A stretch of DNA of 63,990 bases, counting the filler, from an uncultured Acidimicrobiia bacterium (GTDB lineage Bacteria > Actinomycetota > Acidimicrobiia > Spongiisociales > JAOTWH01), in assembly GCA_964347285.1 (NCBI GenBank). It is 3 parts of 3 records of this genome, joined end to end, with 100 filler letters (N's around TTAATTAATTAA, not from the genome) between each part and the next. Parts side by side here need not be neighbours in the genome. Positions count along the whole stretch, not along the records: positions 1 to 26,982 come from CAYFYE010000024.1; 2 more parts are not named here. The stretch is one strand, 5' to 3'. A model generated the notes under the pieces. It did no database searches. It saw only the letters and a list, made by a program, of their open reading frames with translations, and was not told where the DNA came from. The translations under genes were made by a program, and so were the position numbers. Below are positions 1 through 63,990 of the stretch, piece after piece. How positions within the stretch are numbered: the first letter of the stretch is position 1; each line of letters opens with the position of its first letter.

Positions 1-1
1 T

Positions 2-859
2 CTCGGCACGCCACATCTCATCTTCGGAGAACCGGCTCCCGGCAGCCAAAGCTCCTCGGTGAGTCTCCTGACTCGCGACTTCACGGTGACGGAGCCTGCA
101 GGCCAGGTCGTGACTTTTGCAACATTTGAGTTCTGCAACGGGCAGGTCTTGGGTGGCACGGCTCTCGACAACGCCGACTTCGTTGTTCGGTACGAGGTGA
201 CTGGACTGCCCCTACAGGTATTTGGTGAGACGGTCACGTTCATCAATACGCCCAATATCGGTGATCCGATTGCCGATGCGGACTTCTTGGAAGTGGCCGA
301 TGACCCAAGTGCCCGGTTCATGGTTCTTGAAGACGCGTGCGGACTCGTCGAGCTGGAAATCGGAGTCAGTGAGGCAGCAGGTGGGGGACAGGGAATCGCA
401 GCCGCCCAGGCAGCGGTCTCCGCTTACCTGTTTGGGCCCGTCAGTTTTGGGAGAGTCTTGACGCCTGACACGGCGTTCGTAACAAGCGACGGCCAACGCG
501 AGGTTCAGATCGACATCAAGCCGGGGAGTGACAGCAATCCCGTGAACTTGAACGCCAAGGGTGTTGTCCCGGTGGCAGTCCTCGGCTCGGCCCTCACCGA
601 CGTCACCACTCTCGACCCGACTTCCATCCTCTTTGCGGGAACCTCACCTGCACACGAGTTGGCGGACGAAAGCGTGTTCGCAGATCACCTCCGGGACGTC
701 AATGCCGATGGGTACTCGGACCTTGTTTTCCACGTGCGGGTTCAGGACTCCGAGCTCACCGAGGGAGACACCGAGGCATGTGCGACATTCGAGTCCGATG
801 GCGGTGAAGCGCTGTTCGGATGCGACAAGGTCCGGCTACGAACGGAACCCGGCCAATAG
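2..859 (+). CDS. Secreted/surface protein, 5'-partial, with C-terminal IDIKPG...N.N domain and DxNxDGxxD Ca-binding motif
   Basis: Frame is open from the window edge. C-terminus has VQIDIKPGSDSNPVNLNAKGVVPVAVLGS and DVNADGYSDL, typical of extracellular proteins. Confidence 0.6.
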   Translation, partial: LGTPHLIFGEPAPGSQSSSVSLLTRDFTVTEPAGQVVTFATFEFCNGQVLGGTALDNADFVVRYEVTGLPLQVFGETVTFINTPNIGDPIADADFLEVADDPSARFMVLEDACGLVELEIGVSEAAGGGQGIAAAQAAVSAYLFGPVSFGRVLTPDTAFVTSDGQREVQIDIKPGSDSNPVNLNAKGVVPVAVLGSALTDVTTLDPTSILFAGTSPAHELADESVFADHLRDVNADGYSDLVFHVRVQDSELTEGDTEACATFESDGGEALFGCDKVRLRTEPGQ

Positions 860-1176
860 GGAGGAGGGGCGAGATAGTGGGGGTCTGAAGATCATGGTGA
901 GGCATCGCCACTAGGCGGCCCTCGATGTTTCCTGGGGGGCGGCAGGTCCTGGCCAACAGCCATGCCGCATGACGGAGGAACAGTCGGTCATGTGGCGGAA
1001 GGGAACGGGCGCGGCAGCAGAGGTGAGCGAGGACGATAAGGGTTAGGTGTCGTCCCCGGTGCCTCCTCTCGTAGGCCAGGACAACCAGTCCCCACGCCGC
1101 CCGGCCGGGTCTACCGACTATGTGCCGCGTGCTGTGCACATCAAAAGGCGCTCTGACTGACCTGGACTTTTGCCCC

Positions 1177-1449
1177 CTAGGAGGAGCCCCCTCCCCCGCT
1201 GGTGAACGTGATATCGGCGGTGAGCGTGATCGTGTGGGGTCCGCTCGAATCGGAGCTCAAATCAGCCAAGGCCTGACGGTACTCGGCTTCGGTTCCCACC
1301 AACACGTTGGCGCCCACGGCCGGCCCGGCCGTGATCACCACATACGAGGCCGCAAAGAGCGCGCTGGCCCAGACCAGAGTCAAACGACGTAGCCAGGGAG
1401 GGGCCCTCCGGATCTTCCCCAAAACCCGAAAACCCGAAAGCCGGCCCAT
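1177..1449 (-). pseudogene. Short or truncated secreted protein (signal peptide plus start of an extracellular domain)
   Basis: Strong SD AAGGAGGT before ATG 1449, a basic then hydrophobic signal-like N-terminus, then TITLTADITFT and a stop after 90 aa. Confidence 0.4.
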
Positions 1450-1749
1450 TTCGACCTCCTTACCCTCCCGTACCGAGGGCAATATACCACGGAGAGTGGC
1501 ATCAAGACCCCCAAAGGCCACCCAGCGCGTTACGAGCTCCCCCTCGGAGCGCTCCGAGAGGTGGACGGTCGGCCCGAGGCCGCCGCCTCGTCAACCCCGG
1601 GAGCGAGGGGATCAGGGCCCTTGGCCTCTAGCAGAGGAGCAGGCCTGAGGCTATGAGCAGTGGTAGACGCCGACGCGTCTGATCTGGATCGGCGAGCAGG
1701 AGGCCGCCGGGCTTTTTGCCGAGCGGGGCCGCTCGGGGAGGAAGTGGAG

Positions 1750-2175
1750 ATGACTGATTTGGACCACAGGGAAGAAGCGGCGCCGGAGGATCAGCTCACC
1801 GGTGCCCGCGACTCGTCGGACCAGTCCTGGGAAGACTGGTGGAAAAGCGATCGACTCGATGCAATCGGGTGGGCGGCGCTCTTCATCTGGGGCGCACTCG
1901 TCGTGGTGGCGGAGAACACCAGCTTCCGGGATGATTTCAGCTGGTGGCAAGGCTGGGGCGTGTTCTTCGTGGGGGCCGGCGCAATCGTGTTGGCCGAGAC
2001 GTTGATCCGTCTCGCCATGGCCGAGTATCGCTCGAAATGGGGCTGGAATCTGTTCTGGGGATCGGCTTTCCTGGCGATCGGCCTCGGTGAGCTGGCGAGC
2101 GGTGTGTGGTACGCGTTGCCGCTGGCCGCCCTCGCCATCGTGATCCTGAGCGGAGCCTTTGCCCGCACCAGGTGA
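1750..2175 (+). CDS. Hypothetical membrane protein (~4 TM)
   Basis: ATG 1750 after a GGAG-type SD; Trp/Gly-rich hydrophobic segments. Confidence 0.7.
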   Translation: MTDLDHREEAAPEDQLTGARDSSDQSWEDWWKSDRLDAIGWAALFIWGALVVVAENTSFRDDFSWWQGWGVFFVGAGAIVLAETLIRLAMAEYRSKWGWNLFWGSAFLAIGLGELASGVWYALPLAALAIVILSGAFARTR

Positions 2176-2179
2176 CGGC

Positions 2180-2575
2180 TCAGCGTTCGAGGGACTTGGG
2201 TCCGAAGTAGTGGGGCAGGATCTCGTCCAGGGTGTGCTCGGTGGCACCGCCCTGGGCGTCCTGTACCACCACCCTCTTGACCCCGAACTCGCTCATCAGC
2301 TGGCGGCACTCCCCGCACGGGTAGCACTCGTAGGCGTCGAGACAGCCGACCGCGACCGTGTCGATCTCTCGCACCCCGGCGGCGACCGCCGTGCCGATGG
2401 CGACCGCCTCGGCGCACAGGGTCGATCCGTAGGCGGCGTTCTCGACGTTCGCCCCGGTGTAGCGGGTACCGTCGGCTGCAATCACCACGGCCCCCACCCG
2501 AAAGCGCGAGTAGGGGGCGTAGGCCCCCTCGGCGGCTGCCCGGGCCTCCGCCAGCAGCTCCTCGGGAGTGCTCAC
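2180..2575 (-). CDS. cdd: Cytidine deaminase (homotetrameric type)
   Basis: AYAPYSRFRVGA, GANVENAAYG, CAE and PCGECRQ zinc motifs; GTGA overlap with the ftsY stop. Confidence 0.95.
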   Translation of the reverse strand: MSTPEELLAEARAAAEGAYAPYSRFRVGAVVIAADGTRYTGANVENAAYGSTLCAEAVAIGTAVAAGVREIDTVAVGCLDAYECYPCGECRQLMSEFGVKRVVVQDAQGGATEHTLDEILPHYFGPKSLER

Positions 2576-3594
2576 TCGTCCTCCTCCAGTAAGGCGTCGA
2601 CGAATGCCTCCGGCTCGAAGGGTACGAGGTCTTCGACGGTCTCCCCCACCCCGATCAGCTTCACCGGGATGCCGAGCTGGGTCTCGATGGCTACGGCGAT
2701 TCCTCCCTTGGCAGTGCCGTCGAGCTTGGTGATGACCACTCCGGTGACGCCGACCGCCTCAGTGAACGTCTCGGCCTGAGCGATGCCGTTCTGGCCACCG
2801 GTGCCGTCGAGGATCAGCAGTACCTCGTCGACCCGGCCGGCCCGCTGCTCGAGGACCCGGACCACTTTGGCGAGCTCGCTCATGAGGTTCCGATCCGAGT
2901 GGAGGCGTCCGGCGGTGTCGACGATCAGAACGTCCTTTCCCCTGGCCTTGGCCGCCTGATAGGCATCGAACGCGACTGCGGCCGGGTCGGCCCCCGGCGA
3001 TCCTCCGACGATCTCCGCCCCGACGTCTCGAGCCCACAGCCGCAGCTGTTCGTCGGCCGCGGCCCGAAACGTGTCGGCGGCGCCCAGCAACGGCTCGGCG
3101 CCCAATGCCTGGTAGCGGGCCGCCAGCTTGGCGATGGACGTGGTCTTTCCACTTCCGTTTACTCCCACGACCACGATCACCGCCGGATCGGCGATGGGCG
3201 CCAGATGTCGGTCCTTGTGGCCGAAGGCGGCCACCAGCTCGTCGCGCAGCAGCCGGCGGGCTTCCTCGGGGTCGCCCGGGTCCGCCGCCCGGACCTTGCC
3301 GACCAGGTCGGCGGCGGCCGCCGTGCCGGCGTCGGCTGCGATGAGAGTTTCCTCGACCTCGTTCCAGAACTCGTCGTCGAGTCGGCCCCGTGCCAGCAAC
3401 GCGCCGAGACGGCCGCCGATGGCGCGGCGGCTTCGCGACAGGCGATCGGCCAGTGAGAGTGGCCGGGCCGCCGGAACCGCCTCCAGCAAGGCCGCCCCGG
3501 CTCGTCGCCTCTGAGCGAGGGCGTAGTACGAGATGGCAATCGCCGGAATGGCGATGAGCGCGATGACGATGATCAGAATGATGAGGCCGGTCAC
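2572..3594 (-). CDS. ftsY: SRP receptor FtsY with N-terminal TM anchor
   Basis: GVNGSGKTT, DTFRAAA, DTAGR, TKLDGTAKGG; downstream of smc. Confidence 0.97.
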   Translation of the reverse strand: MTGLIILIIVIALIAIPAIAISYYALAQRRRAGAALLEAVPAARPLSLADRLSRSRRAIGGRLGALLARGRLDDEFWNEVEETLIAADAGTAAAADLVGKVRAADPGDPEEARRLLRDELVAAFGHKDRHLAPIADPAVIVVVGVNGSGKTTSIAKLAARYQALGAEPLLGAADTFRAAADEQLRLWARDVGAEIVGGSPGADPAAVAFDAYQAAKARGKDVLIVDTAGRLHSDRNLMSELAKVVRVLEQRAGRVDEVLLILDGTGGQNGIAQAETFTEAVGVTGVVITKLDGTAKGGIAVAIETQLGIPVKLIGVGETVEDLVPFEPEAFVDALLEEDE

Positions 3595-3603
3595 GGCGGC
3601 ACC

Positions 3604-6600
3604 TCAGACGACTGCGTGGCTGAGCCGCTTGGCGAGCACCTTGGAAGACTCGCCGGGCTCCAGCGTGACGCCATAGAGGATATCCCCCGCCTCCATCGTC
3701 TGTTGCTGGTGGGTCACCACGATGAGCTGGGCCGACCGGCCGAGCAGCTCTACCAGTCGCAGGAAGCGGCGGAGGTTGGCGTCGTCGAGGGCGGCCTCGA
3801 CCTCGTCGAGAAGGTAGAAGGGGCTGGGCCGGGCCCGGAAGACCGCAAAGAGGAACGCCAGGGCCGCCAGCGACCGCTCCCCTCCGGAAAGCAGGCTGAG
3901 CCGGCTGACCTTCTTGCCGAGCGGTTGGGCCTCGATCTCGATACCGGTCTCCAGGGGATCGTCGGGATCCGTCAATACCAGCCTGCCCTTCCCGCCGGGA
4001 AACAGGCCGGAGAAGTTCTCTTCGAAGAGGACGGCGATCTCGGCAAAGGCCCCGGTGAAGAGGTCGGCGATCTTGTCGTCGAGCGCCTTGATCACCTTGC
4101 GCAGTTCCCGACGCGATTCCTCGAGATCGGCCAGCTGGCTCTCCAGGAACTCGGCCTCTTCGGCGAGCTGGCGATACTCGGCGGCCGCCAGCGGGTTGAC
4201 CGGCCCCATCCGACGCAGTTCGTTCTCGAGCGATTCCAGGCGCTCGGCCGGATCGGCGTCCTCTTCCAGCGCTGGGGGTTCGGCGCCCAGGGCTTCCTCC
4301 TCGGAAGCGTCCGCCTCCCGCCGCAGTGCCTCGGCAACCGCTTCTCGACGGGTACGCAGCTCGGCCAGTTCGACGGCCAGTGCGGACGCGGCGTCGCGGG
4401 CCTCGGCGACGGTGTCTTCCAAATCACGCTGTCGCCGGTGGGTGCTGTCCAAACGATCCCCGGCCGAGCCCGCTTGCTCGCGGAGTGCCCGTTGCCGCTC
4501 CCGGAGCGTGGCGACGTGCTCCTTGACGATCGCCAGGGCACGCCAGGCCCGGTCCTCCACCAACTGCAGCCGGTCGATGGCCTGTTCTTCCTCGGCCGGG
4601 GCCTCCTCCCACTGGGCGAGCTGCCGTGACACCTCGGCTAGTCGCTTCTCGGTGAGACGGTGCCGCTCCCGGATCGCCCCCAGGGCCGCGGTGGCCTCCT
4701 CACGAGTGCGGCGGGCCTCATCGCGACGGCGGGTGACCTCCTGGAGACGTCGATTCATGGCCTCCCACGCCTCGTGGCGGGCCGCCTCCTCTCCCTCGAA
4801 GGCATCGAGCCGCTGTCGCAGCTCGGCGACCCGTTCCTGCCGGCTCACCGCGGTCTCGGCCAGGGCCTGCCGCCGCTCCCCGAGTCGGGACGCTTCGGCC
4901 TCGCTCTCGGCCCTCGTCCGCTGAATCAGGGCCAGCGCTTCGGTCGAGCCGGCCAGCCGGGCTTCGAGCACCTCGAGGGACTCGAGGGCGTTCCGCTCGT
5001 TGGTGCGGGCAGCCTCGAACGTACGCCGGCGATCGATGAGCACGCTGTCGGCCCTGGCTACCGCGGTCTCGGCCTCCTCGAGGGCCGCCTCGGCCTCCTC
5101 GAGGGCCGCCGGAGTGATGCCGGCCGGATCGGCGGGGCGCACCCCGAATGCGGTGATCAAGTCCCCTTCCGGGGTGACCGCCCGCACCGACGAATTGCGC
5201 TGTACCAGCGTCCAGCCGCTCGACCAACCCTCGACCAGGATCACGTCGCCCAGCATCGCCTCGGCCAGTCCGCTATCGGCGCCCGGTCCCAGCCGATCGA
5301 CGAGGGCATCCACCCCCCATTCGGCGGCGATCTTGCGAGCGGGGGCATGACCCGTATCGACGGCCGACACCAGGGGGACTCCACCCATGCCATCGGCCTT
5401 GAGTTCTGCCACCGCCGCGGCGAGGGCGTCGGCGTCGCGCAGCACCAGGCCTTCGACCCAGGGTCCGAGGGCGGCGGTAACGGCCGAAGCCAGGGCCGGG
5501 GGAACGTCGAGGCGGGCCTCCAGGGAGGCCAGGATGCCGTCGATGGTCTGGGCCCGGTCACGGGCCGCTGGATCGGCGACCCCGCCCAGAACGGCCCGAA
5601 GAGCCTCCACCCGAGCCTGGGCGGCGGTTGCCTCGAAGCCGGCCGCCTGCCGCCCCTCCTCGGCCAGTTCCCATTCACGCTGGGCCAGTTCCCGTGCGAG
5701 CTTGGTGTCGTCGTAGGCGCCCTGGGCCGCCCCCACTTCGGCGTCGGCCCGCTCGATCTCGGTGGTCAGGCGTTCGGCCTCTCGTCGCTCGTCTTCGATG
5801 CGGACGGCCAGGATCTCGGAGCGCCTGGCGATCGCCTCTTCCTCCCGCCGATCGCGCTCGGCGCCGGCCTCCATGGCCCCCAAATCGCCCCGCAGGGCGG
5901 CCACCACTCCCTCGACGGGCAGGCGATCCTGCTCGGCCAGCGAACGTTCCTCGTCCTCCAGGGCGTGCAGCGCCACCTCGGCCCGTTCGGCGCGGGCCCG
6001 CTGCCGCCGCTCCTCCTCGGCGCCGTCCGCCAGCTGGCGGCGCAGGTCCTGGGCCTCCAATTCGAGGTCGCGACGCCGCTCGCCCGCTCCCCGTCGCCGG
6101 CTGTCGAGCGCCACCCGCCGTTCCCGGGCGACCGTTCCCACCCGCCGCAACCGCTCCGCCGTCGTCTCCAGCCGGGCTGCCGCAGCCGTGTCGCGCTCCA
6201 GCGCCCGGCCCGCCTCCCCGGCGGCGCCCTCCAGCCTGCCGAGCGAGGCCTCGATTTCGGCCAACTCGTGCCGGCCCCGGGCCAATTCCTCCCGGTGACG
6301 GCTTTCGGCGGCCTCGGCCTCTGCGATGCGGTCGAGAATGGCCCGCAGCTCCCGGCCCCCGAGGTAGAGGCGGAGGGCGTGCACCTCGGCCTTGGTCGCC
6401 TCGTGGCGCTCGGCGGCCTCGGCCTGGCGACGCAGCGGCTTCATGTGCTTGTGATACTCCCGAAGAATGTCCCGAAGCCGCTTCGTGTCCTCATCGGTCG
6501 CTTCGAGACGCCGGATCGACCGGTCCCGGCGGTTGCGGTGCTTGACGACCCCGGCCGCCTCCTCGACCGCTGCCCGGTGCTCCTCGGGCCGGGAATTGAG

Positions 6601-7047
6601 GATGCTCTCGATACGCCCCTGGGCGATGATGACGTGCTGGTGCCTGCCGACGTTGCCGTCGTTCAACAGCTCCTGGATGTCGAGGAGACGACACGGCGTG
6701 CCGTTGATCTCGTATTCGGAAGTCCCGTCCCGGTGCAGGCGCCGGGTGACCGTGAGCTCGGGCACGTCGAGGGGCAACATGCGCTCGGTGTTGTCGAAGG
6801 TGAGGCTGACCTCGGCCCGATCCCGGGCGGGCCGGGTGGCGGTACCCGAGAAGATCACTTCCTCCATCCGCTCGGTGCGGAGCTGGGTGGTCGCCTGGGT
6901 CCCCATCACCCAGGACACGGCGTCGACCAGGTTCGACTTGCCCGAGCCGTTGGGGCCGACGACGACGTTGACCCCGGGTTCGAAGTCGAGCCGGGTGCGG
7001 TCCGCGAAGGACTTGAAGCCTGAAAGAGAAAGGGTCTTGAGTCGCAA
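3604..7047 (-). CDS. smc: Chromosome segregation protein SMC
   Basis: GFKSF, GPNGSGKSN Walker A, long coiled coils with hinge, LSGGE signature, LLDEVEAALD. Confidence 0.97.
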   Translation of the reverse strand: MRLKTLSLSGFKSFADRTRLDFEPGVNVVVGPNGSGKSNLVDAVSWVMGTQATTQLRTERMEEVIFSGTATRPARDRAEVSLTFDNTERMLPLDVPELTVTRRLHRDGTSEYEINGTPCRLLDIQELLNDGNVGRHQHVIIAQGRIESILNSRPEEHRAAVEEAAGVVKHRNRRDRSIRRLEATDEDTKRLRDILREYHKHMKPLRRQAEAAERHEATKAEVHALRLYLGGRELRAILDRIAEAEAAESRHREELARGRHELAEIEASLGRLEGAAGEAGRALERDTAAAARLETTAERLRRVGTVARERRVALDSRRRGAGERRRDLELEAQDLRRQLADGAEEERRQRARAERAEVALHALEDEERSLAEQDRLPVEGVVAALRGDLGAMEAGAERDRREEEAIARRSEILAVRIEDERREAERLTTEIERADAEVGAAQGAYDDTKLARELAQREWELAEEGRQAAGFEATAAQARVEALRAVLGGVADPAARDRAQTIDGILASLEARLDVPPALASAVTAALGPWVEGLVLRDADALAAAVAELKADGMGGVPLVSAVDTGHAPARKIAAEWGVDALVDRLGPGADSGLAEAMLGDVILVEGWSSGWTLVQRNSSVRAVTPEGDLITAFGVRPADPAGITPAALEEAEAALEEAETAVARADSVLIDRRRTFEAARTNERNALESLEVLEARLAGSTEALALIQRTRAESEAEASRLGERRQALAETAVSRQERVAELRQRLDAFEGEEAARHEAWEAMNRRLQEVTRRRDEARRTREEATAALGAIRERHRLTEKRLAEVSRQLAQWEEAPAEEEQAIDRLQLVEDRAWRALAIVKEHVATLRERQRALREQAGSAGDRLDSTHRRQRDLEDTVAEARDAASALAVELAELRTRREAVAEALRREADASEEEALGAEPPALEEDADPAERLESLENELRRMGPVNPLAAAEYRQLAEEAEFLESQLADLEESRRELRKVIKALDDKIADLFTGAFAEIAVLFEENFSGLFPGGKGRLVLTDPDDPLETGIEIEAQPLGKKVSRLSLLSGGERSLAALAFLFAVFRARPSPFYLLDEVEAALDDANLRRFLRLVELLGRSAQLIVVTHQQQTMEAGDILYGVTLEPGESSKVLAKRLSHAVV

Positions 7048-7101
7048 GGGTCGCCGCAGCGTATCACCGGGATCCCAGCGCTCCGAGTATTGTCCCCGCC
7101 C

Positions 7102-7374
7102 TCAAAAGCGGATATCGAAACCGTCCAGCCCCGGCTCGGTTGCGACCGCATCGCAGTGTACGGCCTGTACGCGCGCATGGTGGGGGCCCTCGCCCAGGGC
7201 CTCGATCATGGCGTCGACGGACTGCTCGCTTCCCTGAATGAAGGCCTCCACGCCCCCATCGGGCCGGTTGCGCACCCAGCCCACCACGCCGAGGGCCGTT
7301 GCCCGGTCGTAGACGAAGTAGCGGTAGCCGACCCGCTGCACCAGGCCCATCACCACGCAACGGCGGGCGATCAC
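7102..7374 (-). CDS. acyP: Acylphosphatase
   Basis: VQRVGYR and GWVRNRPDGGVE motifs; GTG start overlaps the mutM stop (GTGA). Confidence 0.9.
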   Translation of the reverse strand: MIARRCVVMGLVQRVGYRYFVYDRATALGVVGWVRNRPDGGVEAFIQGSEQSVDAMIEALGEGPHHARVQAVHCDAVATEPGLDGFDIRF

Positions 7375-8201
7375 CGCTGGCACCGGGCACACCAGAACGT
7401 ACTGCGGCCCCGCACCACGCTGCGTCGGATGGGCGTGCCGCAGCGTGGGCACGGCTCGTCTTGGCGGCCGTACACGGCCAGCCGGGCGGCGAACTCCCCG
7501 ACCCGCCCGTCGGGCAACAGGTAGGCCAGGTCGTCGAGGCTGGTCCCGCCCCACTTCAGTCCGGCCTCCAACACGGGCCGCACCGCTCGCCGCAATGCCT
7601 TCACCTCGGTGGTGGCCAGCGAGCCGGCGGCTCGATCTCCTCGGATACCGGCCCGGAACAGCATCTCGTCTGCATAGATGTTGCCGATCCCGGCCAGGAA
7701 GGTCTGGTCCAACAGGAGAGCCTTGATGGGGACGGTGCGGCCCGCCAGCCGGCGGGCCAGTTCCGGGCTGCGGGGAAGGTCGTCGAGGGCATCGGGACCG
7801 ATTCGGCCCAGCGGAGAATCGGCCAGCTCCTGCGGGGTGAGGACGGCCATGTAGCCAAACGTCCGGGGATCGATGAACCGCAGCTGACGGCTGCCGTCGA
7901 ATTCCACCACCACGTTGGTATGCGGAGCCTCCGGCTCTCCGGAATCGGTCAATCGCATCCGACCCGACATTCCCAGATGGCTGACCCAGGTGAGATCCCC
8001 GGTCAGCTCGGCGAGGAGCACTTTGCCGCGGCGGCCCACCGTGCCGACCCGGCGACCCACCAGGCGGGCGGCGAAGTCGGCCGGGCGGGGCTGGCGCCGC
8101 ACCATGCGGAGCCGGCGCACCGAAACGTCTCTCACCCGCGCCCCGGTCAGCTCCGTCGCCAGGACTCTCCTCGTCGCCTCCACCTCCGGGAGTTCGGGCA
8201 T
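7371..8201 (-). CDS. mutM: Formamidopyrimidine-DNA glycosylase
   Basis: MPELPEVE N-terminus, HLGMSG, GIGNIYADE, C-terminal CxxC...CxxC zinc finger. Confidence 0.97.
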   Translation of the reverse strand: MPELPEVEATRRVLATELTGARVRDVSVRRLRMVRRQPRPADFAARLVGRRVGTVGRRGKVLLAELTGDLTWVSHLGMSGRMRLTDSGEPEAPHTNVVVEFDGSRQLRFIDPRTFGYMAVLTPQELADSPLGRIGPDALDDLPRSPELARRLAGRTVPIKALLLDQTFLAGIGNIYADEMLFRAGIRGDRAAGSLATTEVKALRRAVRPVLEAGLKWGGTSLDDLAYLLPDGRVGEFAARLAVYGRQDEPCPRCGTPIRRSVVRGRSTFWCARCQR

Positions 8202-8204
8202 CGC

Positions 8205-8882
8205 TCAGCCGAGACGCTCTAGGGCGACGCGGGCCGCCTCCTGCTCGGCCCGCTTCTTCGAGCTGCCGGTGCCGGTGCCCAGCACCTCACCCTCCACCGC
8301 AACGGTGACCCGGAACACCTTGGCGTGGTCGGGCCCTCTCTCCTCGAAGGCGTACTCGGGCCGGCGGCCCTGAGGGGCCAGCATCTCCTGGAGGCGTGTC
8401 TTGAAATCGCGGGCCCCGGGCCGCCGGGCCCGCTCGTCGATCAGCGGGGTCCAGTGCCGCAGCACCACCGCCCGAGCCGCCTCGAACCCCCCGTCCAGGT
8501 AGACGGCACCGATCAGCGCCTCGAGGGTGTCGGAGAGAATCGACGGCTTGGCTCTTCCGCCGGTCTGAGCCTCCCCTCTACCGAGCACCACGGCTTCCCC
8601 CACCCCGAAGTCCTCGGCTATGGGCGCCAGCGCCGCTTCGCTGACCACCGATGCCCGGGTCATGGCCATCTCTCCCTCGGTCAGATCCGGGTAGGTGACC
8701 ACCAGGTAGCCGGCCACCGCGAGGCCCAGGACGGCATCACCCAGGAATTCGAGGCGCTCGTACGACTCGGTGCCCAGTCCCTCGGCCACCGCCGAGCGGT
8801 GGATCAACGCCCGCTTCAGGAGACCGGGGTCGGCAAACGTATGGCCGAGGGCCTCCTGCAGGCGAGCGGTCGGGTCGTCCAC
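8205..8882 (-). CDS. rnc: Ribonuclease III
   Basis: ERLEFLGDAVL signature plus dsRBD (KTRLQE, SKKRAEQEAA). Confidence 0.97.
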   Translation of the reverse strand: MDDPTARLQEALGHTFADPGLLKRALIHRSAVAEGLGTESYERLEFLGDAVLGLAVAGYLVVTYPDLTEGEMAMTRASVVSEAALAPIAEDFGVGEAVVLGRGEAQTGGRAKPSILSDTLEALIGAVYLDGGFEAARAVVLRHWTPLIDERARRPGARDFKTRLQEMLAPQGRRPEYAFEERGPDHAKVFRVTVAVEGEVLGTGTGSSKKRAEQEAARVALERLG

Positions 8883-8883
8883 T

Positions 8884-9861
8884 TCAGGACGACAGTCCGG
8901 CCGCCATGCGCTCGACCAGACCGCGTTCGGCTCCTTCCGAGGCCATGAGCAGAGCGTTGCTGATGGCTCGGCGCGATGACGAGCCGTGGGAGATCACCAC
9001 CACGCCGTGCGTGCCGACGAGGTGAGCTCCGCCGTAGGACTCGGGATCGATGCGTTCCTTCATCTCGGCGAGCTTGGGAACCAGGAACTCCGTGGCCCGG
9101 TGTTCCTCATTGAGGTCGCTCATCAGCGTCTCCGAGATGAGCACGGACAGGAAATGGGCGGCCCCTTCGGTGGTCTTGAGCAGGACGTTGCCGGTGAAGC
9201 CGTCGGTGACGAACACGTCGGCCCGACCGGTGGCGAGGTCGTGGCCCTCGACGTTGCCCACGAAGTTGGTGGGCCCGGCTTCGAGCAGGCCGAATGCCTC
9301 CTTCTCGAGATTGCGACCCTTGACCGCTTCCTCTCCGATGTTGAGCAAGCCCACCCGGGGATTGGGCTTGTCGAGGTAGGTCTCGGCGAGTGCACGACCC
9401 ATGACGGCAAACTGCGCCAGGTGTTCGGGGCGGCACTCGATGTTGGCGCCGACGTCGATCACGACGATCCCGCCTCCGGCCGGGAAGATGCCGGCGATGC
9501 CCGGCCGATCTATCCCGGGCAGTCGGCCGATCACCAGGGCGGCAGCCGCCAGGGCGGCCCCGGTCGACCCGGCCGAGACCATGCCGGCGGCCTCACCGTC
9601 GGCAACCATTCGGGCCGCCACCGTCACCGAAGCGTCTTTCTTGTCCCGCACCGCGGTGGCCGGATCCTCCCCCATTTCGATCACCTGCGAGGAGTGGACC
9701 AGCGGGAGATCGACTTCCAGCGCCTCCAAGAGCCGACCGACGGCATCCCCGTCGCCGACCAAAACGACGTCGACCCCTCGACCGGCGGCATCGACGGCGC
9801 CGGCGACGGTTTCTTCGGGGGCTTTGTCGCCCCCCATTACGTCGAGAGCGATGCGGGCCAC
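8884..9861 (-). CDS. plsX: Phosphate acyltransferase PlsX
   Basis: IALDVMGGD, SAGSTGA, GLLNIGEE, DGFTGNVLLK, SHGSS; follows rpmF. Confidence 0.95.
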   Translation of the reverse strand: MARIALDVMGGDKAPEETVAGAVDAAGRGVDVVLVGDGDAVGRLLEALEVDLPLVHSSQVIEMGEDPATAVRDKKDASVTVAARMVADGEAAGMVSAGSTGAALAAAALVIGRLPGIDRPGIAGIFPAGGGIVVIDVGANIECRPEHLAQFAVMGRALAETYLDKPNPRVGLLNIGEEAVKGRNLEKEAFGLLEAGPTNFVGNVEGHDLATGRADVFVTDGFTGNVLLKTTEGAAHFLSVLISETLMSDLNEEHRATEFLVPKLAEMKERIDPESYGGAHLVGTHGVVVISHGSSSRRAISNALLMASEGAERGLVERMAAGLSS

Positions 9862-9867
9862 TGACCC

Positions 9868-10044
9868 CTACTCGACCCGAAGGGCCTCCCGGCCCCGGTA
9901 CGTCCCGCACTCGGGACAGGCCCGGTGGGGAAGCTTCGAAGCGTTGCACTGCGGGCACCTCACGATGTGGGGTGCCGTCACCTTCCAGGCCGCCTTGCGG
10001 CGGCGGGTGCGTGAGCGCGACATCTTCTTCTTGGGTACGGCCAT
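9868..10044 (-). CDS. rpmF: 50S ribosomal protein L32 (zinc-binding form)
   Basis: MAVPKKKMSRSRTRRR...CPQC...PHRACPECG. Confidence 0.97.
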   Translation of the reverse strand: MAVPKKKMSRSRTRRRKAAWKVTAPHIVRCPQCNASKLPHRACPECGTYRGREALRVE

Positions 10045-10046
10045 GG

Positions 10047-10556
10047 CTACTCCTGCGTTTCTAGCAGCTCGCGCAATCCGGCCAACGGCCCCTCCTCGTC
10101 GGAGGGGTGGCCGGGACAGGCCCCGGTATTCAAGTCGGCTCCGCACGTCGGGCAAAGTCCCGCGCAATCGGCCCGGCACAACGGAACGAGGGGGAGGGCC
10201 AGCGTCACCTCGTCGCGCAGGAGTGGTTCGACGTCGATCACCTCACCCGCCACGACGTAGTCACTCTGAACGTCGGAGGTGAATGGCTGACGGATCTCGA
10301 CGGCCAGGTCCTCGGTCCACTCCCTCAAGCAGCGGTTGCACCGATGGTGCACTCCGACGACCACCCGGCCGGTCACCATCACTCCGCCCGAGACTCCTTC
10401 GAGTTCCAGCTCACCGGTCAGAGGGCGATCCGAGGCGGTGCGGGACAGCTCGACCCCGTAGTCGACCACCTCTTCGATGAGCTCGGGCCGCCGCTTACCG
10501 GGGGAATGGAGCAGATCGGAGACGCCAAAAACGAAAGGATTGGGGCGGGTGGGCAT
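10047..10556 (-). CDS. yceD: DUF177/YceD 23S rRNA accumulation protein
   Basis: CNRC and PLCRADCAGLCPTCG motifs; conserved position upstream of rpmF. Confidence 0.9.
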   Translation of the reverse strand: MPTRPNPFVFGVSDLLHSPGKRRPELIEEVVDYGVELSRTASDRPLTGELELEGVSGGVMVTGRVVVGVHHRCNRCLREWTEDLAVEIRQPFTSDVQSDYVVAGEVIDVEPLLRDEVTLALPLVPLCRADCAGLCPTCGADLNTGACPGHPSDEEGPLAGLRELLETQE

Positions 10557-10583
10557 GGCGCCATTGTACGGAATCGGGGCCGA

Positions 10584-11096
10584 CTACTCGGAGATCGGCG
10601 GCTCGGGTGCGGGACCCCGTGCCTGGTGGAGCACGTTTCGGGCACCGCGCACCTCCTGGAGCAGTTCGGCCAGCACGGTCTCCGCCTCGGCGAGACGAGC
10701 CTCGGCGTCGTCCTCCCCCTCGAGCCGGATCCGGCGGGCTTCGGTTTCGGCATTACGTACCAGCCGGTTGGCCTCCTCGACCGCCTCCTTCACGATGTAG
10801 GACTCGCTCACCAGGCCCTGTGCCTTCTCCCGGGCGTCGTCGAGTATGTGGCGGGCCTTCTCGTTGGTACGGGCCACGAAGGCGTCCCGCTCTCGGACCA
10901 TCCAGCGAGCCGCCCTCAGCTCTTCGGGCAGCTCCTGGCGCAAGTTGTCCAGCTTGGCCAGGAACTCCTCCCGATCAAGCATGACGTTGCCCGACAGCGG
11001 CACGCTCTTGGCTCCCTCCACGGCCGCAATCAACTCCTCGACCAGATCGAGGAGAGCGCCCGGAGTCGGTGGGATTCGTTGTTCTTCGCTCGTCAC
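10584..11096 (-). CDS. Coiled-coil DivIVA-like (SepIVA/Rv2927c-like) protein
   Basis: VEGAKSVPLS...LPEELRAARW coiled coil between coaD and yceD; GTG overlaps the coaD stop. Confidence 0.75.
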   Translation of the reverse strand: MTSEEQRIPPTPGALLDLVEELIAAVEGAKSVPLSGNVMLDREEFLAKLDNLRQELPEELRAARWMVRERDAFVARTNEKARHILDDAREKAQGLVSESYIVKEAVEEANRLVRNAETEARRIRLEGEDDAEARLAEAETVLAELLQEVRGARNVLHQARGPAPEPPISE

Positions 11097-11566
11097 GACA
11101 GCTTCTCCCGCAGGGCGTCGAGCACCAGTGGTGGTACCAGGTCGCCCACGTTCCCCCCAAACCGGGCCACTTCCTTGACGAGGGAAGACGACAAGAAGCT
11201 GTATTCGGGCTTGGTGGCGACGAACATCGACACGATCCCCGACAGCCGTCGGTTCATCTGCGCCATCTGGAGCTCGTAGTCGAAGTCGGAGATCGCCCGC
11301 ATGCCCTTGACGATCACGTCGACCCCCAGCTCCACCGCGAAATCCACGAGCAGTCCGTCGAAGGCGCTCACTTCGACGTTCTCGAGGTCGGCGCAACAAT
11401 CTTTGAGCAGGTTCATTCGCTCCTGGGTGCTGAACAGCGGCTCTTTGGAAGGATTGGCGAGGACGCCCACCACCACCCGGTCGAAGATCCCCGAGCACCG
11501 GCCGATCACGTCGAGATGCCCGTTGGTGGGGGGATCAAAGCTCCCCGGCAGCAGGGCACTGCTCAT
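11093..11566 (-). CDS. coaD: Phosphopantetheine adenylyltransferase
   Basis: PGSFDPPTNGH, DFDYELQMA, SFLSSSLVKE. Confidence 0.97.
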   Translation of the reverse strand: MSSALLPGSFDPPTNGHLDVIGRCSGIFDRVVVGVLANPSKEPLFSTQERMNLLKDCCADLENVEVSAFDGLLVDFAVELGVDVIVKGMRAISDFDYELQMAQMNRRLSGIVSMFVATKPEYSFLSSSLVKEVARFGGNVGDLVPPLVLDALREKLS

Positions 11567-12105
11567 CACATCTCCTTGTTGAGCCGCCACACGGCGCTGT
11601 CTCCGTAGCGACGGTGCTGCTGGTAGTGCAGGCCCGCGGGCCAGGCCGGTTCTTCCTCGCCGCTCGGCCGGTGCAAGACCACTATGGCACCTGGGGCGAG
11701 CACGGCGACCAGGTCCTCGAGCACCTTCTGGAGAGACGCTAGCGACAGGGCGAAGGGAGGGTCAACGAACGCCAGGTCGAAGGGACCGGCGGCGCCTTTC
11801 AGGTAGTCGGCGACGTCGCCGCCGACGACCTCGCCGTCCAATCCGGTAGCGGCCAGGTTGTCCGCCAGCGCGGCCTGCGCCGTCCGATCGCTCTCCACGA
11901 AGACGGCCGAACCGGCCCCCCGACTCAATGCTTCGATGCCGAGCGATCCCGAGCCGGCATAGAGATCGAGGACCCGGGCGCCCTCCACCAGCGCCCCCAG
12001 CGACGAGAACAGGGCCTCACGGACTCGATCGGTCATCGGCCGGGTGGTCGCGCCTCTGGGAGCCTTGAGCCGCCGTCCCTTGGCGACGCCGGCGATCACC
12101 CGCAT
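11566..12105 (-). CDS. rsmD: 16S rRNA m2G966 methyltransferase
   Basis: MRVIAG..KGR, RPMTDRVREALF, LDLYAGSG, DPPF. Confidence 0.95.
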   Translation of the reverse strand: MRVIAGVAKGRRLKAPRGATTRPMTDRVREALFSSLGALVEGARVLDLYAGSGSLGIEALSRGAGSAVFVESDRTAQAALADNLAATGLDGEVVGGDVADYLKGAAGPFDLAFVDPPFALSLASLQKVLEDLVAVLAPGAIVVLHRPSGEEEPAWPAGLHYQQHRRYGDSAVWRLNKEM

Positions 12106-12106
12106 C

Positions 12107-14305
12107 TCAAGAAATGAACAGCCACTCGACCTCCTCGCCGAGCAGAGCCCGGATCTCCTCGGCGATCGGGGCATGGCCCGACAGGTCGGGGTCGGCGGCC
12201 ACCAGGGCGAACGCCTCTCGCCGCGCCGTCACCAGAGACTCGACGTCGCGCAAGATGTCGGCCAGGCGCAGGTCGGCCACCCCGGCCTGTCGAGCGCCGA
12301 ACACGGTGCCCTGGCCCCTGATACGGAGGTCCTCTTCGGCGAGACGAAAGCCGTCCGTGGTGGCCACCATGGCCCCGATACGGCGCTCCCCTTCGGAAGT
12401 CGTGGGCTCGGCAAGCAGCACGCAGGTCGCCTGCACCTCGCCCCGGCCCACCCGGCCCCGGAGCTGGTGGAGCTGGCTGAGCCCGAAACGATCGGCATCC
12501 TCGATGACCATCAAGGTGGCGTTGGGGATGTCGATGCCGACTTCTATCACCGTCGTCGCCACCAGGACATCGATCTCCCCGTCCCGGAAGCGGTCCATGA
12601 CCTGTTCTTTCTCGGCCGGACGGAGTTGCCCGTGGATGAGGCCGAGGCGCAGATCGTCCAGGATCCCCTGGAGCCGCTCGAACTCGGCGGTGGCCGAAGC
12701 CGCGTACACCTTGGGACTGTCCTCCACCAAGGGACAAACCACGAAGGCCTGACGGCCCCGGGCGGCCTCGGCCCGTATCAGCGCATACACCTCCTCCAGG
12801 TCGGAGGGCGACTTGCCTTTGTGGATGGTGACCGTCGGCAAACGGCCCGGCGGCATCTCGTCCAGGATCGACACGTCGAGATCGCCGTAGAGGGTCATCG
12901 ACAACGTTCGCGGGATGGGGGTGGCGGTCATGATGAGCAGATCGGGCTGGGCCTCAGCGCCCTTCTCCCGCAGTCGTACTCGCTGGTGCACCCCGAAGCG
13001 GTGCTGCTCGTCGACCACGGCCAGGCCGAGGCGCAGGAAGTGGACCCCTTCCTGAATGAGGGCATGGGTGCCCACCACCACGTCGACATCTCCCGCCCCG
13101 ATCCACTCGACCACCTGATCGCGCTTGACGCTTCCCCTGGGCCGGAAGTTCACCTCGGCGGCGCTCGAGGTCAAGAGCGCCAGGCGGACGGGAGACGGTG
13201 CGTTGGCCTCTTCGGAGAAGAGGCTGCCCATTCCCAGGCCGGCTCCTGCCCCCTCGATGGGCGGACCCAGGCCGGAACCCTCGATCAGATCGCCGATGCT
13301 GAGGAAGTGCTGCTCGGCGAGCACCTCGGTAGGAGCCATCACCGCGGCCTGATAGCCGCCTTGAATGGCAGTGAGAAGCGACGCCACGGCCACCACGGTC
13401 TTGCCGGAGCCGACCTCGCCCTGGAGGAGGCGGTGCATGGGGTGGGGGGCCGCCAGGTCCTTGTGGATCTCGGTCAGGCAGCGCCGCTGCGCTCCGGTGA
13501 GCGGATAGGGCAGCCCGGAGACGAATGCGCCCACCAGGCCGTTGTCGACGGCATGCTCGATGCCGGCCGCCTCTTCGATTTGCCGGTGCTTGCGCAGCGC
13601 CAAAGCCACTTCCAGCCGGAACAGCTCATCGAACACCAGCCTCCGGCGCGCCTCCTCGGCGTCTTCGAGGCTGTCGGGAAAGTGCACGTCGGCGATGGCC
13701 CGGTCGCGGCCCACCAACCCGAGTCGCTCCACCAGCTCGATAGGGAGCGAATCGGAGATCGGCCGGGAACGGCCCAGAGCGTTGTGGACGGCCCGCCGCA
13801 GGTGGCCCGGACCCACCCCGCTCACCGTCGGGTGCACCGGCACCACCCGGCCGGTGACCAGGGACTCTCCGGGACGGTCGAGCACGTCGACGGCCGCAGA
13901 GCTCATCTGCAGCCTCCCTCGATACCGCTCCACTTTGCCCGAGAGCGCCACCTCGGCCCCCTCGGTGAGCTGGCGGGCTCGGAACGGCTGGTTGAACCAG
14001 ACTGCGAACAGGTAGGAATTGCCGTCGAAGATCGAGGCCTCGACGATGGTGAGCTTGCCGCGCACCCGGCGGGTCTTGACCTGCTTCACCACGCCGACGG
14101 CGGTGATTTCTTCGCCCACCGGCACATCGGCCAGCGACACGATGCGAGATCGGTCGATATAGCGGCGCGGGGCATGGAGCAGCAGGTCGGTGACGCTGGC
14201 GACCCCGGCTTCCGTCAAAGCCCGGGCCCGCTTTCCGGCCAGTCCCTTGACCCGTTCCACCGGGACGGCGGCGAGGTAGGCGAGGCTTCGCCCGGGAGGC
14301 GTCAT
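12107..14305 (-). CDS. recG: ATP-dependent DNA helicase RecG
   Basis: LQGEVGSGKT, DEQHRFG, MTATPIPRT, QLRGRVGRG. Confidence 0.97.
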   Translation of the reverse strand: MTPPGRSLAYLAAVPVERVKGLAGKRARALTEAGVASVTDLLLHAPRRYIDRSRIVSLADVPVGEEITAVGVVKQVKTRRVRGKLTIVEASIFDGNSYLFAVWFNQPFRARQLTEGAEVALSGKVERYRGRLQMSSAAVDVLDRPGESLVTGRVVPVHPTVSGVGPGHLRRAVHNALGRSRPISDSLPIELVERLGLVGRDRAIADVHFPDSLEDAEEARRRLVFDELFRLEVALALRKHRQIEEAAGIEHAVDNGLVGAFVSGLPYPLTGAQRRCLTEIHKDLAAPHPMHRLLQGEVGSGKTVVAVASLLTAIQGGYQAAVMAPTEVLAEQHFLSIGDLIEGSGLGPPIEGAGAGLGMGSLFSEEANAPSPVRLALLTSSAAEVNFRPRGSVKRDQVVEWIGAGDVDVVVGTHALIQEGVHFLRLGLAVVDEQHRFGVHQRVRLREKGAEAQPDLLIMTATPIPRTLSMTLYGDLDVSILDEMPPGRLPTVTIHKGKSPSDLEEVYALIRAEAARGRQAFVVCPLVEDSPKVYAASATAEFERLQGILDDLRLGLIHGQLRPAEKEQVMDRFRDGEIDVLVATTVIEVGIDIPNATLMVIEDADRFGLSQLHQLRGRVGRGEVQATCVLLAEPTTSEGERRIGAMVATTDGFRLAEEDLRIRGQGTVFGARQAGVADLRLADILRDVESLVTARREAFALVAADPDLSGHAPIAEEIRALLGEEVEWLFIS

Positions 14306-14422
14306 CGGCCGTTGACGGGCGGCGGATCGGAGGTCATCGGTCGGCCGAGTATACGGAGGCGTCGGGGCAGGCCCGGGCCTCTGCTATTCTCCCGGCGCTT
14401 CCCCCGATTCCCGGGATTCTTC

Positions 14423-14611
14423 ATGGCGTACAGATGCGAGATTTGCGGCAAGGAGCCGTGGGTGGGCAAGCAGGTCAGCTTCTCCCACAAGCGGTCGAGC
14501 CGCCGCTGGTTGCCCAACATTCAGCGGGTCCGGGTGCGCCACGGCAGCAACTCGCGACGGATGCGAGTGTGCACCGCCTGCATCAAGGCCGGCAAGATCG
14601 AGAAGGTGTGA
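14423..14611 (+). CDS. rpmB: 50S ribosomal protein L28
   Basis: MAYRCEICGK...VSFSHKRSSRRWLPNIQ...VCTACIKAGK. Confidence 0.95.
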   Translation: MAYRCEICGKEPWVGKQVSFSHKRSSRRWLPNIQRVRVRHGSNSRRMRVCTACIKAGKIEKV

Positions 14612-14823
14612 TGCAGGGCGTCGTCAAGGTCTACGACCCCACTACCGGTGTCGGAGTGATTTTGCGCGACGACGATCAGAGCCGGGTTTACCTTCGTCCC
14701 GGCTCCCTGGAAGGAAGTGTGTTCCGCACCCTCCGCCAAGGCCAAAGGATCATCTTCGACGCCGAAGAGGAGGACGGACGCCTCTTTGCCGCCCGGCTAC
14801 GGCTGGGAGCCGACGGGTACTGA
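14611..14823 (+). CDS. Cold-shock-domain-like protein
   Basis: MQGVVKVYD..GVGVI...FRTLRQGQRI OB-fold pattern; ATG overlaps the rpmB stop (TGATG). Confidence 0.75.
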   Translation: MQGVVKVYDPTTGVGVILRDDDQSRVYLRPGSLEGSVFRTLRQGQRIIFDAEEEDGRLFAARLRLGADGY

Positions 14824-14959
14824 GGGCGTTCTCGCGGTTCCCGCCGATCGGAGGCAGCCGGCCGGGCCCGGGGGTCCCGCGCCGACCGGACCTGCCATCG
14901 GCCCCTCGCCTCTGTATAGTCGCCCCTGGAGAGGACTTTTCAAGCTTCAAGGAGGCACG

Positions 14960-15193
14960 TTGGTCGAGGCCTACATCCTCATTCAGAGCGAAGTGGGAAA
15001 GGCCGCCCAGGTGGCCGAGCAAGTTGGAAAGATCGCCGGGGTGAAGAACGCCCACGCAGTGACCGGACCCTACGATGCCATCATCCATGCCGAGGCGGAA
15101 GATGTCGATGCTCTCGGCAAGCTGGTCGTAGCCAAGATCCAGTCGGTAGAAGGGATCACCCGCACCCTCACCTGCCCGGTCGTCAAGCTCTGA
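14960..15193 (+). CDS. Lrp/AsnC ligand-binding-domain-only protein
   Basis: SD AAGGAGG, TTG start; VEAYILI...VTGPYDAII...GITRTLTCPV. Confidence 0.88.
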   Translation: MVEAYILIQSEVGKAAQVAEQVGKIAGVKNAHAVTGPYDAIIHAEAEDVDALGKLVVAKIQSVEGITRTLTCPVVKL

Positions 15194-15307
15194 CCGCCCG
15201 ACCTCCCGAATCCCTCCGAGGCCGACGGCCGGGCCCGCCGGAGTCCCGTCGGTTCGATACGAACCGGGACCGGCCTGCCATGGCGGCTCGGTGCCGGGAG
15301 CGATTCC

Positions 15308-16330
15308 CTACCGGGCGGTGGCCATCAGCGCCAGCCTGACCAGTTCATCGCACAGCTCGGGGTAGCTCATTCCCGACGCCTGCCACATCTTCGGAAACCC
15401 CGAGATGGGGGTGAACCCCGGCATCGTGTTGACTTCGTTGAGAAGAAAGCCGCGCCCGGGCTGCTCGAAGAGGAAGTCGACGCGGGCCAGTCCCCGGCAC
15501 TCCAGAGCCGTGAATGCCCGAGCCGCCAGCTCCTGCACGTGAGCCGTCTCGACCTCGGTGAGATCGGCCGGACAGACGAACTGCGACGCCTCATCCTCGT
15601 ACTTGGCCTCGAAGTCGTACCAGGCCTTCTCGATGACGATCTCGCCGGGGACCGACACCCGGGGACCGTCGAGCACGGCCACCTCGATCTCCCGGCCCCC
15701 GATCGCCTCCTCCACCAATACCTTGTGGCCGTAGCCGAGGGCGTCCTCGATGGCCTGCTTCACCTCCTGTTCGCTCCCGGCCCTCCCCACCCCGATCGAC
15801 GAACCCATCTGGGCCGGTTTGACGAAGACGGGGAGAGCCAATCCGTCGACGAGCCGTTTGACGATCGTTCCCGGGGAGTCGTCCCATTCACTGCGCCGGA
15901 CGATCTCATAGGGGGTCGTAGGGATACCGGCATGCCGGAAGAGCCGCTTGGCTATGTCCTTTTCCATACCCAGCGTGGAGCCGAGCACCCCGGAGCCCAC
16001 GTAGGGTATTCCCGCCATCTCCAGCATGCCCTGGATGGTGCCGTCCTCCCCAAAGGGACCGTGGAGCACCGGAAAGGCCACATCGAAAGCGATGTCTCCG
16101 CCCGGCGTCGATAATGTTCCCTGCGGAACGGCGAACGTCGCCTCTGGTCCAGTCGCCTGGAGGGGCCGGGCACCGGGATCGGGCACATGCCATGCCCCAT
16201 CCCGGTCGATCCCCACCAGGGCGACTCGGTGACCGGCGCCGGTCAGGGCCTCGAAGATGGCCACCGCCGAAATGCAGGAGATCTCATGCTCGGCAGATCT
16301 TCCACCGAAAATGAGAAGGACGCGAGCCAT
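15308..16330 (-). CDS. ddl: D-alanine--D-alanine ligase
   Basis: GGRSAEHEIS, LHGPFGEDG, GSSIG, NEVNTMPGFT. Confidence 0.96.
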   Translation of the reverse strand: MARVLLIFGGRSAEHEISCISAVAIFEALTGAGHRVALVGIDRDGAWHVPDPGARPLQATGPEATFAVPQGTLSTPGGDIAFDVAFPVLHGPFGEDGTIQGMLEMAGIPYVGSGVLGSTLGMEKDIAKRLFRHAGIPTTPYEIVRRSEWDDSPGTIVKRLVDGLALPVFVKPAQMGSSIGVGRAGSEQEVKQAIEDALGYGHKVLVEEAIGGREIEVAVLDGPRVSVPGEIVIEKAWYDFEAKYEDEASQFVCPADLTEVETAHVQELAARAFTALECRGLARVDFLFEQPGRGFLLNEVNTMPGFTPISGFPKMWQASGMSYPELCDELVRLALMATAR

Positions 16331-16345
16331 TACGTCGAGGATACT

Positions 16346-18184
16346 GTGAGCACTCCCGGGGCCGAGGTACCGGCCCAGCCTCCCTCGCCCCTCGACGCCG
16401 GCCATCGTCTCGCCGTCGCCGTCATTGCGCTGGCGCTCTCGTGGGCAGGCCTGGTAGTTCTGGTCGTGTCGGCCATCGACACCGGGACCTGGGACGAGGC
16501 GGGGGTCTGGGTTCCCTCCGTGCCGGCCGTGGCGGTTCTGGGAGCAGTGACGTTCATGTCCCGGCGTGGGGCGGGCCTCCTTTCGGTAGAGGGGGGCGCC
16601 CTGGCCTGGAGCGTTGCCGTTCTGGCCGGCCTCTTCGCCTACGCCGGGGTGCGCGCCCAGGCACCGCCCACCGCCGCCTACGCTGCGGCAATCGTCGTCG
16701 TGGCCGGCCTGATCGTGAGACCGGCCCTGGTGCTGGCCGCCACCGCCCTGGCCGGCGTCGGCTACTACCTGGCCCTGGAGCATGCCGGCGCGGACCTCTC
16801 CTGGGCAGCCACCCTCGCCCGGCTGGCGGTGTTGGCGGCTGTGGGAGTGATCGGCGCACTGATGATGCGCGCCGTGGGAATCTCGGCTCGCTACGCCGAG
16901 GAGCGGATCAACACCATGCGGCGCCAGGAGGAAGAGCTCCAGCGTCGCCAGCAGGATCTCGAGCGCCTCTACGAGGTGAGCAGGACCATAGGAGCCGGCA
17001 GCGACCTGGCCGAGGTCCTCCCCGAGCTGGTGGGTCGGGTTGCCGATTCGGTGGGCGCCAAGGTCGGCCTGGTGCTCCTCTACGTGCCGGCCGACCAGGC
17101 CCTCGAGGTGGTCTCACCGATTTGGGTGGCCGGGCATGCGCTGCGAGCCGAGGGCTATCTCCTCCCCCTCACCGCACCGGGGCTGGCCCAGCGGGTATTC
17201 ATCAGCTCGGAGGCCGACTACCTCAACGAGCTGGGCGACGACACCGAGGACGCCCTGCTGCGCGACCTCGATGCCGAGCACGTGGCGGCAGTACCCCTAC
17301 GGCTCGAAGCGCACACCATCGGGGTACTGATGGTGGCCGATCCCGAGTCGGGCGCCTTCCGGCCGGCCGATCTCGAAACGCTGGAGACGCTGGGGGCGCC
17401 CACCGCCCTGATCCTCGAGCACCTCACCCGCTTCGAGGCGGCCCGAGAAACCAGCGAGAGGATGACCGAGCTGGCCCAACTGAAGACCGACTTCGTATCG
17501 GTCGTGAGCCACGAGCTCCGGACTCCCCTCACTTCGATCATCGGCATCCTGGCCACCCTCTCCCGCCCCGAGTTCGCCCCCGACGATCCGGACGCCGCCC
17601 AGCTTCTCTCCACGGCCCGGCGCCAGGCCAACCGGCTCAAGCGACTCATCGAAGACCTGCTCACCGTATCCCGGCTGGACAACCGGTCCCTGCCCATGCG
17701 TCCCGAGAGCATCGAGCTGCAGTCGTTCGTTCGCGACGTCGTGCGCAGCATCCCCAACTCGGACGGGCTCATCTCACTCGACCTCTCACCGGTGCTACCC
17801 CTGATCTCGGCCGACCCGGAACATCTGCGGCGACTCCTCACCAACCTGGTCGACAATGCCATCAAATACGGGCAGGGAAGCAGCATCGAGGCCATCGCCC
17901 GACCGTCGGGCGATGAGGTGTGGATCTCGATCGTCGATCACGGCCCCGGGATCCCCTACGAGCTCCACGACCACATCTTCGAGAGATTCACCCAGGCCGC
18001 CCCCCACGAGACCCGGGCCCGGGGCGGGACCGGGCTGGGCCTCTCCATCGTGCGCGGGTTGGCCGAAGCGATGGGGGGCCGGGTCTGGTACGAGCCCACC
18101 ATCGGCGGCGGAGCCACCTTCACCATCGCCCTCCCCAAGGAACCGCCCCCGTATCGAGCGGTAGTCGGCAGCGACGGGGGCTAG
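16346..18184 (+). CDS. Membrane GAF-domain sensor histidine kinase (orphan)
   Basis: TM N-terminus, GAF, SHELRTPL, NLVDNAIKY, DHGPGI, GGTGLGL; start codon uncertain. Confidence 0.9.
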   Translation: MSTPGAEVPAQPPSPLDAGHRLAVAVIALALSWAGLVVLVVSAIDTGTWDEAGVWVPSVPAVAVLGAVTFMSRRGAGLLSVEGGALAWSVAVLAGLFAYAGVRAQAPPTAAYAAAIVVVAGLIVRPALVLAATALAGVGYYLALEHAGADLSWAATLARLAVLAAVGVIGALMMRAVGISARYAEERINTMRRQEEELQRRQQDLERLYEVSRTIGAGSDLAEVLPELVGRVADSVGAKVGLVLLYVPADQALEVVSPIWVAGHALRAEGYLLPLTAPGLAQRVFISSEADYLNELGDDTEDALLRDLDAEHVAAVPLRLEAHTIGVLMVADPESGAFRPADLETLETLGAPTALILEHLTRFEAARETSERMTELAQLKTDFVSVVSHELRTPLTSIIGILATLSRPEFAPDDPDAAQLLSTARRQANRLKRLIEDLLTVSRLDNRSLPMRPESIELQSFVRDVVRSIPNSDGLISLDLSPVLPLISADPEHLRRLLTNLVDNAIKYGQGSSIEAIARPSGDEVWISIVDHGPGIPYELHDHIFERFTQAAPHETRARGGTGLGLSIVRGLAEAMGGRVWYEPTIGGGATFTIALPKEPPPYRAVVGSDGG

Positions 18185-18310
18185 CGCACCCCGCCGGTCG
18201 GGATCACCCGAATAGCGCTGCGATTTCCTCGGACCGGAGTCCCTCCCCCGCCGTGGCAGTGCGGTCCCGACCTGGGGAGGCGGGGGCGGCACGGCTCCGA
18301 CCCGGCGTGC

Positions 18311-19093
18311 TCAATCCGAGCCGGGAACGGCGACGGCGTGGAAACCCCCGTCGACGTGGATGATCTCGCCGGTCGTCATGGGCGCCCAATCAGACAGCAG
18401 GACGCACACCATGCGGGCCACCGGATCGGGGTCGGAAACATCCCACCCCAGCGGTGCCTGCTTCGCCCACACCCCCTCGAACCGCTCGAATCCGGGGATG
18501 GACTTGGCGGCAACGGTCCCCAACGGCCCGGCCGATACCGCGTTCACCCTGATCCGGCGGGGTCCGAGGTCGCGAGCCAGGTAGCGCGTCACCGAAGCCA
18601 GGGCCGACTTGGCCACCCCCATCCAGTCGTAGGCCGGCCAGGCCCGCCGGTTGTCGAAGTCGAGCGTCACGAGAGACCCACCGCCGGCGGCCTCGAGCAG
18701 CGGAAGCAGGCCCACGGCGAGCGCCTTGTAGGAGTAGGCCGAGGTGAGAAAGGCGGTTCCGGCGCTCTCGGGCGGCGTCTCCAGGAAGCGGCCGCCGAGG
18801 GCGTCATCGGGGGCGAAGGCGATGGCGTGGAGGGCTCCGTCCACCGCCCCCCAGCGGGCGTCGAGCTCGGCAGCCATCGCGTCGATGTGGGCCGGCTGGT
18901 TGATGTCCAGCTCCAGCACCTCGGCCTCTTTGGGCAGACGCTTGGCCGAACGCTCGGTGAGTCGCAGGCCCCGACCGAACCCGGTGAGCACGACGTCGGC
19001 TCCCTCCTCCTGGGCGACCCGAGCGCTGTGCCACGCAATGGAATCGTCTGTGAGCACACCCGTGATGACGAGCCGCTTTCCGTCTAAGAGCAC
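18311..19093 (-). CDS. fabI: Enoyl-ACP reductase (InhA/FabI type)
   Basis: LLDGKRLVITGV, YDWMGVAK, EIIHVDGG; SD GGAGGT before the GTG. Confidence 0.92.
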   Translation of the reverse strand: MLLDGKRLVITGVLTDDSIAWHSARVAQEEGADVVLTGFGRGLRLTERSAKRLPKEAEVLELDINQPAHIDAMAAELDARWGAVDGALHAIAFAPDDALGGRFLETPPESAGTAFLTSAYSYKALAVGLLPLLEAAGGGSLVTLDFDNRRAWPAYDWMGVAKSALASVTRYLARDLGPRRIRVNAVSAGPLGTVAAKSIPGFERFEGVWAKQAPLGWDVSDPDPVARMVCVLLSDWAPMTTGEIIHVDGGFHAVAVPGSD

Positions 19094-19137
19094 GCGAACC
19101 TCCGTCGATGAAAAGCTATCAGGTGGCGAAGCACGTG

Positions 19138-19494
19138 CTACGTGTTCGCCATCGCTCGAAACCCGAGACCCATCACGAACAGCAGCAGCACCCCGTAATA
19201 CAGGGCCGGTCGGCGAGCGAACGTCGGACGGTAGATGTAGACGAACGCGAACGTGAACAGGATGACGAAGCCGTAGAAGATGTGAATGCCGTCGGGTCGC
19301 ATGTCCTGGGCGTAGAGGATGAACCCCAGGCCTACCTGGATCAGCATGGCCCCGATGGCAACGGCCCGGCCGTACGAGAAGGCCGGGCCCGGAGCCCGCT
19401 TGGCGACCGCGAGGGCCAGGCCCCACAGCCCGGTCGTCCCGGTGGCGGCAATGGCCACCCAGAACCAGGTTCGATGCATGTCGAGAACGCTCAC
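19138..19494 (-). CDS. Hypothetical membrane protein
   Basis: Four hydrophobic segments and an HIFYG motif. Confidence 0.7.
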   Translation of the reverse strand: MSVLDMHRTWFWVAIAATGTTGLWGLALAVAKRAPGPAFSYGRAVAIGAMLIQVGLGFILYAQDMRPDGIHIFYGFVILFTFAFVYIYRPTFARRPALYYGVLLLFVMGLGFRAMANT

Positions 19495-19551
19495 TGAGGC
19501 CGGCGGCCGACGGTCATGACGGCGAGGTTACCGGGGGGCACCCCGCCATCA

Positions 19552-20019
19552 TCAAGTGATCGAGGCCAGCTCGGCGTCCAGGTAGTCGAGCAAGGCGGAG
19601 GCGTCGAGGTGAATCGAGACGCCCCGTGCTCCGCCTCCGACGGCGATCCGACCCGAAGCTGCGATCGAAGCGTCGGCGATCACCGGCCAGCGATATCTGG
19701 CTCCGAGGGGGGTGATGGCTCCCCGCTCATATCCGCTGGCGGATCGGGCTTCCTCGGCGGCGGGCATGGTCAAGCGCGATACCCCCAGATGGGCGCGCAG
19801 CTTGGACCAGTCCATCTGGCGGTCGCCGGGGATCAGCACGAAGAGGTAGTCGTCCTCGCCCCGGCGCACGACCAGTGTCTTGATGAGGGCGCTCGTGACG
19901 ATCCCCTGGGCAGCCGCGCTTTCTTCCGCCGAATTGGGCGGCGGAAAGCGCTTCACCTCGTGTTCGAGTGCGCTCTCCGCCAGCTCGCGCAACGCCGGGG
20001 TTTCCTCCATCGTCGGCAC
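19552..20019 (-). CDS. YbaK/EbsC aminoacyl-tRNA deacylase family
   Basis: LIKTLVV, GYERGAITPLG, GGGARG. Confidence 0.88.
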   Translation of the reverse strand: MPTMEETPALRELAESALEHEVKRFPPPNSAEESAAAQGIVTSALIKTLVVRRGEDDYLFVLIPGDRQMDWSKLRAHLGVSRLTMPAAEEARSASGYERGAITPLGARYRWPVIADASIAASGRIAVGGGARGVSIHLDASALLDYLDAELASIT

Positions 20020-20064
20020 GGTACTCCTCTAGTGTCGTGATCCGCAGCGAGCAAGGAGCGGGTC

Positions 20065-21234
20065 GTGACCCGACGTGCCATCACGAGGGCCAGGCTGATC
20101 GACGGCACCGGTGCCCAGGCCGCGCCCTCCACCACCGTGATCTGGGAGGACCGCACGATCACCTGGGTCGGCCCCGATGCCGAAGCCGACCTGGAGGGAG
20201 CAGAGGTGACCGACGCCGCCGGCGCCTCGCTGCTGCCCGGATTGATCGACGCCCACGTCCACCTGGTGCTCGACGCCTCCCTCGAAGGGGTGGACCGGCT
20301 GGCAACCGAACCACTCAACGAGATCGTGAGGCGGGCCGACGACAACGCTGCCCGGCTTCTGCACTCCGGCATCACCAGCGCTCGCGACCAGGGGTCCCGC
20401 CAGAGCGTGGCCATCGGTGTCGCCGAGCGTCAACGGAGCGGCCAACTGGTGGCGGCCCGCATCTTCGCGGCCGGCCGGGGCATCACGGCTCCCGGCGGAC
20501 ACGGATGGATGATGGGCGTCCAGGTCGAAGGACCCGACGGGGTGCGACAAGCAGTGGCCGAGGAGATCGAACGAGGGGCCGATGTGATCAAGCTCTTTCC
20601 AACCGGCGGGGTTCTGGGCAGCGGAGCACACGGCTTCGAGGTCACGATGACAAAAGAGGAGATCTCGGCCGCCGTCGCCGAGGCCCACGCCGGCGGAAAG
20701 CTGGTGGGCGCTCACGTCCACGGCGCCGAGGGGGTGGCCCTCTGTCTGGCCGCCGGAGTCGACACGATCGAGCACGGGACCGGGCTCTCGGCCGAGCAAG
20801 CCGCCCAGATGGTGGACCGTGATATCGCCCTGGTGCCGACGATGATGGCCGTGGAGGTGCTGGCCGGGCGAACCGAGGTCGCCGAGGACCTGGCCGAGCG
20901 AGTCGCCGAGATCCGTCCGATCATCGGCGAAACCGTGCGACGGGCCATCGAATCCGGGGTCCGGGTGCTGGCCGGCACGGATGCCGGGACCCCATTCAAC
21001 CCCCCCGGAGGTCTCTACCGCGAAATGACCCTCCTCGCCGGCCTGGGGCTGGGCAACGCCGGAGCTATCGCCGCGGCAACTTCGGGACCCGCCCGGGTGC
21101 TGGGCTTGACCGATCTCGGATCCGTCGAAGCCGGACGGCGAGCCGATCTGCTGTTGGTGGAGGCCGACCCCCTGACGGATCTGGCGGCGCTGGCCTCGCC
21201 CCGTCTGGTGGTTCAGGACGGCGAAATCACCTAG
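20065..21234 (+). CDS. Metal-dependent amidohydrolase (prolidase-like subgroup)
   Basis: PGLIDAHVH, GADVIK, AHVHG, IEHG, AGTDAG, GRRADL. Confidence 0.9.
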   Translation: MTRRAITRARLIDGTGAQAAPSTTVIWEDRTITWVGPDAEADLEGAEVTDAAGASLLPGLIDAHVHLVLDASLEGVDRLATEPLNEIVRRADDNAARLLHSGITSARDQGSRQSVAIGVAERQRSGQLVAARIFAAGRGITAPGGHGWMMGVQVEGPDGVRQAVAEEIERGADVIKLFPTGGVLGSGAHGFEVTMTKEEISAAVAEAHAGGKLVGAHVHGAEGVALCLAAGVDTIEHGTGLSAEQAAQMVDRDIALVPTMMAVEVLAGRTEVAEDLAERVAEIRPIIGETVRRAIESGVRVLAGTDAGTPFNPPGGLYREMTLLAGLGLGNAGAIAAATSGPARVLGLTDLGSVEAGRRADLLLVEADPLTDLAALASPRLVVQDGEIT

Positions 21235-21845
21235 ATCTCATCGAGGAGTTTCTGCTTCTTCTCCTCGAACTCCTCGTCGGTGAGTGCGCCCTCGCGGTGC
21301 AGGGCCGCCAGGCGCTCCAGCTTGGCCGTGGCATCTGTCGGATGAGGACCGGCCCCCGCCAACTGGGACGCCCTCTGCTCCCGGACCTGGTAGAGCAGCG
21401 ACTGGAAGTCCTCGGGTTCCGGTATGTCGCTGAAGCGGCTCTGGCCCATTTCGCCGGCCGACTCGATCAGGAGGTCGCCCGACTTGAGCACCCGCTCCAA
21501 CACCGTCTGGGAGAACTTGATGTCGTTGATGTTTTCGAGGGGGATCTCGGTCCCTTGTCGGGCAATGACCCCCCGGCGGGTGACCAGCCGCTCGCTGGTG
21601 AGGATGTACCACGTGAACCACCATTTGATGAAGCGCCACAAGCCGAACCAGAGCCACAGCAGCAGGACCACGCCCACCGTGATCAGGTCGACGGTCCCAT
21701 CCTCGGGAGGCAGCAGGAACGCGGCAACGATGCCCGCAATGGCGAGCACGGTCCATAACGCCGGGATGAACAGCATCCGCCAGTGAGGCCGAAACTCGCG
21801 AACGATCTCTTCGCCTTCGGAGAGCAAGCGGCGGGGATAGCGCAT
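21231..21845 (-). CDS. Membrane bacterial PH-domain protein with C-terminal SHOCT
   Basis: RPHW, two TMs, YILTSERLVTRRG, GDLLIESAG; LERLAALHREGALTDEEFEEKKQKLL. Confidence 0.85.
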   Translation of the reverse strand: MRYPRRLLSEGEEIVREFRPHWRMLFIPALWTVLAIAGIVAAFLLPPEDGTVDLITVGVVLLLWLWFGLWRFIKWWFTWYILTSERLVTRRGVIARQGTEIPLENINDIKFSQTVLERVLKSGDLLIESAGEMGQSRFSDIPEPEDFQSLLYQVREQRASQLAGAGPHPTDATAKLERLAALHREGALTDEEFEEKKQKLLDEI

Positions 21846-21947
21846 GGCAGGGACAGTAGTCACTATCGGCGGGACTAAGGCCCTTCGGCGCGGCCTTCGG
21901 CCCCCGGGACGGCGGCTAACTTGCCTCCGTCGACCGGAGGGGAACCC

Positions 21948-22409
21948 ATGACGCTTCGAGAATGGCTGCTCTTCACTCACATCCTCGCCGCCGTGGCCTG
22001 GGTGGGGGGATCGATCATCCTCCAGTTCTTCGCATTTCGGGTCAATCGTTCACGTGATCCGAAGCGGACCGTTGATTTCGTCGACTACGCCGACCTGGCC
22101 GGCCGGGTCTTCAACGTGGCCGGCATCGTGGTGGCCGCCGCCGGGATCTGGATGGTCATCGACATCGAGGCGTACGACTTCGATCAGGCCTGGATCATCT
22201 ACGCCCTCGCCGTCGTGGGCGCCTCGGCGTTGCTGGGGATGTTCTTCCACAGCCCCAACACCAAGCGAATCCTCGCCGTTGCGGCCGAACGCGGTGCCGA
22301 AGATCCCGAAATCGGTCTAGGGCTTCGCCGGATCGTCCTGGTGGCCCAGATCGAACTGGCGCTCCTGGTGCTGGTGGTCTACGTGATGGTCTTCAAACCG
22401 GGGGGGTGA
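21948..22409 (+). CDS. DUF2269-like 4-TM membrane protein
   Basis: LFTHILAAVAWVGG N-terminus, VYVMVFKPG C-terminus. Confidence 0.8.
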   Translation: MTLREWLLFTHILAAVAWVGGSIILQFFAFRVNRSRDPKRTVDFVDYADLAGRVFNVAGIVVAAAGIWMVIDIEAYDFDQAWIIYALAVVGASALLGMFFHSPNTKRILAVAAERGAEDPEIGLGLRRIVLVAQIELALLVLVVYVMVFKPGG

Positions 22410-22448
22410 GGGGGGACCGCGTCGAACCCGGGCCGACGACCCGGTTCG

Positions 22449-22503
22449 AAAAAGAGGAACCCCGAGGGAGCCTCGGCCGAAGCCTTGGCCCTCTCGGGGT
22501 TCC
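22449..22503 (-). terminator. Intrinsic-terminator-like 3' end of ncRNA A
   Basis: GGAACCCCGAG...CUCGGGGUUCC stem followed by UCUUUUU. Confidence 0.7.
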
Positions 22504-22799
22504 AGTCGAAGCAACCTTTCGGCTGCTCCGATCCCTCCAGGCCGAAGCCCTTTGGGCGTGGCCCCGTCGGTTTTCAGCCAGTCGAGCCCGAAGACCCTCC
22601 CGGCCGGAACCCCTTGCAGGGACGACCCGGCGGGGCCGCTCCGAGGACCCTTGCGAATCCCCAGAGGTTTTGCTCCACCTCGGTTACGGTTGACCCGAAG
22701 GCCCCGTCCGGCCCCCTTTCGAGAGCTTTAGATGGAGCGCCTCCGGTGAGCCTTTCGACTCTTCCGGGGGCCTTCCGACCCAGTTGCCTGAGCCGAAGT
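22449..22799 (-). ncRNA. Candidate large structured ncRNA A (~350 nt, ten tetraloop-capped hairpins)
   Basis: Promoter upstream and terminal hairpin plus U-tract. Hairpin loops 5' to 3': GCAA, GAAA, GAAA, UUCG, GCAA, GCAA, UUCG, UUCG, GAAA, UUCG. Many G-U pairs form only on this strand. No credible ORF. Confidence 0.8.
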
Positions 22800-22805
22800 G
22801 GAATG

Positions 22806-22834
22806 AATGTACGCCTTCCCCCGCCAATCGTCAA
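22806..22834 (-). promoter_or_regulatory. SigA-type promoter of ncRNA A
   Basis: TTGACG (22834-22829), 17 bp spacer, TACATT (22811-22806). Confidence 0.75.
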
Positions 22835-22851
22835 GCCGAACCCGTATCTAG

Positions 22852-22879
22852 ATTTCGCGTCTCAACAGGACTTTTCGCG
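22852..22879. promoter_or_regulatory. Two TTTCGCG boxes upstream of the ncRNA A promoter
   Basis: ATTTCGCG 22852-22859 and TTTTCGCG 22872-22879. Confidence 0.5.
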
Positions 22880-23340
22880 GGGCCCCGGAACGGGAGGAGC
22901 TCCCCCTCTCACCCACACCTCTCGCCTCACCTCCGCCGTCGACCGACTCGCCACTCGTCACCGCCCCGTCGCCGCCCGGCCCTCTGGTTCCAGGCCACCG
23001 GGCGAGCGCGAGCCGGACGTCGCCGGCCTGCTTCGGCCGAGACCGGATCCGCCGCCGAGGCGGGGCCGGCCGCCCGAGCACGCGAGACGGCTTTCGCCGA
23101 GGGAAGCGGACGTACGGTGGGAGNNNNNNNNNNNNNNNNNNNNNNNNNNNNNNNNNNNNNNNNNNNNNNNNNNNNNNNNNNNNNNNNNNNNNNNNNNNNN
23201 NNNNNNNNNNNNNNNNNNNNNNNGCCGCCCGAGCACGCGAGACGGCTTTCGCCGAGGGAAGCGGACGTACGGTGGGAGGAGCGGGTCGACGACGAGTGGA
23301 ATCACCCTCCGGGCCGGCCGGGAACCGGCTCCGACCGCAC

Positions 23341-23556
23341 AAGAGAGGAACCCCGAGGGAGCCTCAGCCGAAGCCTTGGCCCTCTCGGGGTTCCAGTCGA
23401 AGCAACCTTTCGGCTGCTTCGATCCCTTCGGGCCGAAGCCCGTCGGGCGTGGCCCCGTCGGTTGGACCTAGTGAGCCCGAAGACCCTCTGGGCCGTCCCC
23501 GGTTAAGGGGTACCCGGCGGAGCCGCCTCCTCAGACCTCTCGGCCCTTGGAGGAAG
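23341..23556 (-). ncRNA. Candidate structured ncRNA B (~215 nt), shorter paralog of ncRNA A
   Basis: 23344-23463 matches 22453-22572 with 6 mismatches in 120 nt (counted by eye), and changes in helices keep pairing. It has its own promoter and terminal hairpin. Confidence 0.78.
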
Positions 23557-23560
23557 CAAG

Positions 23561-23589
23561 ACAGTAGGCGTTACCCCCCGGGACGTCAA
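23561..23589 (-). promoter_or_regulatory. SigA-type promoter of ncRNA B
   Basis: TTGACG (23589-23584), 17 bp spacer, TACTGT (23566-23561). Confidence 0.72.
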
Positions 23590-23606
23590 CCTGCAGTGAG
23601 GGTTTG

Positions 23607-23682
23607 TTTTCGCGCTCTCAACGATGGTTTTCGCGGCTCCCGCCCATACATTTTCGCGATCCTACCAAGCAGCGTTTTCGCG
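23607..23682. repeat. Four direct repeats of TTTTCGCG (putative regulator binding array)
   Basis: Copies start at 23607, 23628, 23651 and 23675 (spacing 21/23/24 bp). Confidence 0.7.
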
Positions 23683-23709
23683 CTTTGCGGCAGGCCAGAA
23701 CTACACGCG

Positions 23710-23731
23710 TGTCACTTGATTCGCGTATCAT
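23710..23731 (+). promoter_or_regulatory. PafBC/RecA-NDp-like promoter TGTCAC-N10-TATCAT
   Basis: Same geometry as mycobacterial TGTCGG-N10-TAnnnT; 7 bp before the GTG of the nuclease gene. Confidence 0.55.
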
Positions 23732-23738
23732 CTGGGCC

Positions 23739-24551
23739 GTGCCGGAGACGACCATCCTCGACCGCCTCTCCCCCAGCCGGGCCTCCGACTTCAAGCAGTG
23801 CCCCCAGCTGTTCAAGTTCCGGGCCATCGACCGGCTGGACGAGCCGCCCACCATCCATCAGGCCCGGGGCACCACTGCCCACCTGGCGCTGCAGCGGCTG
23901 TTCGACCTGCCGGCCGAAACGCGCACCCCCGACGCCCTCTACGACCTCTTTCGGCAAGCGTGGGTGGAGGTGCGCGCCGAAGAGTACGCCGACCTGTTCG
24001 CCTCGACCGAGGAGGAGCGCGCCTGGGGCCTCGAGTCGCTCGAGCTCCTTGCCAACTATTTCTCTCTCGAGGATCCGGCCGCCGTCGAACCGATCGAGCG
24101 CGAACTCGACATGGTCGAGGAACTCGATGGGGTCACGATCCGGGGCATTCTCGATCGGATGGAGGAGAACGACGAAGGCGAGCTGATCATCATCGACTAC
24201 AAAACGGGCAAGGCCCCTCCGGAACGGTTCGCCCTGCCGGCCTTCTTCGCTCTCAAGATCTACGCCCTGCTCATCCGGCGACGTACCGGGCGGACTCCGG
24301 CAGAACTCAGGCTCCTCTACCTCAACGGACCGGAGATGTATCGATTGTCCGTCAACGGCAACCAGCTGGACGCCATGCACCGCCAGCTGGTGGCGCTGTG
24401 GGATGCCATCGGTCGGGCCATCGGGCGCGACCACTTTCCCCCGCGGGTCAGCAAGCTCTGCGACTACTGCGCTTTTCGCGAGTTGTGCCCGGCCTGGGAG
24501 ATGAGCGCCGACGGCCTACCCGTTCTCGCCGGGGCAGGAACGGGGCCCTAG
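23739..24551 (+). CDS. RecB-family / Cas4-like PD-(D/E)XK exonuclease with probable Fe-S cluster
   Basis: LSPSRASDFKQCP, RGILDR, IIDYKTG, CDYCAFRELCP (four-Cys staple). Confidence 0.88.
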   Translation: MPETTILDRLSPSRASDFKQCPQLFKFRAIDRLDEPPTIHQARGTTAHLALQRLFDLPAETRTPDALYDLFRQAWVEVRAEEYADLFASTEEERAWGLESLELLANYFSLEDPAAVEPIERELDMVEELDGVTIRGILDRMEENDEGELIIIDYKTGKAPPERFALPAFFALKIYALLIRRRTGRTPAELRLLYLNGPEMYRLSVNGNQLDAMHRQLVALWDAIGRAIGRDHFPPRVSKLCDYCAFRELCPAWEMSADGLPVLAGAGTGP

Positions 24552-24612
24552 CCCCACCGGTCCGGCGGGGCCGCGAGGCGGTCGGGCCCGGCCATATTCC
24601 CCCCGGCCCAGA

Positions 24613-25446
24613 TCACCCCGCCGCGATCAGCGCCACCGCGATGAGAGCCACCACCAGCCCGGCCAGCCGGTACCGGCCCAGTCGCTCCCGGAGGACGATC
24701 CGCGCCAGGACCACCGTCGCCGCCGGGAACATCGCCGTCATCACCGAAACCACGGCCAGAGAGCCCCGCTGACTCGCCAAGATGAACGCGCCGTTGCCGA
24801 CGATCGTGGCAGCTCCGGCCGCCGCCAGGGGCGGGACCGAGGCTCGAAACGGCACCAGCGGCCGGTCGGCCACCACGGCCAGGCAAACGAGCACCCCGCC
24901 TCCGAACAGGCGAGCCGGGCCCAGAGGCCAGATCCCGGCATCTGCGGAAACCCGGCTCAGCAGGATCAGCAGTCCCCCGAACCCGAGGCCGGCCAGCATG
25001 CCGAAGATGACCCCCGGTGAGGTCGGCGCCGGCGCCACCGAGGGAACCCCTCGGGCCACCATCCAGATGGCGATCACCCCGATGACCAGGCCCGCCGCCT
25101 GCAGGCCGCCCGGTCGCTCACCTTGCATCAGGGCAAACAGCACCGGCCACGCGGCCGTGCCCACGGCGGCGATGGGAGACACGGTGCCGATAGAGCTACG
25201 CGCGAAGCCGGTGTACAGCGCGAGGATGCCGAGTCCGCCCGAGGCCCCGGCCACCGCCCCCCACAGCAGGTCGGCGGTCGACGGAGCGCCGCCGATGAAG
25301 GGAGCCAGCACCGCGGTGGCGCCTACCCCGAACGCGTGCGACAGCGTGGCCACCGCCAGCACCCGGCCATGCCGGCTGGCGAGTCCCCCGAGGAAGTCAC
25401 CCGAGCCCGAGAACAGTGCCGCGAGCCCGGCAAGGACGACGGCCAT
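24613..25446 (-). CDS. EamA/DMT family transporter
   Basis: About 10 hydrophobic helices; GDFLGGLASR, VSPIAA, PAATVVLARIVLRERL. Confidence 0.85.
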   Translation of the reverse strand: MAVVLAGLAALFSGSGDFLGGLASRHGRVLAVATLSHAFGVGATAVLAPFIGGAPSTADLLWGAVAGASGGLGILALYTGFARSSIGTVSPIAAVGTAAWPVLFALMQGERPGGLQAAGLVIGVIAIWMVARGVPSVAPAPTSPGVIFGMLAGLGFGGLLILLSRVSADAGIWPLGPARLFGGGVLVCLAVVADRPLVPFRASVPPLAAAGAATIVGNGAFILASQRGSLAVVSVMTAMFPAATVVLARIVLRERLGRYRLAGLVVALIAVALIAAG

Positions 25447-25477
25447 CGGGCCAGGCTAGGAGGAGTCCGTCGGCCCT

Positions 25478-26764
25478 CTAGGGGTAGATGCCCCGGGCCA
25501 GTTTGGCCTGGGTGACCCTACGGATGCCCTTGATGAGTGCCGCGGTGCGCAAGTCGACGTTCTCCCTCACCGCCACGTCGAGCACCTCGCTGAAGGCACG
25601 ATTCATGATCTCTCGCAACCGGCCCACGATCTCGCTCTCCGACCAGAAGTAGTTCTGCAGGTCCTGGACCCACTCGAAATAGGACACGGTGACGCCCCCC
25701 GCATTGCCCAAGATGTCGGGCACGACGAAGACGTTGTTGGCCGCCAGGATGTCGTCCGCATCGGCGGTGGTGGGGCCGTTGGCACCCTCGAGGATGAGCG
25801 AAGCCTTGATCCGGTCTGCGTTGCTCTTGTTGATCGCCCCTCCCACGGCCGCCGGGATGAGCACGTCACAGTCGAGCTCGAACAGCTCCTCGTTGCTCAC
25901 CTCATCGACCTGCGGATAGCCCTCGAGGAACTGATGCTCGTCGGTCCAGGCGAACAGCGACTCCACATCGAGGCCGGCGTCCCGGTAGATGCCCCCCTTG
26001 ACATCCGACACGGCGACGAGCCGGGCCCCGAGCTGCTGAGCGGCTAGGGCGGCATAGCGTCCCACATTGCCGAACCCGTGCACGACCACCTTGGCATTCT
26101 CCAGCTCCATGCCCCTGTTCTGGGCCGCCATGGGCAGGAGGCTCACCAAACCCCGCCCGGTCGCCTCGCGCCGGGCCACCGAGCCTCCCAGCGCCGGGGG
26201 TTTGCCGGTCACCACGGCCGGCTCGGAATGTCCGACGTGGGTGCTGTAGGTGTCCATCAGCCAGGCCATCACCTGCTCGTCGGTGCCCATGTCGGGTGCC
26301 GGAATATCTCGATCGGGCCCGATGAAGTTGATGATTTCCATCGTGTAACGCCTGGTCACCCGCTGTTTCTCGGCCCGGGTCAGCTCGAGTGGTTCGACAC
26401 GCACCCCTCCTTTGGCTCCGCCGAAAGGCAAGCCGACGATGGCGCACTTCCACGTCATGAGCATGGCCAGCGCCGCCACCTCGCCCAGATTGACATCGGC
26501 GGCAAAACGGAGGCCCCCCTTGGTCGGACCCATCGACAGCACGTGCTGGACCCGGTATCCGAACACGGTTTCCACCGACATGTAATCGTCGTGCCGGAAG
26601 GGAAAGGTCACGGTGAGGGCGCGCTGGGGAACACGCAACCGCTCGTGGAGATTGGGGTCGAGGTCGATCAGTTCGGCCACCCGATCGAACTGGCCGACGG
26701 CTTCACGAAAGAGCGGCGACTCCCACTCCAGGAGAGCGCCGTCCCCAACGGACAAAGTCATCAT
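25478..26764 (-). CDS. gdhA: Glu/Leu/Phe/Val dehydrogenase (glutamate dehydrogenase)
   Basis: GPTKGGLRF, GGAKGG, PAPDMGT, GFGNVG, EGANGP, NAGGVTVSYFEW. Confidence 0.92.
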   Translation of the reverse strand: MMTLSVGDGALLEWESPLFREAVGQFDRVAELIDLDPNLHERLRVPQRALTVTFPFRHDDYMSVETVFGYRVQHVLSMGPTKGGLRFAADVNLGEVAALAMLMTWKCAIVGLPFGGAKGGVRVEPLELTRAEKQRVTRRYTMEIINFIGPDRDIPAPDMGTDEQVMAWLMDTYSTHVGHSEPAVVTGKPPALGGSVARREATGRGLVSLLPMAAQNRGMELENAKVVVHGFGNVGRYAALAAQQLGARLVAVSDVKGGIYRDAGLDVESLFAWTDEHQFLEGYPQVDEVSNEELFELDCDVLIPAAVGGAINKSNADRIKASLILEGANGPTTADADDILAANNVFVVPDILGNAGGVTVSYFEWVQDLQNYFWSESEIVGRLREIMNRAFSEVLDVAVRENVDLRTAALIKGIRRVTQAKLARGIYP

Positions 26765-26809
26765 CGTTCCTTGTCGAGCGGCGAGCCGTCCGCCAATCTA
26801 ACCGAGGCA

Positions 26810-26982
26810 ATGGCCACAGGCGATAACCCCCCGGAGCTGTACACGATCGGTCACGGCAGCCGCTCCTTTGCCGAAGTCCAGCAGCACCTCGAATCGCACC
26901 ATGTTCGAACGATCATCGATGTCCGCTCGACGCCGTACTCGGCCCATGCCCCCGACTTCAGCCGTGAGGCCCTGGCCGAGGC
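26810..26982 (+). CDS. DUF488 family protein, truncated at contig end
   Basis: LYTIGHGSRS...IIDVRSTPYS motif. Confidence 0.75.
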
Positions 26983-27082
26983 NNNNNNNNNNNNNNNNNN
27001 NNNNNNNNNNNNNNNNNNNNNNNNNNTTAATTAATTAANNNNNNNNNNNNNNNNNNNNNNNNNNNNNNNNNNNNNNNNNNNN
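26983..27082. other. Artificial contig-join linker
   Basis: N44-TTAATTAATTAA-N44 (stops in all frames); same design recurs at 53951-54050. Confidence 0.95.
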
Positions 27083-28085
27083 CGAATTCCTCTTCCAGGA
27101 CGACGTCGCCCACGGAAGCAGGCTCCTCGAGCGACACCTCCTCGATCGGCGCTAGCTCCTCGGCCGTTTCGAGCACGGCCTCCTCGACCTCGACTGCAGC
27201 CAGATCGACGACTTCTGCCTCGAGTGATCTGCCCTCTTCGGCGACCACCTCGACCCCGGCCGGTTCTGCGAAGCTCGCTTCTGGGGCGGCGCCGAGCCGT
27301 TCGTGAGGGGCCGGCTCGCCGCCGGGCGTAGTGCCTTCTTCGGCCACGAGCTCGACCGCCTCGAACTCCCCGGGCAGCACATCGGCCGCATCCCCCGCCA
27401 AGACTTCCTCTTCCGCCTCCTCGAGGGCGAACTCCTCGCCGGGGTAGCTCTCTTCAACGTCGGCTCCGATCGGCTCGGCCACCTCGAGGACCTGCTCTCC
27501 CTCAAAGGCCTCCCCGATCTCGCTCGGCGCAGGCTCAGCGTCGGCGGCCGGAGTTACTCCGGGTTCCATTTCCTCGACGACTTCGCGGCCTACCGGTGTC
27601 TCCTCGACCCCGACAGCCGAAGTGTCCGCCCAGAGCTCTTCGTATTCCTCGGAGGCTTCGGCATCGGCGACCTGAAGCTCCTCCTCAGCTCCGAGGCTCT
27701 CCTCGACCGGAACTACGTCCTCGGGCGTAACCGTCGGCTCGACGAGCTCCTGGAATGCGAGAGAGGCCTCTTCTTCTTCCGCCTCGATGCTCGGCGGGGC
27801 ACGCAGCTCGTCGAAGACGCCCACCGAAGATTCGATTTCTTCGAGCCCAACCGGCTCTTCGAACCGAACGGCGTGCTCCTCAGCCTCGCCTACGGGCTCT
27901 TCGACCGGCTGATCCGCCGCCTTGCGCCGGCGGAAAGGCCAGCGGGTCTTGGCCTTGGGCTCTTCGACGACCTCGCGCTCGCCGACGAACTCCTCTTCGA
28001 CGGTTTCCCGGTCTGATCTCCAGTCGGGATGCCAGGGATCACCGGGGTGGGGTCTATATCCGCCCGCGTCGCCGCTATCGGTCAA
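27083..28085 (-). CDS. Very acidic low-complexity protein N-terminus, 3'-truncated; probably the extension of phosphatidate cytidylyltransferase CdsA (synteny only)
   Basis: SD GGAAGGAG plus TTG; more than 330 aa rich in E/V/A/P; directly downstream of frr. Confidence 0.5.
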
Positions 28086-28142
28086 GCGGCACTCCTTCCT
28101 CAGTCTTCGTGGCCGGGGCCGTCCAGCGCCTCGAGCTCCGGC

Positions 28143-28700
28143 TCACACTTCGAGCAATTCCTCTTCCTTGTGGGTCAGCAACTCATCCAACCTGGCCACG
28201 TGTTTGTCGGTCGTGTCCTGGAGCTCTTTCTCCGCTCGACGAATGTCATCGTCGGATATCTCCCCGCGGAGGGCCTCGATGTCGTCTTTGGTGTGGCGCC
28301 GGACGTTGCGGATGGCAACCCGTCCCTCTTCGGCCATGTGTCGAGCCAGCCTGATCAGCTCATGTCGCCGCTCTTCGTTGAGTGGTGGAAACGCGATCCG
28401 CAGCACGTTCCCGTCGCTGCTCGGGTTGAGACCGAGATCGGAGCTGCGAATGGCCTTGTCCATGGCGTCGATTGCCGACTTGTCGAAGGGCTGCACCACC
28501 AGCAGCTGGGGCTCCGGTACCGAGAACGAGGCCAGTTGCTGCAGAGGAGTCTGGGTTCCGTAGTAGTCGACCATCACCCGGTGGAGGATGGCAGGATTGG
28601 CCCGCCCGGTACGAAGCGTGGCGAACTCGTTCTGCGTGTGGTCGACGGCCTGGGACATCTTGGCATCGGCTTCGACGAGGAGCTCCTCGATCACGCTCAC
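28143..28700 (-). CDS. frr: Ribosome recycling factor
   Basis: LRTGRANP, PPLNEERR, VAIRNVRR. Confidence 0.97.
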   Translation of the reverse strand: MSVIEELLVEADAKMSQAVDHTQNEFATLRTGRANPAILHRVMVDYYGTQTPLQQLASFSVPEPQLLVVQPFDKSAIDAMDKAIRSSDLGLNPSSDGNVLRIAFPPLNEERRHELIRLARHMAEEGRVAIRNVRRHTKDDIEALRGEISDDDIRRAEKELQDTTDKHVARLDELLTHKEEELLEV

Positions 28701-28703
28701 CTC

Positions 28704-30027
<1,324 letters not shown>

Positions 30028-30031
<4 letters not shown>

Positions 30032-30876
30032 TCCGGCCCTCCAGACTCGTGCGCCTCGGGCTCGTTGGGTGGGGCGGGCCGATCGGCCTCCTCTTCCGAG
30101 GAGATGTCCCCGGGCGGGCCTGCCTGCTCTGTCTCGGTCTCTGCGACTTCTGTTTCGGTCTCTGCCACCGAAAGATCCTTGGCGCGGGCGGCGGCGATCT
30201 GCGCCCCTTCTAGGCAAGCATCGGCGACCACGGAGGCCATCAATTCGGCGGCCCGAATCGCGTCGTCGTTTCCGGGGATCACCAGATCGACGAGATCGGG
30301 ATCGCAGTTGGTGTCGACGACGGCGATCAGCGGAATACCCAGGCGATTGGCCTCCCGTACCGCAATCTCCTCGGCCCGGACGTCGATGATGAACACGGCA
30401 TCGGGAGTGCTGTGGAGGTCGCGGACCCCGCCTAGAACCGTCTCGAGCTTGGCCAACTCACGTCGGAGCCGGAGTCGCTCCTTTTTGGGAAGTGCTTCGA
30501 TCTCTCCAGACTCGTTCATCCGCTCCAGCTCCCGCATGTACAGGATCCGCTTGTGGATGGTGTTGAAGTTCGTCAGCATCCCGCCCAGCCAGCGGTTGTT
30601 GACGTACGGCATGGCGGCGCGCTGGGCGGCCGCCTCGATGACGCCCTGGGCCTGCTTCTTGGTACCAACGAAGAGCACAATCCCGCCTCCGGCGGTGATG
30701 TCGCGCACCATGGCGTAGGCCTGCTCTGCCTGATCGATGGTCTGCCGGAGGTCGATGATGTGGATGCCGTTGCGATCGCCGAAGATGTACGGTCGCATCT
30801 TCGGGTTCCAGCGGCGTGTCTGATGTCCGAAATGGACACCCGCCTCCAACAGCTGCCTCATCGTGACGACGGACAC
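30028..30876 (-). CDS. rpsB: 30S ribosomal protein S2
   Basis: [36 protein letters not shown]. Confidence 0.98.
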
Positions 30877-30889
30877 TGCTGCCTCCTAG

Positions 30890-30975
30890 TTCCGGTTGAA
30901 GCCTCCGCCCTGCCCTGGAACCTCCGCAGGGCTTGAGCCCCGACCGGGGAGGGTGCGGCAAGACGTGTGTAGTGG
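30890..30975 (-). promoter_or_regulatory. rpsB leader (t44/S2 autoregulatory RNA)
   Basis: ACACACGU...GGGG...GGAGGCUUCAACC resembles the conserved S2 leader; -10 TACACT at 30987-30982. Confidence 0.7.
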
Positions 30976-31001
30976 GGCGGGAGTGTACCAGTGAAGGAGG
31001 A

Positions 31002-31802
31002 TCAGCCGTCGCGGAAGGACGGCTCCATCATCCGATTCCGCAGGCTCATCACCGCTTTGGTGTGTATCTGGCACACCCGCGACTCGGTCACGCCGAGGAC
31101 ATCACCGATCTCGGCCAGGGTCAGGCCCTCGTAGTAGTAGAGGGTGACGACCAGGCGTTCTCGCTCCGCCAGCCGGCTGATGGCATCGGCCAGAACGAAG
31201 CGAGTCTCGGAGCGCTCGTAATTGCCCCCCGGATCGATGGCCTTGGGGTCGGCGAGCAGCTCGCCGACCGAGGCCGAGTCTCGATCCTCGGGGCTGAGCA
31301 GCTCATCGAGAGCCACCAGGCCCAAGGTGGCGATCTCGGCCAGGTTGTCCTGCAGCTCGGTGATGTGCACTCCCACCTGGGAAGCGAGCTCTTGGTCGGT
31401 GGGAGTCCGCTTCAGCTGGTGTTCCAGCTCGGCCATGGAGCGCTGGATCTCCCGGGCCCTGGCTCTCACCGAGCGGGGCACCCAGTCGAGGGCCCGCAAC
31501 TCGTCCATGATGGCGCCCCGAATGCGGTTGACGGCATAGGTCTCGAACTTGATGCCGCGCTCCGGCTCGAACTTGTCGATGGCATCGATGAGTCCGAACG
31601 TTCCGTACGAGGCCAGGTCGGCGTGGTCGACGCTGCGAGGAAGACCGACGGCAACCCGGCCCGCCACGAACTTGACCAGGGGCGAGTAATGGAGGATGAG
31701 GCCGTCACGAGCTTCGGAGTCGGCCGTCGCCTTGAAGCGGTCCCAGAGCTCCTGGACCTCTTCGGGAGCACGCTGCTCAGGCCCTGGGGTGCGATCGGTC
31801 AT
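31002..31802 (-). CDS. whiG: FliA/WhiG-family RNA polymerase sigma factor
   Basis: [48 protein letters not shown]. Confidence 0.9.
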
Positions 31803-32670
31803 AGGTAGCTCTGAGATGCTCGCGGGTGACGGAAGTGTAGATCTGGGTTGTGGCCAGCTCGGTATGTCCGAGGAGCTCCTGCACCGCCCGCAGGTCGGCG
31901 CCGTGCTCCAAGAGATGCGTTGCGAACGAATGGCGCAGAGCATGGGGGAAGGTGCCGAGACGTTTTCGCACGACTCGCCGTATCCCCCGGCCGTCGAGGC
32001 CCCCGCCCCGGCGGCCGACGAACAGCTTGCTGCCGGCGGCGGGTCCGGCCAGAGTCGGACGGCTCCGCGCCAGATACGCATCGACGGCTCGGCGGGCCTG
32101 CTGGCCCACCGGAACGGCCCGGTCTCGGTTGCCCTTTCCCCTGACGCGCAGGAAGTCGCCGTCGCGCACGTCGGAGGTGCGCAGCGAGGCCAGCTCGGAA
32201 ACCCGCAGCCCGCTGGCATAGAGCAGCTCGAGGATGGCCCGGTCCCGAAGAGTCTCCGGGTCGTCTCCTTGCACCCCGTCCAACAATGCAGCCAGGCTTC
32301 GGGCCGGGACCGCCCGGGGAAGAGTCTGCGGTCGTTTCGGCTGTGACAGCCCTTCGGCGGGGTGCGCCTCAACCAGCCCGCGCCGGGCAGCGTCGTCGTA
32401 GAAAGATCGCACCGCCGAAGCCTTGCGGGCCACCGATCGGCGGGCGTAGCCCCTGGTGGCGAGAAAGGCCAGGTAGCGGCGCACCGTCCGCCGGTCGATG
32501 GCTGCCACCGACCGGGCCCCGGTCCGGGCCGTGTAGTCGAAGAACTGCCACAGGTCGCGCCGGTAGGCCTCGATGGTGTGCGGTGACAGCGATCGCTCGG
32601 CCGAGAGCCTGCCCAGATAAGAGGCCACGGCGTCGGCCGCCCACTCCGGTGGTGCTGGGATGGCGGTCAC
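31777..32670 (-). CDS. xerC: Tyrosine recombinase XerC
   Basis: [41 protein letters not shown]; dprA-xerC-rpsB synteny. Confidence 0.9.
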
Positions 32671-32736
32671 CGGGCCATGCTGGTCTATCTGCTGCAGAGC
32701 GTCAATGACCAGCGACGCCGAGTCGCCGGCGCGTCG

Positions 32737-33333
32737 CTAGACGGGCGGCTCGGGCTCGTACTGGATGTAGCGCTTGACCTCCCGGGCCCGCTCCTCGGAG
32801 TGGAGTCGGGCAACGAGGTACAGCGCCATGTCGATGCCGGCGGAGACCCCGGCGGCCGTGATCACCTGGCCCGAGTCGACATATCGGTCGCGGGCCCGAA
32901 CCTCGATGTCGGTTCCCAGACCCTCAAGCAAGTCGATGTTGTCCCAGTGGGTGGTCGCCGGCCGGCCATCGAGGAGGCCGGCAGAGGCGAACACCAAGGA
33001 CCCGGTACACACGCTGGTCATCAGCGTCCCGGCCTCGGCCAGCTCACCGAGCCACCCTTCGATCTCCTCATCCCCGAGCTGAATCCTGGTTCCGCGGCCT
33101 CCGGGATACAGAAGCACGTCGATGGGCGGCGCCGACCGGCGGGCGTAGTCGGGCAGCACCCGCAGGCCCTTGGCACAGGTCACCGGTTCCTGGCTCTCGG
33201 CGAAGGTGAACACCTCGACACCATCACCGGGCCAACCCTCGGCCCAGGCCGACAACACCTCCCAGGGCCCGGCCCAGTCCAACTCCTCGGCCCCTTCGAA
33301 GAGGTAGATCCCGATGCGCAGGGGCTCCGCCAC
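32737..33333 (-). CDS. DJ-1/PfpI family protein
   Basis: EELDWAGP, YPGG, SVCTG, ATTHW, TAAGVSAGID. Confidence 0.9.
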   Translation of the reverse strand: MAEPLRIGIYLFEGAEELDWAGPWEVLSAWAEGWPGDGVEVFTFAESQEPVTCAKGLRVLPDYARRSAPPIDVLLYPGGRGTRIQLGDEEIEGWLGELAEAGTLMTSVCTGSLVFASAGLLDGRPATTHWDNIDLLEGLGTDIEVRARDRYVDSGQVITAAGVSAGIDMALYLVARLHSEERAREVKRYIQYEPEPPV

Positions 33334-33363
33334 GCCGGCGAGTATGGCACGATCCTGATGGGT

Positions 33364-34047
33364 TCAGTCCACCGGCGGCGTCCCGCTCTCCTTGGTCTCT
33401 CGGGTGGGCACCACCATGGCCACATCCCACCGCCCCAGTACCGTGAGAGCGATGATCACGGCGACGATCAGCCCGAAGAGGGCAAACGACAGGACCGGGC
33501 TGACGAAGGCGATGAGGGTCGCCGCCGCCATCACCAGGCCGTAGAGGAGCCCCATTTGCCGCCCGCCCCGGATCAGGTTGGCGTCGAGGTCGTCGCTCAC
33601 CAAGCGGCGGCCGGCCGTCGCATAGGCGAACATGGCCCACAGCATGAGGAACGCCGCCAGCATGTTGGCGCCGTAGACCAGCGCCGTCACCCGCCCGTCG
33701 CCGTGTTCACCGAACAACTCGGTAGAGAAGGGAAGAAGCGCAGTGAACATCAAGAAGACGACGTTGAGCCACGCCAGCGTCGTGTCGTAGCGCTCGATGC
33801 TGTCGAAGACGGCATGGTGCATGAGCCAGAAGACCCCGAGGACGAGGAAGCTCAGGCCGTAGATGAGGAACTCAGGCCACATCTCCCTCAACTCCTCAGC
33901 CAGGCCGGCATCGTCAAGGGCATCGGTCGCCACCGGGACGCCGAGTTTGAGCACCAAGAGTGTCATCACGATCGCGAACACCCCGTCCGCCAGCGTCTCG
34001 AGACGAGCCGTCGAGATGGGACGCGTCTCGTACCTGGGAGTGCGCAT
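33364..34047 (-). CDS. TMEM175-family potassium channel
   Basis: RLETLADGVFAIVMTLLVL signature, WLMHH, LLPFST. Confidence 0.88.
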   Translation of the reverse strand: MRTPRYETRPISTARLETLADGVFAIVMTLLVLKLGVPVATDALDDAGLAEELREMWPEFLIYGLSFLVLGVFWLMHHAVFDSIERYDTTLAWLNVVFLMFTALLPFSTELFGEHGDGRVTALVYGANMLAAFLMLWAMFAYATAGRRLVSDDLDANLIRGGRQMGLLYGLVMAAATLIAFVSPVLSFALFGLIVAVIIALTVLGRWDVAMVVPTRETKESGTPPVD

Positions 34048-34145
34048 CGACTGACCTCGCGAATCTCCGCAGACAGCTTCGATCCGACGGTGATCCCCGG
34101 CTAGGGCCCAAAGTCTCCAATGCGGAGCGGCAAGAGCCCCGGTTC

Positions 34146-35405
34146 TCAGGGATGGGGCCAGGCCGGCTCGACCGGTGCTTCGGGCCCGGCTCTCACGACG
34201 AGGGCGCGGTCGATTTGGCGGGCCTCGGCGAGGCCGGCCAGTGCCGCCAGGGTCAGCAGCACCCCGCCTGCCAACAAGACCTGCTGCACACCAAAGGCGG
34301 CCGCCAGGGGGGCCACGAACAGGAGTGGGAGCAGTTCGCCTCCCTGGCTGTGCAGCTCCAGCACGCCGGAGATCCGCCCATACATGCCCTCGGGAGAGGC
34401 CAGGTGGACGAGGGAACGGAGAATCGGTGCCAGCGCACCGAGGATCAGCCCCCAGACCACCGCCCCGGTCAGCACCACGGCCAGGTTGCCGGTCCCCACG
34501 TAGAGGACGACCCCCGCCCCGTTGAGGGCCACGATGACCCCCAGGCCGCGTGCCGACGTGGCTTCATCGGGCAGCCGGGGCACGCTGAGAGCCCCGGCGA
34601 TCAGGCCCAGGCCGAACACGGCGTTGACCCATCCGAGCACCTCCGGGCTTTCGGCGCCGACGACATCGCGAAAGAACAGCGGTTCGAGGGCGCCGAAGGC
34701 ACCGAACGTGAGGAAGAGGGCCGTACCCATGAGGATGTAGAAGCGGAGCGCCCGGGTGCGGTAGGTGTAGCCGAGGCCGCCGAGGGCCTCCCGCCATGCG
34801 CTCCTTCCGCCGGGGGCTTCTACCGGCCGCACCTCGACGCCGGCGACGAGGGCGATCGCCACCAGCGAGGTAGCCGCATCGAAGACGAACACCCAGTCGA
34901 CCGAACCCACTCGCTCGATGACCGCCCCCAGAGCGGTCCCGGCGGTGAGGGAGGCCATCCCGGCCGTCTCCATGGAAACGTTGATGCGGCGGATCTCTCC
35001 CTCGTCGGAGGCGAGAAATGGGGTGAACGCCCCCACCGCAGTCAGGATGGGAGCACCGGCCAGACCCAAGAACCCGGCAGCTCCTATGAGCTGGGTCATC
35101 GAATTGGTGGCGGCCATGATCAGGGTGGCAGGCACGAAGGCCACCTCGGCCCACATCAGCACCCTCCTGGGGTCGAAGCGATCGACGAGGACCCCCGAGG
35201 CGACGGTGCCGATGACCGACGCCACGCCCAGAGCGCCCATCATCGCCGCCAGCTCCCCGGCAGTGGCGTCGAAGGTGAACGCCGCCTTGCCCCACATGCC
35301 GACGAAAAACGCAGCAAACGCTCCGCTCCGGGAAATGAAGCGGGCCAAGACGACCCGACGGACGTTGGGATCACGCAACACGGTGGGGGCCACATTCTGG
35401 CTCAC
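34146..35405 (-). CDS. MFS transporter
   Basis: 12-TM pattern, GVLVDRFDPRR motif A. Confidence 0.88.
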   Translation of the reverse strand: MSQNVAPTVLRDPNVRRVVLARFISRSGAFAAFFVGMWGKAAFTFDATAGELAAMMGALGVASVIGTVASGVLVDRFDPRRVLMWAEVAFVPATLIMAATNSMTQLIGAAGFLGLAGAPILTAVGAFTPFLASDEGEIRRINVSMETAGMASLTAGTALGAVIERVGSVDWVFVFDAATSLVAIALVAGVEVRPVEAPGGRSAWREALGGLGYTYRTRALRFYILMGTALFLTFGAFGALEPLFFRDVVGAESPEVLGWVNAVFGLGLIAGALSVPRLPDEATSARGLGVIVALNGAGVVLYVGTGNLAVVLTGAVVWGLILGALAPILRSLVHLASPEGMYGRISGVLELHSQGGELLPLLFVAPLAAAFGVQQVLLAGGVLLTLAALAGLAEARQIDRALVVRAGPEAPVEPAWPHP

Positions 35406-35417
35406 CGTGTCGTCGGA

Positions 35418-37496
35418 TCAGAAGAACGGGATCCAGGCCAATTCGTCGACGTCTTCGAGGGCGTTGGCCTTCAAACCCTGCTCGGACATGGTGTAGATCA
35501 CCTCGTCGACGACGAGCGAGCGACGCACCTGGTCGTACCAGTCGTAGTAGTCGTCGTCGGGGCGATGGGTGATCGTGCCCATCTCGTCCAGTCCGTCGGC
35601 GGGGTCGATGCGCACCGCCACCACACCGGCGAACCACTCCTCGGTGCCCTTGAACTCGTCCCACGACCACTGCTGCACGGGGATCATCGCCAGCCCGGCC
35701 CTGGCCCAGAACAGGAAGGCGTGGTGGTCGTACTCGACCTCGGAGTTCCCGTTCCCGAAGGTGATGCGATCGATCCGCTCGGGATCCTTCAGGTCGGAGA
35801 TGTCGAACAGCGACACTTGGGCGCCCAGCTGGCGTCCTCCGAGGGTGGCGTCCTGGCCGACTCCGAGCAGGAGATCGTCCCCGACCGGGTGCAGGTAGGC
35901 GGAGTAGCCGGCGATCTTCAGCTCGCCGAGCACCTCGGGGCGCCGCGGATCGGACAGATCGAGGGTGTAGAGGGGGTCGATCTGCCGGAACGTGACCACG
36001 AAACCGATGTTGCCGATGTAACGCACGGCGTAAATCCGCTCGCCGCGGCCCAGGTCGTCGACCTGGCCGACCGTCACCAGCTCTCCGTCCCTTTCGGCGA
36101 GCACGGTGACGAAGCTCTCCGACGCTCGCTCCGGCCCAAAACCCCAGAACGTTCCGGCGTCGGTGCTGGCCACCCGCACGTAGCCGTCGTGCTCAGACAT
36201 CGCCCACTGGTTGAGCAGGTATCCCGGCACTGCTCCCGAGGCCCGGTACTCGACGTCATCGGGATCGGAGATGTCGAACCGGTGGATCTCGGTGGTCCAC
36301 CGCTCGGCCCGGCGCAGCCGCTCCTCCTCCGCCAGCACCCAGGGGTCCCACCACTGGTTGGTGGCGATGTACAGGCTGTCTGCAGACGCGTACACGGTTT
36401 CGCCCTGCGAGAAGATCGCCGCCGAAGGGCCGGGGCGCAGCCCGTCGGCCAGGTCGATCGTGACGATCGAGGTCATTCCGAGCCCGGAGAACTCCTCGGG
36501 GACGTGCACGTCGGTACATTCGACCAGCGTGCCGTCGGAAACCTGGAGTCGCCCCCGTTCCCTGCTCTCCAGCACGTAGTAGGGGAGCCAGTTCTCTTCG
36601 GACGACTCCTCGATGACCCGGCGGTTGTGCTCTGCCGCCTCGCGCTCGGCCCGGAGTCCGCTACCGCGGGGATACTCGAACTCCAACCCGGTGGGCTGGG
36701 AGCGGATCACGACTCGGACGGTGTCATCCACCAGCCGGGCGGTGACGTAGTTGCCATCGAGATACAGGTCGCGCACCACCCGCAGGTGGTCAGGATCACT
36801 GATGTCCACCTCGCTGATCAGGGTGACTTCGACGTAGGGAAGGGAGAGGTCCTCGGTCCACACGTTGGGGGCCATCCGGGGCGCAACCCCGTAGCGGTCA
36901 CCGGTGGAGAGAACGAGGAGACGGTCGCCGGCCATCACCAGCTGGTGACCCCAGCCCCGATCGAGGGCCAGGGAGTCGGTCAGACGGGGAAACCCGTCCG
37001 AGAGGTCGACGTAGTGGAGGTATCCGCCGCCGACGGCGAGGATGCGGCTTCCATCGGTCTTGATGATGTCGGGCTCATCGACGCCGATCTCCTGGACGTT
37101 GGTCGTCGAGTAGTCGACGTCGGGTTGATCCGCTCGCAGGCGACCGCCCTCCGGTCCACGGAAACCGTCTGTGGCGGCCGGGGCGGCTTCTTCGGCAAAC
37201 ACGACGTCGCCCTCCATCATCGGATAGGCATAGCCGTCGAGGCCCCAGGCCCCGACCCGTTCCAGGGCGTGCTCCTTGGCGTAGGCCAGGAAGTCTTCGC
37301 AGGCATCGAGGGAGCGCAGCGAGTGGGCGGCCGGCACGGCCTTGATCGGTCCACCCTCCCACGGTGTGATGGTCTCCGGCCGGGACGTGGTCGCCGAGGT
37401 CTCTGGGGACGTGGTCGTCCATTCCGGCGCGGCGGTCTCGCCGCACGCCGTGGCCAGTAGGGCGAGAGCGGCGATGACGATGGGTACCCTGCGCAT
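35418..37496 (-). CDS. Secreted beta-propeller-domain lipoprotein
   Basis: Lipobox LATAC; YSTTNVQEIGVDEPDIIKTDG; VTFRQIDPL, GELKIAGYSAYLHP. Confidence 0.88.
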   Translation of the reverse strand: MRRVPIVIAALALLATACGETAAPEWTTTSPETSATTSRPETITPWEGGPIKAVPAAHSLRSLDACEDFLAYAKEHALERVGAWGLDGYAYPMMEGDVVFAEEAAPAATDGFRGPEGGRLRADQPDVDYSTTNVQEIGVDEPDIIKTDGSRILAVGGGYLHYVDLSDGFPRLTDSLALDRGWGHQLVMAGDRLLVLSTGDRYGVAPRMAPNVWTEDLSLPYVEVTLISEVDISDPDHLRVVRDLYLDGNYVTARLVDDTVRVVIRSQPTGLEFEYPRGSGLRAEREAAEHNRRVIEESSEENWLPYYVLESRERGRLQVSDGTLVECTDVHVPEEFSGLGMTSIVTIDLADGLRPGPSAAIFSQGETVYASADSLYIATNQWWDPWVLAEEERLRRAERWTTEIHRFDISDPDDVEYRASGAVPGYLLNQWAMSEHDGYVRVASTDAGTFWGFGPERASESFVTVLAERDGELVTVGQVDDLGRGERIYAVRYIGNIGFVVTFRQIDPLYTLDLSDPRRPEVLGELKIAGYSAYLHPVGDDLLLGVGQDATLGGRQLGAQVSLFDISDLKDPERIDRITFGNGNSEVEYDHHAFLFWARAGLAMIPVQQWSWDEFKGTEEWFAGVVAVRIDPADGLDEMGTITHRPDDDYYDWYDQVRRSLVVDEVIYTMSEQGLKANALEDVDELAWIPFF

Positions 37497-37560
37497 TTTC
37501 CGGTCTCCCTTTTGGTGGTTTCGTCGCTGTGACGGTGAAAGCGGCCGAGAAGGTTCCCGC

Positions 37561-38613
37561 TCAGGGAGCGGGTTTTCCGGTCGCCTCGACCCGCTCCCCT
37601 CTCCGACACACTGCTCCGGCTGCCTCGAGGCGGGCCACCCGGGCCAGCACTTGGGACACCGGCTCATCCAGGGCCACGGCCAGCTCATCGAGGGAGCGAC
37701 CGGTCGCCCCCAACTGGTCGAGGAGGCCATCACCGGAGGTGCCCCGGGGATCGGGACGAGCGGCAGCCGGCCCCAGCACCAGGGACAACTCCTCGACGAG
37801 ATCGGCCGGGTCGAGCACCGGATGGGCCCCATCGCGAATGAGCCGGTTGGCCCCGCGCGAGGTCTCTCGGTCCACGTCGCCCGGCACCGCGAAAACGGTC
37901 CGCCCCTGCTCCAAGGCCGCCGCTGCGGTGACCAGGGCCCCGCCGGTGTCGGCGGCTTCGACCACGACCAGCGCCCGGGCCAGACCGGAGATGATCCGGT
38001 TGCGGGGAGGGAAGCGCCACCCCTCGGGAGGCGTGCCCGGCGCATACTCGGTGACCACGGCCCCGCCCAGCTCGACCAACCGCTCTCCCAAGCTGCGGTG
38101 CTCGGCCGGGTACCAGACGTCGGGCCCCGAGCCCAGCACCCCGACGCCCTCTCCCCTCCCCTCCACCGTCCCCCGGTGCGCCTCCCCGTCGATGCCCCGG
38201 GCCAGCCCGCTCACCAGCGTCCACCCGGAGGAGGCCACGGCCCGACCGTAGGCCCGGGCCAGGGAGCGCCCGTAGGCGGTGGCCCGCCGAGTTCCGACCA
38301 CGGCCACCGCCGGCGAGGGAGGAATCGATCCCCGCACGAAGAGGAGGTCTGGGCCGTCGGCGATGCCCTCCAGGGCCTCCGGGTAGCCGGGCCCGCCCCG
38401 GTAGATCGGCTCGACGCTCAGCCGGGCCAGCAGGGCCCGATGGTCCGACGCGGGGGCGGCGGCGGCGGCCCGGGCGCCATCGGACGCCTCGATGTGGCCC
38501 TTTTCGATGGCTCGCAACACGGCCCCAGCGCTCCCCCACCGAGCGACGAGGCGGCGGGACCGCTCCGGGTGCAGACGGCAGAAGGCCAGGCGGAGCCGGT
38601 CGTCGCGGCTCAC
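37561..38613 (-). CDS. dprA: DNA-processing protein DprA
   Basis: AVVGTR, VSGLARGID, FPPRNRIISGL. Confidence 0.95.
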   Translation of the reverse strand: MSRDDRLRLAFCRLHPERSRRLVARWGSAGAVLRAIEKGHIEASDGARAAAAAPASDHRALLARLSVEPIYRGGPGYPEALEGIADGPDLLFVRGSIPPSPAVAVVGTRRATAYGRSLARAYGRAVASSGWTLVSGLARGIDGEAHRGTVEGRGEGVGVLGSGPDVWYPAEHRSLGERLVELGGAVVTEYAPGTPPEGWRFPPRNRIISGLARALVVVEAADTGGALVTAAAALEQGRTVFAVPGDVDRETSRGANRLIRDGAHPVLDPADLVEELSLVLGPAAARPDPRGTSGDGLLDQLGATGRSLDELAVALDEPVSQVLARVARLEAAGAVCRRGERVEATGKPAP

Positions 38614-40079
38614 CAGTTCTCCCGCAGTGCCAGTGCCTCGGCCATGTGGGCCTCAGCGACCTCGTGGCACTCGGCGAGATCGGCGACGGTCCGGGCCACC
38701 TTCCGCACCCGCTCCCAGCCCCGGCCGGTGAGCCCCGAGCCGGTCACCGCACTCCTGAGAAGGTCCAGAGCCGAAGACTCCCAGGGAAGAGCTTCGAGCT
38801 GGGTCTGATCGAGACGGGCGTTGGCGACGCCGCGCTCCTGCTGGAGCTTGCGGGCGGCCAGGACTCGTCGTCGCACCTCGGCAGTGGGCTCGCCGGGCGG
38901 CCCTCCCAGCTCGGCGGCCCCGAGGGGAGAAACCGAGACACGCAAGTCGATACGGTCGAGGAACGGCCCCGAAAACCGGCGCCGGTAGCGATCGACGGCG
39001 CTCGGCGAGCAGCCGCAGGCCCTGCGCCGGCTGTCGGCATGGCCGCACGGGCACGGGTTGGCGGCCGCCACCAGCTGGGCCGCCGAGGGAAACGCCACCG
39101 ACACTCCGCGACGAGCCACGTGGACCACGCCCTCCTCCAGCGGCTGACGCAAGGCATCGAGCAGGTGGGGCGGGAACTCTCCCAGCTCATCGAGGAACAA
39201 CACCCCGCGATGGGCCAGGGACACCTCGCCCGGGCTGGGAACGCCGCTGCCGCCGCCCACCAGGGCGGCCAGGGTGGCCGAGTGGTGGGGGCTGCGGAAA
39301 GGAGGAACGGCGCTCAGCGGCCGGGGCCGGCCGGCCGCCGCCCACGCCTGGGCCACCTCGAGGACCCCATCCTCTCCAAGCGGAGGGAGAAGGCCGGGCA
39401 GCCGTTGCGCCAGCATGGTCTTGCCCGACCCGGGCGGTCCCACCAGCAGCAGGTGGTGGCCCCCGGCGGCGCCGATCTCCAGAGCCCGGCGGGCCACCAG
39501 CTGGCCGCGCACGTCGGCCAGATCGGGAGCCCGGTCGTCGAGCGGCGACGGGGGAGGTACCGCCGACCCGGGCGTTTCGCCGAGGGCGACGGCCACCGCC
39601 TCGGCCAGGGAGTGGGCGGCCCTGATCTCCGTGCCGTCCACCCACGCCGCCTCGGCGGCCGACTGGGGCGCCAGCAGGCAGGGCCGGGCCGCCTTCCTGG
39701 CCACCAGCCCGGCCGCCAGTCCTCCCCGGGCCGGGCGCAGGCCCCCGTCGAGGGCCAGCTCGCCCAACGCCACCACCCCGGTGATGCCCGGCGGCTCGAG
39801 CCCGGCGGCGGCGAGTAGGCCGAGGGCAATGGGGAGGTCGTAGGCAGACCCGGCCTTGGGGAGGTCGGCCGGGGCCAGGTTGACGGTGACCCGACGGGCC
39901 GGGAACCGATATCCCGACGACGACAGTGCCGCCCGTACCCGCTCCTTGGCCTCCCGCACGGCGGTGTCGGGGAGCCCCACCAGGAAGAAGGCCGGGGCTC
40001 CACCGCCGACGTGGACTTCGACCCGCACCGGTTGGGGCTCGACGCCGACGAGGGCGACCGAGGTGACCGCGGCGAACAT
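38610..40079 (-). CDS. comM: YifB/ComM Mg-chelatase-like AAA+ ATPase
   Basis: VTVNLAPADLPK, GPPGSGKTMLA, SLAHRGVLFLDE, NPCPCG. Confidence 0.93.
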   Translation of the reverse strand: MFAAVTSVALVGVEPQPVRVEVHVGGGAPAFFLVGLPDTAVREAKERVRAALSSSGYRFPARRVTVNLAPADLPKAGSAYDLPIALGLLAAAGLEPPGITGVVALGELALDGGLRPARGGLAAGLVARKAARPCLLAPQSAAEAAWVDGTEIRAAHSLAEAVAVALGETPGSAVPPPSPLDDRAPDLADVRGQLVARRALEIGAAGGHHLLLVGPPGSGKTMLAQRLPGLLPPLGEDGVLEVAQAWAAAGRPRPLSAVPPFRSPHHSATLAALVGGGSGVPSPGEVSLAHRGVLFLDELGEFPPHLLDALRQPLEEGVVHVARRGVSVAFPSAAQLVAAANPCPCGHADSRRRACGCSPSAVDRYRRRFSGPFLDRIDLRVSVSPLGAAELGGPPGEPTAEVRRRVLAARKLQQERGVANARLDQTQLEALPWESSALDLLRSAVTGSGLTGRGWERVRKVARTVADLAECHEVAEAHMAEALALRENW

Positions 40080-40085
40080 GGTGCG

Positions 40086-40107
40086 ACGGTACGACCGGAG
40101 TGTGACA
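40086..40107 (-). promoter_or_regulatory. PafBC/RecA-NDp-like promoter TGTCAC-N10-TACCGT
   Basis: TGTCAC 40107-40102, 10 bp, TACCGT 40091-40086, 6 bp before the comM ATG. Confidence 0.55.
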
Positions 40108-40480
40108 GGGATCCGGTCCCCGTCGCCATCAAGCCCGATGCCCTGTGGCGACTCCTAGCCCAGACCGAAGGCTCCCGCCACCCTGCTCGAAAACCGACCG
40201 GCCCGGACCCTGCACGAGCACGGGGGCCACGACCGGTCGAGCCACTCGTCCAGCACCACGCGGTATTTGGCCGGGATGTGAGTTGCTTCCTCCAACCCGA
40301 CGACGGTCACAATGCCCGCAGTGCCCTCAGAGGACCCGCACCCCCAGGTCTGGTGACCGAGCTAACGGATGCGAGCCGACTCCGGGCGCTGTGAGCGGAG
40401 CGCTTGGAGAGACGACGGAGAGGCCGTCTCGGTTGCGGATGAGCCCGAACGGCCTCTCCCCACCCAGCCACGTACAGGGT

Positions 40481-40981
40481 TCATGGACCGGCCGGGGCGC
40501 ACAGCTCGCCGCGGTTGAAGGCGTCGAGTTCGGCCCAGTAGGCGGCGCCTTCGTCCCTCCAGGGTTTGTCTTTCTCCACCACACCGCTACCCGGCGGGTA
40601 CAGGCCGAGCCAGGCCTACGACGCGGCGAGCGTGCCCTCGACGCAGGAGGCGTCGGCACCCGATGCCTCGTTGAGCAGGGCCCCCACCACTCCGGTGAAC
40701 AGGCTCGAGCTGAGATCCTCGGCACCCGACGCGGCCATCGTCGCCAGCGCCTCGTCGCGGGTGTACTCGAGGCCGGCCACTGCGATCGAATCGAGGGGCC
40801 AGTTGGCCTCGGCCTGCCACGCCGTCGAGGAGCGAGCGCCCACCACCACGGTCACCGCCACCGTCGTGGACGCCACCCCGCCGTCGTCGTCGCTCACCGT
40901 CACGGTCACCTCATGGATCCCGCTGGCGCTCCCGAAAGCAGATCCTCCCGAGGCGAACCCGCCGTCAGCACGTCTCCCCAC
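40481..40981 (-). pseudogene. Remnant of a secreted PKD-domain protein with an internal TAG
   Basis: VTVTVSDDDGG (PKD-like). The frame continues past the TAG at 40618-40616 as AWLGLYPPGSGV...LDAFNRGELCAP to a TGA at 40481. No N-terminus. Confidence 0.55.
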
Positions 40982-41068
40982 CAGTGGAACCCGGTGCTCC
41001 CCCGATAAGGTCCACCTCGTCCACCCCGTCGCGGGGCCAGCAGCCGGGACGTGAACGCCCGGCCTACC

Positions 41069-41839
41069 TCAGCATCCCGTGAACCGGGGGTTGCGCTTCT
41101 CCCTGAAGGCGGCGACGCCTTCGACGACATCGTCCGATGACAGGCAGATGGCCTGGGCCTGGTCCTCGTAGGCGAGGGCCTCCTCGAAGGTCAGATCGAA
41201 CGAGCGATCGAGCCCGATCTTGATGAACCGCTGCGCCAGCGGCGCCCCGGCGGCCAGCTCCAGGGCCGTTCCCATGGCCGTCTCCTCGAGAGACCCGGGC
41301 TCGACGACCCGGCTCACCAGCCCGATGTCGGCCGCCTCGGTGCCGTCGACGAACCGCCCGGTCAGGGCCAGCTCCCTGGCCCGGGCCAACCCCACCAATC
41401 GGGGCAGGAGCCAGGTGCCCCCGAAGTCCACGTTGAGGCCCCGCCGCACGAAGATCTCCGAGAAACGAGCGGTACGGGCGGCGATCACGACGTCGCAACC
41501 GAGGGCCAGGTTCATGCCGGCTCCGACGGCCACACCGTCCACGGCCGCCACGGTCGGCTTGGAGAGGCGGTGCAGAGCCGTGGCGGCCCGGCCCACTTCG
41601 GCCATCTGGGCGTAGTGGTCGACGATGCCGGTGGGAGCGAACTGTCCACCCCCCAAGTCGGCCCCCGAGCAGAAGTCGCCTCCGGCACCGGTGACCACGA
41701 GCGCCCGCTGTGACGATGCCTCGAACTCCTCGAACACCCTGCTCAGCTGATTCCACCCCTCGGGCGGTATGGCGTTCTTGCGCTCCGGATTGTCGAGTGT
41801 GAGCCGCCGGACCGGCCCCAGGTCCTCGGTGCGGAACAT
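41069..41839 (-). CDS. Enoyl-CoA hydratase/isomerase family
   Basis: FCSGADL, AVDGVAVGAG, AAFREKRNPRF. Confidence 0.92.
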   Translation of the reverse strand: MFRTEDLGPVRRLTLDNPERKNAIPPEGWNQLSRVFEEFEASSQRALVVTGAGGDFCSGADLGGGQFAPTGIVDHYAQMAEVGRAATALHRLSKPTVAAVDGVAVGAGMNLALGCDVVIAARTARFSEIFVRRGLNVDFGGTWLLPRLVGLARARELALTGRFVDGTEAADIGLVSRVVEPGSLEETAMGTALELAAGAPLAQRFIKIGLDRSFDLTFEEALAYEDQAQAICLSSDDVVEGVAAFREKRNPRFTGC

Positions 41840-41890
41840 GGCGCCAGCCTAGAGGCGAGCCCCGGGCCGGGCTCCGCCTACCATCACCCC

Positions 41891-42001
41891 ATGGGCTTCA
41901 ACCCGTTTCGCCAGCAGCGCCACACGCTGGTCGACATCGTGTTGGTGATTGGCACGCTGGCGGTCACCGCAGCCCTGGTGATATGGGCCCTTTCGGGGTA
42001 G
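41891..42001 (+). CDS. Small single-TM protein (36 aa), not in the ORF track
   Basis: MGFNPFRQQRHTLVDIVLVIGTLAVTAALVIWALSG*; -10 TACCAT 6 bp upstream (leaderless); high GC3. Confidence 0.65.
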   Translation: MGFNPFRQQRHTLVDIVLVIGTLAVTAALVIWALSG

Positions 42002-42195
42002 ACGTCGTCACCCTCGTGCAACCGTATGCAGCCCGCAAGCGCTACGCCTGTCCCGGCTGTCACAGCTCGATAGAGGCCGGGGAGGGCCATCTCGTGGTCG
42101 TGCCCGAGCACGCTCCCGATTTGCGCCGGCACTGGCACCGCGGCTGCTGGTACAAGGAGCGCCGCAGCCGAGGCGACCGGCGGCACGTCGATTAG
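41983..42195 (+). CDS. Small conserved actinobacterial Cys/His protein
   Basis: KRYACPGC...HLVVVP...RRHWHRGCW motif; start uncertain. Confidence 0.6.
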   Translation: MGPFGVDVVTLVQPYAARKRYACPGCHSSIEAGEGHLVVVPEHAPDLRRHWHRGCWYKERRSRGDRRHVD

Positions 42196-42527
42196 CCGAC
42201 CCGGGGGACCCAGCGCACCCCAACACCGTCGGCTCGGAGCGTCACCGTCACGAGATCGACTCGGTGAATCCCCGGCTTCAGGCAACGGGCCACCGAGCGC
42301 ACCTGGGCCGCCTTGGTCGGCGTGAAGAATTCGGCCGGGTCGGTGTCGGCTCCGGTTCGGGTCTTCACCTCCACGGCCACTCGCTCCTCTCCCAGGGCCA
42401 CGACCAGATCGATTTCTCCTCTGCCGTGACGCACGTTGCGGGCCAACACCTCCGCCCCGCGCCGGCCCAGAAAGTCGGCGGCGACCGATTCTCCAAAACG
42501 GGCCAGCCGTCGCCGGTGGTCGCTCAG
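42192..42527 (-). CDS. YraN-family endonuclease-like protein
   Basis: GESVAADFL, GEIDLVV, VEVKTR; the best-placed start is a CTG overlapping the upstream TGA. Confidence 0.8.
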   Translation of the reverse strand: MSDHRRRLARFGESVAADFLGRRGAEVLARNVRHGRGEIDLVVALGEERVAVEVKTRTGADTDPAEFFTPTKAAQVRSVARCLKPGIHRVDLVTVTLRADGVGVRWVPRVG

Positions 42528-42823
42528 ATTGCTGGAGGGGGCTCCAGCTCCTCGATGTTCACGTCGCGAAAGCTCATCACCCGCACTTTGCGCAGGAAAC
42601 GAGCCGGGCGGTACATGTCCCATACCCAGGCGTCCTCTAGCTCGATCTCGAAGTAGACCGAGCCGCTCGCCGCCTGACGGGTTTGAACGTCCACCTTGTT
42701 GGCGAGATAGAAGCGACGCTCGGTTTCGACGACGAAGCGGAACAGCGGGAGCACGTCCCGGTACTCCTGGTAGATCTGGAGCTCGACTTCGGTCTCGTAA
42801 CGCTCCAGGTCTTCCTCGCCCAT
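42524..42823 (-). CDS. DUF2469 family protein
   Basis: EDLERYETEVELQIYQEYRDV, VVETERRFYLAN, DAWVWDMYRPARF. Confidence 0.9.
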   Translation of the reverse strand: MGEEDLERYETEVELQIYQEYRDVLPLFRFVVETERRFYLANKVDVQTRQAASGSVYFEIELEDAWVWDMYRPARFLRKVRVMSFRDVNIEELEPPPAI

Positions 42824-42964
42824 GTGCGCCTCCCGTAGATGTTCGCCGGATCCCGGCGTCGATCCCAGAATGATACCGGCTCGCATGCGGGCGGCTTCGA
42901 CACGGCGGCAACTCCGGGAGGACACCACACGTTCTACCGGCCGGCTACGACAGCGAAACGGGCG

Positions 42965-43678
42965 TTACAGGCCGCTCCACCGGCTCGGAGGCCATACCGT
43001 GACGAAGGCCCGGCCGATTATTTCCTCGGTCGCGATGGACCCGAAGAACCGGCTGTCGCGGCTTTGGGCCCGATTGTCCCCCATGACGAAGACGTGTTTG
43101 GCCGGAACGGTCTCGGGGCCGAAATCGGCCATGGTCACCGCCGGGCCCAGGTAGGGCTCGTCCAGGAGACGCCCGTCGATGAACACCCGGTTGTCCCGTA
43201 TCTCGATGGTCTCTCCTTCGAGGGCCACGATGCGCTTGATGAACTCCGACTTTGGCTGAGACAATCCGACCGCTTCGGCGACATTGCGCAGCACTGCCCT
43301 TGGCAGAGCCTCGTTGTCACCGTTGTCTTGGCCGGGCGGATCGAAAACCACGATGTCGCCCCGCGATTCGTCGCCGAGGCGATAGGAGAGCTTGTTGACC
43401 ATGACGCGATCGCGCTCCAGCAGCGTGCCGCGCATGGACCCCGACTCGATGAAGAACGCCTGGATGAAGAACGTCTTGATGATCACCGCCACCACTAGGG
43501 CGATGAGCACCAATACCGGGAGTTCCCGCCAGAAGGACCGGCGAGCCTTGGACTGCTCGGCTTCGTTGCGTAACCCCTCACGGAGCCGCTCGACGATCCG
43601 GGAGGCCGACTCGGGAGGGTAGGGATCGTTTGCGGTCGGTTTGTCGTCGGGATCGGTGGAGAACGGGTCGGAGGTCAC
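42965..43678 (-). CDS. lepB: Signal peptidase I
   Basis: SGSMRGTL, FIKRIV, MGDNRAQSRDSR. Confidence 0.95.
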   Translation of the reverse strand: MTSDPFSTDPDDKPTANDPYPPESASRIVERLREGLRNEAEQSKARRSFWRELPVLVLIALVVAVIIKTFFIQAFFIESGSMRGTLLERDRVMVNKLSYRLGDESRGDIVVFDPPGQDNGDNEALPRAVLRNVAEAVGLSQPKSEFIKRIVALEGETIEIRDNRVFIDGRLLDEPYLGPAVTMADFGPETVPAKHVFVMGDNRAQSRDSRFFGSIATEEIIGRAFVTVWPPSRWSGL

Positions 43679-43713
43679 AACCCGACGTTACCGCATCCGG
43701 AGTGCTGACCCGG

Positions 43714-44058
43714 CTACTCGCGCTTCTCCTTGATGCGGGTCGCCCTGCCTACCCGGTCGCGCAGGTAGTACAGCTTGGCGCGGCGGACGTGGCCGCGACG
43801 AAGCACGTCGATCTTCGAGATGATGGGGGCATGGACGGGAAAGATGCGCTCCACGCCCACACCGAAGCTCACCTTGCGGACCGTGAACGTCTCGCGAACC
43901 CCGCCCCCCTGGCGACCGATCACCACACCCTCGAACGCCTGGACCCGCTCGCGGCCTCCCTCGAGCACGCGCACGTGGACCCGTACGGTATCGCCGGGTG
44001 CAAAGTCGGGAATGTCGTCGCGCAGTTGGGCGCTTTCGACCTTGTCCAAGGTGTTCAT
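43714..44058 (-). CDS. rplS: 50S ribosomal protein L19
   Basis: [32 protein letters not shown]. Confidence 0.97.
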
Positions 44059-44134
44059 CGGGAGTCCTCCCGCGCAGAACCCCGACCCGAGGGAGGGCCG
44101 GGAGCGGGATTGTAGCGGTCGTCCGGGCCTGCGG

Positions 44135-44800
44135 CTAGCCCTCCAGGAGGTCGGGACGCCGCTCTTCGGTGCGCCGCCGCCGCTGCTCCCGGCGCCACTC
44201 CTCGACCCGGGCGTGATCTCCCGAAAGAAGTACGTCGGGCACCTTCCACCCCCGAAAGTCGGCGGGCCGGGTGTAATGAGGCTCCTCCAGCAGGCCTCCC
44301 CGAAAGCTCTCGTGTTCGATCGAGGAAGGATTGCCCACCACACCCGGCAGCAACCGGGCTATCCCCTCGATGATGGCCAATGCAGCCACCTCACCGCCCA
44401 GCAACACGAAGTCTCCCAGCGAGACCTCTTCGTCGATGAAGTGCTGAGCCACTCGTTCGTCCACGCCTTCGTATCGGCCGCAAACCAAGGTGAGCGCGGG
44501 CAGGCCGGCCCATCGCTCCAGGGCCGCCTGTTCGAGGGGATGACCGGCCGGCGTGAGCAGGATGCGGTGGGTGTCGGCCAACGGCTCGAGGGCTCGGGCC
44601 AGCGGCTCCACCATCATCACCATGCCCGGTCCGCCCCCGAAGGGAGCGTCGTCGACTCGCCGGTGGGCCCCTTCGGCATGATCGCGCAGATCGTGGAGGT
44701 GAACCTCGAGCGAGCCGGAATCTCGGGCCCGGGCGACGAGGCTGGTCGCCAGCGGGGAAACGAAGAACTCTGGAAAGATGGAGATCACATGGATGTCCAT
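44135..44800 (-). CDS. trmD: tRNA (m1G37) methyltransferase
   Basis: [33 protein letters not shown]. Confidence 0.96.
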
Positions 44801-44841
44801 TTCCTCAGAGTATCCTCCGCTCCCCGACAATCTGGAGCAGC

Positions 44842-45459
44842 GTGACGACAGGACGGGACGACCCGTTCCGCCGCGGCCATCGGCGACGTGGGTTCGACGC
44901 TCCCGGACAGCGGCTCACCGAAGCGCTGACGGTGGCCCGGTTCCCCCTGGAGCCGTGGGCCCGACCCGACCTCGAGGCAGAGGAGTACCCGCCCGAAACC
45001 CCGTTCGATGACCCGGCCGAGCCCGAGGTGGTCGACCTCAGGCCCCAGGCGGCCACGGTGGAAGGTCCGGTGCGGTACACCGACGACAACTACGGCATGG
45101 GCCGGAACTGGGGCTCGGGGTGGAGCCGATCGGCGCAAGGCTGGGTGGACGACGGTGCGGCCGGTCCCTCGTGGCGCCCGGTGGTCACCACCACGATCGA
45201 CTTCCCGGAATGGGACGTCGACACCTACCTGGGAGTCGTCAGCGGCGAGGCGGCGGTGGAGCATGCCGGCGGCAACACCGAGGCACTGGGGGCGGCGCTG
45301 GCCGAGGCTCGAGAGGTGGCCATGCGGGGCCTCATCGATGCCGCCGTGACCCGGGGAGCCCACGCCGTCGTCGGCGCTGCGCTCTCCTACACCCCGGTGG
45401 GCCGCAAGCTGCTGGTGACCGCCCATGGAACGGCGGTCGCATTGCGGGATCGCACGTAG
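44842..45459 (+). CDS. YbjQ-like (putative heavy-metal-binding) domain protein with N-terminal extension
   Basis: VTTT...YLGVVSGE...GAHAVVG...VTAHGTAV. Confidence 0.7.
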   Translation: MTTGRDDPFRRGHRRRGFDAPGQRLTEALTVARFPLEPWARPDLEAEEYPPETPFDDPAEPEVVDLRPQAATVEGPVRYTDDNYGMGRNWGSGWSRSAQGWVDDGAAGPSWRPVVTTTIDFPEWDVDTYLGVVSGEAAVEHAGGNTEALGAALAEAREVAMRGLIDAAVTRGAHAVVGAALSYTPVGRKLLVTAHGTAVALRDRT

Positions 45460-45526
45460 TCGTTCTCGGTCGGCGACGGTCTTTCCCCCTATTCACTCAC
45501 CGAGAACGACGCTGCCCCGGTGGCCG

Positions 45527-46756
45527 TCACCCGCTGCGGGGCACCTCCCGAAAGGGAACGTCCTTGTCCACCCTCACGTCGGGCGGCAGCCCCAGCACCC
45601 GCTCGCCGATGATGTTGCGCTGGATGGCGTCGGTTCCTCCGCCGATGCGTAGGCCGGGGACGCCCAGGAAGCCGGCGTGCCAGTCGCCCCGGCGCGGAGC
45701 ATCGCCCCCGGCCAGGCTTCCAAATGGTCCCTGTAGGTCCAGGCCCAGCGCGTAGATGTCCTCGAGCAGCATGGTCCCGGCCAGCTTCATCGTCGACCCC
45801 TCCGGACCCGGCGAGCGGCCTTCGGCAACAGCGGTCAGCAGGCGCATCACCGTGTAGCGAAGCGCCTGGGCGCGGACGTAGATATCACTGAAGCGATCTC
45901 GAATCTCGGGATCGCCGGCCCTCCCACTCTCCACAACCACGGCCCGCAGGGCATCCAGCACCCCGGTGTTGGAGAACGACGGGCTGTAGCGCTCGTACAT
46001 GAAGGTGGTGGTGGCCACCCGCCACCCTTCGCCGACCTCCCCGACGCGCCGGGTGTCCGGGACGCGGGCACCGTCGAGAAACACTTCGTTGAAGTTGGCG
46101 GAGTCGGTCATCTGGCGCATGGGACGGGCCTCGATGCCGTCCTGGTGCATGTCGACCAGGAAGGCGGTCAGACCCAGGTGTTTGGGGAGGTCGGGATCGT
46201 GTCGAGCGATGCACAGCCCCCAGTCGGCATGATGAGCGAGGGTGGTCCACACCTTCTGACCCGTGAGGACCCAGTCCTCCCCATCCCGGTCGGCCCGGGT
46301 GACCAGCCCGGCCAGGTCCGAGCCGGCCGCCGGTTCCGAGAACAGCTGGCACCACACCTCGTCCCCGCGCAGCAGCGGCGGAAGGACTCGGGCGGACAGC
46401 TCCTCGGCGGCGTGGGCCAGGACCGCCAGGCCACACCAGCCGACACCCACTTCCAGCGCATCCTGAGGCACGTCGAAGCGGCTTTCTTCCTGGGCGAAGA
46501 TGACCGCCTCCATGATGGTTTCACCCCGTCCCCCGTATTTCTCCGGCCAGTGAATGCCGGCCCATCCGGCGTCGAACTTGGTGGCCTGCCAGGCTCGGGC
46601 CGCTGCCAGCTGGCGCTCCTCTTCCTCCGGGCTCCACTCGGCAATGATCGAAGAGATGAGCACGGGCGGCTCGACGTTGAGCGAAGCGTTGGCCTCCAGC
46701 CAGGCCCTGGCTTCGGCCCGGAACGCCGCCTCCTGCGGTGAGTCGTACGGCTGCAC
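45527..46756 (-). CDS. Acyl-CoA dehydrogenase family
   Basis: WCQLFSEPAAGSDL, GQKVWT, FNEVF, IGGGTDAIQRNIIGER; leaderless GTG after TATCTT. Confidence 0.92.
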   Translation of the reverse strand: MQPYDSPQEAAFRAEARAWLEANASLNVEPPVLISSIIAEWSPEEEERQLAAARAWQATKFDAGWAGIHWPEKYGGRGETIMEAVIFAQEESRFDVPQDALEVGVGWCGLAVLAHAAEELSARVLPPLLRGDEVWCQLFSEPAAGSDLAGLVTRADRDGEDWVLTGQKVWTTLAHHADWGLCIARHDPDLPKHLGLTAFLVDMHQDGIEARPMRQMTDSANFNEVFLDGARVPDTRRVGEVGEGWRVATTTFMYERYSPSFSNTGVLDALRAVVVESGRAGDPEIRDRFSDIYVRAQALRYTVMRLLTAVAEGRSPGPEGSTMKLAGTMLLEDIYALGLDLQGPFGSLAGGDAPRRGDWHAGFLGVPGLRIGGGTDAIQRNIIGERVLGLPPDVRVDKDVPFREVPRSG

Positions 46757-46835
46757 CCCCCGAAGATACCTCTCGGGGGACATGCCTCGGCCGCGGCGGG
46801 TCGCAGTACCATCGCCGCGCCGAAAGGATTCCCGG

Positions 46836-48296
46836 GTGCATCGCTTCGCTCCACTCCTCACCTTCGGCCTGCTCATCGGCGCCTGCACGTCGACGACGGC
46901 CACCACCGCCGGCCCCACCCCTACCCCGGCCCCCAGCGTGGAGACCACCACCGTGCCCACGACCACGACGTCGGCGACGACGACTACCAGGCCGCCGGCT
47001 TCCACCACCACCGTGGTCAGCGACGATCCCCGGACCGACCGCGAGATCACCGACGATGAGCTCCTGTTCATGAACCCCGATCCCGACGCCCTCGGGGGCG
47101 ACTACACCGGATTCGAGGTGGCCGCCCACGCCCTCGAGCCCAACGCCGAGCTGATCCGCAAGTCGCTCCTCGACCCGGCCGACGAGGAGGCCGACATCAC
47201 CGCATTCGATCGGGCCAACGGTGCCCGCATCGAGCTGCGACCCCGCTCACTGCGACTGGGGACGGGCGACCTCATAGGGGTGCACACCTGGATCAACCTC
47301 TTCGAGGACTTCGAGGGCGCCTCGGCCTACCTCGAGGACTACATCCAGGACATCTCCAAGGGCGTCGGTGGCGGGGTGCCGAGCGACCTCATCGTCACCG
47401 GCGTCGACTCGTTCGCGGTCGAAGACCTCGGGCAGGAATCGGTGGGCCTGATTCTCGGCGAGAGCCGGCTCGGAGGGGAGCTGGTCCGCTTCCAGACTCT
47501 CATCGGCTTCCGTATCGGCCGGCTGCTGGCGTTCGTGGCGCTAATCCATCCCGACGACTCCGACCACCGCGTCAGGGCGATCCGACTGGCGGAGGCACTC
47601 GAGCGGCGGGTCGACGGCGTGCTCACCGGAAACCTGGTTCCGGCCGAGCCCGAGCCGCAGCCCCAGCCGCTGCTGGCCTACGAATTCGCCTACGCCCAAA
47701 CGGTGGCCCGGCGCGGCTCGGAGGGAACCATCACCTCGGAGGGCATCGAAATCCTCCCCGACCAGCTCTCCTGTCAGATCAAGACCGACCTCGCCGGCAT
47801 CGAGCAGACCCGCGCCTATGTCGTCATGGGAGATCGGGCCTGGGCGGCGGACGCCGACGCCCAGGACCCCTCCTACCAGACCGTCAGTCCCGACGAATAC
47901 CTGGTGGCCGGCGACCTCCTCTACTGTCCAGGCTGGCCGGTGGAGCTGGCCGCCTCGGGCCTCGATCTGGCCCTGGCCGGCCGTCCGCTGACCGAGTTCG
48001 AATTGGACGACGGCACCCCGGCCCTCTTCTATCAGCTCGATGAGGCCGCGGCGACCGATATCGGGCTCGTTCCCGACGGCTCGCCGATCGAAGTCGACCG
48101 GTTCGAGGTCACCGCCGACGCTATCAGCCCCTGGGTGCGCTCCCTCGACATCGAGATGTCGGGATCCGCCTCGGCTTTCGCCGATGCCTTCGGTTCTGCC
48201 TTCGTCCAGTTCGGAGGGGGTCGGACGACGGTGACGATCTCGTTCGAAGCGAAGAGGATCAACGACCCCGACCTGGAGGTCACTCCCCCCGCTTAG
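46836..48296 (+). CDS. Lipoprotein of unknown function with Thr-rich linker
   Basis: Lipobox LIGAC followed by a poly-Thr/Pro linker. Confidence 0.75.
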   Translation: MHRFAPLLTFGLLIGACTSTTATTAGPTPTPAPSVETTTVPTTTTSATTTTRPPASTTTVVSDDPRTDREITDDELLFMNPDPDALGGDYTGFEVAAHALEPNAELIRKSLLDPADEEADITAFDRANGARIELRPRSLRLGTGDLIGVHTWINLFEDFEGASAYLEDYIQDISKGVGGGVPSDLIVTGVDSFAVEDLGQESVGLILGESRLGGELVRFQTLIGFRIGRLLAFVALIHPDDSDHRVRAIRLAEALERRVDGVLTGNLVPAEPEPQPQPLLAYEFAYAQTVARRGSEGTITSEGIEILPDQLSCQIKTDLAGIEQTRAYVVMGDRAWAADADAQDPSYQTVSPDEYLVAGDLLYCPGWPVELAASGLDLALAGRPLTEFELDDGTPALFYQLDEAAATDIGLVPDGSPIEVDRFEVTADAISPWVRSLDIEMSGSASAFADAFGSAFVQFGGGRTTVTISFEAKRINDPDLEVTPPA

Positions 48297-48302
48297 GCCG
48301 GT

Positions 48303-50174
48303 CTACGGAGCTCGTACCACCGGTTCGTAGAGTGTGTTCCGCTGGATCGGCACCCGTCCCGCCTCCCGAATGGCGTCCTCCATTTCGGCTGCAGATACCG
48401 CCTGGCCGTGCTCGGCTCCGGCGGCTCGGGAGATGTTCTCGTCCATCAACGTGCCGCCCAGATCGTTGCACCCGGCCTCGAGCAGGCGGACGGCCCCGTC
48501 CAGCCCCAGCTTGACCCACGACGCCTGGATATTGGGGATGAGGCCGTCGAAGGCCAAGCGGGCCACCGCGTGGACCAGCACCACCTCGTCCCAGGTGGGT
48601 CCGGGCCGGGACCGGCCCCGCAGGTAGATGGGAGCCCCCATGTGAACGAAAGGCAGAGGCACGAACTCGGTGATGCCCCCGGTCCGTCGCTGGATCTGGC
48701 GCAGCACCTCGAGGTGATTGGCCCAGGATCGGGGCCCGTCGATGTGGCCGAACATCATCGTCGCCGTCGAACGAAGCCCCATCTCGTGAGCCGTGACCAT
48801 GACCCGGGCCCACTCCGAGGTGGTGATCTTGTCCGGGCACAGGAACCGCCTGACCTCGTCGTCGAGGATCTCCGCAGCGGTCCCCGGCAGCGTCCCCAGC
48901 CCGGCCTCCTTCAACCGCCCCAGGAACTCCTCTACCGAGATCCCCAGGGTCTCCGCCCCCTGCCACACCTCGAGCGGAGTAAAGCCGTGGACGTGCATCT
49001 GGGGCACGGTGTCCTTGATCGCCTGGAGCACCGACACATAGAAGTCCCCGGTGAAGTCGGGATGTATGCCCCCCTGCAGGCACACCTCGGTGGCCCCCCG
49101 ATCCCAGGCCTCCTTGGCCCGGAACGCCACCTCATGGACCTCGAGCAGGTACGGATCGCCTCGTAGGTCGAGGGAGCGGGGCCCCTTGGAGAAGGCGCAG
49201 AATCCGCATCGGAAATAGCACTGGTTGGTGTAATTGATGTTGCGGTTGACGACGTAGGTCACCGTGCCGCCGCTGCGGCGTCGGCGCAGCTCGTCGGCCA
49301 CCGCGCCGATTGCCTCGACCTCGGGGCCGCGGGCCGAGAACAGCAGCTCGACCTCGTCGCGGGTCGGGGGCAGGCCCTCGAGGGAGCGGCTGAGTACCGC
49401 CCCCAGCTCGGGGGCAAGGTGGTCGAGCCCCGACCGCGGCCGGCCCTCGACCCAGGCCCGATCGACCCACTCTGCCGACAGCCTCTTGGCCGGCACCGGC
49501 GCAGCCAGGTCTTTGCCGGGCGCCCAGTCCCCGCGAGGGCGGACCGCCCCCGAGCCGTCCACCCCGTCGAGATAGGCCCTGAACAACTCGGCGTCGAGAT
49601 GACGGCGCGCCTCGTCCACTGTGGCGGAGACCGGGAAGGCGGAACGCTCCACCAGCCGGGTCGGGGCCAGAGCATCGCGCAGCGCCCCGACGCTCTCGGT
49701 GTCCCAGTCGCGCAACAGCAGATCGGAGGCGCCGGCCCTGATGGCGGCCAAGGCGTCCTCGACGGTATCCACGAACACCGACACCCGGACCCGCAGGCCC
49801 GGCATCGAGGCCAAATCCGCAGCGGAGGGAACCCTGCTCCGACCCGTCCGCAGGAAAGCGGCCCCGCTGCGGGCCAAAGCGTCGAGGACCCGCTCCGGGG
49901 GCCCCTCATCGCCGACCGTCAATCGCCAGCCGGCTACACCATCACGACTCAGCTCCAGAGCCCGTTCCGGGTCGGCCACCCAAGCCGCCGGCTCGGCCTC
50001 CCCCGCCCCCGCCTCCAGGGGGAGAATTCCACCGGCCAGGGCGGCCTCCCGATCAGAAGCCGCCAGTCCGTCCACCTCGACCACGGTGGTTCCTTCCCGG
50101 CGCCGCGTAGCAGCCCACACCTCGTTGAGGCTCTGGGCGAGGCGCAGGCGGCAGAACGAGATCGTGGGGTTCAT
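48303..50174 (-). CDS. cofH: FO synthase subunit CofH with long N-terminal extension
   Basis: NRNINYTNQCYFRCGFCAF radical SAM motif, CLQGGIHP, LPGTAAEIL, NIQASWVK, NDLGGTLMDE; ATGA overlap with cofG. Confidence 0.9.
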   Translation of the reverse strand: MNPTISFCRLRLAQSLNEVWAATRRREGTTVVEVDGLAASDREAALAGGILPLEAGAGEAEPAAWVADPERALELSRDGVAGWRLTVGDEGPPERVLDALARSGAAFLRTGRSRVPSAADLASMPGLRVRVSVFVDTVEDALAAIRAGASDLLLRDWDTESVGALRDALAPTRLVERSAFPVSATVDEARRHLDAELFRAYLDGVDGSGAVRPRGDWAPGKDLAAPVPAKRLSAEWVDRAWVEGRPRSGLDHLAPELGAVLSRSLEGLPPTRDEVELLFSARGPEVEAIGAVADELRRRRSGGTVTYVVNRNINYTNQCYFRCGFCAFSKGPRSLDLRGDPYLLEVHEVAFRAKEAWDRGATEVCLQGGIHPDFTGDFYVSVLQAIKDTVPQMHVHGFTPLEVWQGAETLGISVEEFLGRLKEAGLGTLPGTAAEILDDEVRRFLCPDKITTSEWARVMVTAHEMGLRSTATMMFGHIDGPRSWANHLEVLRQIQRRTGGITEFVPLPFVHMGAPIYLRGRSRPGPTWDEVVLVHAVARLAFDGLIPNIQASWVKLGLDGAVRLLEAGCNDLGGTLMDENISRAAGAEHGQAVSAAEMEDAIREAGRVPIQRNTLYEPVVRAP

Positions 50175-51307
50175 GCGGTCACCGATTGAGGGGCGAGAGC
50201 GTAGCCTTCGTCGTCGGTGGCCGATCGCACCTTGGCCAACAGGGCCGGGTCGATCCACTCTTCGTCCACGAACTCGGGGTATACCGGCAGCCGGGGCATC
50301 AGACGAAAGCCGGCCCCCTCGGTGCGGGCCTCCAACTCCTCCAGATGAGGCCAGGGAGCCTCGGGGTTCACCCAGTCGATGGTGAGCGGAGATACGCCGC
50401 CCCAGTCGTTGATGCCGGCATCCAGATAGGCCTCGAAGCGGTCGGTCAGATTGGGCGGCACCTGGAGGTTCATCTCCGGTCCCAGAATCCAGCGGGCCAC
50501 CGCCACCACCCGGGCCACGAACTGCACGGTCGGTTCCGCCCGGCGACGCATCCGGGTATCGGCCTTGGCCCGGAAGTTCTGGATGATCACCTCTTGAATG
50601 CAGCCCCACCGCTGCTGCAGAGCGGCCAGCGCAAACAGACTATCGACGATCTCGCTCGCATCCTCCCCGATTCCCACCAGGATGCCGGTCGTGAATGGGA
50701 CCCGGGCTCGGCCGGCGGCGGCGATCGTGTCGACCCGGACCTGAGGCTCCTTGTCGGGACATTCGTGATGGGGCATCCCCGGTTCCATCAGCCGAGGCGA
50801 CACGTTCTCCAGCATCAGGCCCATCGAGGGGCTGGAAGGTCGGAGAGCCCGCACCGCGGTCTCGTCCATGACGCCCGGATTGGCATGGGGCAGCAAGGCG
50901 CTCTCCGCCACCACCCGCTCGGTCATCTTCTGGGTGTACTCGAGGGTGGTGGCGCAGCCGTGCTCGTCGAGAAAGGCGCGTGCTTGCGGCCACCGTTCCT
51001 CGGGACGATCTCCGAGGGTGAACAGCGCTTCCGTGCACCCGCGCCTCTCCCCAGCCCAGACGACGGCCATGACGTCCTCCGGCGTCAGGTATTCGCCGCC
51101 CGCCCCGGGCGGCTTGACGAACGTGCAGTACGTGCAGGTATCCCGGCACAGCGTCGTCAGCGGGACGAAGACCTTGCGGGAGTAGGTGATGGTGCGGCCT
51201 CTGCCCTCGTCGCGCAGCCGGGCCGCTTCCCGCAGCAAGGCCTGCGTGTCGCGCCGGCCTTCCACGTATGCGCGGGCCAGGTCGGGGGAAGGAGCGGGAA
51301 ACGCCAT
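50171..51307 (-). CDS. cofG: FO synthase subunit CofG
   Basis: TYSRKVFVPLTTLCRDTCTYC, FTTGILVGIGE, QEVIIQNF, QVPPNL, GINDWGGVSP. Confidence 0.92.
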   Translation of the reverse strand: MAFPAPSPDLARAYVEGRRDTQALLREAARLRDEGRGRTITYSRKVFVPLTTLCRDTCTYCTFVKPPGAGGEYLTPEDVMAVVWAGERRGCTEALFTLGDRPEERWPQARAFLDEHGCATTLEYTQKMTERVVAESALLPHANPGVMDETAVRALRPSSPSMGLMLENVSPRLMEPGMPHHECPDKEPQVRVDTIAAAGRARVPFTTGILVGIGEDASEIVDSLFALAALQQRWGCIQEVIIQNFRAKADTRMRRRAEPTVQFVARVVAVARWILGPEMNLQVPPNLTDRFEAYLDAGINDWGGVSPLTIDWVNPEAPWPHLEELEARTEGAGFRLMPRLPVYPEFVDEEWIDPALLAKVRSATDDEGYALAPQSVTA

Positions 51308-51362
51308 TCTCCGGGACGCTATCACGGACGTGCCGCTAGGCACGGACCGCCGGCCCGACGGG

Positions 51363-51878
51363 TCAGAGCAGCCCCTCGGGGGGATCCACCACCACGAAGC
51401 CCCCGGAGGGGTGCACTTCGCCCACGATCCCTTCGACGAACGGAATCTCCGTGATAGCCCCGCCGACGGCCCGCACCACCAGGCGATCCTGGGCCTCTCC
51501 CAGCACCACGCCGGTGACGACGCCCAAGCGGGTCCCATCGGGAAGCAGCACGGCCAGCCCCTCGAGTTGATCGGGCCAAAACTCGTCCGCACCGAGAGGC
51601 CGCCGTTCGTCTGCTGCAATCGTCAGAGACACACCCCGCAGCTCCTCGGCAGCGTCGCGATCGTCGATGCCGCGCAGCTTCGCCAGCAGGGTTCCCCCAT
51701 GGCGGCGCAGGGCCTCGATCTCGACCGGGCGCGGCACCGGCTCATCCGTCAAGAAGCGCGCCCCGGCGACGAACCGGTCCGGAAAATCGGTGGCGGTGAC
51801 CAGGGCCACCTCCCCCCGGATCCCGTGGGCCCGGACCACCCGCCCCACAGGAACACGGCCCTCAGTCGAGGAACTCAA
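51363..51878 (-). CDS. rimM: Ribosome maturation factor RimM
   Basis: VGRVVRAHGIRGEV, IPFV, DPPEGLL; follows khpA. Confidence 0.92.
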   Translation of the reverse strand: MSSSTEGRVPVGRVVRAHGIRGEVALVTATDFPDRFVAGARFLTDEPVPRPVEIEALRRHGGTLLAKLRGIDDRDAAEELRGVSLTIAADERRPLGADEFWPDQLEGLAVLLPDGTRLGVVTGVVLGEAQDRLVVRAVGGAITEIPFVEGIVGEVHPSGGFVVVDPPEGLL

Positions 51879-52113
51879 CCTCGGCCCGCAGCCCTTCCTC
51901 GTCGGCGGCCGCCTGAGCGAGCGTCCGGATCGACTTGGCCACCCGGCCTCTCCTACCGATGACCCGGCCCATGTCCTCCTTGGCCGCCCTCACCTCAGCG
52001 ACTACTTCGTCGGGACCTTCCTCGACGATGGAGACCTCGACCGCGTCGGCATTGTCGGCGATCTCGGTGACCACGTAGCGGACCACCTTTTCGACGATCT
52101 CTCCCTTTTTCAC
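51862..52113 (-). CDS. khpA: KH-domain RNA-binding protein
   Basis: [18 protein letters not shown]; rpsP-KH-rimM synteny. Confidence 0.92.
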
Positions 52114-52580
52114 TCGGCCTCCTCACTGGCCTCGGCGACACCATCCTCCCCGGCTGCTTCCGGTTCGGGGACCGCCTCCGAAGCCTCCTCCGGTTGCCCG
52201 GAAGCGACCTCTTCGGAAACCTCGGCCCCTTCGGATGCAGCCGCCGCCCTCCGCTTCCTGGACGGCTTCTGCTTGGGAGGTGGAGGCGCCGGAGGTTCCC
52301 CGATGGTATGGATCTCTCCCTTGGCGGCCCGGAATCGGCCCCAGGCACCGGAGATCTCGAGGAGTTTGCGAACCGCTTCGGTCGGCTGGGCCCCCTTCTG
52401 CAGCCAGTCCAGGGCCCGGTCGTTGTCGATATCCACCAACGAAGGCTCCTGCAAGGGGTCGTACCGACCGATCTGTTCGATGAAGCGACCATCCCGAGGA
52501 GAGCGGGCATCGGCAACGACTACCCGGTAACTGGGCTGCCGCTTCTTGCCCATCCTCCGCAGGCGGATCTTCACCGCCAT
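52110..52580 (-). CDS. rpsP: 30S ribosomal protein S16 (C-terminal extension)
   Basis: [32 protein letters not shown]. Confidence 0.97.
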
Positions 52581-52584
52581 GACT

Positions 52585-53922
52585 TCACCTCTTCTTTCTT
52601 CTCCGCCTCTCTCCTCCGAGGAGACCCGCCAGCGGGCCGCCCCCATCGGAGAGGGACTTCATCATCTTCTGTGCCTCGGCGTATTGCTTCAGCAGCCGGT
52701 TGACGTCCTGGGGCGACGTCCCCGAGCCGTCGGCGATCCGGCGCCGTCTGGTGCCCCGGATGATCTTGGGATTACGGCGCTCTTCGAGCGTCATCGACCG
52801 AATGATGGCCTCGACGCGAGCCACGTCCCTCTCGGACACCTGCACGTCGCCGAGACCCGAGGCGCCGGGGAGCATACCAACCAATTGGCCGAGTGGCCCC
52901 ATCTTGCGCAATTGCTGGAACTGATCGAGGAAGTCATCGAGGGTGAACGACGCGCTCAGCAGCTTCTCGGCGGCCTGGTGGGCCTCCTCGGCGTCCCAGG
53001 CCTGCTCGGCCTTCTCGATGAGCGTAAGCACGTCACCCATGCCGAGGATTCGTGAGGCCATCCGGTCGGGATGAAACGGCTCGAAATCGGCCAGCGACTC
53101 GCCCACTCCTGCATATTTGATGGGCCGCCCGGTGATCTCTCGCGCCGAGATGGCGGCCCCTCCCCTGGCATCGCCGTCGAGCTTGGTCAGGACGATTCCG
53201 GTCAGATCGGTCTCGGCCAAGAAGCCTTGAGCCACGTTGACCGCGTCCTGGCCGGTCATGGCATCGACGACCAGCAGCACTTCGTCGGGCTCGGCCGCCT
53301 TGCGGACCTCGGCCAGTTCGGCCATGAGTTCTCGGTCGATCTGAAGGCGACCGGCCGTGTCGACGACCAGGGAGTCGTGACCGGAGCGTTGCGCCTCTTT
53401 GAGGGCGGCCTTGACCAGCTTGGCCGGCTTGGCCTTGCGGTCGGTGTAGGTCGTCACGCCGATGCGCTCGCCGAGAGCTTCGAGTTGATCGATGGCGGCC
53501 GGTCGCTGCAGGTCGGCCGCCACCAGCATCGGTCTTCGCCCCTTCCCTTTGAGATGGAGAGCCATCTTGGCGGCCGTGGTCGTCTTGCCGGACCCCTGCA
53601 AGCCCACCATGAGGATGGTGAGGGGCGCCTTGGCCGGGGCGGCGAGGGGCGCCGCCTCCCCGCCCAGGGTGGTGATCAACTCCTCGTGGACGATCTTGAT
53701 CACTTGCTGGGCCGGCGTGAGGCTCTCGGTGACCTCGGCGCCCACCGCCCGCTCCCGCACCCGGCCGAGGAGGCTCTTGGCAACGGGCACGGCCACGTCC
53801 GCTTCCAGCAGTGCCAGGCGCACCTCTCTCAGGGTGGCGTCGACGTCGTCTTCCGACAGCCGGCCTTTGCCGCGCAGCCGTTGGAAGACGCCCGAGAGCC
53901 GGTCGGTGAGGGTGTCGAACAT
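52585..53922 (-). CDS. ffh: Signal recognition particle protein
   Basis: [32 protein letters not shown] domain. Confidence 0.97.
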
Positions 53923-53950
53923 CCCTGCGAGTGTATCGACGGGCGGCGCC

Positions 53951-54050
53951 NNNNNNNNNNNNNNNNNNNNNNNNNNNNNNNNNNNNNNNNNNNNTTAATT
54001 AATTAANNNNNNNNNNNNNNNNNNNNNNNNNNNNNNNNNNNNNNNNNNNN
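53951..54050. other. Artificial contig-join linker
   Basis: N44-TTAATTAATTAA-N44. Confidence 0.95.
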
Positions 54051-54343
54051 CAGCGATCGACCAACCACTGGATGCTGGCCGGCACGCTACTGCTCTTCGC
54101 CTTCGGTGCTACCCAATGCGACGGCCGTGGGTTTGTGAACCTGGATCACCTCCAGGAGGTGCACCGCTTCACCGACCTCGATGGCGCCGAGTCGCCGTCC
54201 ATGTACTTCATTTTCTTGCAGACGTCGTAATCGAAGCTGCACATGTCCCGGGCCAGTTGGTAGAAGAGCGGTCCCGGCACGGACTGGTGCCCACGGGCGA
54301 TGAACTTCCGACTGGTGGCGTCGCTTGCCTTCGCGGATCCGGC

Positions 54344-55000
54344 CTAGACGTAGAGGTGGATGTCGGCCTCCTCCATGATCGACATAAAGGTCAGGTACTC
54401 AACAATGGGAAGGTCATCGAAGATGAAGTCCTCCCGGCTGACCTTGAAGGGCTGCATGGAACCTCCGCACACGTAGAGGTGGGCGCCGAGGCTGCGCAGC
54501 TGGCGGAGCTTCTCCTGTGCCGGGATATGTCCCGCCTTGGTCATGCCGGAGGCGGCGAACCGGCTGAAGGGGCGAGCCCAACCCTTGAGCTTGGGTCGGA
54601 ACCCTTCAGCAAGCACCCGAACTGCCGGACCTTGGAAGTAGAGGGAGACCGCGATGCCCTCGAGAGCCGCGCCTAAGGCGAACCCGAGTGGCGAAAGCAG
54701 CTCCGTGAGCCCATGGTCGGAGATGATCATGGCCAATCTGGTGTCTTTGGCCTTCGGGCTTCCCTTCTCGATCAGGAACTGCTGCCCCCTCGCAGTCCTC
54801 TCGGAGGAAAGCAGCACGTGTCCGGTGGCCTGACACCAGGCGGAGATGTCCCACCTGAACGGTTCAAAGTCGTCGGTGAGGAGCTCCAGCACCTCGCCTT
54901 CGTTCATCGTCTGGAGCTCGGTGGCGGCGTCGAACACTACGAAGGTGGTGATGGTCTTACCCGTGCGATCAAGGGATTTCTGGGCTGTGACGGTCTTCAT
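54344..55000 (-). CDS. TusA-like/DsrE fusion protein
   Basis: N-domain GEVLELLTDD...DISAWCQATGH (TusA/SirA fold); C-domain VSLYFQGPAV...LYVCGGS (DsrE); SD GGAGG. Confidence 0.75.
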   Translation of the reverse strand: MKTVTAQKSLDRTGKTITTFVVFDAATELQTMNEGEVLELLTDDFEPFRWDISAWCQATGHVLLSSERTARGQQFLIEKGSPKAKDTRLAMIISDHGLTELLSPLGFALGAALEGIAVSLYFQGPAVRVLAEGFRPKLKGWARPFSRFAASGMTKAGHIPAQEKLRQLRSLGAHLYVCGGSMQPFKVSREDFIFDDLPIVEYLTFMSIMEEADIHLYV

Positions 55001-55376
55001 GATCGACCTCCCGCTCTGTAGGGGATCCACAATGGCCATGTCACCAGATCCCCGAGAGTCCGACTAGGGCCACTTGACCCCTTGGCGGCGCGGCACCGAA
55101 CTCGACGACCCACGCCGATCACCCATTGATGAGCAGTAATGCTGAGATCCCGCAGGCGCCCGGGGATCGGGCCGTCGGCGCTGGTTGCGAGGCCCAGCGT
55201 CGGAATACTCATCCGCTGCCTCACCATTTCCGCTTGTCTCGCCCGGCCTTTCGAGGGACGTGATCACGGTCGTGTGGTCGGTGCCCGTGCGGCTGAGCGT
55301 CTTCGAGATCGAGGCGCCCACCGGGTTTGCGGTTCTTCCCCTGGACAGAGGGACCCCTTGTGGTGCGTCCCGCCGT

Positions 55377-56855
55377 TCACTCCCAGCGCTGGGCGACGAT
55401 CTTGCGATCGGTGAAGAACAAGAACGACTCTCCACGCCCATGTACGGCACCGTATCCCGATTCCTTTAGGCCGCCCAGCGTCGCCCACGCCTGAGTCGCC
55501 GGCACACCGACGTTGATGCCGATGTTGCCCACCGGTACCCGTGATTCGAACTCCCGGGCGGTAGGTCCACTCGTCGTAAAGAGCATCGCCGAATGGCCGT
55601 AACGGCTTTGCTCGATGAGCGAGATCGCCTCGTCGAGGTCTGCGGCCGGGCTGATCGAGGCCACCGGCCCGAACACCTCTTCCTGAGCGATCTCCATGCC
55701 GGGAGCGACGCCGTCGAGGATGGTCGGCCCGACGAAGGCTCCGTCGGGCCAGTCGGGAACGTCGGGGTTGCGGCCGTCGAGTAGGGGTACGGCACCTTCG
55801 TCCACTGCCCTATCGATCATTCCGTTGATGCGGTCTCGGTCGCGGTGGGTGACCACCGGGCCAAGGTCGACGCTCTCGTCGAGCCCGTACCCGAGTTTCC
55901 ATCGCGAGGCCGCGTCCACGAACTTGTCCCGTAGCGGTTCGTACGCCTCGCCGACCGGCACCAGGACCGATCCCGCCAGACAGCGCTGGCCGCCGGCGCC
56001 GAAAAACGAGAGGAGCGCCGCGTCAACTACCGCGTCGAGGTCGGTGTCGGGCATGACCACGAAGTGGTTCTTGGCCCCGGTTGCCGCTTGGCCCCGCTTG
56101 CCGAGCGAGGCAGCCTTGGCATACAGCATTGCTCCGACGGGCGTCGACCCGACGAAGGAGAAGCCCTCGGTGTCGGGGTGCTCCATGAGAGCGTTCACTA
56201 CGTTGGACCCGCCATTGACGAGGTTGAGCACTCCGGGAGGGAAGCCGCACTCGTCGATCAACTCGAAGATGCGCATCTGGGTGAGCGGCACCCGCGACGA
56301 CGGCTTGTTGATGTAGGTGCAACCGGCGGCGACCGCATAGGGCAGGTATTCGAGCGGCACCATTGCCGGGAAGTTGAACGAAGGCACCATGAAGAAAACG
56401 CCTCGTGGCACATAGGTCACCTTGAGGTCGAGGGATGGCCCGATGTTTTCCTGGTGGTAGCCGCGGGTGGTGCTGGGAATCGCGCAGGCGGCTTCGATTT
56501 CCTCGATGGCCCGCAACATCTCGGCACGGGCGTCCTTGATGGTTTTGCCCATCTCCTGGACGAGCGTGCGTGCCAGGTCTTCCTTGTTCTCCTCGAGCAG
56601 ATGTTTGAGGTGAAAGAAGGGCCGGGTCCGTTGCACCACCGACGTGTGCCGCCACTCCTGGAATGCCTCCTTGGCGATCGCCACCGTGTCGGCGACCTCG
56701 TCCGGAGTCGAGTCGGGGACCCGGGCGATGGTCGTACCGGTCGCGGGGTTGACCACGTCCCGGAGTGGTCCAGTGGATTCCTGCCACTTGCCTCCGACGT
56801 AGTTCTTGAGCGTGCCGTAGTCAGCCTTGGGCTCGGGCAACAGGGTGTCCGGCAT
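55377..56855 (-). CDS. CoA-acylating (methyl)malonate-semialdehyde dehydrogenase-like ALDH
   Basis: SFNFPAMVP, FVGSTPV, GAKNH (no ELGGK), GQRCLA, EEVFGPV. Confidence 0.85.
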   Translation of the reverse strand: MPDTLLPEPKADYGTLKNYVGGKWQESTGPLRDVVNPATGTTIARVPDSTPDEVADTVAIAKEAFQEWRHTSVVQRTRPFFHLKHLLEENKEDLARTLVQEMGKTIKDARAEMLRAIEEIEAACAIPSTTRGYHQENIGPSLDLKVTYVPRGVFFMVPSFNFPAMVPLEYLPYAVAAGCTYINKPSSRVPLTQMRIFELIDECGFPPGVLNLVNGGSNVVNALMEHPDTEGFSFVGSTPVGAMLYAKAASLGKRGQAATGAKNHFVVMPDTDLDAVVDAALLSFFGAGGQRCLAGSVLVPVGEAYEPLRDKFVDAASRWKLGYGLDESVDLGPVVTHRDRDRINGMIDRAVDEGAVPLLDGRNPDVPDWPDGAFVGPTILDGVAPGMEIAQEEVFGPVASISPAADLDEAISLIEQSRYGHSAMLFTTSGPTAREFESRVPVGNIGINVGVPATQAWATLGGLKESGYGAVHGRGESFLFFTDRKIVAQRWE

Positions 56856-56905
56856 CCGTTCCTCCTCCGGCCCGACGACGCGAGCCTCTTGTCAGTCGCG
56901 GGTGG

Positions 56906-57478
56906 TCAGTCCAGCCCATTCTCACCTTTCACATCCTCGAGACGGAGGCCTCCGAGACGGAAGTTGGGTCGGCCCCGGCTGGCAGCGGCGAGGATGACGA
57001 CCACTTCGTCGGGCTCAGGGGCATCGGGAAGGCTGACCGTGATCGTGTCGTAGTGGGACCGCACCTTCAACGCGTCCTTATAGGCGAGTGGAACGTCGAT
57101 GACCGTGCCGGGGACACCGCGTTTGCCCGTCGACTGGAGCCAGGCCTTGCCCCCTCCCACCGCCTCCCGGAACCGGTCGGCGGCGGGGGTGGTCAGGAAG
57201 GCGTGGCCGTGCTCGACCTCGCCGTTGATACCCACCAGGCTCGCCTTGCCGTATGACTCCACGGGGACCCCCATCGCCTCTACGAGGCGCTGGGCGAGGA
57301 GATCGCCCAGCTCGACGCTGAAGTCAAGGATCTCGCCCAGCTCCTCGGAGTACCGTCCGGCGTAGGGGTTGGAGACCACAGCGGCCGCGGCCACCTTGCG
57401 ATACAGAGGGTCGACGGGGATGCCTGCTTCGGTGAGGCCATCCTCGACGATCGTGACGACCTTACGAATGCTCGGCAC
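56906..57478 (-). CDS. Amino-acid-synthesis (DUF1185-like) family protein
   Basis: IRKVV, NPYAG, SYGKA, GEVEH, RSHYD, DAPEPDE, GRP. Confidence 0.8.
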   Translation of the reverse strand: MPSIRKVVTIVEDGLTEAGIPVDPLYRKVAAAAVVSNPYAGRYSEELGEILDFSVELGDLLAQRLVEAMGVPVESYGKASLVGINGEVEHGHAFLTTPAADRFREAVGGGKAWLQSTGKRGVPGTVIDVPLAYKDALKVRSHYDTITVSLPDAPEPDEVVVILAAASRGRPNFRLGGLRLEDVKGENGLD

Positions 57479-57605
57479 CGACGGCCTCCGGTTTGGGGTG
57501 GCGTGGCCACCAGTTGCCGCCGTCACGGCCTCCTCGGTAGTCTGTCTCTCTGTAAGAGACAACCCTACCCGATGGCATCTCGTGGTGCTGGGAGAGGAGA
57601 CACTC

Positions 57606-59216
57606 ATGGCGGGCGAGACCCTCGACCTGAAGGTGGTGAACGGGACGGTTGTGCTGGGCGACGGCCGGCATGACGTCGGCGTCGGCGTCAAGGACGGGAA
57701 GGTGGTCCTCCTCGCCCCCGATGAGTTTCTCCCCGAATCCACGGAGACAATCGACGCCAAGGGCCATTACGTCCTTCCCGGCATCGTCGATTCCGAAGCC
57801 CATCCGGGTTGCTACGTGCCCTTCGACCATGACATGACTACCGAGTCCCGCGCGGCCGCCTGCGCCGGCGTCACCACCTGGGGCATTCAGGCGCCCGTCA
57901 CCCGTCTCGGCACGGTGCCGTTCAAGGAGGTCGTTGCCAAGGCAGACGTAGGTTCGTTCAACGACGCCTTTCCGTCTGGCAAGGAGGTCATCGAGACCGT
58001 CAGCCACGTCGACGCCTACTTCACCTACATGCTCGAGACCGACCAACAGGCCGACGAGATCCCACAGTACGCCGAAGAGCACGGCGTTACCTCCTACAAG
58101 CTGTACCTGCAGACCCGCAGCATGAAAGGCATGGCCGACGACGCCGACACCAACTGGCCGAGTCGCCGAGCGGGTCTTGGCACCGGGATCGACGACGGCA
58201 CCATCTACCGGGTGATGGAGGAGGTGGGGCGGCTCGGGTACCCCGGCATCGTCCACATCCATCCCGAGAACTGGGAGATCGGGCGGATCTTCGAGGATCG
58301 GCTGCGGGACGCCGGACGCACCGACTTCGGCGCGTGGACCGATCGCTCCCCCGACTTCCTCGAGGCGCAACACGTGCGCGCCTACGCATACCTTGCCATG
58401 CAGACCCCGGGCCATGTTCCGCTATACCTGCAGCACTGCACCACCAGACTCAGCTTCGAGGAGGTGTTGCGGGCCCGCGCCGAGGGCCTGGAGCTGTACG
58501 CCCAGACCGGACCGCCATGGCTGTGGGCCGAGCCGGAGTACGGCTGGCGCATCAATGTTCCGCTCCGGCGCCGGGACAACATCGAGGCGTTGTGGGTGGC
58601 CCTCGCCGATGGCGTGGTCGACGTCGTCGGGTCCGACCACGTCGTGGGCTGGGAGCCGACGGACTACGACCTGATGTACAACGAGAACATCTGGGATCTG
58701 CGGACCGGCTTCAGCCGCGTCGAGATGTTCTTGCCTGTGATGCTCTCCGAAGGCGTCAACGGGCACCGATGCAGCCTGGAGCGGGTGGTCCAGGTCTCGT
58801 GTGAGAACCCGGCCAAGACGTCGGGTCTGTGGGGCAAGAAGGGGTCGCTGTTGCCGGGCTTCGACGCCGACATGGTGATCGTCGACCTGGGTCGGGAGGT
58901 GGAGGTCGGCAAAGAGCACATCAACACCAGGGCGGGGTGGTCGCTCATGGAGGGTCACACCTTCACCGGATGGCCCATCAAGACGATCATGCGGGGTCGG
59001 GTGACGGCGGAATGGGCGGACGACTCCCCCGGGATGCGTCCCGTCGGCGAGCCACGGGGGCAATACCAGCCCCGTACCGTTGGCGAGGCTGGGCCGCCGG
59101 CTCAGCTCACCAGCCCCGTTCGCCTCGCCCCCACAGATCGCTGGCTGGCCGACGACTTCATCAGACCCGGTTTCAGTCCCGAGACCACCCGGTACTCCGG
59201 ACCGATCGGAGGCTGA
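57606..59216 (+). CDS. Dihydropyrimidinase/allantoinase-like cyclic amidohydrolase
   Basis: VLPGIVDSEAH, AACAGVTT, SYKLY, HPEN, GSDH, NPAK, GFDAD; SD GAGGAG. Confidence 0.8.
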   Translation: MAGETLDLKVVNGTVVLGDGRHDVGVGVKDGKVVLLAPDEFLPESTETIDAKGHYVLPGIVDSEAHPGCYVPFDHDMTTESRAAACAGVTTWGIQAPVTRLGTVPFKEVVAKADVGSFNDAFPSGKEVIETVSHVDAYFTYMLETDQQADEIPQYAEEHGVTSYKLYLQTRSMKGMADDADTNWPSRRAGLGTGIDDGTIYRVMEEVGRLGYPGIVHIHPENWEIGRIFEDRLRDAGRTDFGAWTDRSPDFLEAQHVRAYAYLAMQTPGHVPLYLQHCTTRLSFEEVLRARAEGLELYAQTGPPWLWAEPEYGWRINVPLRRRDNIEALWVALADGVVDVVGSDHVVGWEPTDYDLMYNENIWDLRTGFSRVEMFLPVMLSEGVNGHRCSLERVVQVSCENPAKTSGLWGKKGSLLPGFDADMVIVDLGREVEVGKEHINTRAGWSLMEGHTFTGWPIKTIMRGRVTAEWADDSPGMRPVGEPRGQYQPRTVGEAGPPAQLTSPVRLAPTDRWLADDFIRPGFSPETTRYSGPIGG

Positions 59217-59219
59217 GCG

Positions 59220-59978
59220 GTGGCGATCTGGGACGACGTGATTACCGATACCGATCGGGCTGTCTTCGAGGCCGCCGGCTGGGGCAGGCGCGCCGGCTAC
59301 GGCGAGCGGCCCGCGGTGATGGTCATCGACGTCAACTACAACTTCTGCGGCGACCGCGACGAGCCGATCCTCGAGTCGATCAAGCGGTGGCGCTACTCGT
59401 GCGGCGGCATTGCCTGGTCCCGGGGTCTCCCCGCCATCCAGTCGATTCTCGAGGTGGCGCGCCGCAAGCGACTTCCGGTGATCTACACCACCAACCCGCG
59501 CCGCGAGGACGGATTCGACCTGGGGGTGTGGACGCTGAAGAGCCATCGCGCCGAGGACGACGTCGACGTCATGGGACACAAAGGAAACGAGATCGTCGCC
59601 GAGGTGGCCCCGCTGCCTGACGACCTGTTCATCGAGAAGCGCAAGCCGTCGGCATTCTTCGGGACGCCGCTCATGAGCCACCTCAACCAGATGGGTGCCG
59701 ACTCCCTGATACTCACCGGGAGCACCACGAGCGGGTGTGTGCGGGCCACGGCGGTGGATGCCCTCTCCTATGACCTTCGCGTCACCATCCCCCACGAGGC
59801 GGTGTTCGACCGTGGAGAGGTGTCGCACAAGATCGCGTTGTTCGACCTGCACATGAAGTACGTCGACGTCACGGACACTGCCGACGTCCTTTCCTATCTC
59901 GAGGGCCTCAAAGCCGGTTTGTTCGATGAGACCTATCCGCCGGCAGCGGCGGCAGCACAGGAGGCGCAACCGCGCTAG
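59220..59978 (+). CDS. Isochorismatase-family cysteine hydrolase (N-carbamoylsarcosine/maleamate amidase-like)
   Basis: GERPAVMVID, KRKPSAFFGT, GSTTSGCVRATAVDA. Confidence 0.88.
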   Translation: MAIWDDVITDTDRAVFEAAGWGRRAGYGERPAVMVIDVNYNFCGDRDEPILESIKRWRYSCGGIAWSRGLPAIQSILEVARRKRLPVIYTTNPRREDGFDLGVWTLKSHRAEDDVDVMGHKGNEIVAEVAPLPDDLFIEKRKPSAFFGTPLMSHLNQMGADSLILTGSTTSGCVRATAVDALSYDLRVTIPHEAVFDRGEVSHKIALFDLHMKYVDVTDTADVLSYLEGLKAGLFDETYPPAAAAAQEAQPR

Positions 59979-60020
59979 GAATCGGGGCGTTGGGATGCCG
60001 CCCCAAACCGAGGAGCCGAC

Positions 60021-61214
60021 ATGTTCGAGCCGAAGACGACAGCCGTCGTCAACATCGGGACGCTGCTCACCGGTGCCCTGGCCTCGCCGATTTCCGAAGC
60101 CGAGTCGCTGCTCATCGACGGCGGCCGGTTGGCGAAGATCGGCGGGGTGACGCCGAGCGATGCCGAGCGGGTGATCGACGTCGGCGGCGCGACCGTGGGC
60201 CCCGGCCTCATCGATTCCCACTGCCACGTGGTGATGGGCGATTTCACCCCGCGCCAGAACGCGGTCGGGTTCTTGTCGTCCTACGTGCACGGAGGGATCT
60301 GTCAGGTCATATCACCGGGCGAGATCCACACGCCGGGACGCCCCCGAGATCGCGACGGAGTCAAGGCGCTCGCGGTGGCGGCCGCCCACTGGTGGGAGAC
60401 GTACCGGCCCAACGGCATGAAAGTCCACGGGGGAGCGGTGGTCCTCGAGCCGGTCCTCACCGACGCGGACTTCACGGAGATCGCGGCGCAGGGCGTGTGG
60501 CTCGCCAAGTTCGGCTTTGGCAACTATGAAGACCCCGCGGACGGATTGCCCCAGGTCCGAGGCGCCCAGGCAGCGGGAATCAAGGTGATGTGCCACTCCG
60601 GCGGTGCCTCGATTCCCGGGTCGAAGCCGATCAGCGTCGAGCATCTGCTGTTGCTGCGCCCCGACGTGTGTGGCCATGTCAACGGGGGCCCGACCTCGCT
60701 CGACGACGACGGATTGATCACCCTGGTCACCGAGACCGATCTGGTGCTGCAAATCGTCCAGGCGGGCAATCTGCGAAGCGCCATTCACATCACCGAGGCG
60801 GTCCGGGAGCACGGTGCCGAGGATCGGGTAATCATCGGCTCGGATACCCCCACCGGCACCGGTGTGATGCCATTGGCCATCCTCAAGACCATGGCGGAGC
60901 TGAGCTCACTGGCCGGCGTCGAGCCGGAGCTGGCGTGGGCCTGGGCATCGGGGAACATTGCCGATGTGTACGAGCTGGAGTCGGGGAAGATCGAGGTGGG
61001 CCGCCCGGCCGACCTGGTGGTGTGCGACGCGCCGTGGGGGGCTCTCGCCGATGACGCTCGGGGGGCACTGGGGCGCGGCGACATTCCAGGCATCAGCGCC
61101 GTCCTCATCGATGGCGAGGTGAAAGCGCTGCGCAGCCGTAACACCCCGGCGGCGGCTCGGTCGGTCACGGTGACACCGGAGATCCCGACGCCTCCGGGCT
61201 CGGGGCACGTGTAG
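60021..61214 (+). CDS. Enamidase-like amidohydrolase
   Basis: PGLIDSHCH..GDFTPRQN, SPGEIHTPGRP, HSGGASIPGS, GHVNGGPT, SDTPTGTG. Confidence 0.8.
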   Translation: MFEPKTTAVVNIGTLLTGALASPISEAESLLIDGGRLAKIGGVTPSDAERVIDVGGATVGPGLIDSHCHVVMGDFTPRQNAVGFLSSYVHGGICQVISPGEIHTPGRPRDRDGVKALAVAAAHWWETYRPNGMKVHGGAVVLEPVLTDADFTEIAAQGVWLAKFGFGNYEDPADGLPQVRGAQAAGIKVMCHSGGASIPGSKPISVEHLLLLRPDVCGHVNGGPTSLDDDGLITLVTETDLVLQIVQAGNLRSAIHITEAVREHGAEDRVIIGSDTPTGTGVMPLAILKTMAELSSLAGVEPELAWAWASGNIADVYELESGKIEVGRPADLVVCDAPWGALADDARGALGRGDIPGISAVLIDGEVKALRSRNTPAAARSVTVTPEIPTPPGSGHV

Positions 61215-61240
61215 ATCGAGGACGAACGAGAGGAGCAACT

Positions 61241-61849
61241 GTGAACTCGACTGCAGAAGAGGTTCTGGTTCCGGCCCGGGAGGGACGCGGCGTCCACATC
61301 AAGAAGGGGCAGTTGCTCGACGTGGTGGACGTCGAGGGCCATCAGGTCGGCGACCTCGTCGCCTGGTTTCGCAACGATCCCTCCGAGTACATGTCGCCCA
61401 CGCACACGGTGTCGTGCAACGCCTCGGTGGCCCTGGCGACGGGCTCCCAGGTGTTCTCGAACCACCGCAACCCGGTGTTCACCATCGTGCGCGACGACGT
61501 CGAGAAGCACGACATCGTGGTGCCTTGCTGCGATCAGGAGCGGTACGCCAACGACTACGGGCTGTCCCATCACGGCCACTGCCTCGGCAACCTTGAACAG
61601 GCTCGCCAGCTCCTGGGAGAGGACTACGAGCTCCACGGCGAGATGGCGTGGAACGTGTTCATGCACAACCGCATCCAGCCCGACGGCTCGGTCGTGACTG
61701 ATCGGGCAGCCCACGAGGCGGGAGCCACCATCACGCTCGAGGCCCACGAGGATCTCGTGGTGCTCCTCTCGGCATGTCCCCAGGACCTCACCCCGTGCAA
61801 CGACTTCAACCCAACCTCGATGATGATGCGGGTGAGGGACCCGGAATGA
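61241..61849 (+). CDS. Urea-carboxylase-associated (DUF1989) family protein
   Basis: EGHQVGD, CCD, HCLGN, NVFM, SACPQDLTPCN. Confidence 0.85.
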   Translation: MNSTAEEVLVPAREGRGVHIKKGQLLDVVDVEGHQVGDLVAWFRNDPSEYMSPTHTVSCNASVALATGSQVFSNHRNPVFTIVRDDVEKHDIVVPCCDQERYANDYGLSHHGHCLGNLEQARQLLGEDYELHGEMAWNVFMHNRIQPDGSVVTDRAAHEAGATITLEAHEDLVVLLSACPQDLTPCNDFNPTSMMMRVRDPE

Positions 61850-62868
61850 GCGTGAGTCTTCATCCGGCCGATCGGCTCGAAGCGTCGCAGCGCAAGATCC
61901 GCGCCCCTTTCGAACTCGATCCCACCTTGTGCATCTACTCGCCGCAGGCAAACCTGGACGCGCTCGACCACCCGAAGGTGAAGGCGTGGCTCGAGTTCCT
62001 CGAACACGACTGGGAGCCGAGCGATAGCGGCCGCCGGGTTGCGCTCATCCTTCCATGCACAAAGTACAAGCCGTACAACACCAGCCGGGAGCACCGGGCC
62101 ATCAACGGGGCGCTCCTGGCGGCGGGATGGGAGCCGGAGGGCGTCTACCCGGTCCCGGCTCCCTTGCTGGAGGTCCTCGATGCCGACGAGGACCCGACGT
62201 TGCTCCACATCGGCCCGTTGACCAAGGGTGGGGTGGCGCTCGATCGAATCGTGATCTCCGAGCCACTGGCGTTGGTTCCGTATCCGTACATCTTCGAGTG
62301 GCGGGGGGAGCAGAGCCCGGCCACCAGCTACGACGATCCCGGGCTGTTCGAGGCTCGGGGAACGTCGGTATCGCCGGAGCGAGCCGACTGCTCGGCGGTC
62401 GAACTCGGTAACGGCAAATGGCGCTGGGGTCCCAACGAACGCGCTGCCTACGTGGAGATGCACAACCGCCTCGTCGACGTCATTGCCAACACACTTCGGC
62501 GGGTGGGTGACCGCTACGCGGCGATCGGCGCATGGGTGTCGCCCGGGCTCACCCATCGATCGTTCCTTGCCGACGCCGCGCTGCGGATCGGGGAGGGCCT
62601 GCCGGTGACCAGGCGCGGTCCCGACGGCCCGATGAAACTGCGGGGCGCTCTCGATCAGTTACCGGGAGCCGTCACGGTGATGCCGACGATGGGACAGCTC
62701 GACCGGGTCAAGGCCGCACTGACGAAGCGTCTCGCCGGGGAGGGCCGATCGAGCACCCCGGGAGCGGTGAGGGCCGTCTACGCGCGGGGCGATGGGAACG
62801 ACACCCCGCTCGGCCTGCCCGAAGCGCTGGGGCACCTCACCGATTGGCTGGACGCTGTGGTCCTATAG
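61846..62868 (+). CDS. DUF5591/ArcS-like domain protein
   Basis: LILPCTKYKPYNTSREH and VISEPLALVP resemble the LPC..KPY..S..H / SEPLG.VP motifs; ATGA overlap with the upstream gene. Confidence 0.55.
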   Translation: MSVSLHPADRLEASQRKIRAPFELDPTLCIYSPQANLDALDHPKVKAWLEFLEHDWEPSDSGRRVALILPCTKYKPYNTSREHRAINGALLAAGWEPEGVYPVPAPLLEVLDADEDPTLLHIGPLTKGGVALDRIVISEPLALVPYPYIFEWRGEQSPATSYDDPGLFEARGTSVSPERADCSAVELGNGKWRWGPNERAAYVEMHNRLVDVIANTLRRVGDRYAAIGAWVSPGLTHRSFLADAALRIGEGLPVTRRGPDGPMKLRGALDQLPGAVTVMPTMGQLDRVKAALTKRLAGEGRSSTPGAVRAVYARGDGNDTPLGLPEALGHLTDWLDAVVL

Positions 62869-62878
62869 GACGAGCCGC

Positions 62879-63910
62879 CTACACCGCGGCGGCGAACGCG
62901 GTCAGCACCGCGGGCACATCGCGTTCGAGGACGCCGGGCTCGTAGCCGCCCTCCTGGACGAAGACCGTGGGAAGCCCGAGCCCGGCCAGAGCCGCTCCCA
63001 GCCGCGGGTAATCATCTCGCTCGAGGGCGAGGACTCCATGATCGACGTGGGTGTCGACCCCCAAGGCCACCACGAGGGTATCGGCGCCGTACCGGTGGGC
63101 CGTCGCGACCGCAGCCTCGAGTGCTTCCGAATAAGCCGGCCAGGTGGTCCCGGTCGGGAGCGGAAAGTTGCGATTGGCCCCGTCTCCTTCCCCGGCGCCG
63201 ACCTCGTCGACGTGCCCCAGGAAGAACGGGAAATGCTCGTTGGGATCACCGTGGATCGAAACCGTCAGCACGTCGCCGCGATCCCAGAACACGGTCTGGG
63301 TCCCGTTGCCATGGTGGGTGTCCACGTCGATGATCGCCACCCGCCGTCCGGCGAGCGTCAGCCGGCTGGCGGCGATGGCGCCGTTGTTGAGGAAGCAGTA
63401 GCCGCCGTACACCTCGGGAGCGGCGTGATGTCCCGGGGGCCGGCACAGGGCGTACGCGGCGGGCGCGCCGCCGATGACCGCTTCGGCGGCGGCCGCGGCG
63501 CACGAGGCCGCAGATCGCGCTGCCACCCAGGTTCCGGCCAGGATCGGATCGACGTCGTTGGAGAAACGGCCCATCTCGGCGAGGACGCTCACCGGCTCGC
63601 TCCACGGCGTGTTCGGCAGCGGCCGGATGTAGGCGACGGCCTCGGCGTCCTCCGGGCTCCCGGTGACCTCACGCCAACGGGCGTGGGCATGCTCCAGGAA
63701 AGCGAGGTATCGCTCGGTGTGAACCGTGAGCAGGAGCTCCCGGTCGACCGGGGGAGGCCGGCGCAGCTCGAAACCTCCCACTGCTCCGAGGCCTCTCAGA
63801 ATGCGCTCAGCGCGTTCGGCCACCTCGGCCGGTGGCAGCATCTTTCCGCCGAAGCGGTGGAGTTCCACCGGATCGTGCCGGCGGTGGGACGGGTCGGTGT
63901 AGACGATCAT
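62879..63910 (-). CDS. Histone-deacetylase family / acetylpolyamine amidohydrolase-like
   Basis: RPPGHHA, GYCFLNN, DVDTHHGNG, QEGGY. Confidence 0.9.
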   Translation of the reverse strand: MIVYTDPSHRRHDPVELHRFGGKMLPPAEVAERAERILRGLGAVGGFELRRPPPVDRELLLTVHTERYLAFLEHAHARWREVTGSPEDAEAVAYIRPLPNTPWSEPVSVLAEMGRFSNDVDPILAGTWVAARSAASCAAAAAEAVIGGAPAAYALCRPPGHHAAPEVYGGYCFLNNGAIAASRLTLAGRRVAIIDVDTHHGNGTQTVFWDRGDVLTVSIHGDPNEHFPFFLGHVDEVGAGEGDGANRNFPLPTGTTWPAYSEALEAAVATAHRYGADTLVVALGVDTHVDHGVLALERDDYPRLGAALAGLGLPTVFVQEGGYEPGVLERDVPAVLTAFAAAV

Positions 63911-63990
63911 CCACGACTCCTCTCGTCAAGCGGACTGCGGGCTCGGTTTGGGGGCATGACCGCCTTTGTGGGTGGCAGGTTTCCCGAAGG

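What the first reader, a model, noticed from the sequence alone, without database searches (positions are those of the whole stretch)
22449..22834. Candidate novel ~350-nt highly structured ncRNA built almost entirely of GNRA/UUCG-capped helices
Seen in sequence: on the minus strand, TTGACG-N17-TACATT places a start near 22799. The transcript folds by eye into ten hairpins, all capped by stable tetraloops: GGCUCAG-GCAA-CUGGGUC; GAGUC-GAAA-GGCUC; a three-way junction closed by GCUCCAUCU/AGGUGGAGC holding GCUCUC-GAAA-GGGGGC and GGCC-UUCG-GGUC; CUCUGGGGAUUC-GCAA-GGGUCCUCGGAG; a junction closed by GGCCCCG/CGGGGCC holding a GCAA and a UUCG hairpin; GGGC-UUCG-GCCU; UCGGAGCAGCC-GAAA-GGUUGCUUCGA; and a long UUCG-capped terminal stem followed by UCUUUUU. 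All four UUCG loops have the C-G closing pair, and the G-U pairs work only on this strand. Established knowledge: this tetraloop density is typical of stable structured RNAs. I do not see RNase P (GAGGAAAGUCC), SRP, tmRNA, rRNA or group II intron domain V signatures. Inference: an independently transcribed RNA of a family I cannot name; possible roles are an RNP scaffold, an Ms1/6S-like RNA polymerase binder or a ribozyme.
Basis: partly seen in the sequence, partly recalled or inferred. Interest (0 to 1): 0.92.

Follow-up and report, generated by a model that had tools for sequence, protein, structure and literature searches.

The report
New tandem structured small RNAs, Acidimicrobiia
Two neighbouring genes encode highly folded small RNAs of a family not yet catalogued, found across one order of uncultured Acidimicrobiia and carrying the same promoter element as that order's DNA-replication genes.

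Summary
Window 22449-22799 (-) is a ~351-nt RNA gene with a near-consensus promoter, ten tetraloop-capped hairpins, a strand-specific fold (z -6.35 versus -2.53) and no Rfam match.

A ~214-nt paralogue lies upstream at 23341-23554 (-). The 100-N gap between them is a scaffolding artefact.

The family is new. A covariance model finds 2-3 tandem copies in 33 of 34 sampled genomes of the same order, and in 1 of 86 from other orders of the class. Of 64 pairs, 54 show compensatory changes.

Members share an almost invariant 3' hairpin (CCCCGAGAGGG...CUCCCUCGGGG) and a fixed promoter design: two CGCGAAA boxes 20 nt apart, the proximal one 25 nt before the -35. Their 5' bodies vary (~145, ~225 or ~350 nt).

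The same box sits upstream of dnaA (29 of 29 loci), nrdJ (29 of 30) and an order-specific gene for a protein whose model matches Hfq (26 of 26).

Best reading: independently transcribed, trans-acting, protein-bound sRNAs co-regulated with replication genes. The partner is unknown; the Hfq-like protein is my leading candidate. No expression data exist.

6S, Ms1 and raiA membership and a cis-leader role are not supported.

The parts
22449..22799 (-). sRNA gene A, long form, ~351 nt, from the predicted start to the end of the U tail
   Evidence: Promoter. Fold (z -6.35). Ends are predicted, not mapped.
22446..22674 (-). Core module of RNA A: P1 hairpin (GCAA), a three-way junction (GCAA and UUCG arms), P3 (UUCG), P4 (GAAA) and the terminal hairpin
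   Evidence: Covariance model R1 scores 206.7 bits here. Structure and covariation.
22675..22799 (-). 5' extension of RNA A: a GCAA hairpin, a GAAA hairpin and a second three-way junction. It is a partial duplication of the core's P1 plus junction
   Evidence: 22676-22761 matches model positions 16-111 at 18.6 bits, E 3.6e-4. It is partly conserved in the long forms of G002 and G007.
22456..22503 (-). Terminal hairpin of RNA A, serving as family handle and terminator stem. It carries an A.C mismatch, an invariant G.U pair, a 2x2 purine internal loop and a UUCG cap
22449..22455 (-). Pyrimidine/U tail UCUUUUU after the hairpin
   Evidence: Family tail statistics.
22806..22834 (-). Promoter of RNA A: TTGACG, 17-nt spacer, TACATT
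   Evidence: 1 site found, 0.0 expected.
22853..22879 (-). Two CGCGAAA boxes of promoter A (22879-22873 and 22859-22853), 20 nt apart. The proximal box starts 25 nt before the -35
23341..23554 (-). sRNA gene B, medium form, ~214 nt, a paralogue of the core of A
   Evidence: 86% identity to positions 162-351 of A. R1 scores 219.6 bits on 23337-23561.
23347..23394 (-). Terminal hairpin of RNA B
23561..23589 (-). Promoter of RNA B: TTGACG, 17-nt spacer, TACTGT
23608..23682 (-). Four CGCGAAA boxes upstream of promoter B, starting at 23682, 23658, 23635 and 23614
23069..23223 (.). Scaffolding artefact: 100 N plus a 55-nt duplicated overlap. The true sequence runs straight through
   Evidence: A DNA contig of run X1 joins 23068 to 23224, skipping 155 bases, with 55 letters fitting either side.
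23604..24551 (+). Divergent neighbour: PD-(D/E)XK (Cas4/AddB-like) nuclease gene. The true start probably lies further in, because relatives align from about residue 25-55
   Evidence: Pfam PF12705, E 1.9e-37. Alignments to relatives. Found class-wide in 117 of 121 genomes.
21921..22409 (+). Convergent DUF2269 membrane-protein gene, which in this genome lies between the array and the bPH gene
   Evidence: Pfam, E 3.5e-12. tblastn with it matched no locus other than L001.
21231..21980 (-). bPH_2 + SHOCT membrane-protein gene, the usual same-strand downstream neighbour of the array
   Evidence: Pfam. Synteny.

Best explanation
The window holds a tandem pair of genes, A (~351 nt) and B (~214 nt), for a previously uncatalogued family of small structured RNAs. 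The family is specific to one order of Acidimicrobiia.

Shown:
- Each gene has its own near-consensus primary-sigma-type promoter.
- Forward-oriented CGCGAAA boxes precede each promoter in fixed register, 20 nt apart, with the proximal box 25 nt before the -35.
- Each gene ends in an almost invariant 48-nt hairpin followed by a pyrimidine/U tail.
- The body is a conserved set of tetraloop-capped helices with abundant compensatory change.
- Its size differs between paralogues: ~145, ~225 and ~350 nt classes.
- The same box precedes dnaA, nrdJ and an order-specific gene whose product has a predicted Hfq-like fold.

Inferred:
- The RNAs are stable and act in trans.
- An unknown DNA-binding factor at the CGCGAAA boxes couples their synthesis to the replication and nucleotide-supply programme.
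- The invariant 3' hairpin serves both as terminator and as a sequence-specific protein handle.
- The variable, rigid 5' body is the effector or scaffold part.
- The most likely partner is the co-regulated Hfq-fold protein, binding the 3' hairpin and U-rich tail as Hfq does on classical sRNAs.

My odds: genuine, independently transcribed ncRNA family, about 0.93. Acts as a protein-bound trans-acting RNA, about 0.6. The Hfq-like protein is a partner, about 0.3.
For: Gene structure and fold:
- Promoter and terminator anatomy.
- Strand-specific stability: z -6.35 against -2.53.
- No Rfam family matches.
- A paralogue sits in the same locus.

Family and structure:
- BLAST finds matches in 43 of 61 genomes of the order, usually 2-3 per locus.
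- Model R1 finds matches in 33 of 34 sampled same-order genomes besides the window's own, and in 1 of 86 genomes of other orders.
- An exact hairpin pattern hits 138 or more stretches in the genome collection. All 80 listed are MAGs, mostly titled Acidimicrobiia. It hits 0 viral contigs.
- On a MAFFT alignment, 28 of 64 predicted pairs show compensatory change.
- On 43 model-aligned sequences, 92.6% of cells pair against 74.1% when shuffled. 54 of 64 pairs change on both sides, and slid registers pair only 35-58%.
- In the hairpin, C-G, G-C and one G.U pair are unchanged in 43 of 43 sequences.

Promoter:
- 35 of 36 candidate promoters carry a box in register.
- 107 of 134 distinct units have a box plus promoter within 600 nt.
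- The dual-box pattern occurs 50 times in 41 genomes, against 1 for the reversed control.

Shared box:
- dnaA: 29 of 29 loci, dual in 21.
- nrdJ: 29 of 30 loci, against 4 of 30 for an in-gene control.
- The 99-aa gene: 26 of 26 loci.

The 99-aa protein:
- Its model has pLDDT 91.
- Its best PDB matches are almost all Hfq chains: TM to target 0.70-0.87, rmsd 1.0-2.4 A.
- Strong matches to it (E <= 1e-20) occur only in the same order.

Other:
- The median longest closed ORF in 107 units is 12 aa.
- In this window the next gene downstream is convergent, so the RNA cannot be a leader here.
Against: - There is no expression evidence of any kind. Both ends are predicted.
- The Hfq-like gene was not found in the complete genome G021, and in family f4 it gave only 3 strong matches among 14 genomes. 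Both carry the RNAs. It therefore cannot be an obligate partner.
- Only 46 of 131 tails have a run of four or more U.
- Nearly all loops are closed tetraloops, leaving little single strand for base pairing or for Hfq-type A/U-rich contacts.
- The factor that reads the CGCGAAA box is unknown. The box could be an architectural or UP-like element rather than a regulator's site.
- The 43-sequence alignment was fitted to the model's structure, so its pair counts lean towards that structure.
- In most relatives the last hairpin lies close upstream of the bPH_2/SHOCT gene on the same strand. Read-through into that gene is not excluded.
Confidence: 0.5

Rival explanations
1. It is an RNA-polymerase-binding RNA that plays the role of 6S, Ms1 or CoRP in this lineage. 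An abundant structured RNA would sequester RNAP core or holoenzyme.
For: - No 6S (RF00013) match was found in 5 of 5 genomes searched, four of them in one or two contigs. SRP, RNase P and tmRNA are all present elsewhere.
- Actinobacterial lineages have unrelated RNAP-binding RNAs of 300-516 nt: Ms1 (passages of PMC9130861) and CoRP (passages of PMC11077062).
- The promoters are near-consensus.
Against: - The covariation-supported structure is a string of hairpins and three-way junctions. It is not a rod with a central open-promoter-like bubble.
- The family comes in 2-3 paralogues of 145-470 nt, whose only common part is a closed hairpin.
- The Ms1 synteny (HAD-IB hydrolase and oxidoreductase; PMC9130861) is absent.
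Confidence: 0.17
2. It is a chaperone-independent base-pairing sRNA family. Purine-rich linkers, such as GGAGGG between P3 and P4 or GRGAR before the last hairpin, would pair with mRNA targets.
For: - The linkers are semi-conserved and unpaired.
- 6C sRNA in the same phylum works without a chaperone (PMC6486639, abstract and passages).
Against: - The most conserved element is a fully paired hairpin.
- The linkers are short.
- No target search was done.
Confidence: 0.12
3. It is a large self-organised RNA, a ribozyme or an RNA-only scaffold, in the manner of raiA or ROOL. Its function would lie in the tertiary fold built from GNRA loops and junctions.
For: - All ten loops in RNA A are stable tetraloops.
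- Loop type switches between GNRA and UUCG among homologues while the helices are kept.
Against: - The body is not conserved in size or architecture between paralogues.
- No conserved unpaired core nucleotides or pseudoknot were seen.
- There is no raiA match.
Confidence: 0.08
4. It is a cis-acting leader or attenuator of the downstream bPH_2/SHOCT gene.
For: The array lies on the same strand shortly upstream of that gene in 17 of 30 loci, the loci being limited to about 1.5 kb of flank.
Against: - In this window a convergent DUF2269 gene separates the two.
- Internal units have their own promoters and terminator hairpins.
- Copies are tandem and differ in size.
Confidence: 0.05
5. It is not a functional RNA: either a repeated palindromic (REP-like) element or a terminator, or an unrecognised small protein gene.
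For: The hairpin is a near-palindrome. Weaker matches also appear on the opposite strand.
Against: - There are only 2 copies in the genome, both at this locus.
- The G.U pair and the A.C mismatch are invariant and strand-specific.
- Compensatory change runs throughout the body.
- The median longest closed ORF is 12 aa.
Confidence: 0.02

Closest known systems
Ms1 (Mycobacterium, Streptomyces), CoRP (Corynebacterium) and 6S RNA
   Same: These are lineage-specific, strongly promoted, highly structured RNAs of 200-500 nt in Actinomycetota genomes that lack a recognisable 6S. They are stand-alone genes in an intergenic region.
   Different: - The consensus fold here has no rod with a central bubble.
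- The synteny differs.
- This family has several tandem paralogues of different size, joined only by a 3' hairpin.
- RNAP binding is untested.
- Direct sequence comparison with Ms1 and CoRP was not done. I did not retrieve either sequence; the passages read place the CoRP sequence in a supplementary figure, which I did not open.
Paralogous Hfq-dependent sRNA sets in Proteobacteria sharing one regulator (Qrr1-5, OmrA/B, PrrF1/2; names recalled)
   Same: - Several sister sRNA genes, often adjacent, carry the same upstream regulator site.
- They share a conserved 3' terminator hairpin with a U-rich tail.
- A small Sm-fold protein is present in the genome.
   Different: - The RNAs here are much longer and almost fully paired, with tetraloop caps.
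- The Sm-fold protein has a 45-residue N-terminal helix.
- That protein is not found in every genome that has the RNAs.
- No binding has been shown.
CsrB/RsmX-Z type protein-sponge RNAs (recalled)
   Same: - Multi-hairpin RNAs of variable length occur in several copies.
- All are driven from promoters with a common upstream activating sequence.
   Different: Sponge RNAs display the binding motif (GGA) in hairpin loops many times over. Here the loops are GNRA or UUCG, and the conserved element occurs once per RNA.
raiA motif RNA (RF03072)
   Same: It is a roughly 200-nt structured ncRNA of unknown mechanism, reported in Acidimicrobiia among other groups (PMC10861870, passage read).
   Different: - There is no match to the Rfam model.
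- raiA is single-copy and usually lacks a terminator module, according to that paper.
6C sRNA of Actinomycetota (name and loop description from PMC6486639)
   Same: It is an actinobacterial sRNA linked to DNA replication: its targets include dnaB according to the abstract.
   Different: - 6C acts through C-rich loops, which are absent here.
- No Rfam family, 6C included, matched the window at gathering score.

Membership tests
6S RNA (RF00013) | Match to the Rfam covariance model | tested here: not met
   No match in the window. None in 5 of 5 genomes searched at E <= 1. The control genomes did ring.
6S RNA (RF00013) | Long irregular helix with a large central bubble mimicking an open promoter | tested here: not met
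   The consensus structure is a series of hairpins plus a three-way junction.
Ms1 RNA | Conserved synteny with HAD-IB hydrolase and oxidoreductase genes (PMC9130861, passages) | tested here: not met
   The neighbours here are a PD-(D/E)XK nuclease, DUF2269 and a bPH_2/SHOCT gene.
Ms1 RNA | Binding to RNAP core | not testable with these tools
   This needs RIP or gradient fractionation.
raiA motif (RF03072) | Match to the Rfam model; single copy per genome | tested here: not met
   No match in the region at E <= 10, and none in 5 genomes. In one search the family rang in no control genome, so that search is weak. The RNA here has 2-3 copies per genome.
Hfq-type sRNA (functional class) | 3' intrinsic-terminator hairpin followed by a U-rich tail | tested here: met
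   RNA A ends in a 22-pair stem followed by UCUUUUU. Across the family, tail positions 1-3 are U in 109-119 of 131 units, but a run of four or more U occurs in only 46 of 131.
Hfq-type sRNA (functional class) | An Hfq protein in the same genome | tested here: inconclusive
   A 99-aa protein with a predicted Hfq-like fold is present in the window's genome. It was not found in G021 or in most of family f4, which do have the RNAs.
Hfq-type sRNA (functional class) | Physical binding to the protein, and dependence on it | not testable with these tools
   No protein-RNA test is available.
cis-regulatory leader or riboswitch | Lies in the 5' UTR of a same-strand gene, with an expression platform | tested here: not met
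   In the window the next gene downstream is convergent. Each unit has its own promoter.
REP-like dispersed palindrome | Many dispersed copies per genome | tested here: not met
   There are 2 copies in the genome, both at this locus.
SRP RNA, RNase P RNA, tmRNA | Being the genome's copy of the housekeeping RNA | tested here: not met
   All three were found elsewhere, above their cut-offs, in G000, G021 and G031.

The most novel reading that the evidence does not exclude
The sRNA array, an Hfq-fold protein, dnaA and nrdJ form one regulon read by an unknown CGCGAAA-box factor. On this reading the order has an Hfq-type riboregulation system in a phylum held to lack Hfq, and the system is wired to replication initiation and dNTP supply. 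The rigid, tetraloop-studded RNAs would be its dedicated, possibly cell-cycle-timed, RNA components.
Probability: 0.2. Interest if true: 0.85.

Novelty: new variant of a known kind. Interest (0 to 1): 0.68.

Why it matters
Acidimicrobiia are abundant and mostly uncultured, and my searches of the paper library found no description of small RNAs in them. This family is near-universal in one order, and its structure is well supported by covariation, so it could be added to RNA family databases as it stands.

Its promoter element gives a concrete way into two open questions. The first is how dnaA and ribonucleotide reductase are co-ordinated in these bacteria. The second is whether high-GC Gram-positive bacteria, described as lacking Hfq and ProQ (PMC6486639, passages read), have Sm-type RNA chaperones after all. 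The co-regulated protein with an Hfq-like predicted fold makes that second question directly testable.

Tried and rejected
- **Expression.** The look-up of sequencing runs listed no RNA holder, so expression could not be examined.
- **Earlier notes of this scan.** Nothing was found by place, sequence or words.
- **Ms1.** The synteny I recalled (a nuclease neighbour) was wrong. The paper gives HAD-IB hydrolase and oxidoreductase, and these are absent here.
- **raiA.** No match, but the family rang in no control genome, so that search is weak.
- **PyrR.** The PyrR binding-loop consensus, which I recalled, resembles CCCCGAGAGGG. No PyrR match appeared at E <= 10, and the motif here is base-paired. 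I dropped the idea.
- **Nuclease as partner.** The gene is class-wide (117 of 121 genomes), including orders without the RNA. Eight regions upstream of it in other orders show no bPH gene and no dual box. The link is positional only.
- **Closeness to oriC.** dnaA lies about a third of the chromosome away from the array in G021, G031 and G035.
- **Box at other promoters.** A single-box-plus-promoter pattern in 5 genomes hit only the RNA loci and one lipoprotein gene. I did not look at rRNA or tRNA promoters specifically.
- **Phage origin.** 0 matches in viral contigs.
- **Literature.** Nothing relevant was found in searches for Acidimicrobiia sRNAs or structured RNAs, for the CGCGAAA and TTCGCGAA motifs, or for DUF2642.
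- **The one hit outside the order.** G344 scores 44.3 bits. I saw no forward box upstream of it and did not study it further.
Full report
**1. The observation**

The minus strand of 22300-23000 shows TTGACG (22834-22829), a 17-nt spacer and TACATT (22811-22806). It is the only sigma-70-like site the consensus scan finds in 22300-23750, against 0.0 expected from 50 shuffles.

A transcript starting near 22799 folds at -204.5 kcal/mol. The z-score is -6.35, and 0 of 100 dinucleotide shuffles fold as well. The complementary strand gives -162.6 kcal/mol and z -2.53.

Every one is capped by GNRA or UUCG, and all four UUCG loops are closed by C-G. The last stem (22503-22456) is followed by UCUUUUU (22455-22449).

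Rfam 15 gives no match at gathering score anywhere in the window. In the region itself it gives only noise up to E = 10.

**2. What else is at the locus**

The window's genome has 187 contigs and is 90.5% complete. It holds a second copy at 23341-23526 (-), 86% identical to positions 162-351 of the first.

Read in full, this second gene, RNA B, runs from about 23554 to 23341. It has its own promoter: TTGACG, 17 nt, TACTGT, at 23589-23561.

The run of 100 N at 23124-23223 has the same 55 bases on both sides. A DNA contig of run X1 joins 23068 directly to 23224. The gap is therefore a scaffolding artefact, and about 300 nt of ordinary sequence separate B from the promoter region of A.

The neighbouring genes are these:
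- a PD-(D/E)XK nuclease gene (23604-24551, +), divergent from the RNAs;
- a DUF2269 membrane-protein gene (21921-22409, +), convergent with RNA A;
- a bPH_2/SHOCT gene (21231-21980, -).

No tRNA was found in the window.

**3. Homologues and distribution**

BLAST with RNA A finds matches in 43 of 61 genomes of the same order, across 12 families. The matches are mostly to the last hairpin, and there are usually 2-3 per locus. This tally includes one unpublished genome, G022; nothing depends on it.

In 30 fetched loci I found 49 hairpin units. At least one of the two syntenic neighbours is present in 25 of the 30 loci, and both in 9. The flanks held were only about 1.5 kb.

A strict hairpin pattern gave the following:
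- in 401 genomes of the phylum, family-like matches only in the same order: 6 of 6 sampled plus the window's own genome. The rest are unrelated sequences of the same outline (which includes unpublished G140 as one chance match);
All 80 listed are MAGs, mostly titled Acidimicrobiia or Actinomycetota, with a few bins titled otherwise;
- in viral contigs, none.

I built a covariance model, R1, with 227 positions and 64 pairs, from 13 sequences. Run over a sample of 121 genomes of the class (at least 90% complete), it finds the RNA in 35. Those 35 are the window's own genome, 33 of 34 others from the same order, and 1 of 86 from other orders. By family within the order the counts are f4 13/14, f9 6/6, f2 5/5, f12 5/5, f6 1/1, f7 2/2 and f11 1/1. 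The one outside hit, G344, scores 44.3 bits and was not verified.

Families f3, f8 and f10 of the order gave few or no BLAST matches (0/2, 1/5 and 1/5). They were not in the model's sample.

**4. Structure**

On the MAFFT alignment of 13 units, RNAalifold predicts 64 pairs, and 28 of them carry compensatory changes.

On 43 model-aligned units (E <= 1e-17), the counts are:
- 92.6% of cells form standard pairs, against 74.1% when partners are shuffled (0 of 500 shuffles reach the observed value);
- 54 of 64 pairs have changes on both sides;
- sliding the partners by 1-3 columns drops pairing to 35-58%.

That alignment is fitted to the model, so it leans towards the structure. The MAFFT result does not share this bias.

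The core module is P1 (GNRA), a three-way junction with GNRA and UUCG arms, P3 (UUCG), P4 (GNRA) and the terminal hairpin. Loop types swap among homologues, for example GAAA to UUCG or GCAA, while the helices are kept.

In RNA A, the stretch 22676-22761 matches model positions 16-111 at 18.6 bits, E 3.6e-4. The 5' third of A is therefore a diverged duplicate of P1 plus the junction. It is partly shared with the long forms of G002 and G007.

**5. The 3' hairpin**

The consensus is GRRN-CCCCGAGAGGG-yNRA-GGC-UUCG-GCC-GARR-CUCCCUCGGGG, followed by UUUCUCGCGU.

In the 43 sequences, three C-G pairs, one G-C pair and one G.U pair never change. The unpaired A (facing C) is kept, and the upper stem covaries.

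The 5' strand reads GAGAGGG in 123 of 134 distinct units.

Among 131 tails:
- positions 1-3 are U in 109-119;
- CGCG occurs within 14 nt in 80;
- a run of four or more U occurs in only 46.

A plain terminator does not need this sequence constancy. The strand-specific G.U pair and A.C mismatch argue for recognition at the RNA level. That recognition is an inference.

**6. Promoter architecture**

Candidate promoters upstream of the units line up exactly when aligned on the -35. A CGCGAAA box starts 25 nt before the -35, and a second lies 20 nt further up. Of 36 candidates, 35 carry at least one box.

Over 134 distinct units, 107 have a box plus promoter within 600 nt. The predicted transcript lengths cluster at about 140-150, 205-270 and 310-420 nt. 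The 34 short forms share P1, P2, a third hairpin of two kinds, and the terminal hairpin.

RNA A has two boxes, at 22879-22873 and 22859-22853. RNA B has four.

The pattern of dual box plus TTG occurs 50 times in 28 of 41 near-complete relatives, against 1 for the reversed control. Most occurrences are pairs 0.3-1.2 kb apart on contigs where searches place the RNA. Two occurrences, G456:C7 and G460:C128, were not examined.

**7. The same box elsewhere**

I fetched the exceptions:
- four lie upstream of dnaA (G040, G049, G058, G456);
- two lie upstream of class II ribonucleotide reductase, nrdJ (the window's genome at C7, and G057);
- two lie upstream of a small gene (G048, G460);
- one is unassigned (G458).

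In the window's own genome a dual box also precedes a secreted endonuclease/exonuclease/phosphatase-family protein gene on contig C87.

Systematic counts in relatives' loci:

| Gene | Loci with a forward box upstream | Dual boxes (18-24 nt apart) |
|---|---|---|
| dnaA | 29 of 29, mostly about 220-350 nt before the start | 21 of 29 |
| nrdJ | 29 of 30 | 8 of 30 |
| Control: equal stretch inside nrdJ | 4 of 30 | 0 of 30 |
| 99-aa gene | 26 of 26, at 73-117 nt before the start | 2 of 26 |

One dnaA locus was dropped for lack of upstream sequence. In the 99-aa gene search, 26 of the 30 fetched loci gave a tblastn match in my script and were counted.

I found no description of this motif in two literature searches.

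**8. The small gene**

Its product has a 45-residue N-terminal helix followed by five strands. Pfam gives only a sub-threshold DUF2642 match, in 13 of 25 members.

An AlphaFold2 model from a 25-sequence alignment has mean pLDDT 91 and pTM 0.64.

The Foldseek matches in the PDB are almost all Hfq chains. The best is Listeria Hfq: E 5e-4, TM to target 0.72, rmsd 1.9 A, 26% identity. Others are from S. aureus, B. subtilis, E. coli and Pseudomonas. The exceptions in the list are a designed SH3-like barrel and a poorly fitting cytochrome.

A profile of the family finds strong matches (E <= 1e-20) only in the RNA's own order. Matches in other orders are weak (E about 1e-5 to 1e-6), in 3 of 86 genomes.

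Within the order it is patchy. Family f4 has 3 strong and 5 weak matches among 14 genomes. The complete genome G021 has none, even with the profile. Those genomes do carry the RNAs.

High-GC Gram-positive bacteria are described as completely lacking Hfq and ProQ (PMC6486639, Introduction and Discussion passages).

**9. Interpretation**

Shown:
- The window holds two stand-alone RNA genes of a new family confined to one order.
- The fold is supported by covariation.
- The family has an invariant 3' hairpin and a dedicated promoter element shared with dnaA, nrdJ and a gene for a protein with an Hfq-like predicted fold.

Inferred:
- The RNAs are stable and act in trans.
- An unknown box-binding factor times their synthesis with replication and dNTP supply.
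- They act as protein-bound RNAs through the 3' hairpin.

The Hfq-like protein is the leading candidate partner. It is from the same order, carries the same promoter box, and would meet an Hfq-type 3' module on the RNA. Its absence from part of the order keeps my odds near 0.3.

The 6S/Ms1/CoRP-type reading keeps about 0.17. No 6S was found in 5 of 5 genomes, and unrelated RNAP-binding RNAs exist in other actinobacterial lineages. However, the fold is not 6S-like, and the family is multi-copy and variable in size.

A cis-leader role is unlikely, because in this window the downstream gene is convergent and each unit has its own promoter. Protein coding is unlikely: the median longest closed ORF is 12 aa. 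SRP, RNase P and tmRNA genes lie elsewhere in the genome.

**10. What is missing**

There is no expression evidence (no RNA holder listed). Transcript ends are not mapped, and no binding test could be done. I did not retrieve Ms1 or CoRP sequences; the CoRP sequence is in a supplementary figure I did not open. A direct comparison with them is therefore missing.

Of the papers cited, I saw passages only of PMC9130861, PMC11077062, PMC10861870, PMC6486639 and PMC9037510. The rest I saw as search listings.

Noticed in passing
Own genome: C7:34904-34951, upstream of nrdJ; C46, upstream of dnaA. Relatives: L212-L241 (dnaA) and L242-L271 (nrdJ): The forward CGCGAA(A) box of the sRNA promoters also precedes dnaA (29 of 29 loci, dual in 21) and nrdJ (29 of 30, dual in 8; in-gene control 4 of 30). 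This looks like an order-wide regulon with an unknown factor. The nrdJ promoter in the window's genome also carries an NrdR-box-like palindrome; I recognised that motif from memory.
   Followed up: yes
Own genome C153:1574-1870 (L278:1501-1797); relatives L272-L297: A 99-aa protein is predicted with high confidence (pLDDT 91) to have an Hfq-like Sm fold behind a long N-terminal helix. A CGCGAA box lies 73-117 nt upstream in 26 of 26 loci. A SAF/CpaB-like gene follows it. Strong homologues occur only in this order, and it is missing from part of family f4.
   Followed up: partly
window 23069-23223: The 100-N gap is flanked by a 55-nt duplicated overlap. A metagenome contig joins straight across it, so it is a scaffolding artefact and not missing sequence.
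   Followed up: yes
Own genome C87:671-697 (L186): A dual box with 21-nt spacing lies upstream of a secreted ~894-aa protein of the endonuclease/exonuclease/phosphatase family. No canonical -35 sits at the usual distance.
   Followed up: partly
L033 / L037 (G036:C1:155300-156200, minus strand): In family f10, where the hairpin is not found, the same dual boxes occur in a ~250-bp tandem repeat next to a short G-rich hairpin element, upstream of a gene whose product looked to me like an M23 peptidase (not checked with any tool). This may be a different RNA under the same promoter design.
   Followed up: no
window 22417-22447 (-): A second GC-rich hairpin (GAACCGGG...CCCGGGUUCG) lies just after the U tail of RNA A and faces the end of the convergent DUF2269 gene. 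It is probably that gene's terminator, or a bidirectional one.
   Followed up: no
window 23604-23760 (+): The listed TTG start of the PD-(D/E)XK nuclease ORF overlaps the four boxes of RNA B's promoter. Relatives align only from about residue 25-55, so the real start is probably further in.
   Followed up: partly
window 22447-22544 and 23329-23524: Summed contig depth in metagenome runs X1 and X3 peaks over the conserved 3' parts of both RNAs (up to 203 in X3). Many loose ends occur there, as expected if contigs of several related organisms share this hairpin.
   Followed up: no
Own genome C43:7200-7253 (-): A single CGCGAAA box with a promoter-like site lies upstream of a putative lipoprotein gene. 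It may be a further regulon member or a chance match.
   Followed up: no
L003 / L004 (G007, G002): A long form is followed after only about 5 nt by a medium form. My pattern found no box-and-promoter for that second unit, so some arrays may be co-transcribed and processed.
   Followed up: no

Follow-up and report, generated by a model that had tools for sequence, protein, structure and literature searches.

Within the 63,990-nt stretch of Acidimicrobiia DNA analysed here (the window), we found two copies, A and B, of a heavily folded sequence that is likely non-coding and probably gives rise to an abundant RNA. Comparative analysis suggests that the copies belong to a class of RNA whose core is unusually small, whose length varies tenfold and whose promoter box is shared with nrdJ. 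The literature searched holds no description of the RNA or of the box; supplements (e.g. the Ms1 candidate lists of PMC9130861) and subscription journals could hold one. The irreducible core, newly recognised here, is predicted to be the terminal hairpin of ~50 nt together with a CGCGAA box that precedes the -35 element by 25 bp. Relatives range from ~55 to 750 nt, yet appear to share one end hairpin and, in most cases, the promoter box as well.

The genome measures 2.63 Mb at 67% GC and is 90% complete. Both related units lie on the minus strand between a DUF2269 gene and a PD-(D/E)XK nuclease gene (Table 1), and from predicted start to tail copy B is 219 nt and copy A 355 nt long. Compared with shuffles, minus-strand folding gave z = -5.0 for copy B and z = -6.6 for copy A, and the plus strand of copy B gave z = -3.05. 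The convergent gene facing the 3' end of copy A argues against a cis leader at this locus. Across the units, the next downstream gene had the same orientation in 47 cases and the opposite one in 17, with no such gene in 13, a count that is confounded by shadow frames and leaves room for read-through or leader roles at some loci.

Table 1. Features of the two-copy locus in positions of the window; RNA ends and helices are predicted.
Feature	Position	Strand	Description and basis
DUF2269 membrane protein gene	21951..22409	+	Convergent with 3' end of copy A; PF10027
Copy A, predicted RNA of ~350 nt	22446..22800	-	Fold
A P5 and U-rich tail	22448..22503	-	P5 22503-22456; covariance model, 78.9 bits
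A P1-P4	22506..22666	-	P1 22666-22639, P2 22637-22560, P3 22556-22533, P4 22531-22506
A-only 5' extension	22672..22797	-	Alignment and fold
A extension, GCAA hairpin	22797-22774	-	
A extension, P1-like hairpin	22771-22739	-	
A extension, second three-way junction	22738-22672	-	
Copy A promoter-like site	22806..22879	-	Boxes 22879 and 22859; -35 TTGACG 22834-22829; -10 TACATT 22811-22806
Scaffold artefact in spacer	23069..23278	.	55 nt written twice (23069-23123 = 23224-23278) around 100 N
Copy B, predicted RNA of ~215 nt	23338..23555	-	Fold
B pyrimidine tail after P5	23346-23338	-	Sequence
B P5, terminal hairpin, universal core	23347..23394	-	Covariance model, 73.1 bits
B P4, GAAA hairpin	23397..23422	-	Fold and covariation
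B P3, UUCG hairpin with purine internal loop	23424..23447	-	Fold and covariation
B P2, three-way junction with CCCC/GGGG arm and UUCG arm	23451..23524	-	Fold and covariation
B P1, GAGA-tetraloop hairpin with 2x2 purine loop	23526..23553	-	Fold
Copy B promoter-like site	23561..23589	-	-35 TTGACG 23589-23584, 17 bp, -10 TACTGT 23566-23561
Four CGCGAAAA boxes upstream of copy B	23607..23682	-	Starts 23682, 23658, 23635, 23614
PD-(D/E)XK (RecB/Cas4-like) nuclease gene	23739..24551	+	Head-to-head with copy B; PF12705, E 1e-37
A versus B change in P5	22475/23366	-	G-C to G.U
A versus B change in P4	22528/23419	-	G.U to A-U
A versus B change in P3	22539/23430	-	G.U to G-C
A versus B change in P3	22551/23442	-	A.G to C-G
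A versus B changes in P3 internal loop	22553/23444 and 22537/23428	-	Purine swaps

The spacer between the copies contains a gap (23124-23223) with identical 55-nt sequences on either side. One contig from run X1, which may be the source sample of the assembly and hence not independent, joins 23068 to 23224 and closes it. The gap is a scaffold overlap within the spacer, outside both units, and the true A-B spacing is 736 nt, not 891. Depth was 6.8 for an A-specific contig (22498-22939), 7.0 for a B-specific one (23465-23906) and 6.5-7.7 for the flanking genes. Mis-assembly of strain variants was ruled out by the gap-closing contig together with the single-copy depth of both copies, so both came through the gap-spanning check named in the first-pass annotation. 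Independent support for the arrangement came from G002/G007 of the same family, where three tandem units lie in the same order. The spacer itself (22881-23337, ~300 nt without the gap) is GC-rich and foldable, with no tetraloop enrichment. Further N gaps of the window lie at 26983-27082 and 53951-54050, and contig C24, on which both units lie, ends at 26982.

That annotation, made from this DNA alone, had described the two copies as a long and a short isoform under selection for structure. Its observations agreed with our alignments and folds: 6 of 120 positions differ between 23344-23463 and 22453-22572, four of them in or extending helices and two as purine swaps in a loop. Further 5', GGCCCCG of one copy and GGCUCCG of the other both stand opposite CGGGGCC, the GGGUC-UUCG-GGCUC arm is retained in both, and the GCAA hairpin is replaced by a GAGA hairpin, as described. 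Copy B indeed lacks the ~130-nt 5' domain of copy A, which is longer by 136 nt, and has its own TTGACG-N17-TACTGT site (23589 to 23561). No difference among the six is two-sided. When six changes with the same spectrum were placed at random, all pairs survived in 4% of 200,000 trials (P=0.04), so the six changes alone are weak to modest evidence of selection on structure.

The interpretation drawn from these observations held in part. The two copies are real, each has its own promoter-like site, and covariation among homologs points to selected structure, but they are paralogous genes rather than isoforms. The core does lie at the 3' end, as had been proposed, but it is far below the shared ~190 nt, the universal part being the last ~50-nt hairpin. 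As to the tandem long-and-short pairs expected in relatives, the shorter copy came first in 29 of 45 related, non-independent pairs; this order is common but no rule, since the longer copy came first in 11 pairs and 5 were of similar length.

Sequence comparison also suggested how the two copies arose. The 5' extension of copy A aligns to P1 and P2 of copy B with a score of 44, which none of 300 shuffles attained (best shuffle 42), indicating that it is a duplicated P1+P2 module plus one hairpin and that length grows by module duplication. In P1, identities were 22/33 between this genome's B and the B of a relative, 25/30 between the corresponding A copies, and 12/32 between A and B of this genome. 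Within the genome, P4 was identical at 26/27 and P5 at 50/51 positions; between genomes the values were 19-23/27 and 44-46/51. In this comparison with one relative, P1 groups by ortholog whereas P4 and P5 group by genome, suggesting an old duplication whose 3' 120 nt were likely homogenised; the 95% identity of this segment is thus likely the product of gene conversion of an old duplicate.

Further evidence for the fold came from homologs. Two-sided changes were seen at 30 of 51 consensus pairs when 20 B-type units of relatives were aligned; 93.5% of cells were paired, and pairing fell to 33-60% in slid controls of the same alignment. P5 consists of a basal stem, an A.C mismatch, a G-C pair, an invariant G.U pair, a purine loop and UUCG. 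Its alignment has 41 rows (46 pattern matches minus 6 near-duplicates plus one), and 10 of 19 pairs showed two-sided changes. The score was attained by 0 of 500 shuffles, a count whose significance is overstated because the rows are related, and the G.U pair (columns 16-39) was present in 41/41 rows. Of the 1154 hairpin loops counted in 143 non-redundant units, 897 were GNRA or YNCG, vs 17 of 380 in shuffles of 60 units; 466 were GNRA, including the P1 loop of at least 114 units, and the A/B locus is the genome's densest tetraloop-hairpin spot. Internal loops in these units were mostly symmetric and 87% purine. The longest unpaired run had a median of 5 nt, which leaves no seed for base pairing. 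The P5 signature recurred weakly inside the scaffold (37 observed vs 18.5 expected; 33/143 units), so a multivalent sponge of repeated P5-like sites was unsupported. In many homologs (L004-L030) the P5 tail reads UUUCUCGCG or UUUUCCGCG, which nearly matches the promoter box in reverse complement. A CGCG-like word is present in 98/143 units; copies A and B lack this feature.

Each copy is predicted to have its own promoter and terminator, with an upstream box common to both, the arrangement by which sibling sRNAs are recognised. The copy B boxes are 21-24 bp apart, the last one 25 bp upstream of -35. The copy A site gave the genome's top score on the family-derived promoter matrix and was the only one listed in a sigma-70 scan (1 found; shuffles 0.0), and the copy B site scored 17.2 bits on the same matrix. 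The boxed TTGACG-N17-TAnnnT pattern occurred twice in the window and 0 times in 100 shuffles. Among 155 promoters, CGCGAA was found 25 bp before -35 in 146 and 45-46 bp before -35 in 128, and GCGAAA was present in 153 of the 155 upstream regions vs 5.7 in shuffles. These positions fit either an activator or alpha-CTD as reader of the box.

The strict boxed pattern was rare, with 1-3 occurrences per genome in four of five near-complete genomes. The box fronts nrdJ in this genome (two boxes), in G031 and in family f16, and other boxed sites precede dnaB (G165), lexA (G364), a 16S rRNA gene (G380) and tRNA genes (G440). A looser boxed pattern, whose control was also matched often in some families, was found in 115/301 genomes across the phylum. 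The strict box is missing from certain homologs (family f47; G071, G109, G103). In this genome the 16S upstream region showed no box, which led us to reject an rRNA-type promoter; two flagged tRNA upstream regions show the box at other positions. In the nrdJ upstream region (contig C7, ~34900-35165, plus strand) the two boxes read CGCGAAA and stand 20 bp from each other; a second TTGACG site and an NrdR-box-like word are also present.

The DNA search gave matches in 43/61 genomes of the order (this genome and one unpublished included), and the P5 model matched 38/39 same-order genomes at E <= 3e-8; 32 of the 38 had at least two P5 matches, mostly tandem copies, and this genome has two. The matching stretches numbered 114, and among the 80 listed with titles nearly all were Acidimicrobiia or Actinomycetota assemblies, five being labelled Acidobacteriota and one 'bacterium'. 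A broader model at E <= 0.001 matched 77/151 class genomes and 16/151 phylum genomes (this genome included), and many other Acidimicrobiia families gave no match at this threshold. Most of 20 weak matches inspected had promoter, hairpins and P5. Several weak matches of model R1 outside the order (L170, L176, L177, L178) resemble ordinary terminators and were dropped. Unit length was 120-756 nt in 169 promoter-bearing units, which were retained from 222 unique units by a good promoter score on the family matrix. At some loci (L026 in G031, L046, L100) two units lie on opposite strands. Viral contigs and plasmids gave 0 matches, and the metagenome matches of units are contigs of at least 1 kb, which carry no information on transcription. 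The family appears to span at least three class-level lineages.

The smallest forms were found in families f16 and f42 and in G320. The f16 genomes (1.0-1.1 Mb, 32-34% GC) are likely Ca. Actinomarinales, an assignment based on size and GC as given in PMC7771536, whose accessible text reports a median intergenic spacer of 2-3 bp for that group. The boxed pattern was present in 39/41 f16 genomes with 1-7 sites each, and the reversed-pattern control gave 0-1. Of 46 sites at 30 f16 loci, 29 satisfied a strict hairpin test and several others were variants or cut by the locus edge; five distinct boxed sites lead into nrdJ. The f16 unit is 88 nt long and has two hairpins. The loop of P1 is large and A-rich; the terminal hairpin is shortened, and its mismatch is followed by G-C and G.U in 15/15 rows. 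In the unit as a whole, 5/23 pairs covary. In f42 the boxed pattern was found in 21/21 genomes (18/18 minus three unpublished ones), where it fronts lone hairpins of 55-60 nt with a U-run. These are of two types: model R2 matched 12/12 type I hairpins (E 9e-6 to 0.02) and 1/15 of type II, and the latter may form a sister RNA family. Type II hairpins (L431, L433, L434, L437 and other f42 loci) are often followed by a conserved ribosome-site-like stretch of the next gene. G320 has P5 alone. The membership of the f16 and f42 units appears less sure than that of units within the order, as it combines low model scores (19-32 bits) with the promoter box.

Comparison with known RNAs gave no assignment. 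No Rfam 15 family (raiA, OLE, 6C and others) reached its gathering score in the window; the best match by E-value had 26.1 bits against 191, and the minimal hairpins gave 0 matches. Divergent SRP RNA, RNase P RNA and tmRNA were rejected, with canonical genes elsewhere (SRP on C53, RNase P on C18, tmRNA on C3) and none in the window. CsrB/CsrC and RsmX/Y/Z are strings of short hairpins of variable length, with sibling copies and an activator box upstream of the promoter. The family likewise has hairpin strings, variable length, sibling copies and an upstream box, but its loops are GNRA/UUCG and its conserved element is one terminal hairpin. A sponge of this type was rejected, since GGA was found in 21 loops of 143 units and CsrA (PF02599) was not found in this 90%-complete genome; a Y RNA was rejected in the same way, the Ro60/TROVE partner (PF05731) not being found in it. 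The sarcin-ricin loop motif, of which the 23S copy was observed, is an AGUA/GAA bulged-G element next to a GNRA loop. A mimic of it was rejected with the motif in 2/2198 tetraloop contexts; a sarcin-ricin-like loop is present in 11/12 type I hairpins of f42, where, however, the stem above which it sits has 3 bp.

Several described RNAs offer partial likenesses. OLE is a Firmicutes RNA of ~600 nt with a fixed, ornate structure; its likeness to the family is a precedent for protein docking, as the small protein OapB docks on a GNRA hairpin and helix of this large bacterial RNA (PMC7936274, accessible text). The raiA motif RNA, which is large and structured, has been reported from several classes that include Acidimicrobiia (PMC10861870, accessible text), whereas the family is a hairpin string with a small core that reaches no Rfam threshold. 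Yfr103 of marine picocyanobacteria, by its description in the available part of PMC5069720, is analogous in having paralogs of an abundant structured RNA in streamlined bacteria, but it belongs to another phylum and is ~290-328 nt long.

The family has no seed region and has one universal hairpin with non-canonical pairs, so we read it best as an abundant RNA recognised by a protein: the copies would be abundant, stable RNAs, separately transcribed, that bind, titrate or carry a protein via P5, a proposal that we hold to be evenly balanced between right and wrong. At the level of function, we infer that the CGCGAA boxes at ~-60 and ~-81 would be read by an activator or by RNA polymerase itself, giving a high output tied to nrdJ and other growth genes with the same box. 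P5 would be the transcript end and also the recognition element, its partner reading the basal stem, the 1x1 or 2x2 mismatch, the G-C and G.U pairs and the purine-rich loop. The upstream GNRA/UUCG hairpins may be an optional scaffold, grown by module duplication, that likely adds stability or extra weak sites. Dose would be set by copy number, with the 3' ends kept alike by gene conversion. The RNA is kept in bacteria with 1-Mb genomes, suggesting that its job is probably an important one. A more specific proposal, which is tentative and which we think has the smaller chance of being correct, is that of an undescribed housekeeping RNA class of deep-branching Actinomycetota. Its ~50-nt hairpin, expressed from a boxed promoter of its own in step with ribonucleotide reductase, would be needed enough for 1-Mb ocean genomes to retain several copies and could lengthen more than tenfold through added tetraloop hairpins. 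By titrating a core factor that serves transcription or the supply of DNA precursors, it would couple growth to replication in a novel way.

Widespread bacterial RNAs with strong covariation and no function assigned are rare and have often proved to serve core processes, and in this case multiple copies persist in genomes shorn of almost all spare DNA. The 50-nt hairpin core could be synthesised directly and serve as bait straight away. The RNA and nrdJ form a small, conserved regulon marked by the CGCGAA box, which in other lineages also takes in dnaB, lexA, rRNA and tRNA. An RNA of the abundance that the promoter implies would be expected to give a marked unassigned signal in marine, sediment and soil metatranscriptomes.

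The RNA might instead be a functional stand-in for 6S or Ms1 RNA, storing or tuning RNA polymerase through binding to the core enzyme or holoenzyme, which we consider unlikely. It resembles Ms1 (RF02566; MTS2823, scr3559) and 6S (RF00013) as a stand-alone structured Actinomycetota RNA with a very strong promoter-like site of housekeeping type and a 3' hairpin, and the f16 P1 has a large A-rich symmetric bubble. It differs from them in its other upstream element, its multiple copies and its tenfold size range. The 6S model gave 0 matches at E <= 10 in this genome and none in 11 Acidimicrobiia and 10 f42 genomes. The best match of the Ms1 model in this genome had 13.3 bits against a cut-off of 162 and lay elsewhere, and 0/11 Acidimicrobiia and 0/10 f42 genomes of the phylum sample matched it. 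These absences would suit a stand-in, but 6S and P5 matches occur together in five f47 genomes and in G232 and G255. Strict complementarity with 6S, one or the other, fails in f47, and identity with 6S was rejected on the missing model match here and on these seven genomes. A lone 55-nt hairpin is also far smaller than 6S (~180 nt) or Ms1 (~300 nt). Ms1 is described in PMC9130861 as a long, centrally bubbled hairpin with a short hairpin at each of the 5' and 3' ends, flanked by genes for an HAD-IB hydrolase and an oxidoreductase-type protein; the accessible part of that paper leaves Acidimicrobiia unmentioned. Copies A and B have no long hairpin with a central bubble, and the neighbours of family units encode PD-(D/E)XK nuclease, DUF2269, MFS, HMGL-like and UvrD proteins, the Ms1 flanking genes being absent beside them. 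With no model match either, identity with Ms1 was rejected. Model R1 gave no score on the 3' ends of five Ms1 genes and at best 4.8 bits over an Ms1 gene.

Action at the level of DNA or transcription, in which promoter and terminator titrate the box activator, insulate neighbours or supply supercoiling while the RNA merely folds fast and terminates, seems improbable to us. The box is the most position-fixed feature, with up to four copies at B, the f42 unit is a promoter plus one terminator-like hairpin, and the number of upstream hairpins varies freely, all of which would fit such action. Against it, the P5 mismatch, invariant G.U and purine loop are kept across 33% to 70% GC, beyond the needs of termination, and strand-specific GNRA/UUCG loops fill up to 750 nt.

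Some large bacterial RNAs are reported to build oligomers or cages, and an architectural RNA that forms such assemblies by docking its GNRA loops and purine internal loops into helices is about equally improbable. The abundance of GNRA loops would suit it, and the symmetric purine loops could donate A-minor contacts. However, the 11-nt GAAA receptor was found in 0/143 units, the loops are unable to kiss by base pairing, and the minimal members are one or two hairpins.

That the RNA acts as partner or decoy of the neighbouring PD-(D/E)XK nuclease (or UvrD) in DNA repair has, in our judgement, little chance of being right. A P5 match lies within ~2 kb of the nuclease gene in 37/38 same-order genomes (35 head-to-head, compared by hand), the G065 unit is directly upstream of a nuclease ortholog (41% identity), and UvrD is next in several other-order loci. 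Outside the order, however, the link was found in 1/11 genomes inspected, which suggests that the adjacency is synteny and led us to reject an obligate tie. The f16 genomes have both nuclease gene and RNA, but apart; nothing was found upstream of the nuclease gene in 7 f16 and 7 other-order genomes; the gene has a conserved promoter motif of its own (55/60), and it is present in lineages without a P5 match. The tandem and sometimes dispersed copies, the gene conversion and the f16 pairs around cargo genes might suggest that the units are not genes but mobile or selfish repeats of MITE/REP type. This reading is largely refuted and very improbable, since this genome has only two copies, the locus is fixed across the order, no viral contig or plasmid matched, and the units are kept in streamlined genomes.

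Some further observations concern the surroundings of the units. The paired 88-nt units of f16 (L469-L498) lie 0.2-3 kb apart, often around one or two cargo genes, and could mark the ends at which small, variable cassettes recombine. TGTCAC-N10-TATCAT at 23710-23741 (plus strand) immediately precedes the GTG start codon of the nuclease gene, so placed that the mRNA would be nearly leaderless. The motif TGTCNN-N10-TAnnnT recurs in 55/60 homologous nuclease upstream regions and resembles the DNA-damage promoter of the PafBC/RecA-NDp type. The PafBC pathway is described in PMC8223512 (accessible text).

A third boxed promoter-like site of this genome (C37:497-650, plus strand; L363) is followed by a single hairpin of ~85 nt and is repeated at the end of contig C80. 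The hairpin has no match in Rfam or to model R2 and is possibly another small RNA of the same regulon; a cluster of DnaA-box-like words lies before the site. Boxed promoters in two genomes (L461, L462) front another conserved structured sequence, on which model R2 gives no score. By eye, boxes were also seen upstream of a WhiB-like gene, a likely lipoprotein gene and a likely secreted protein gene, at C47:6135 (+), C43:7253 (-) and C87:671-692 (+).
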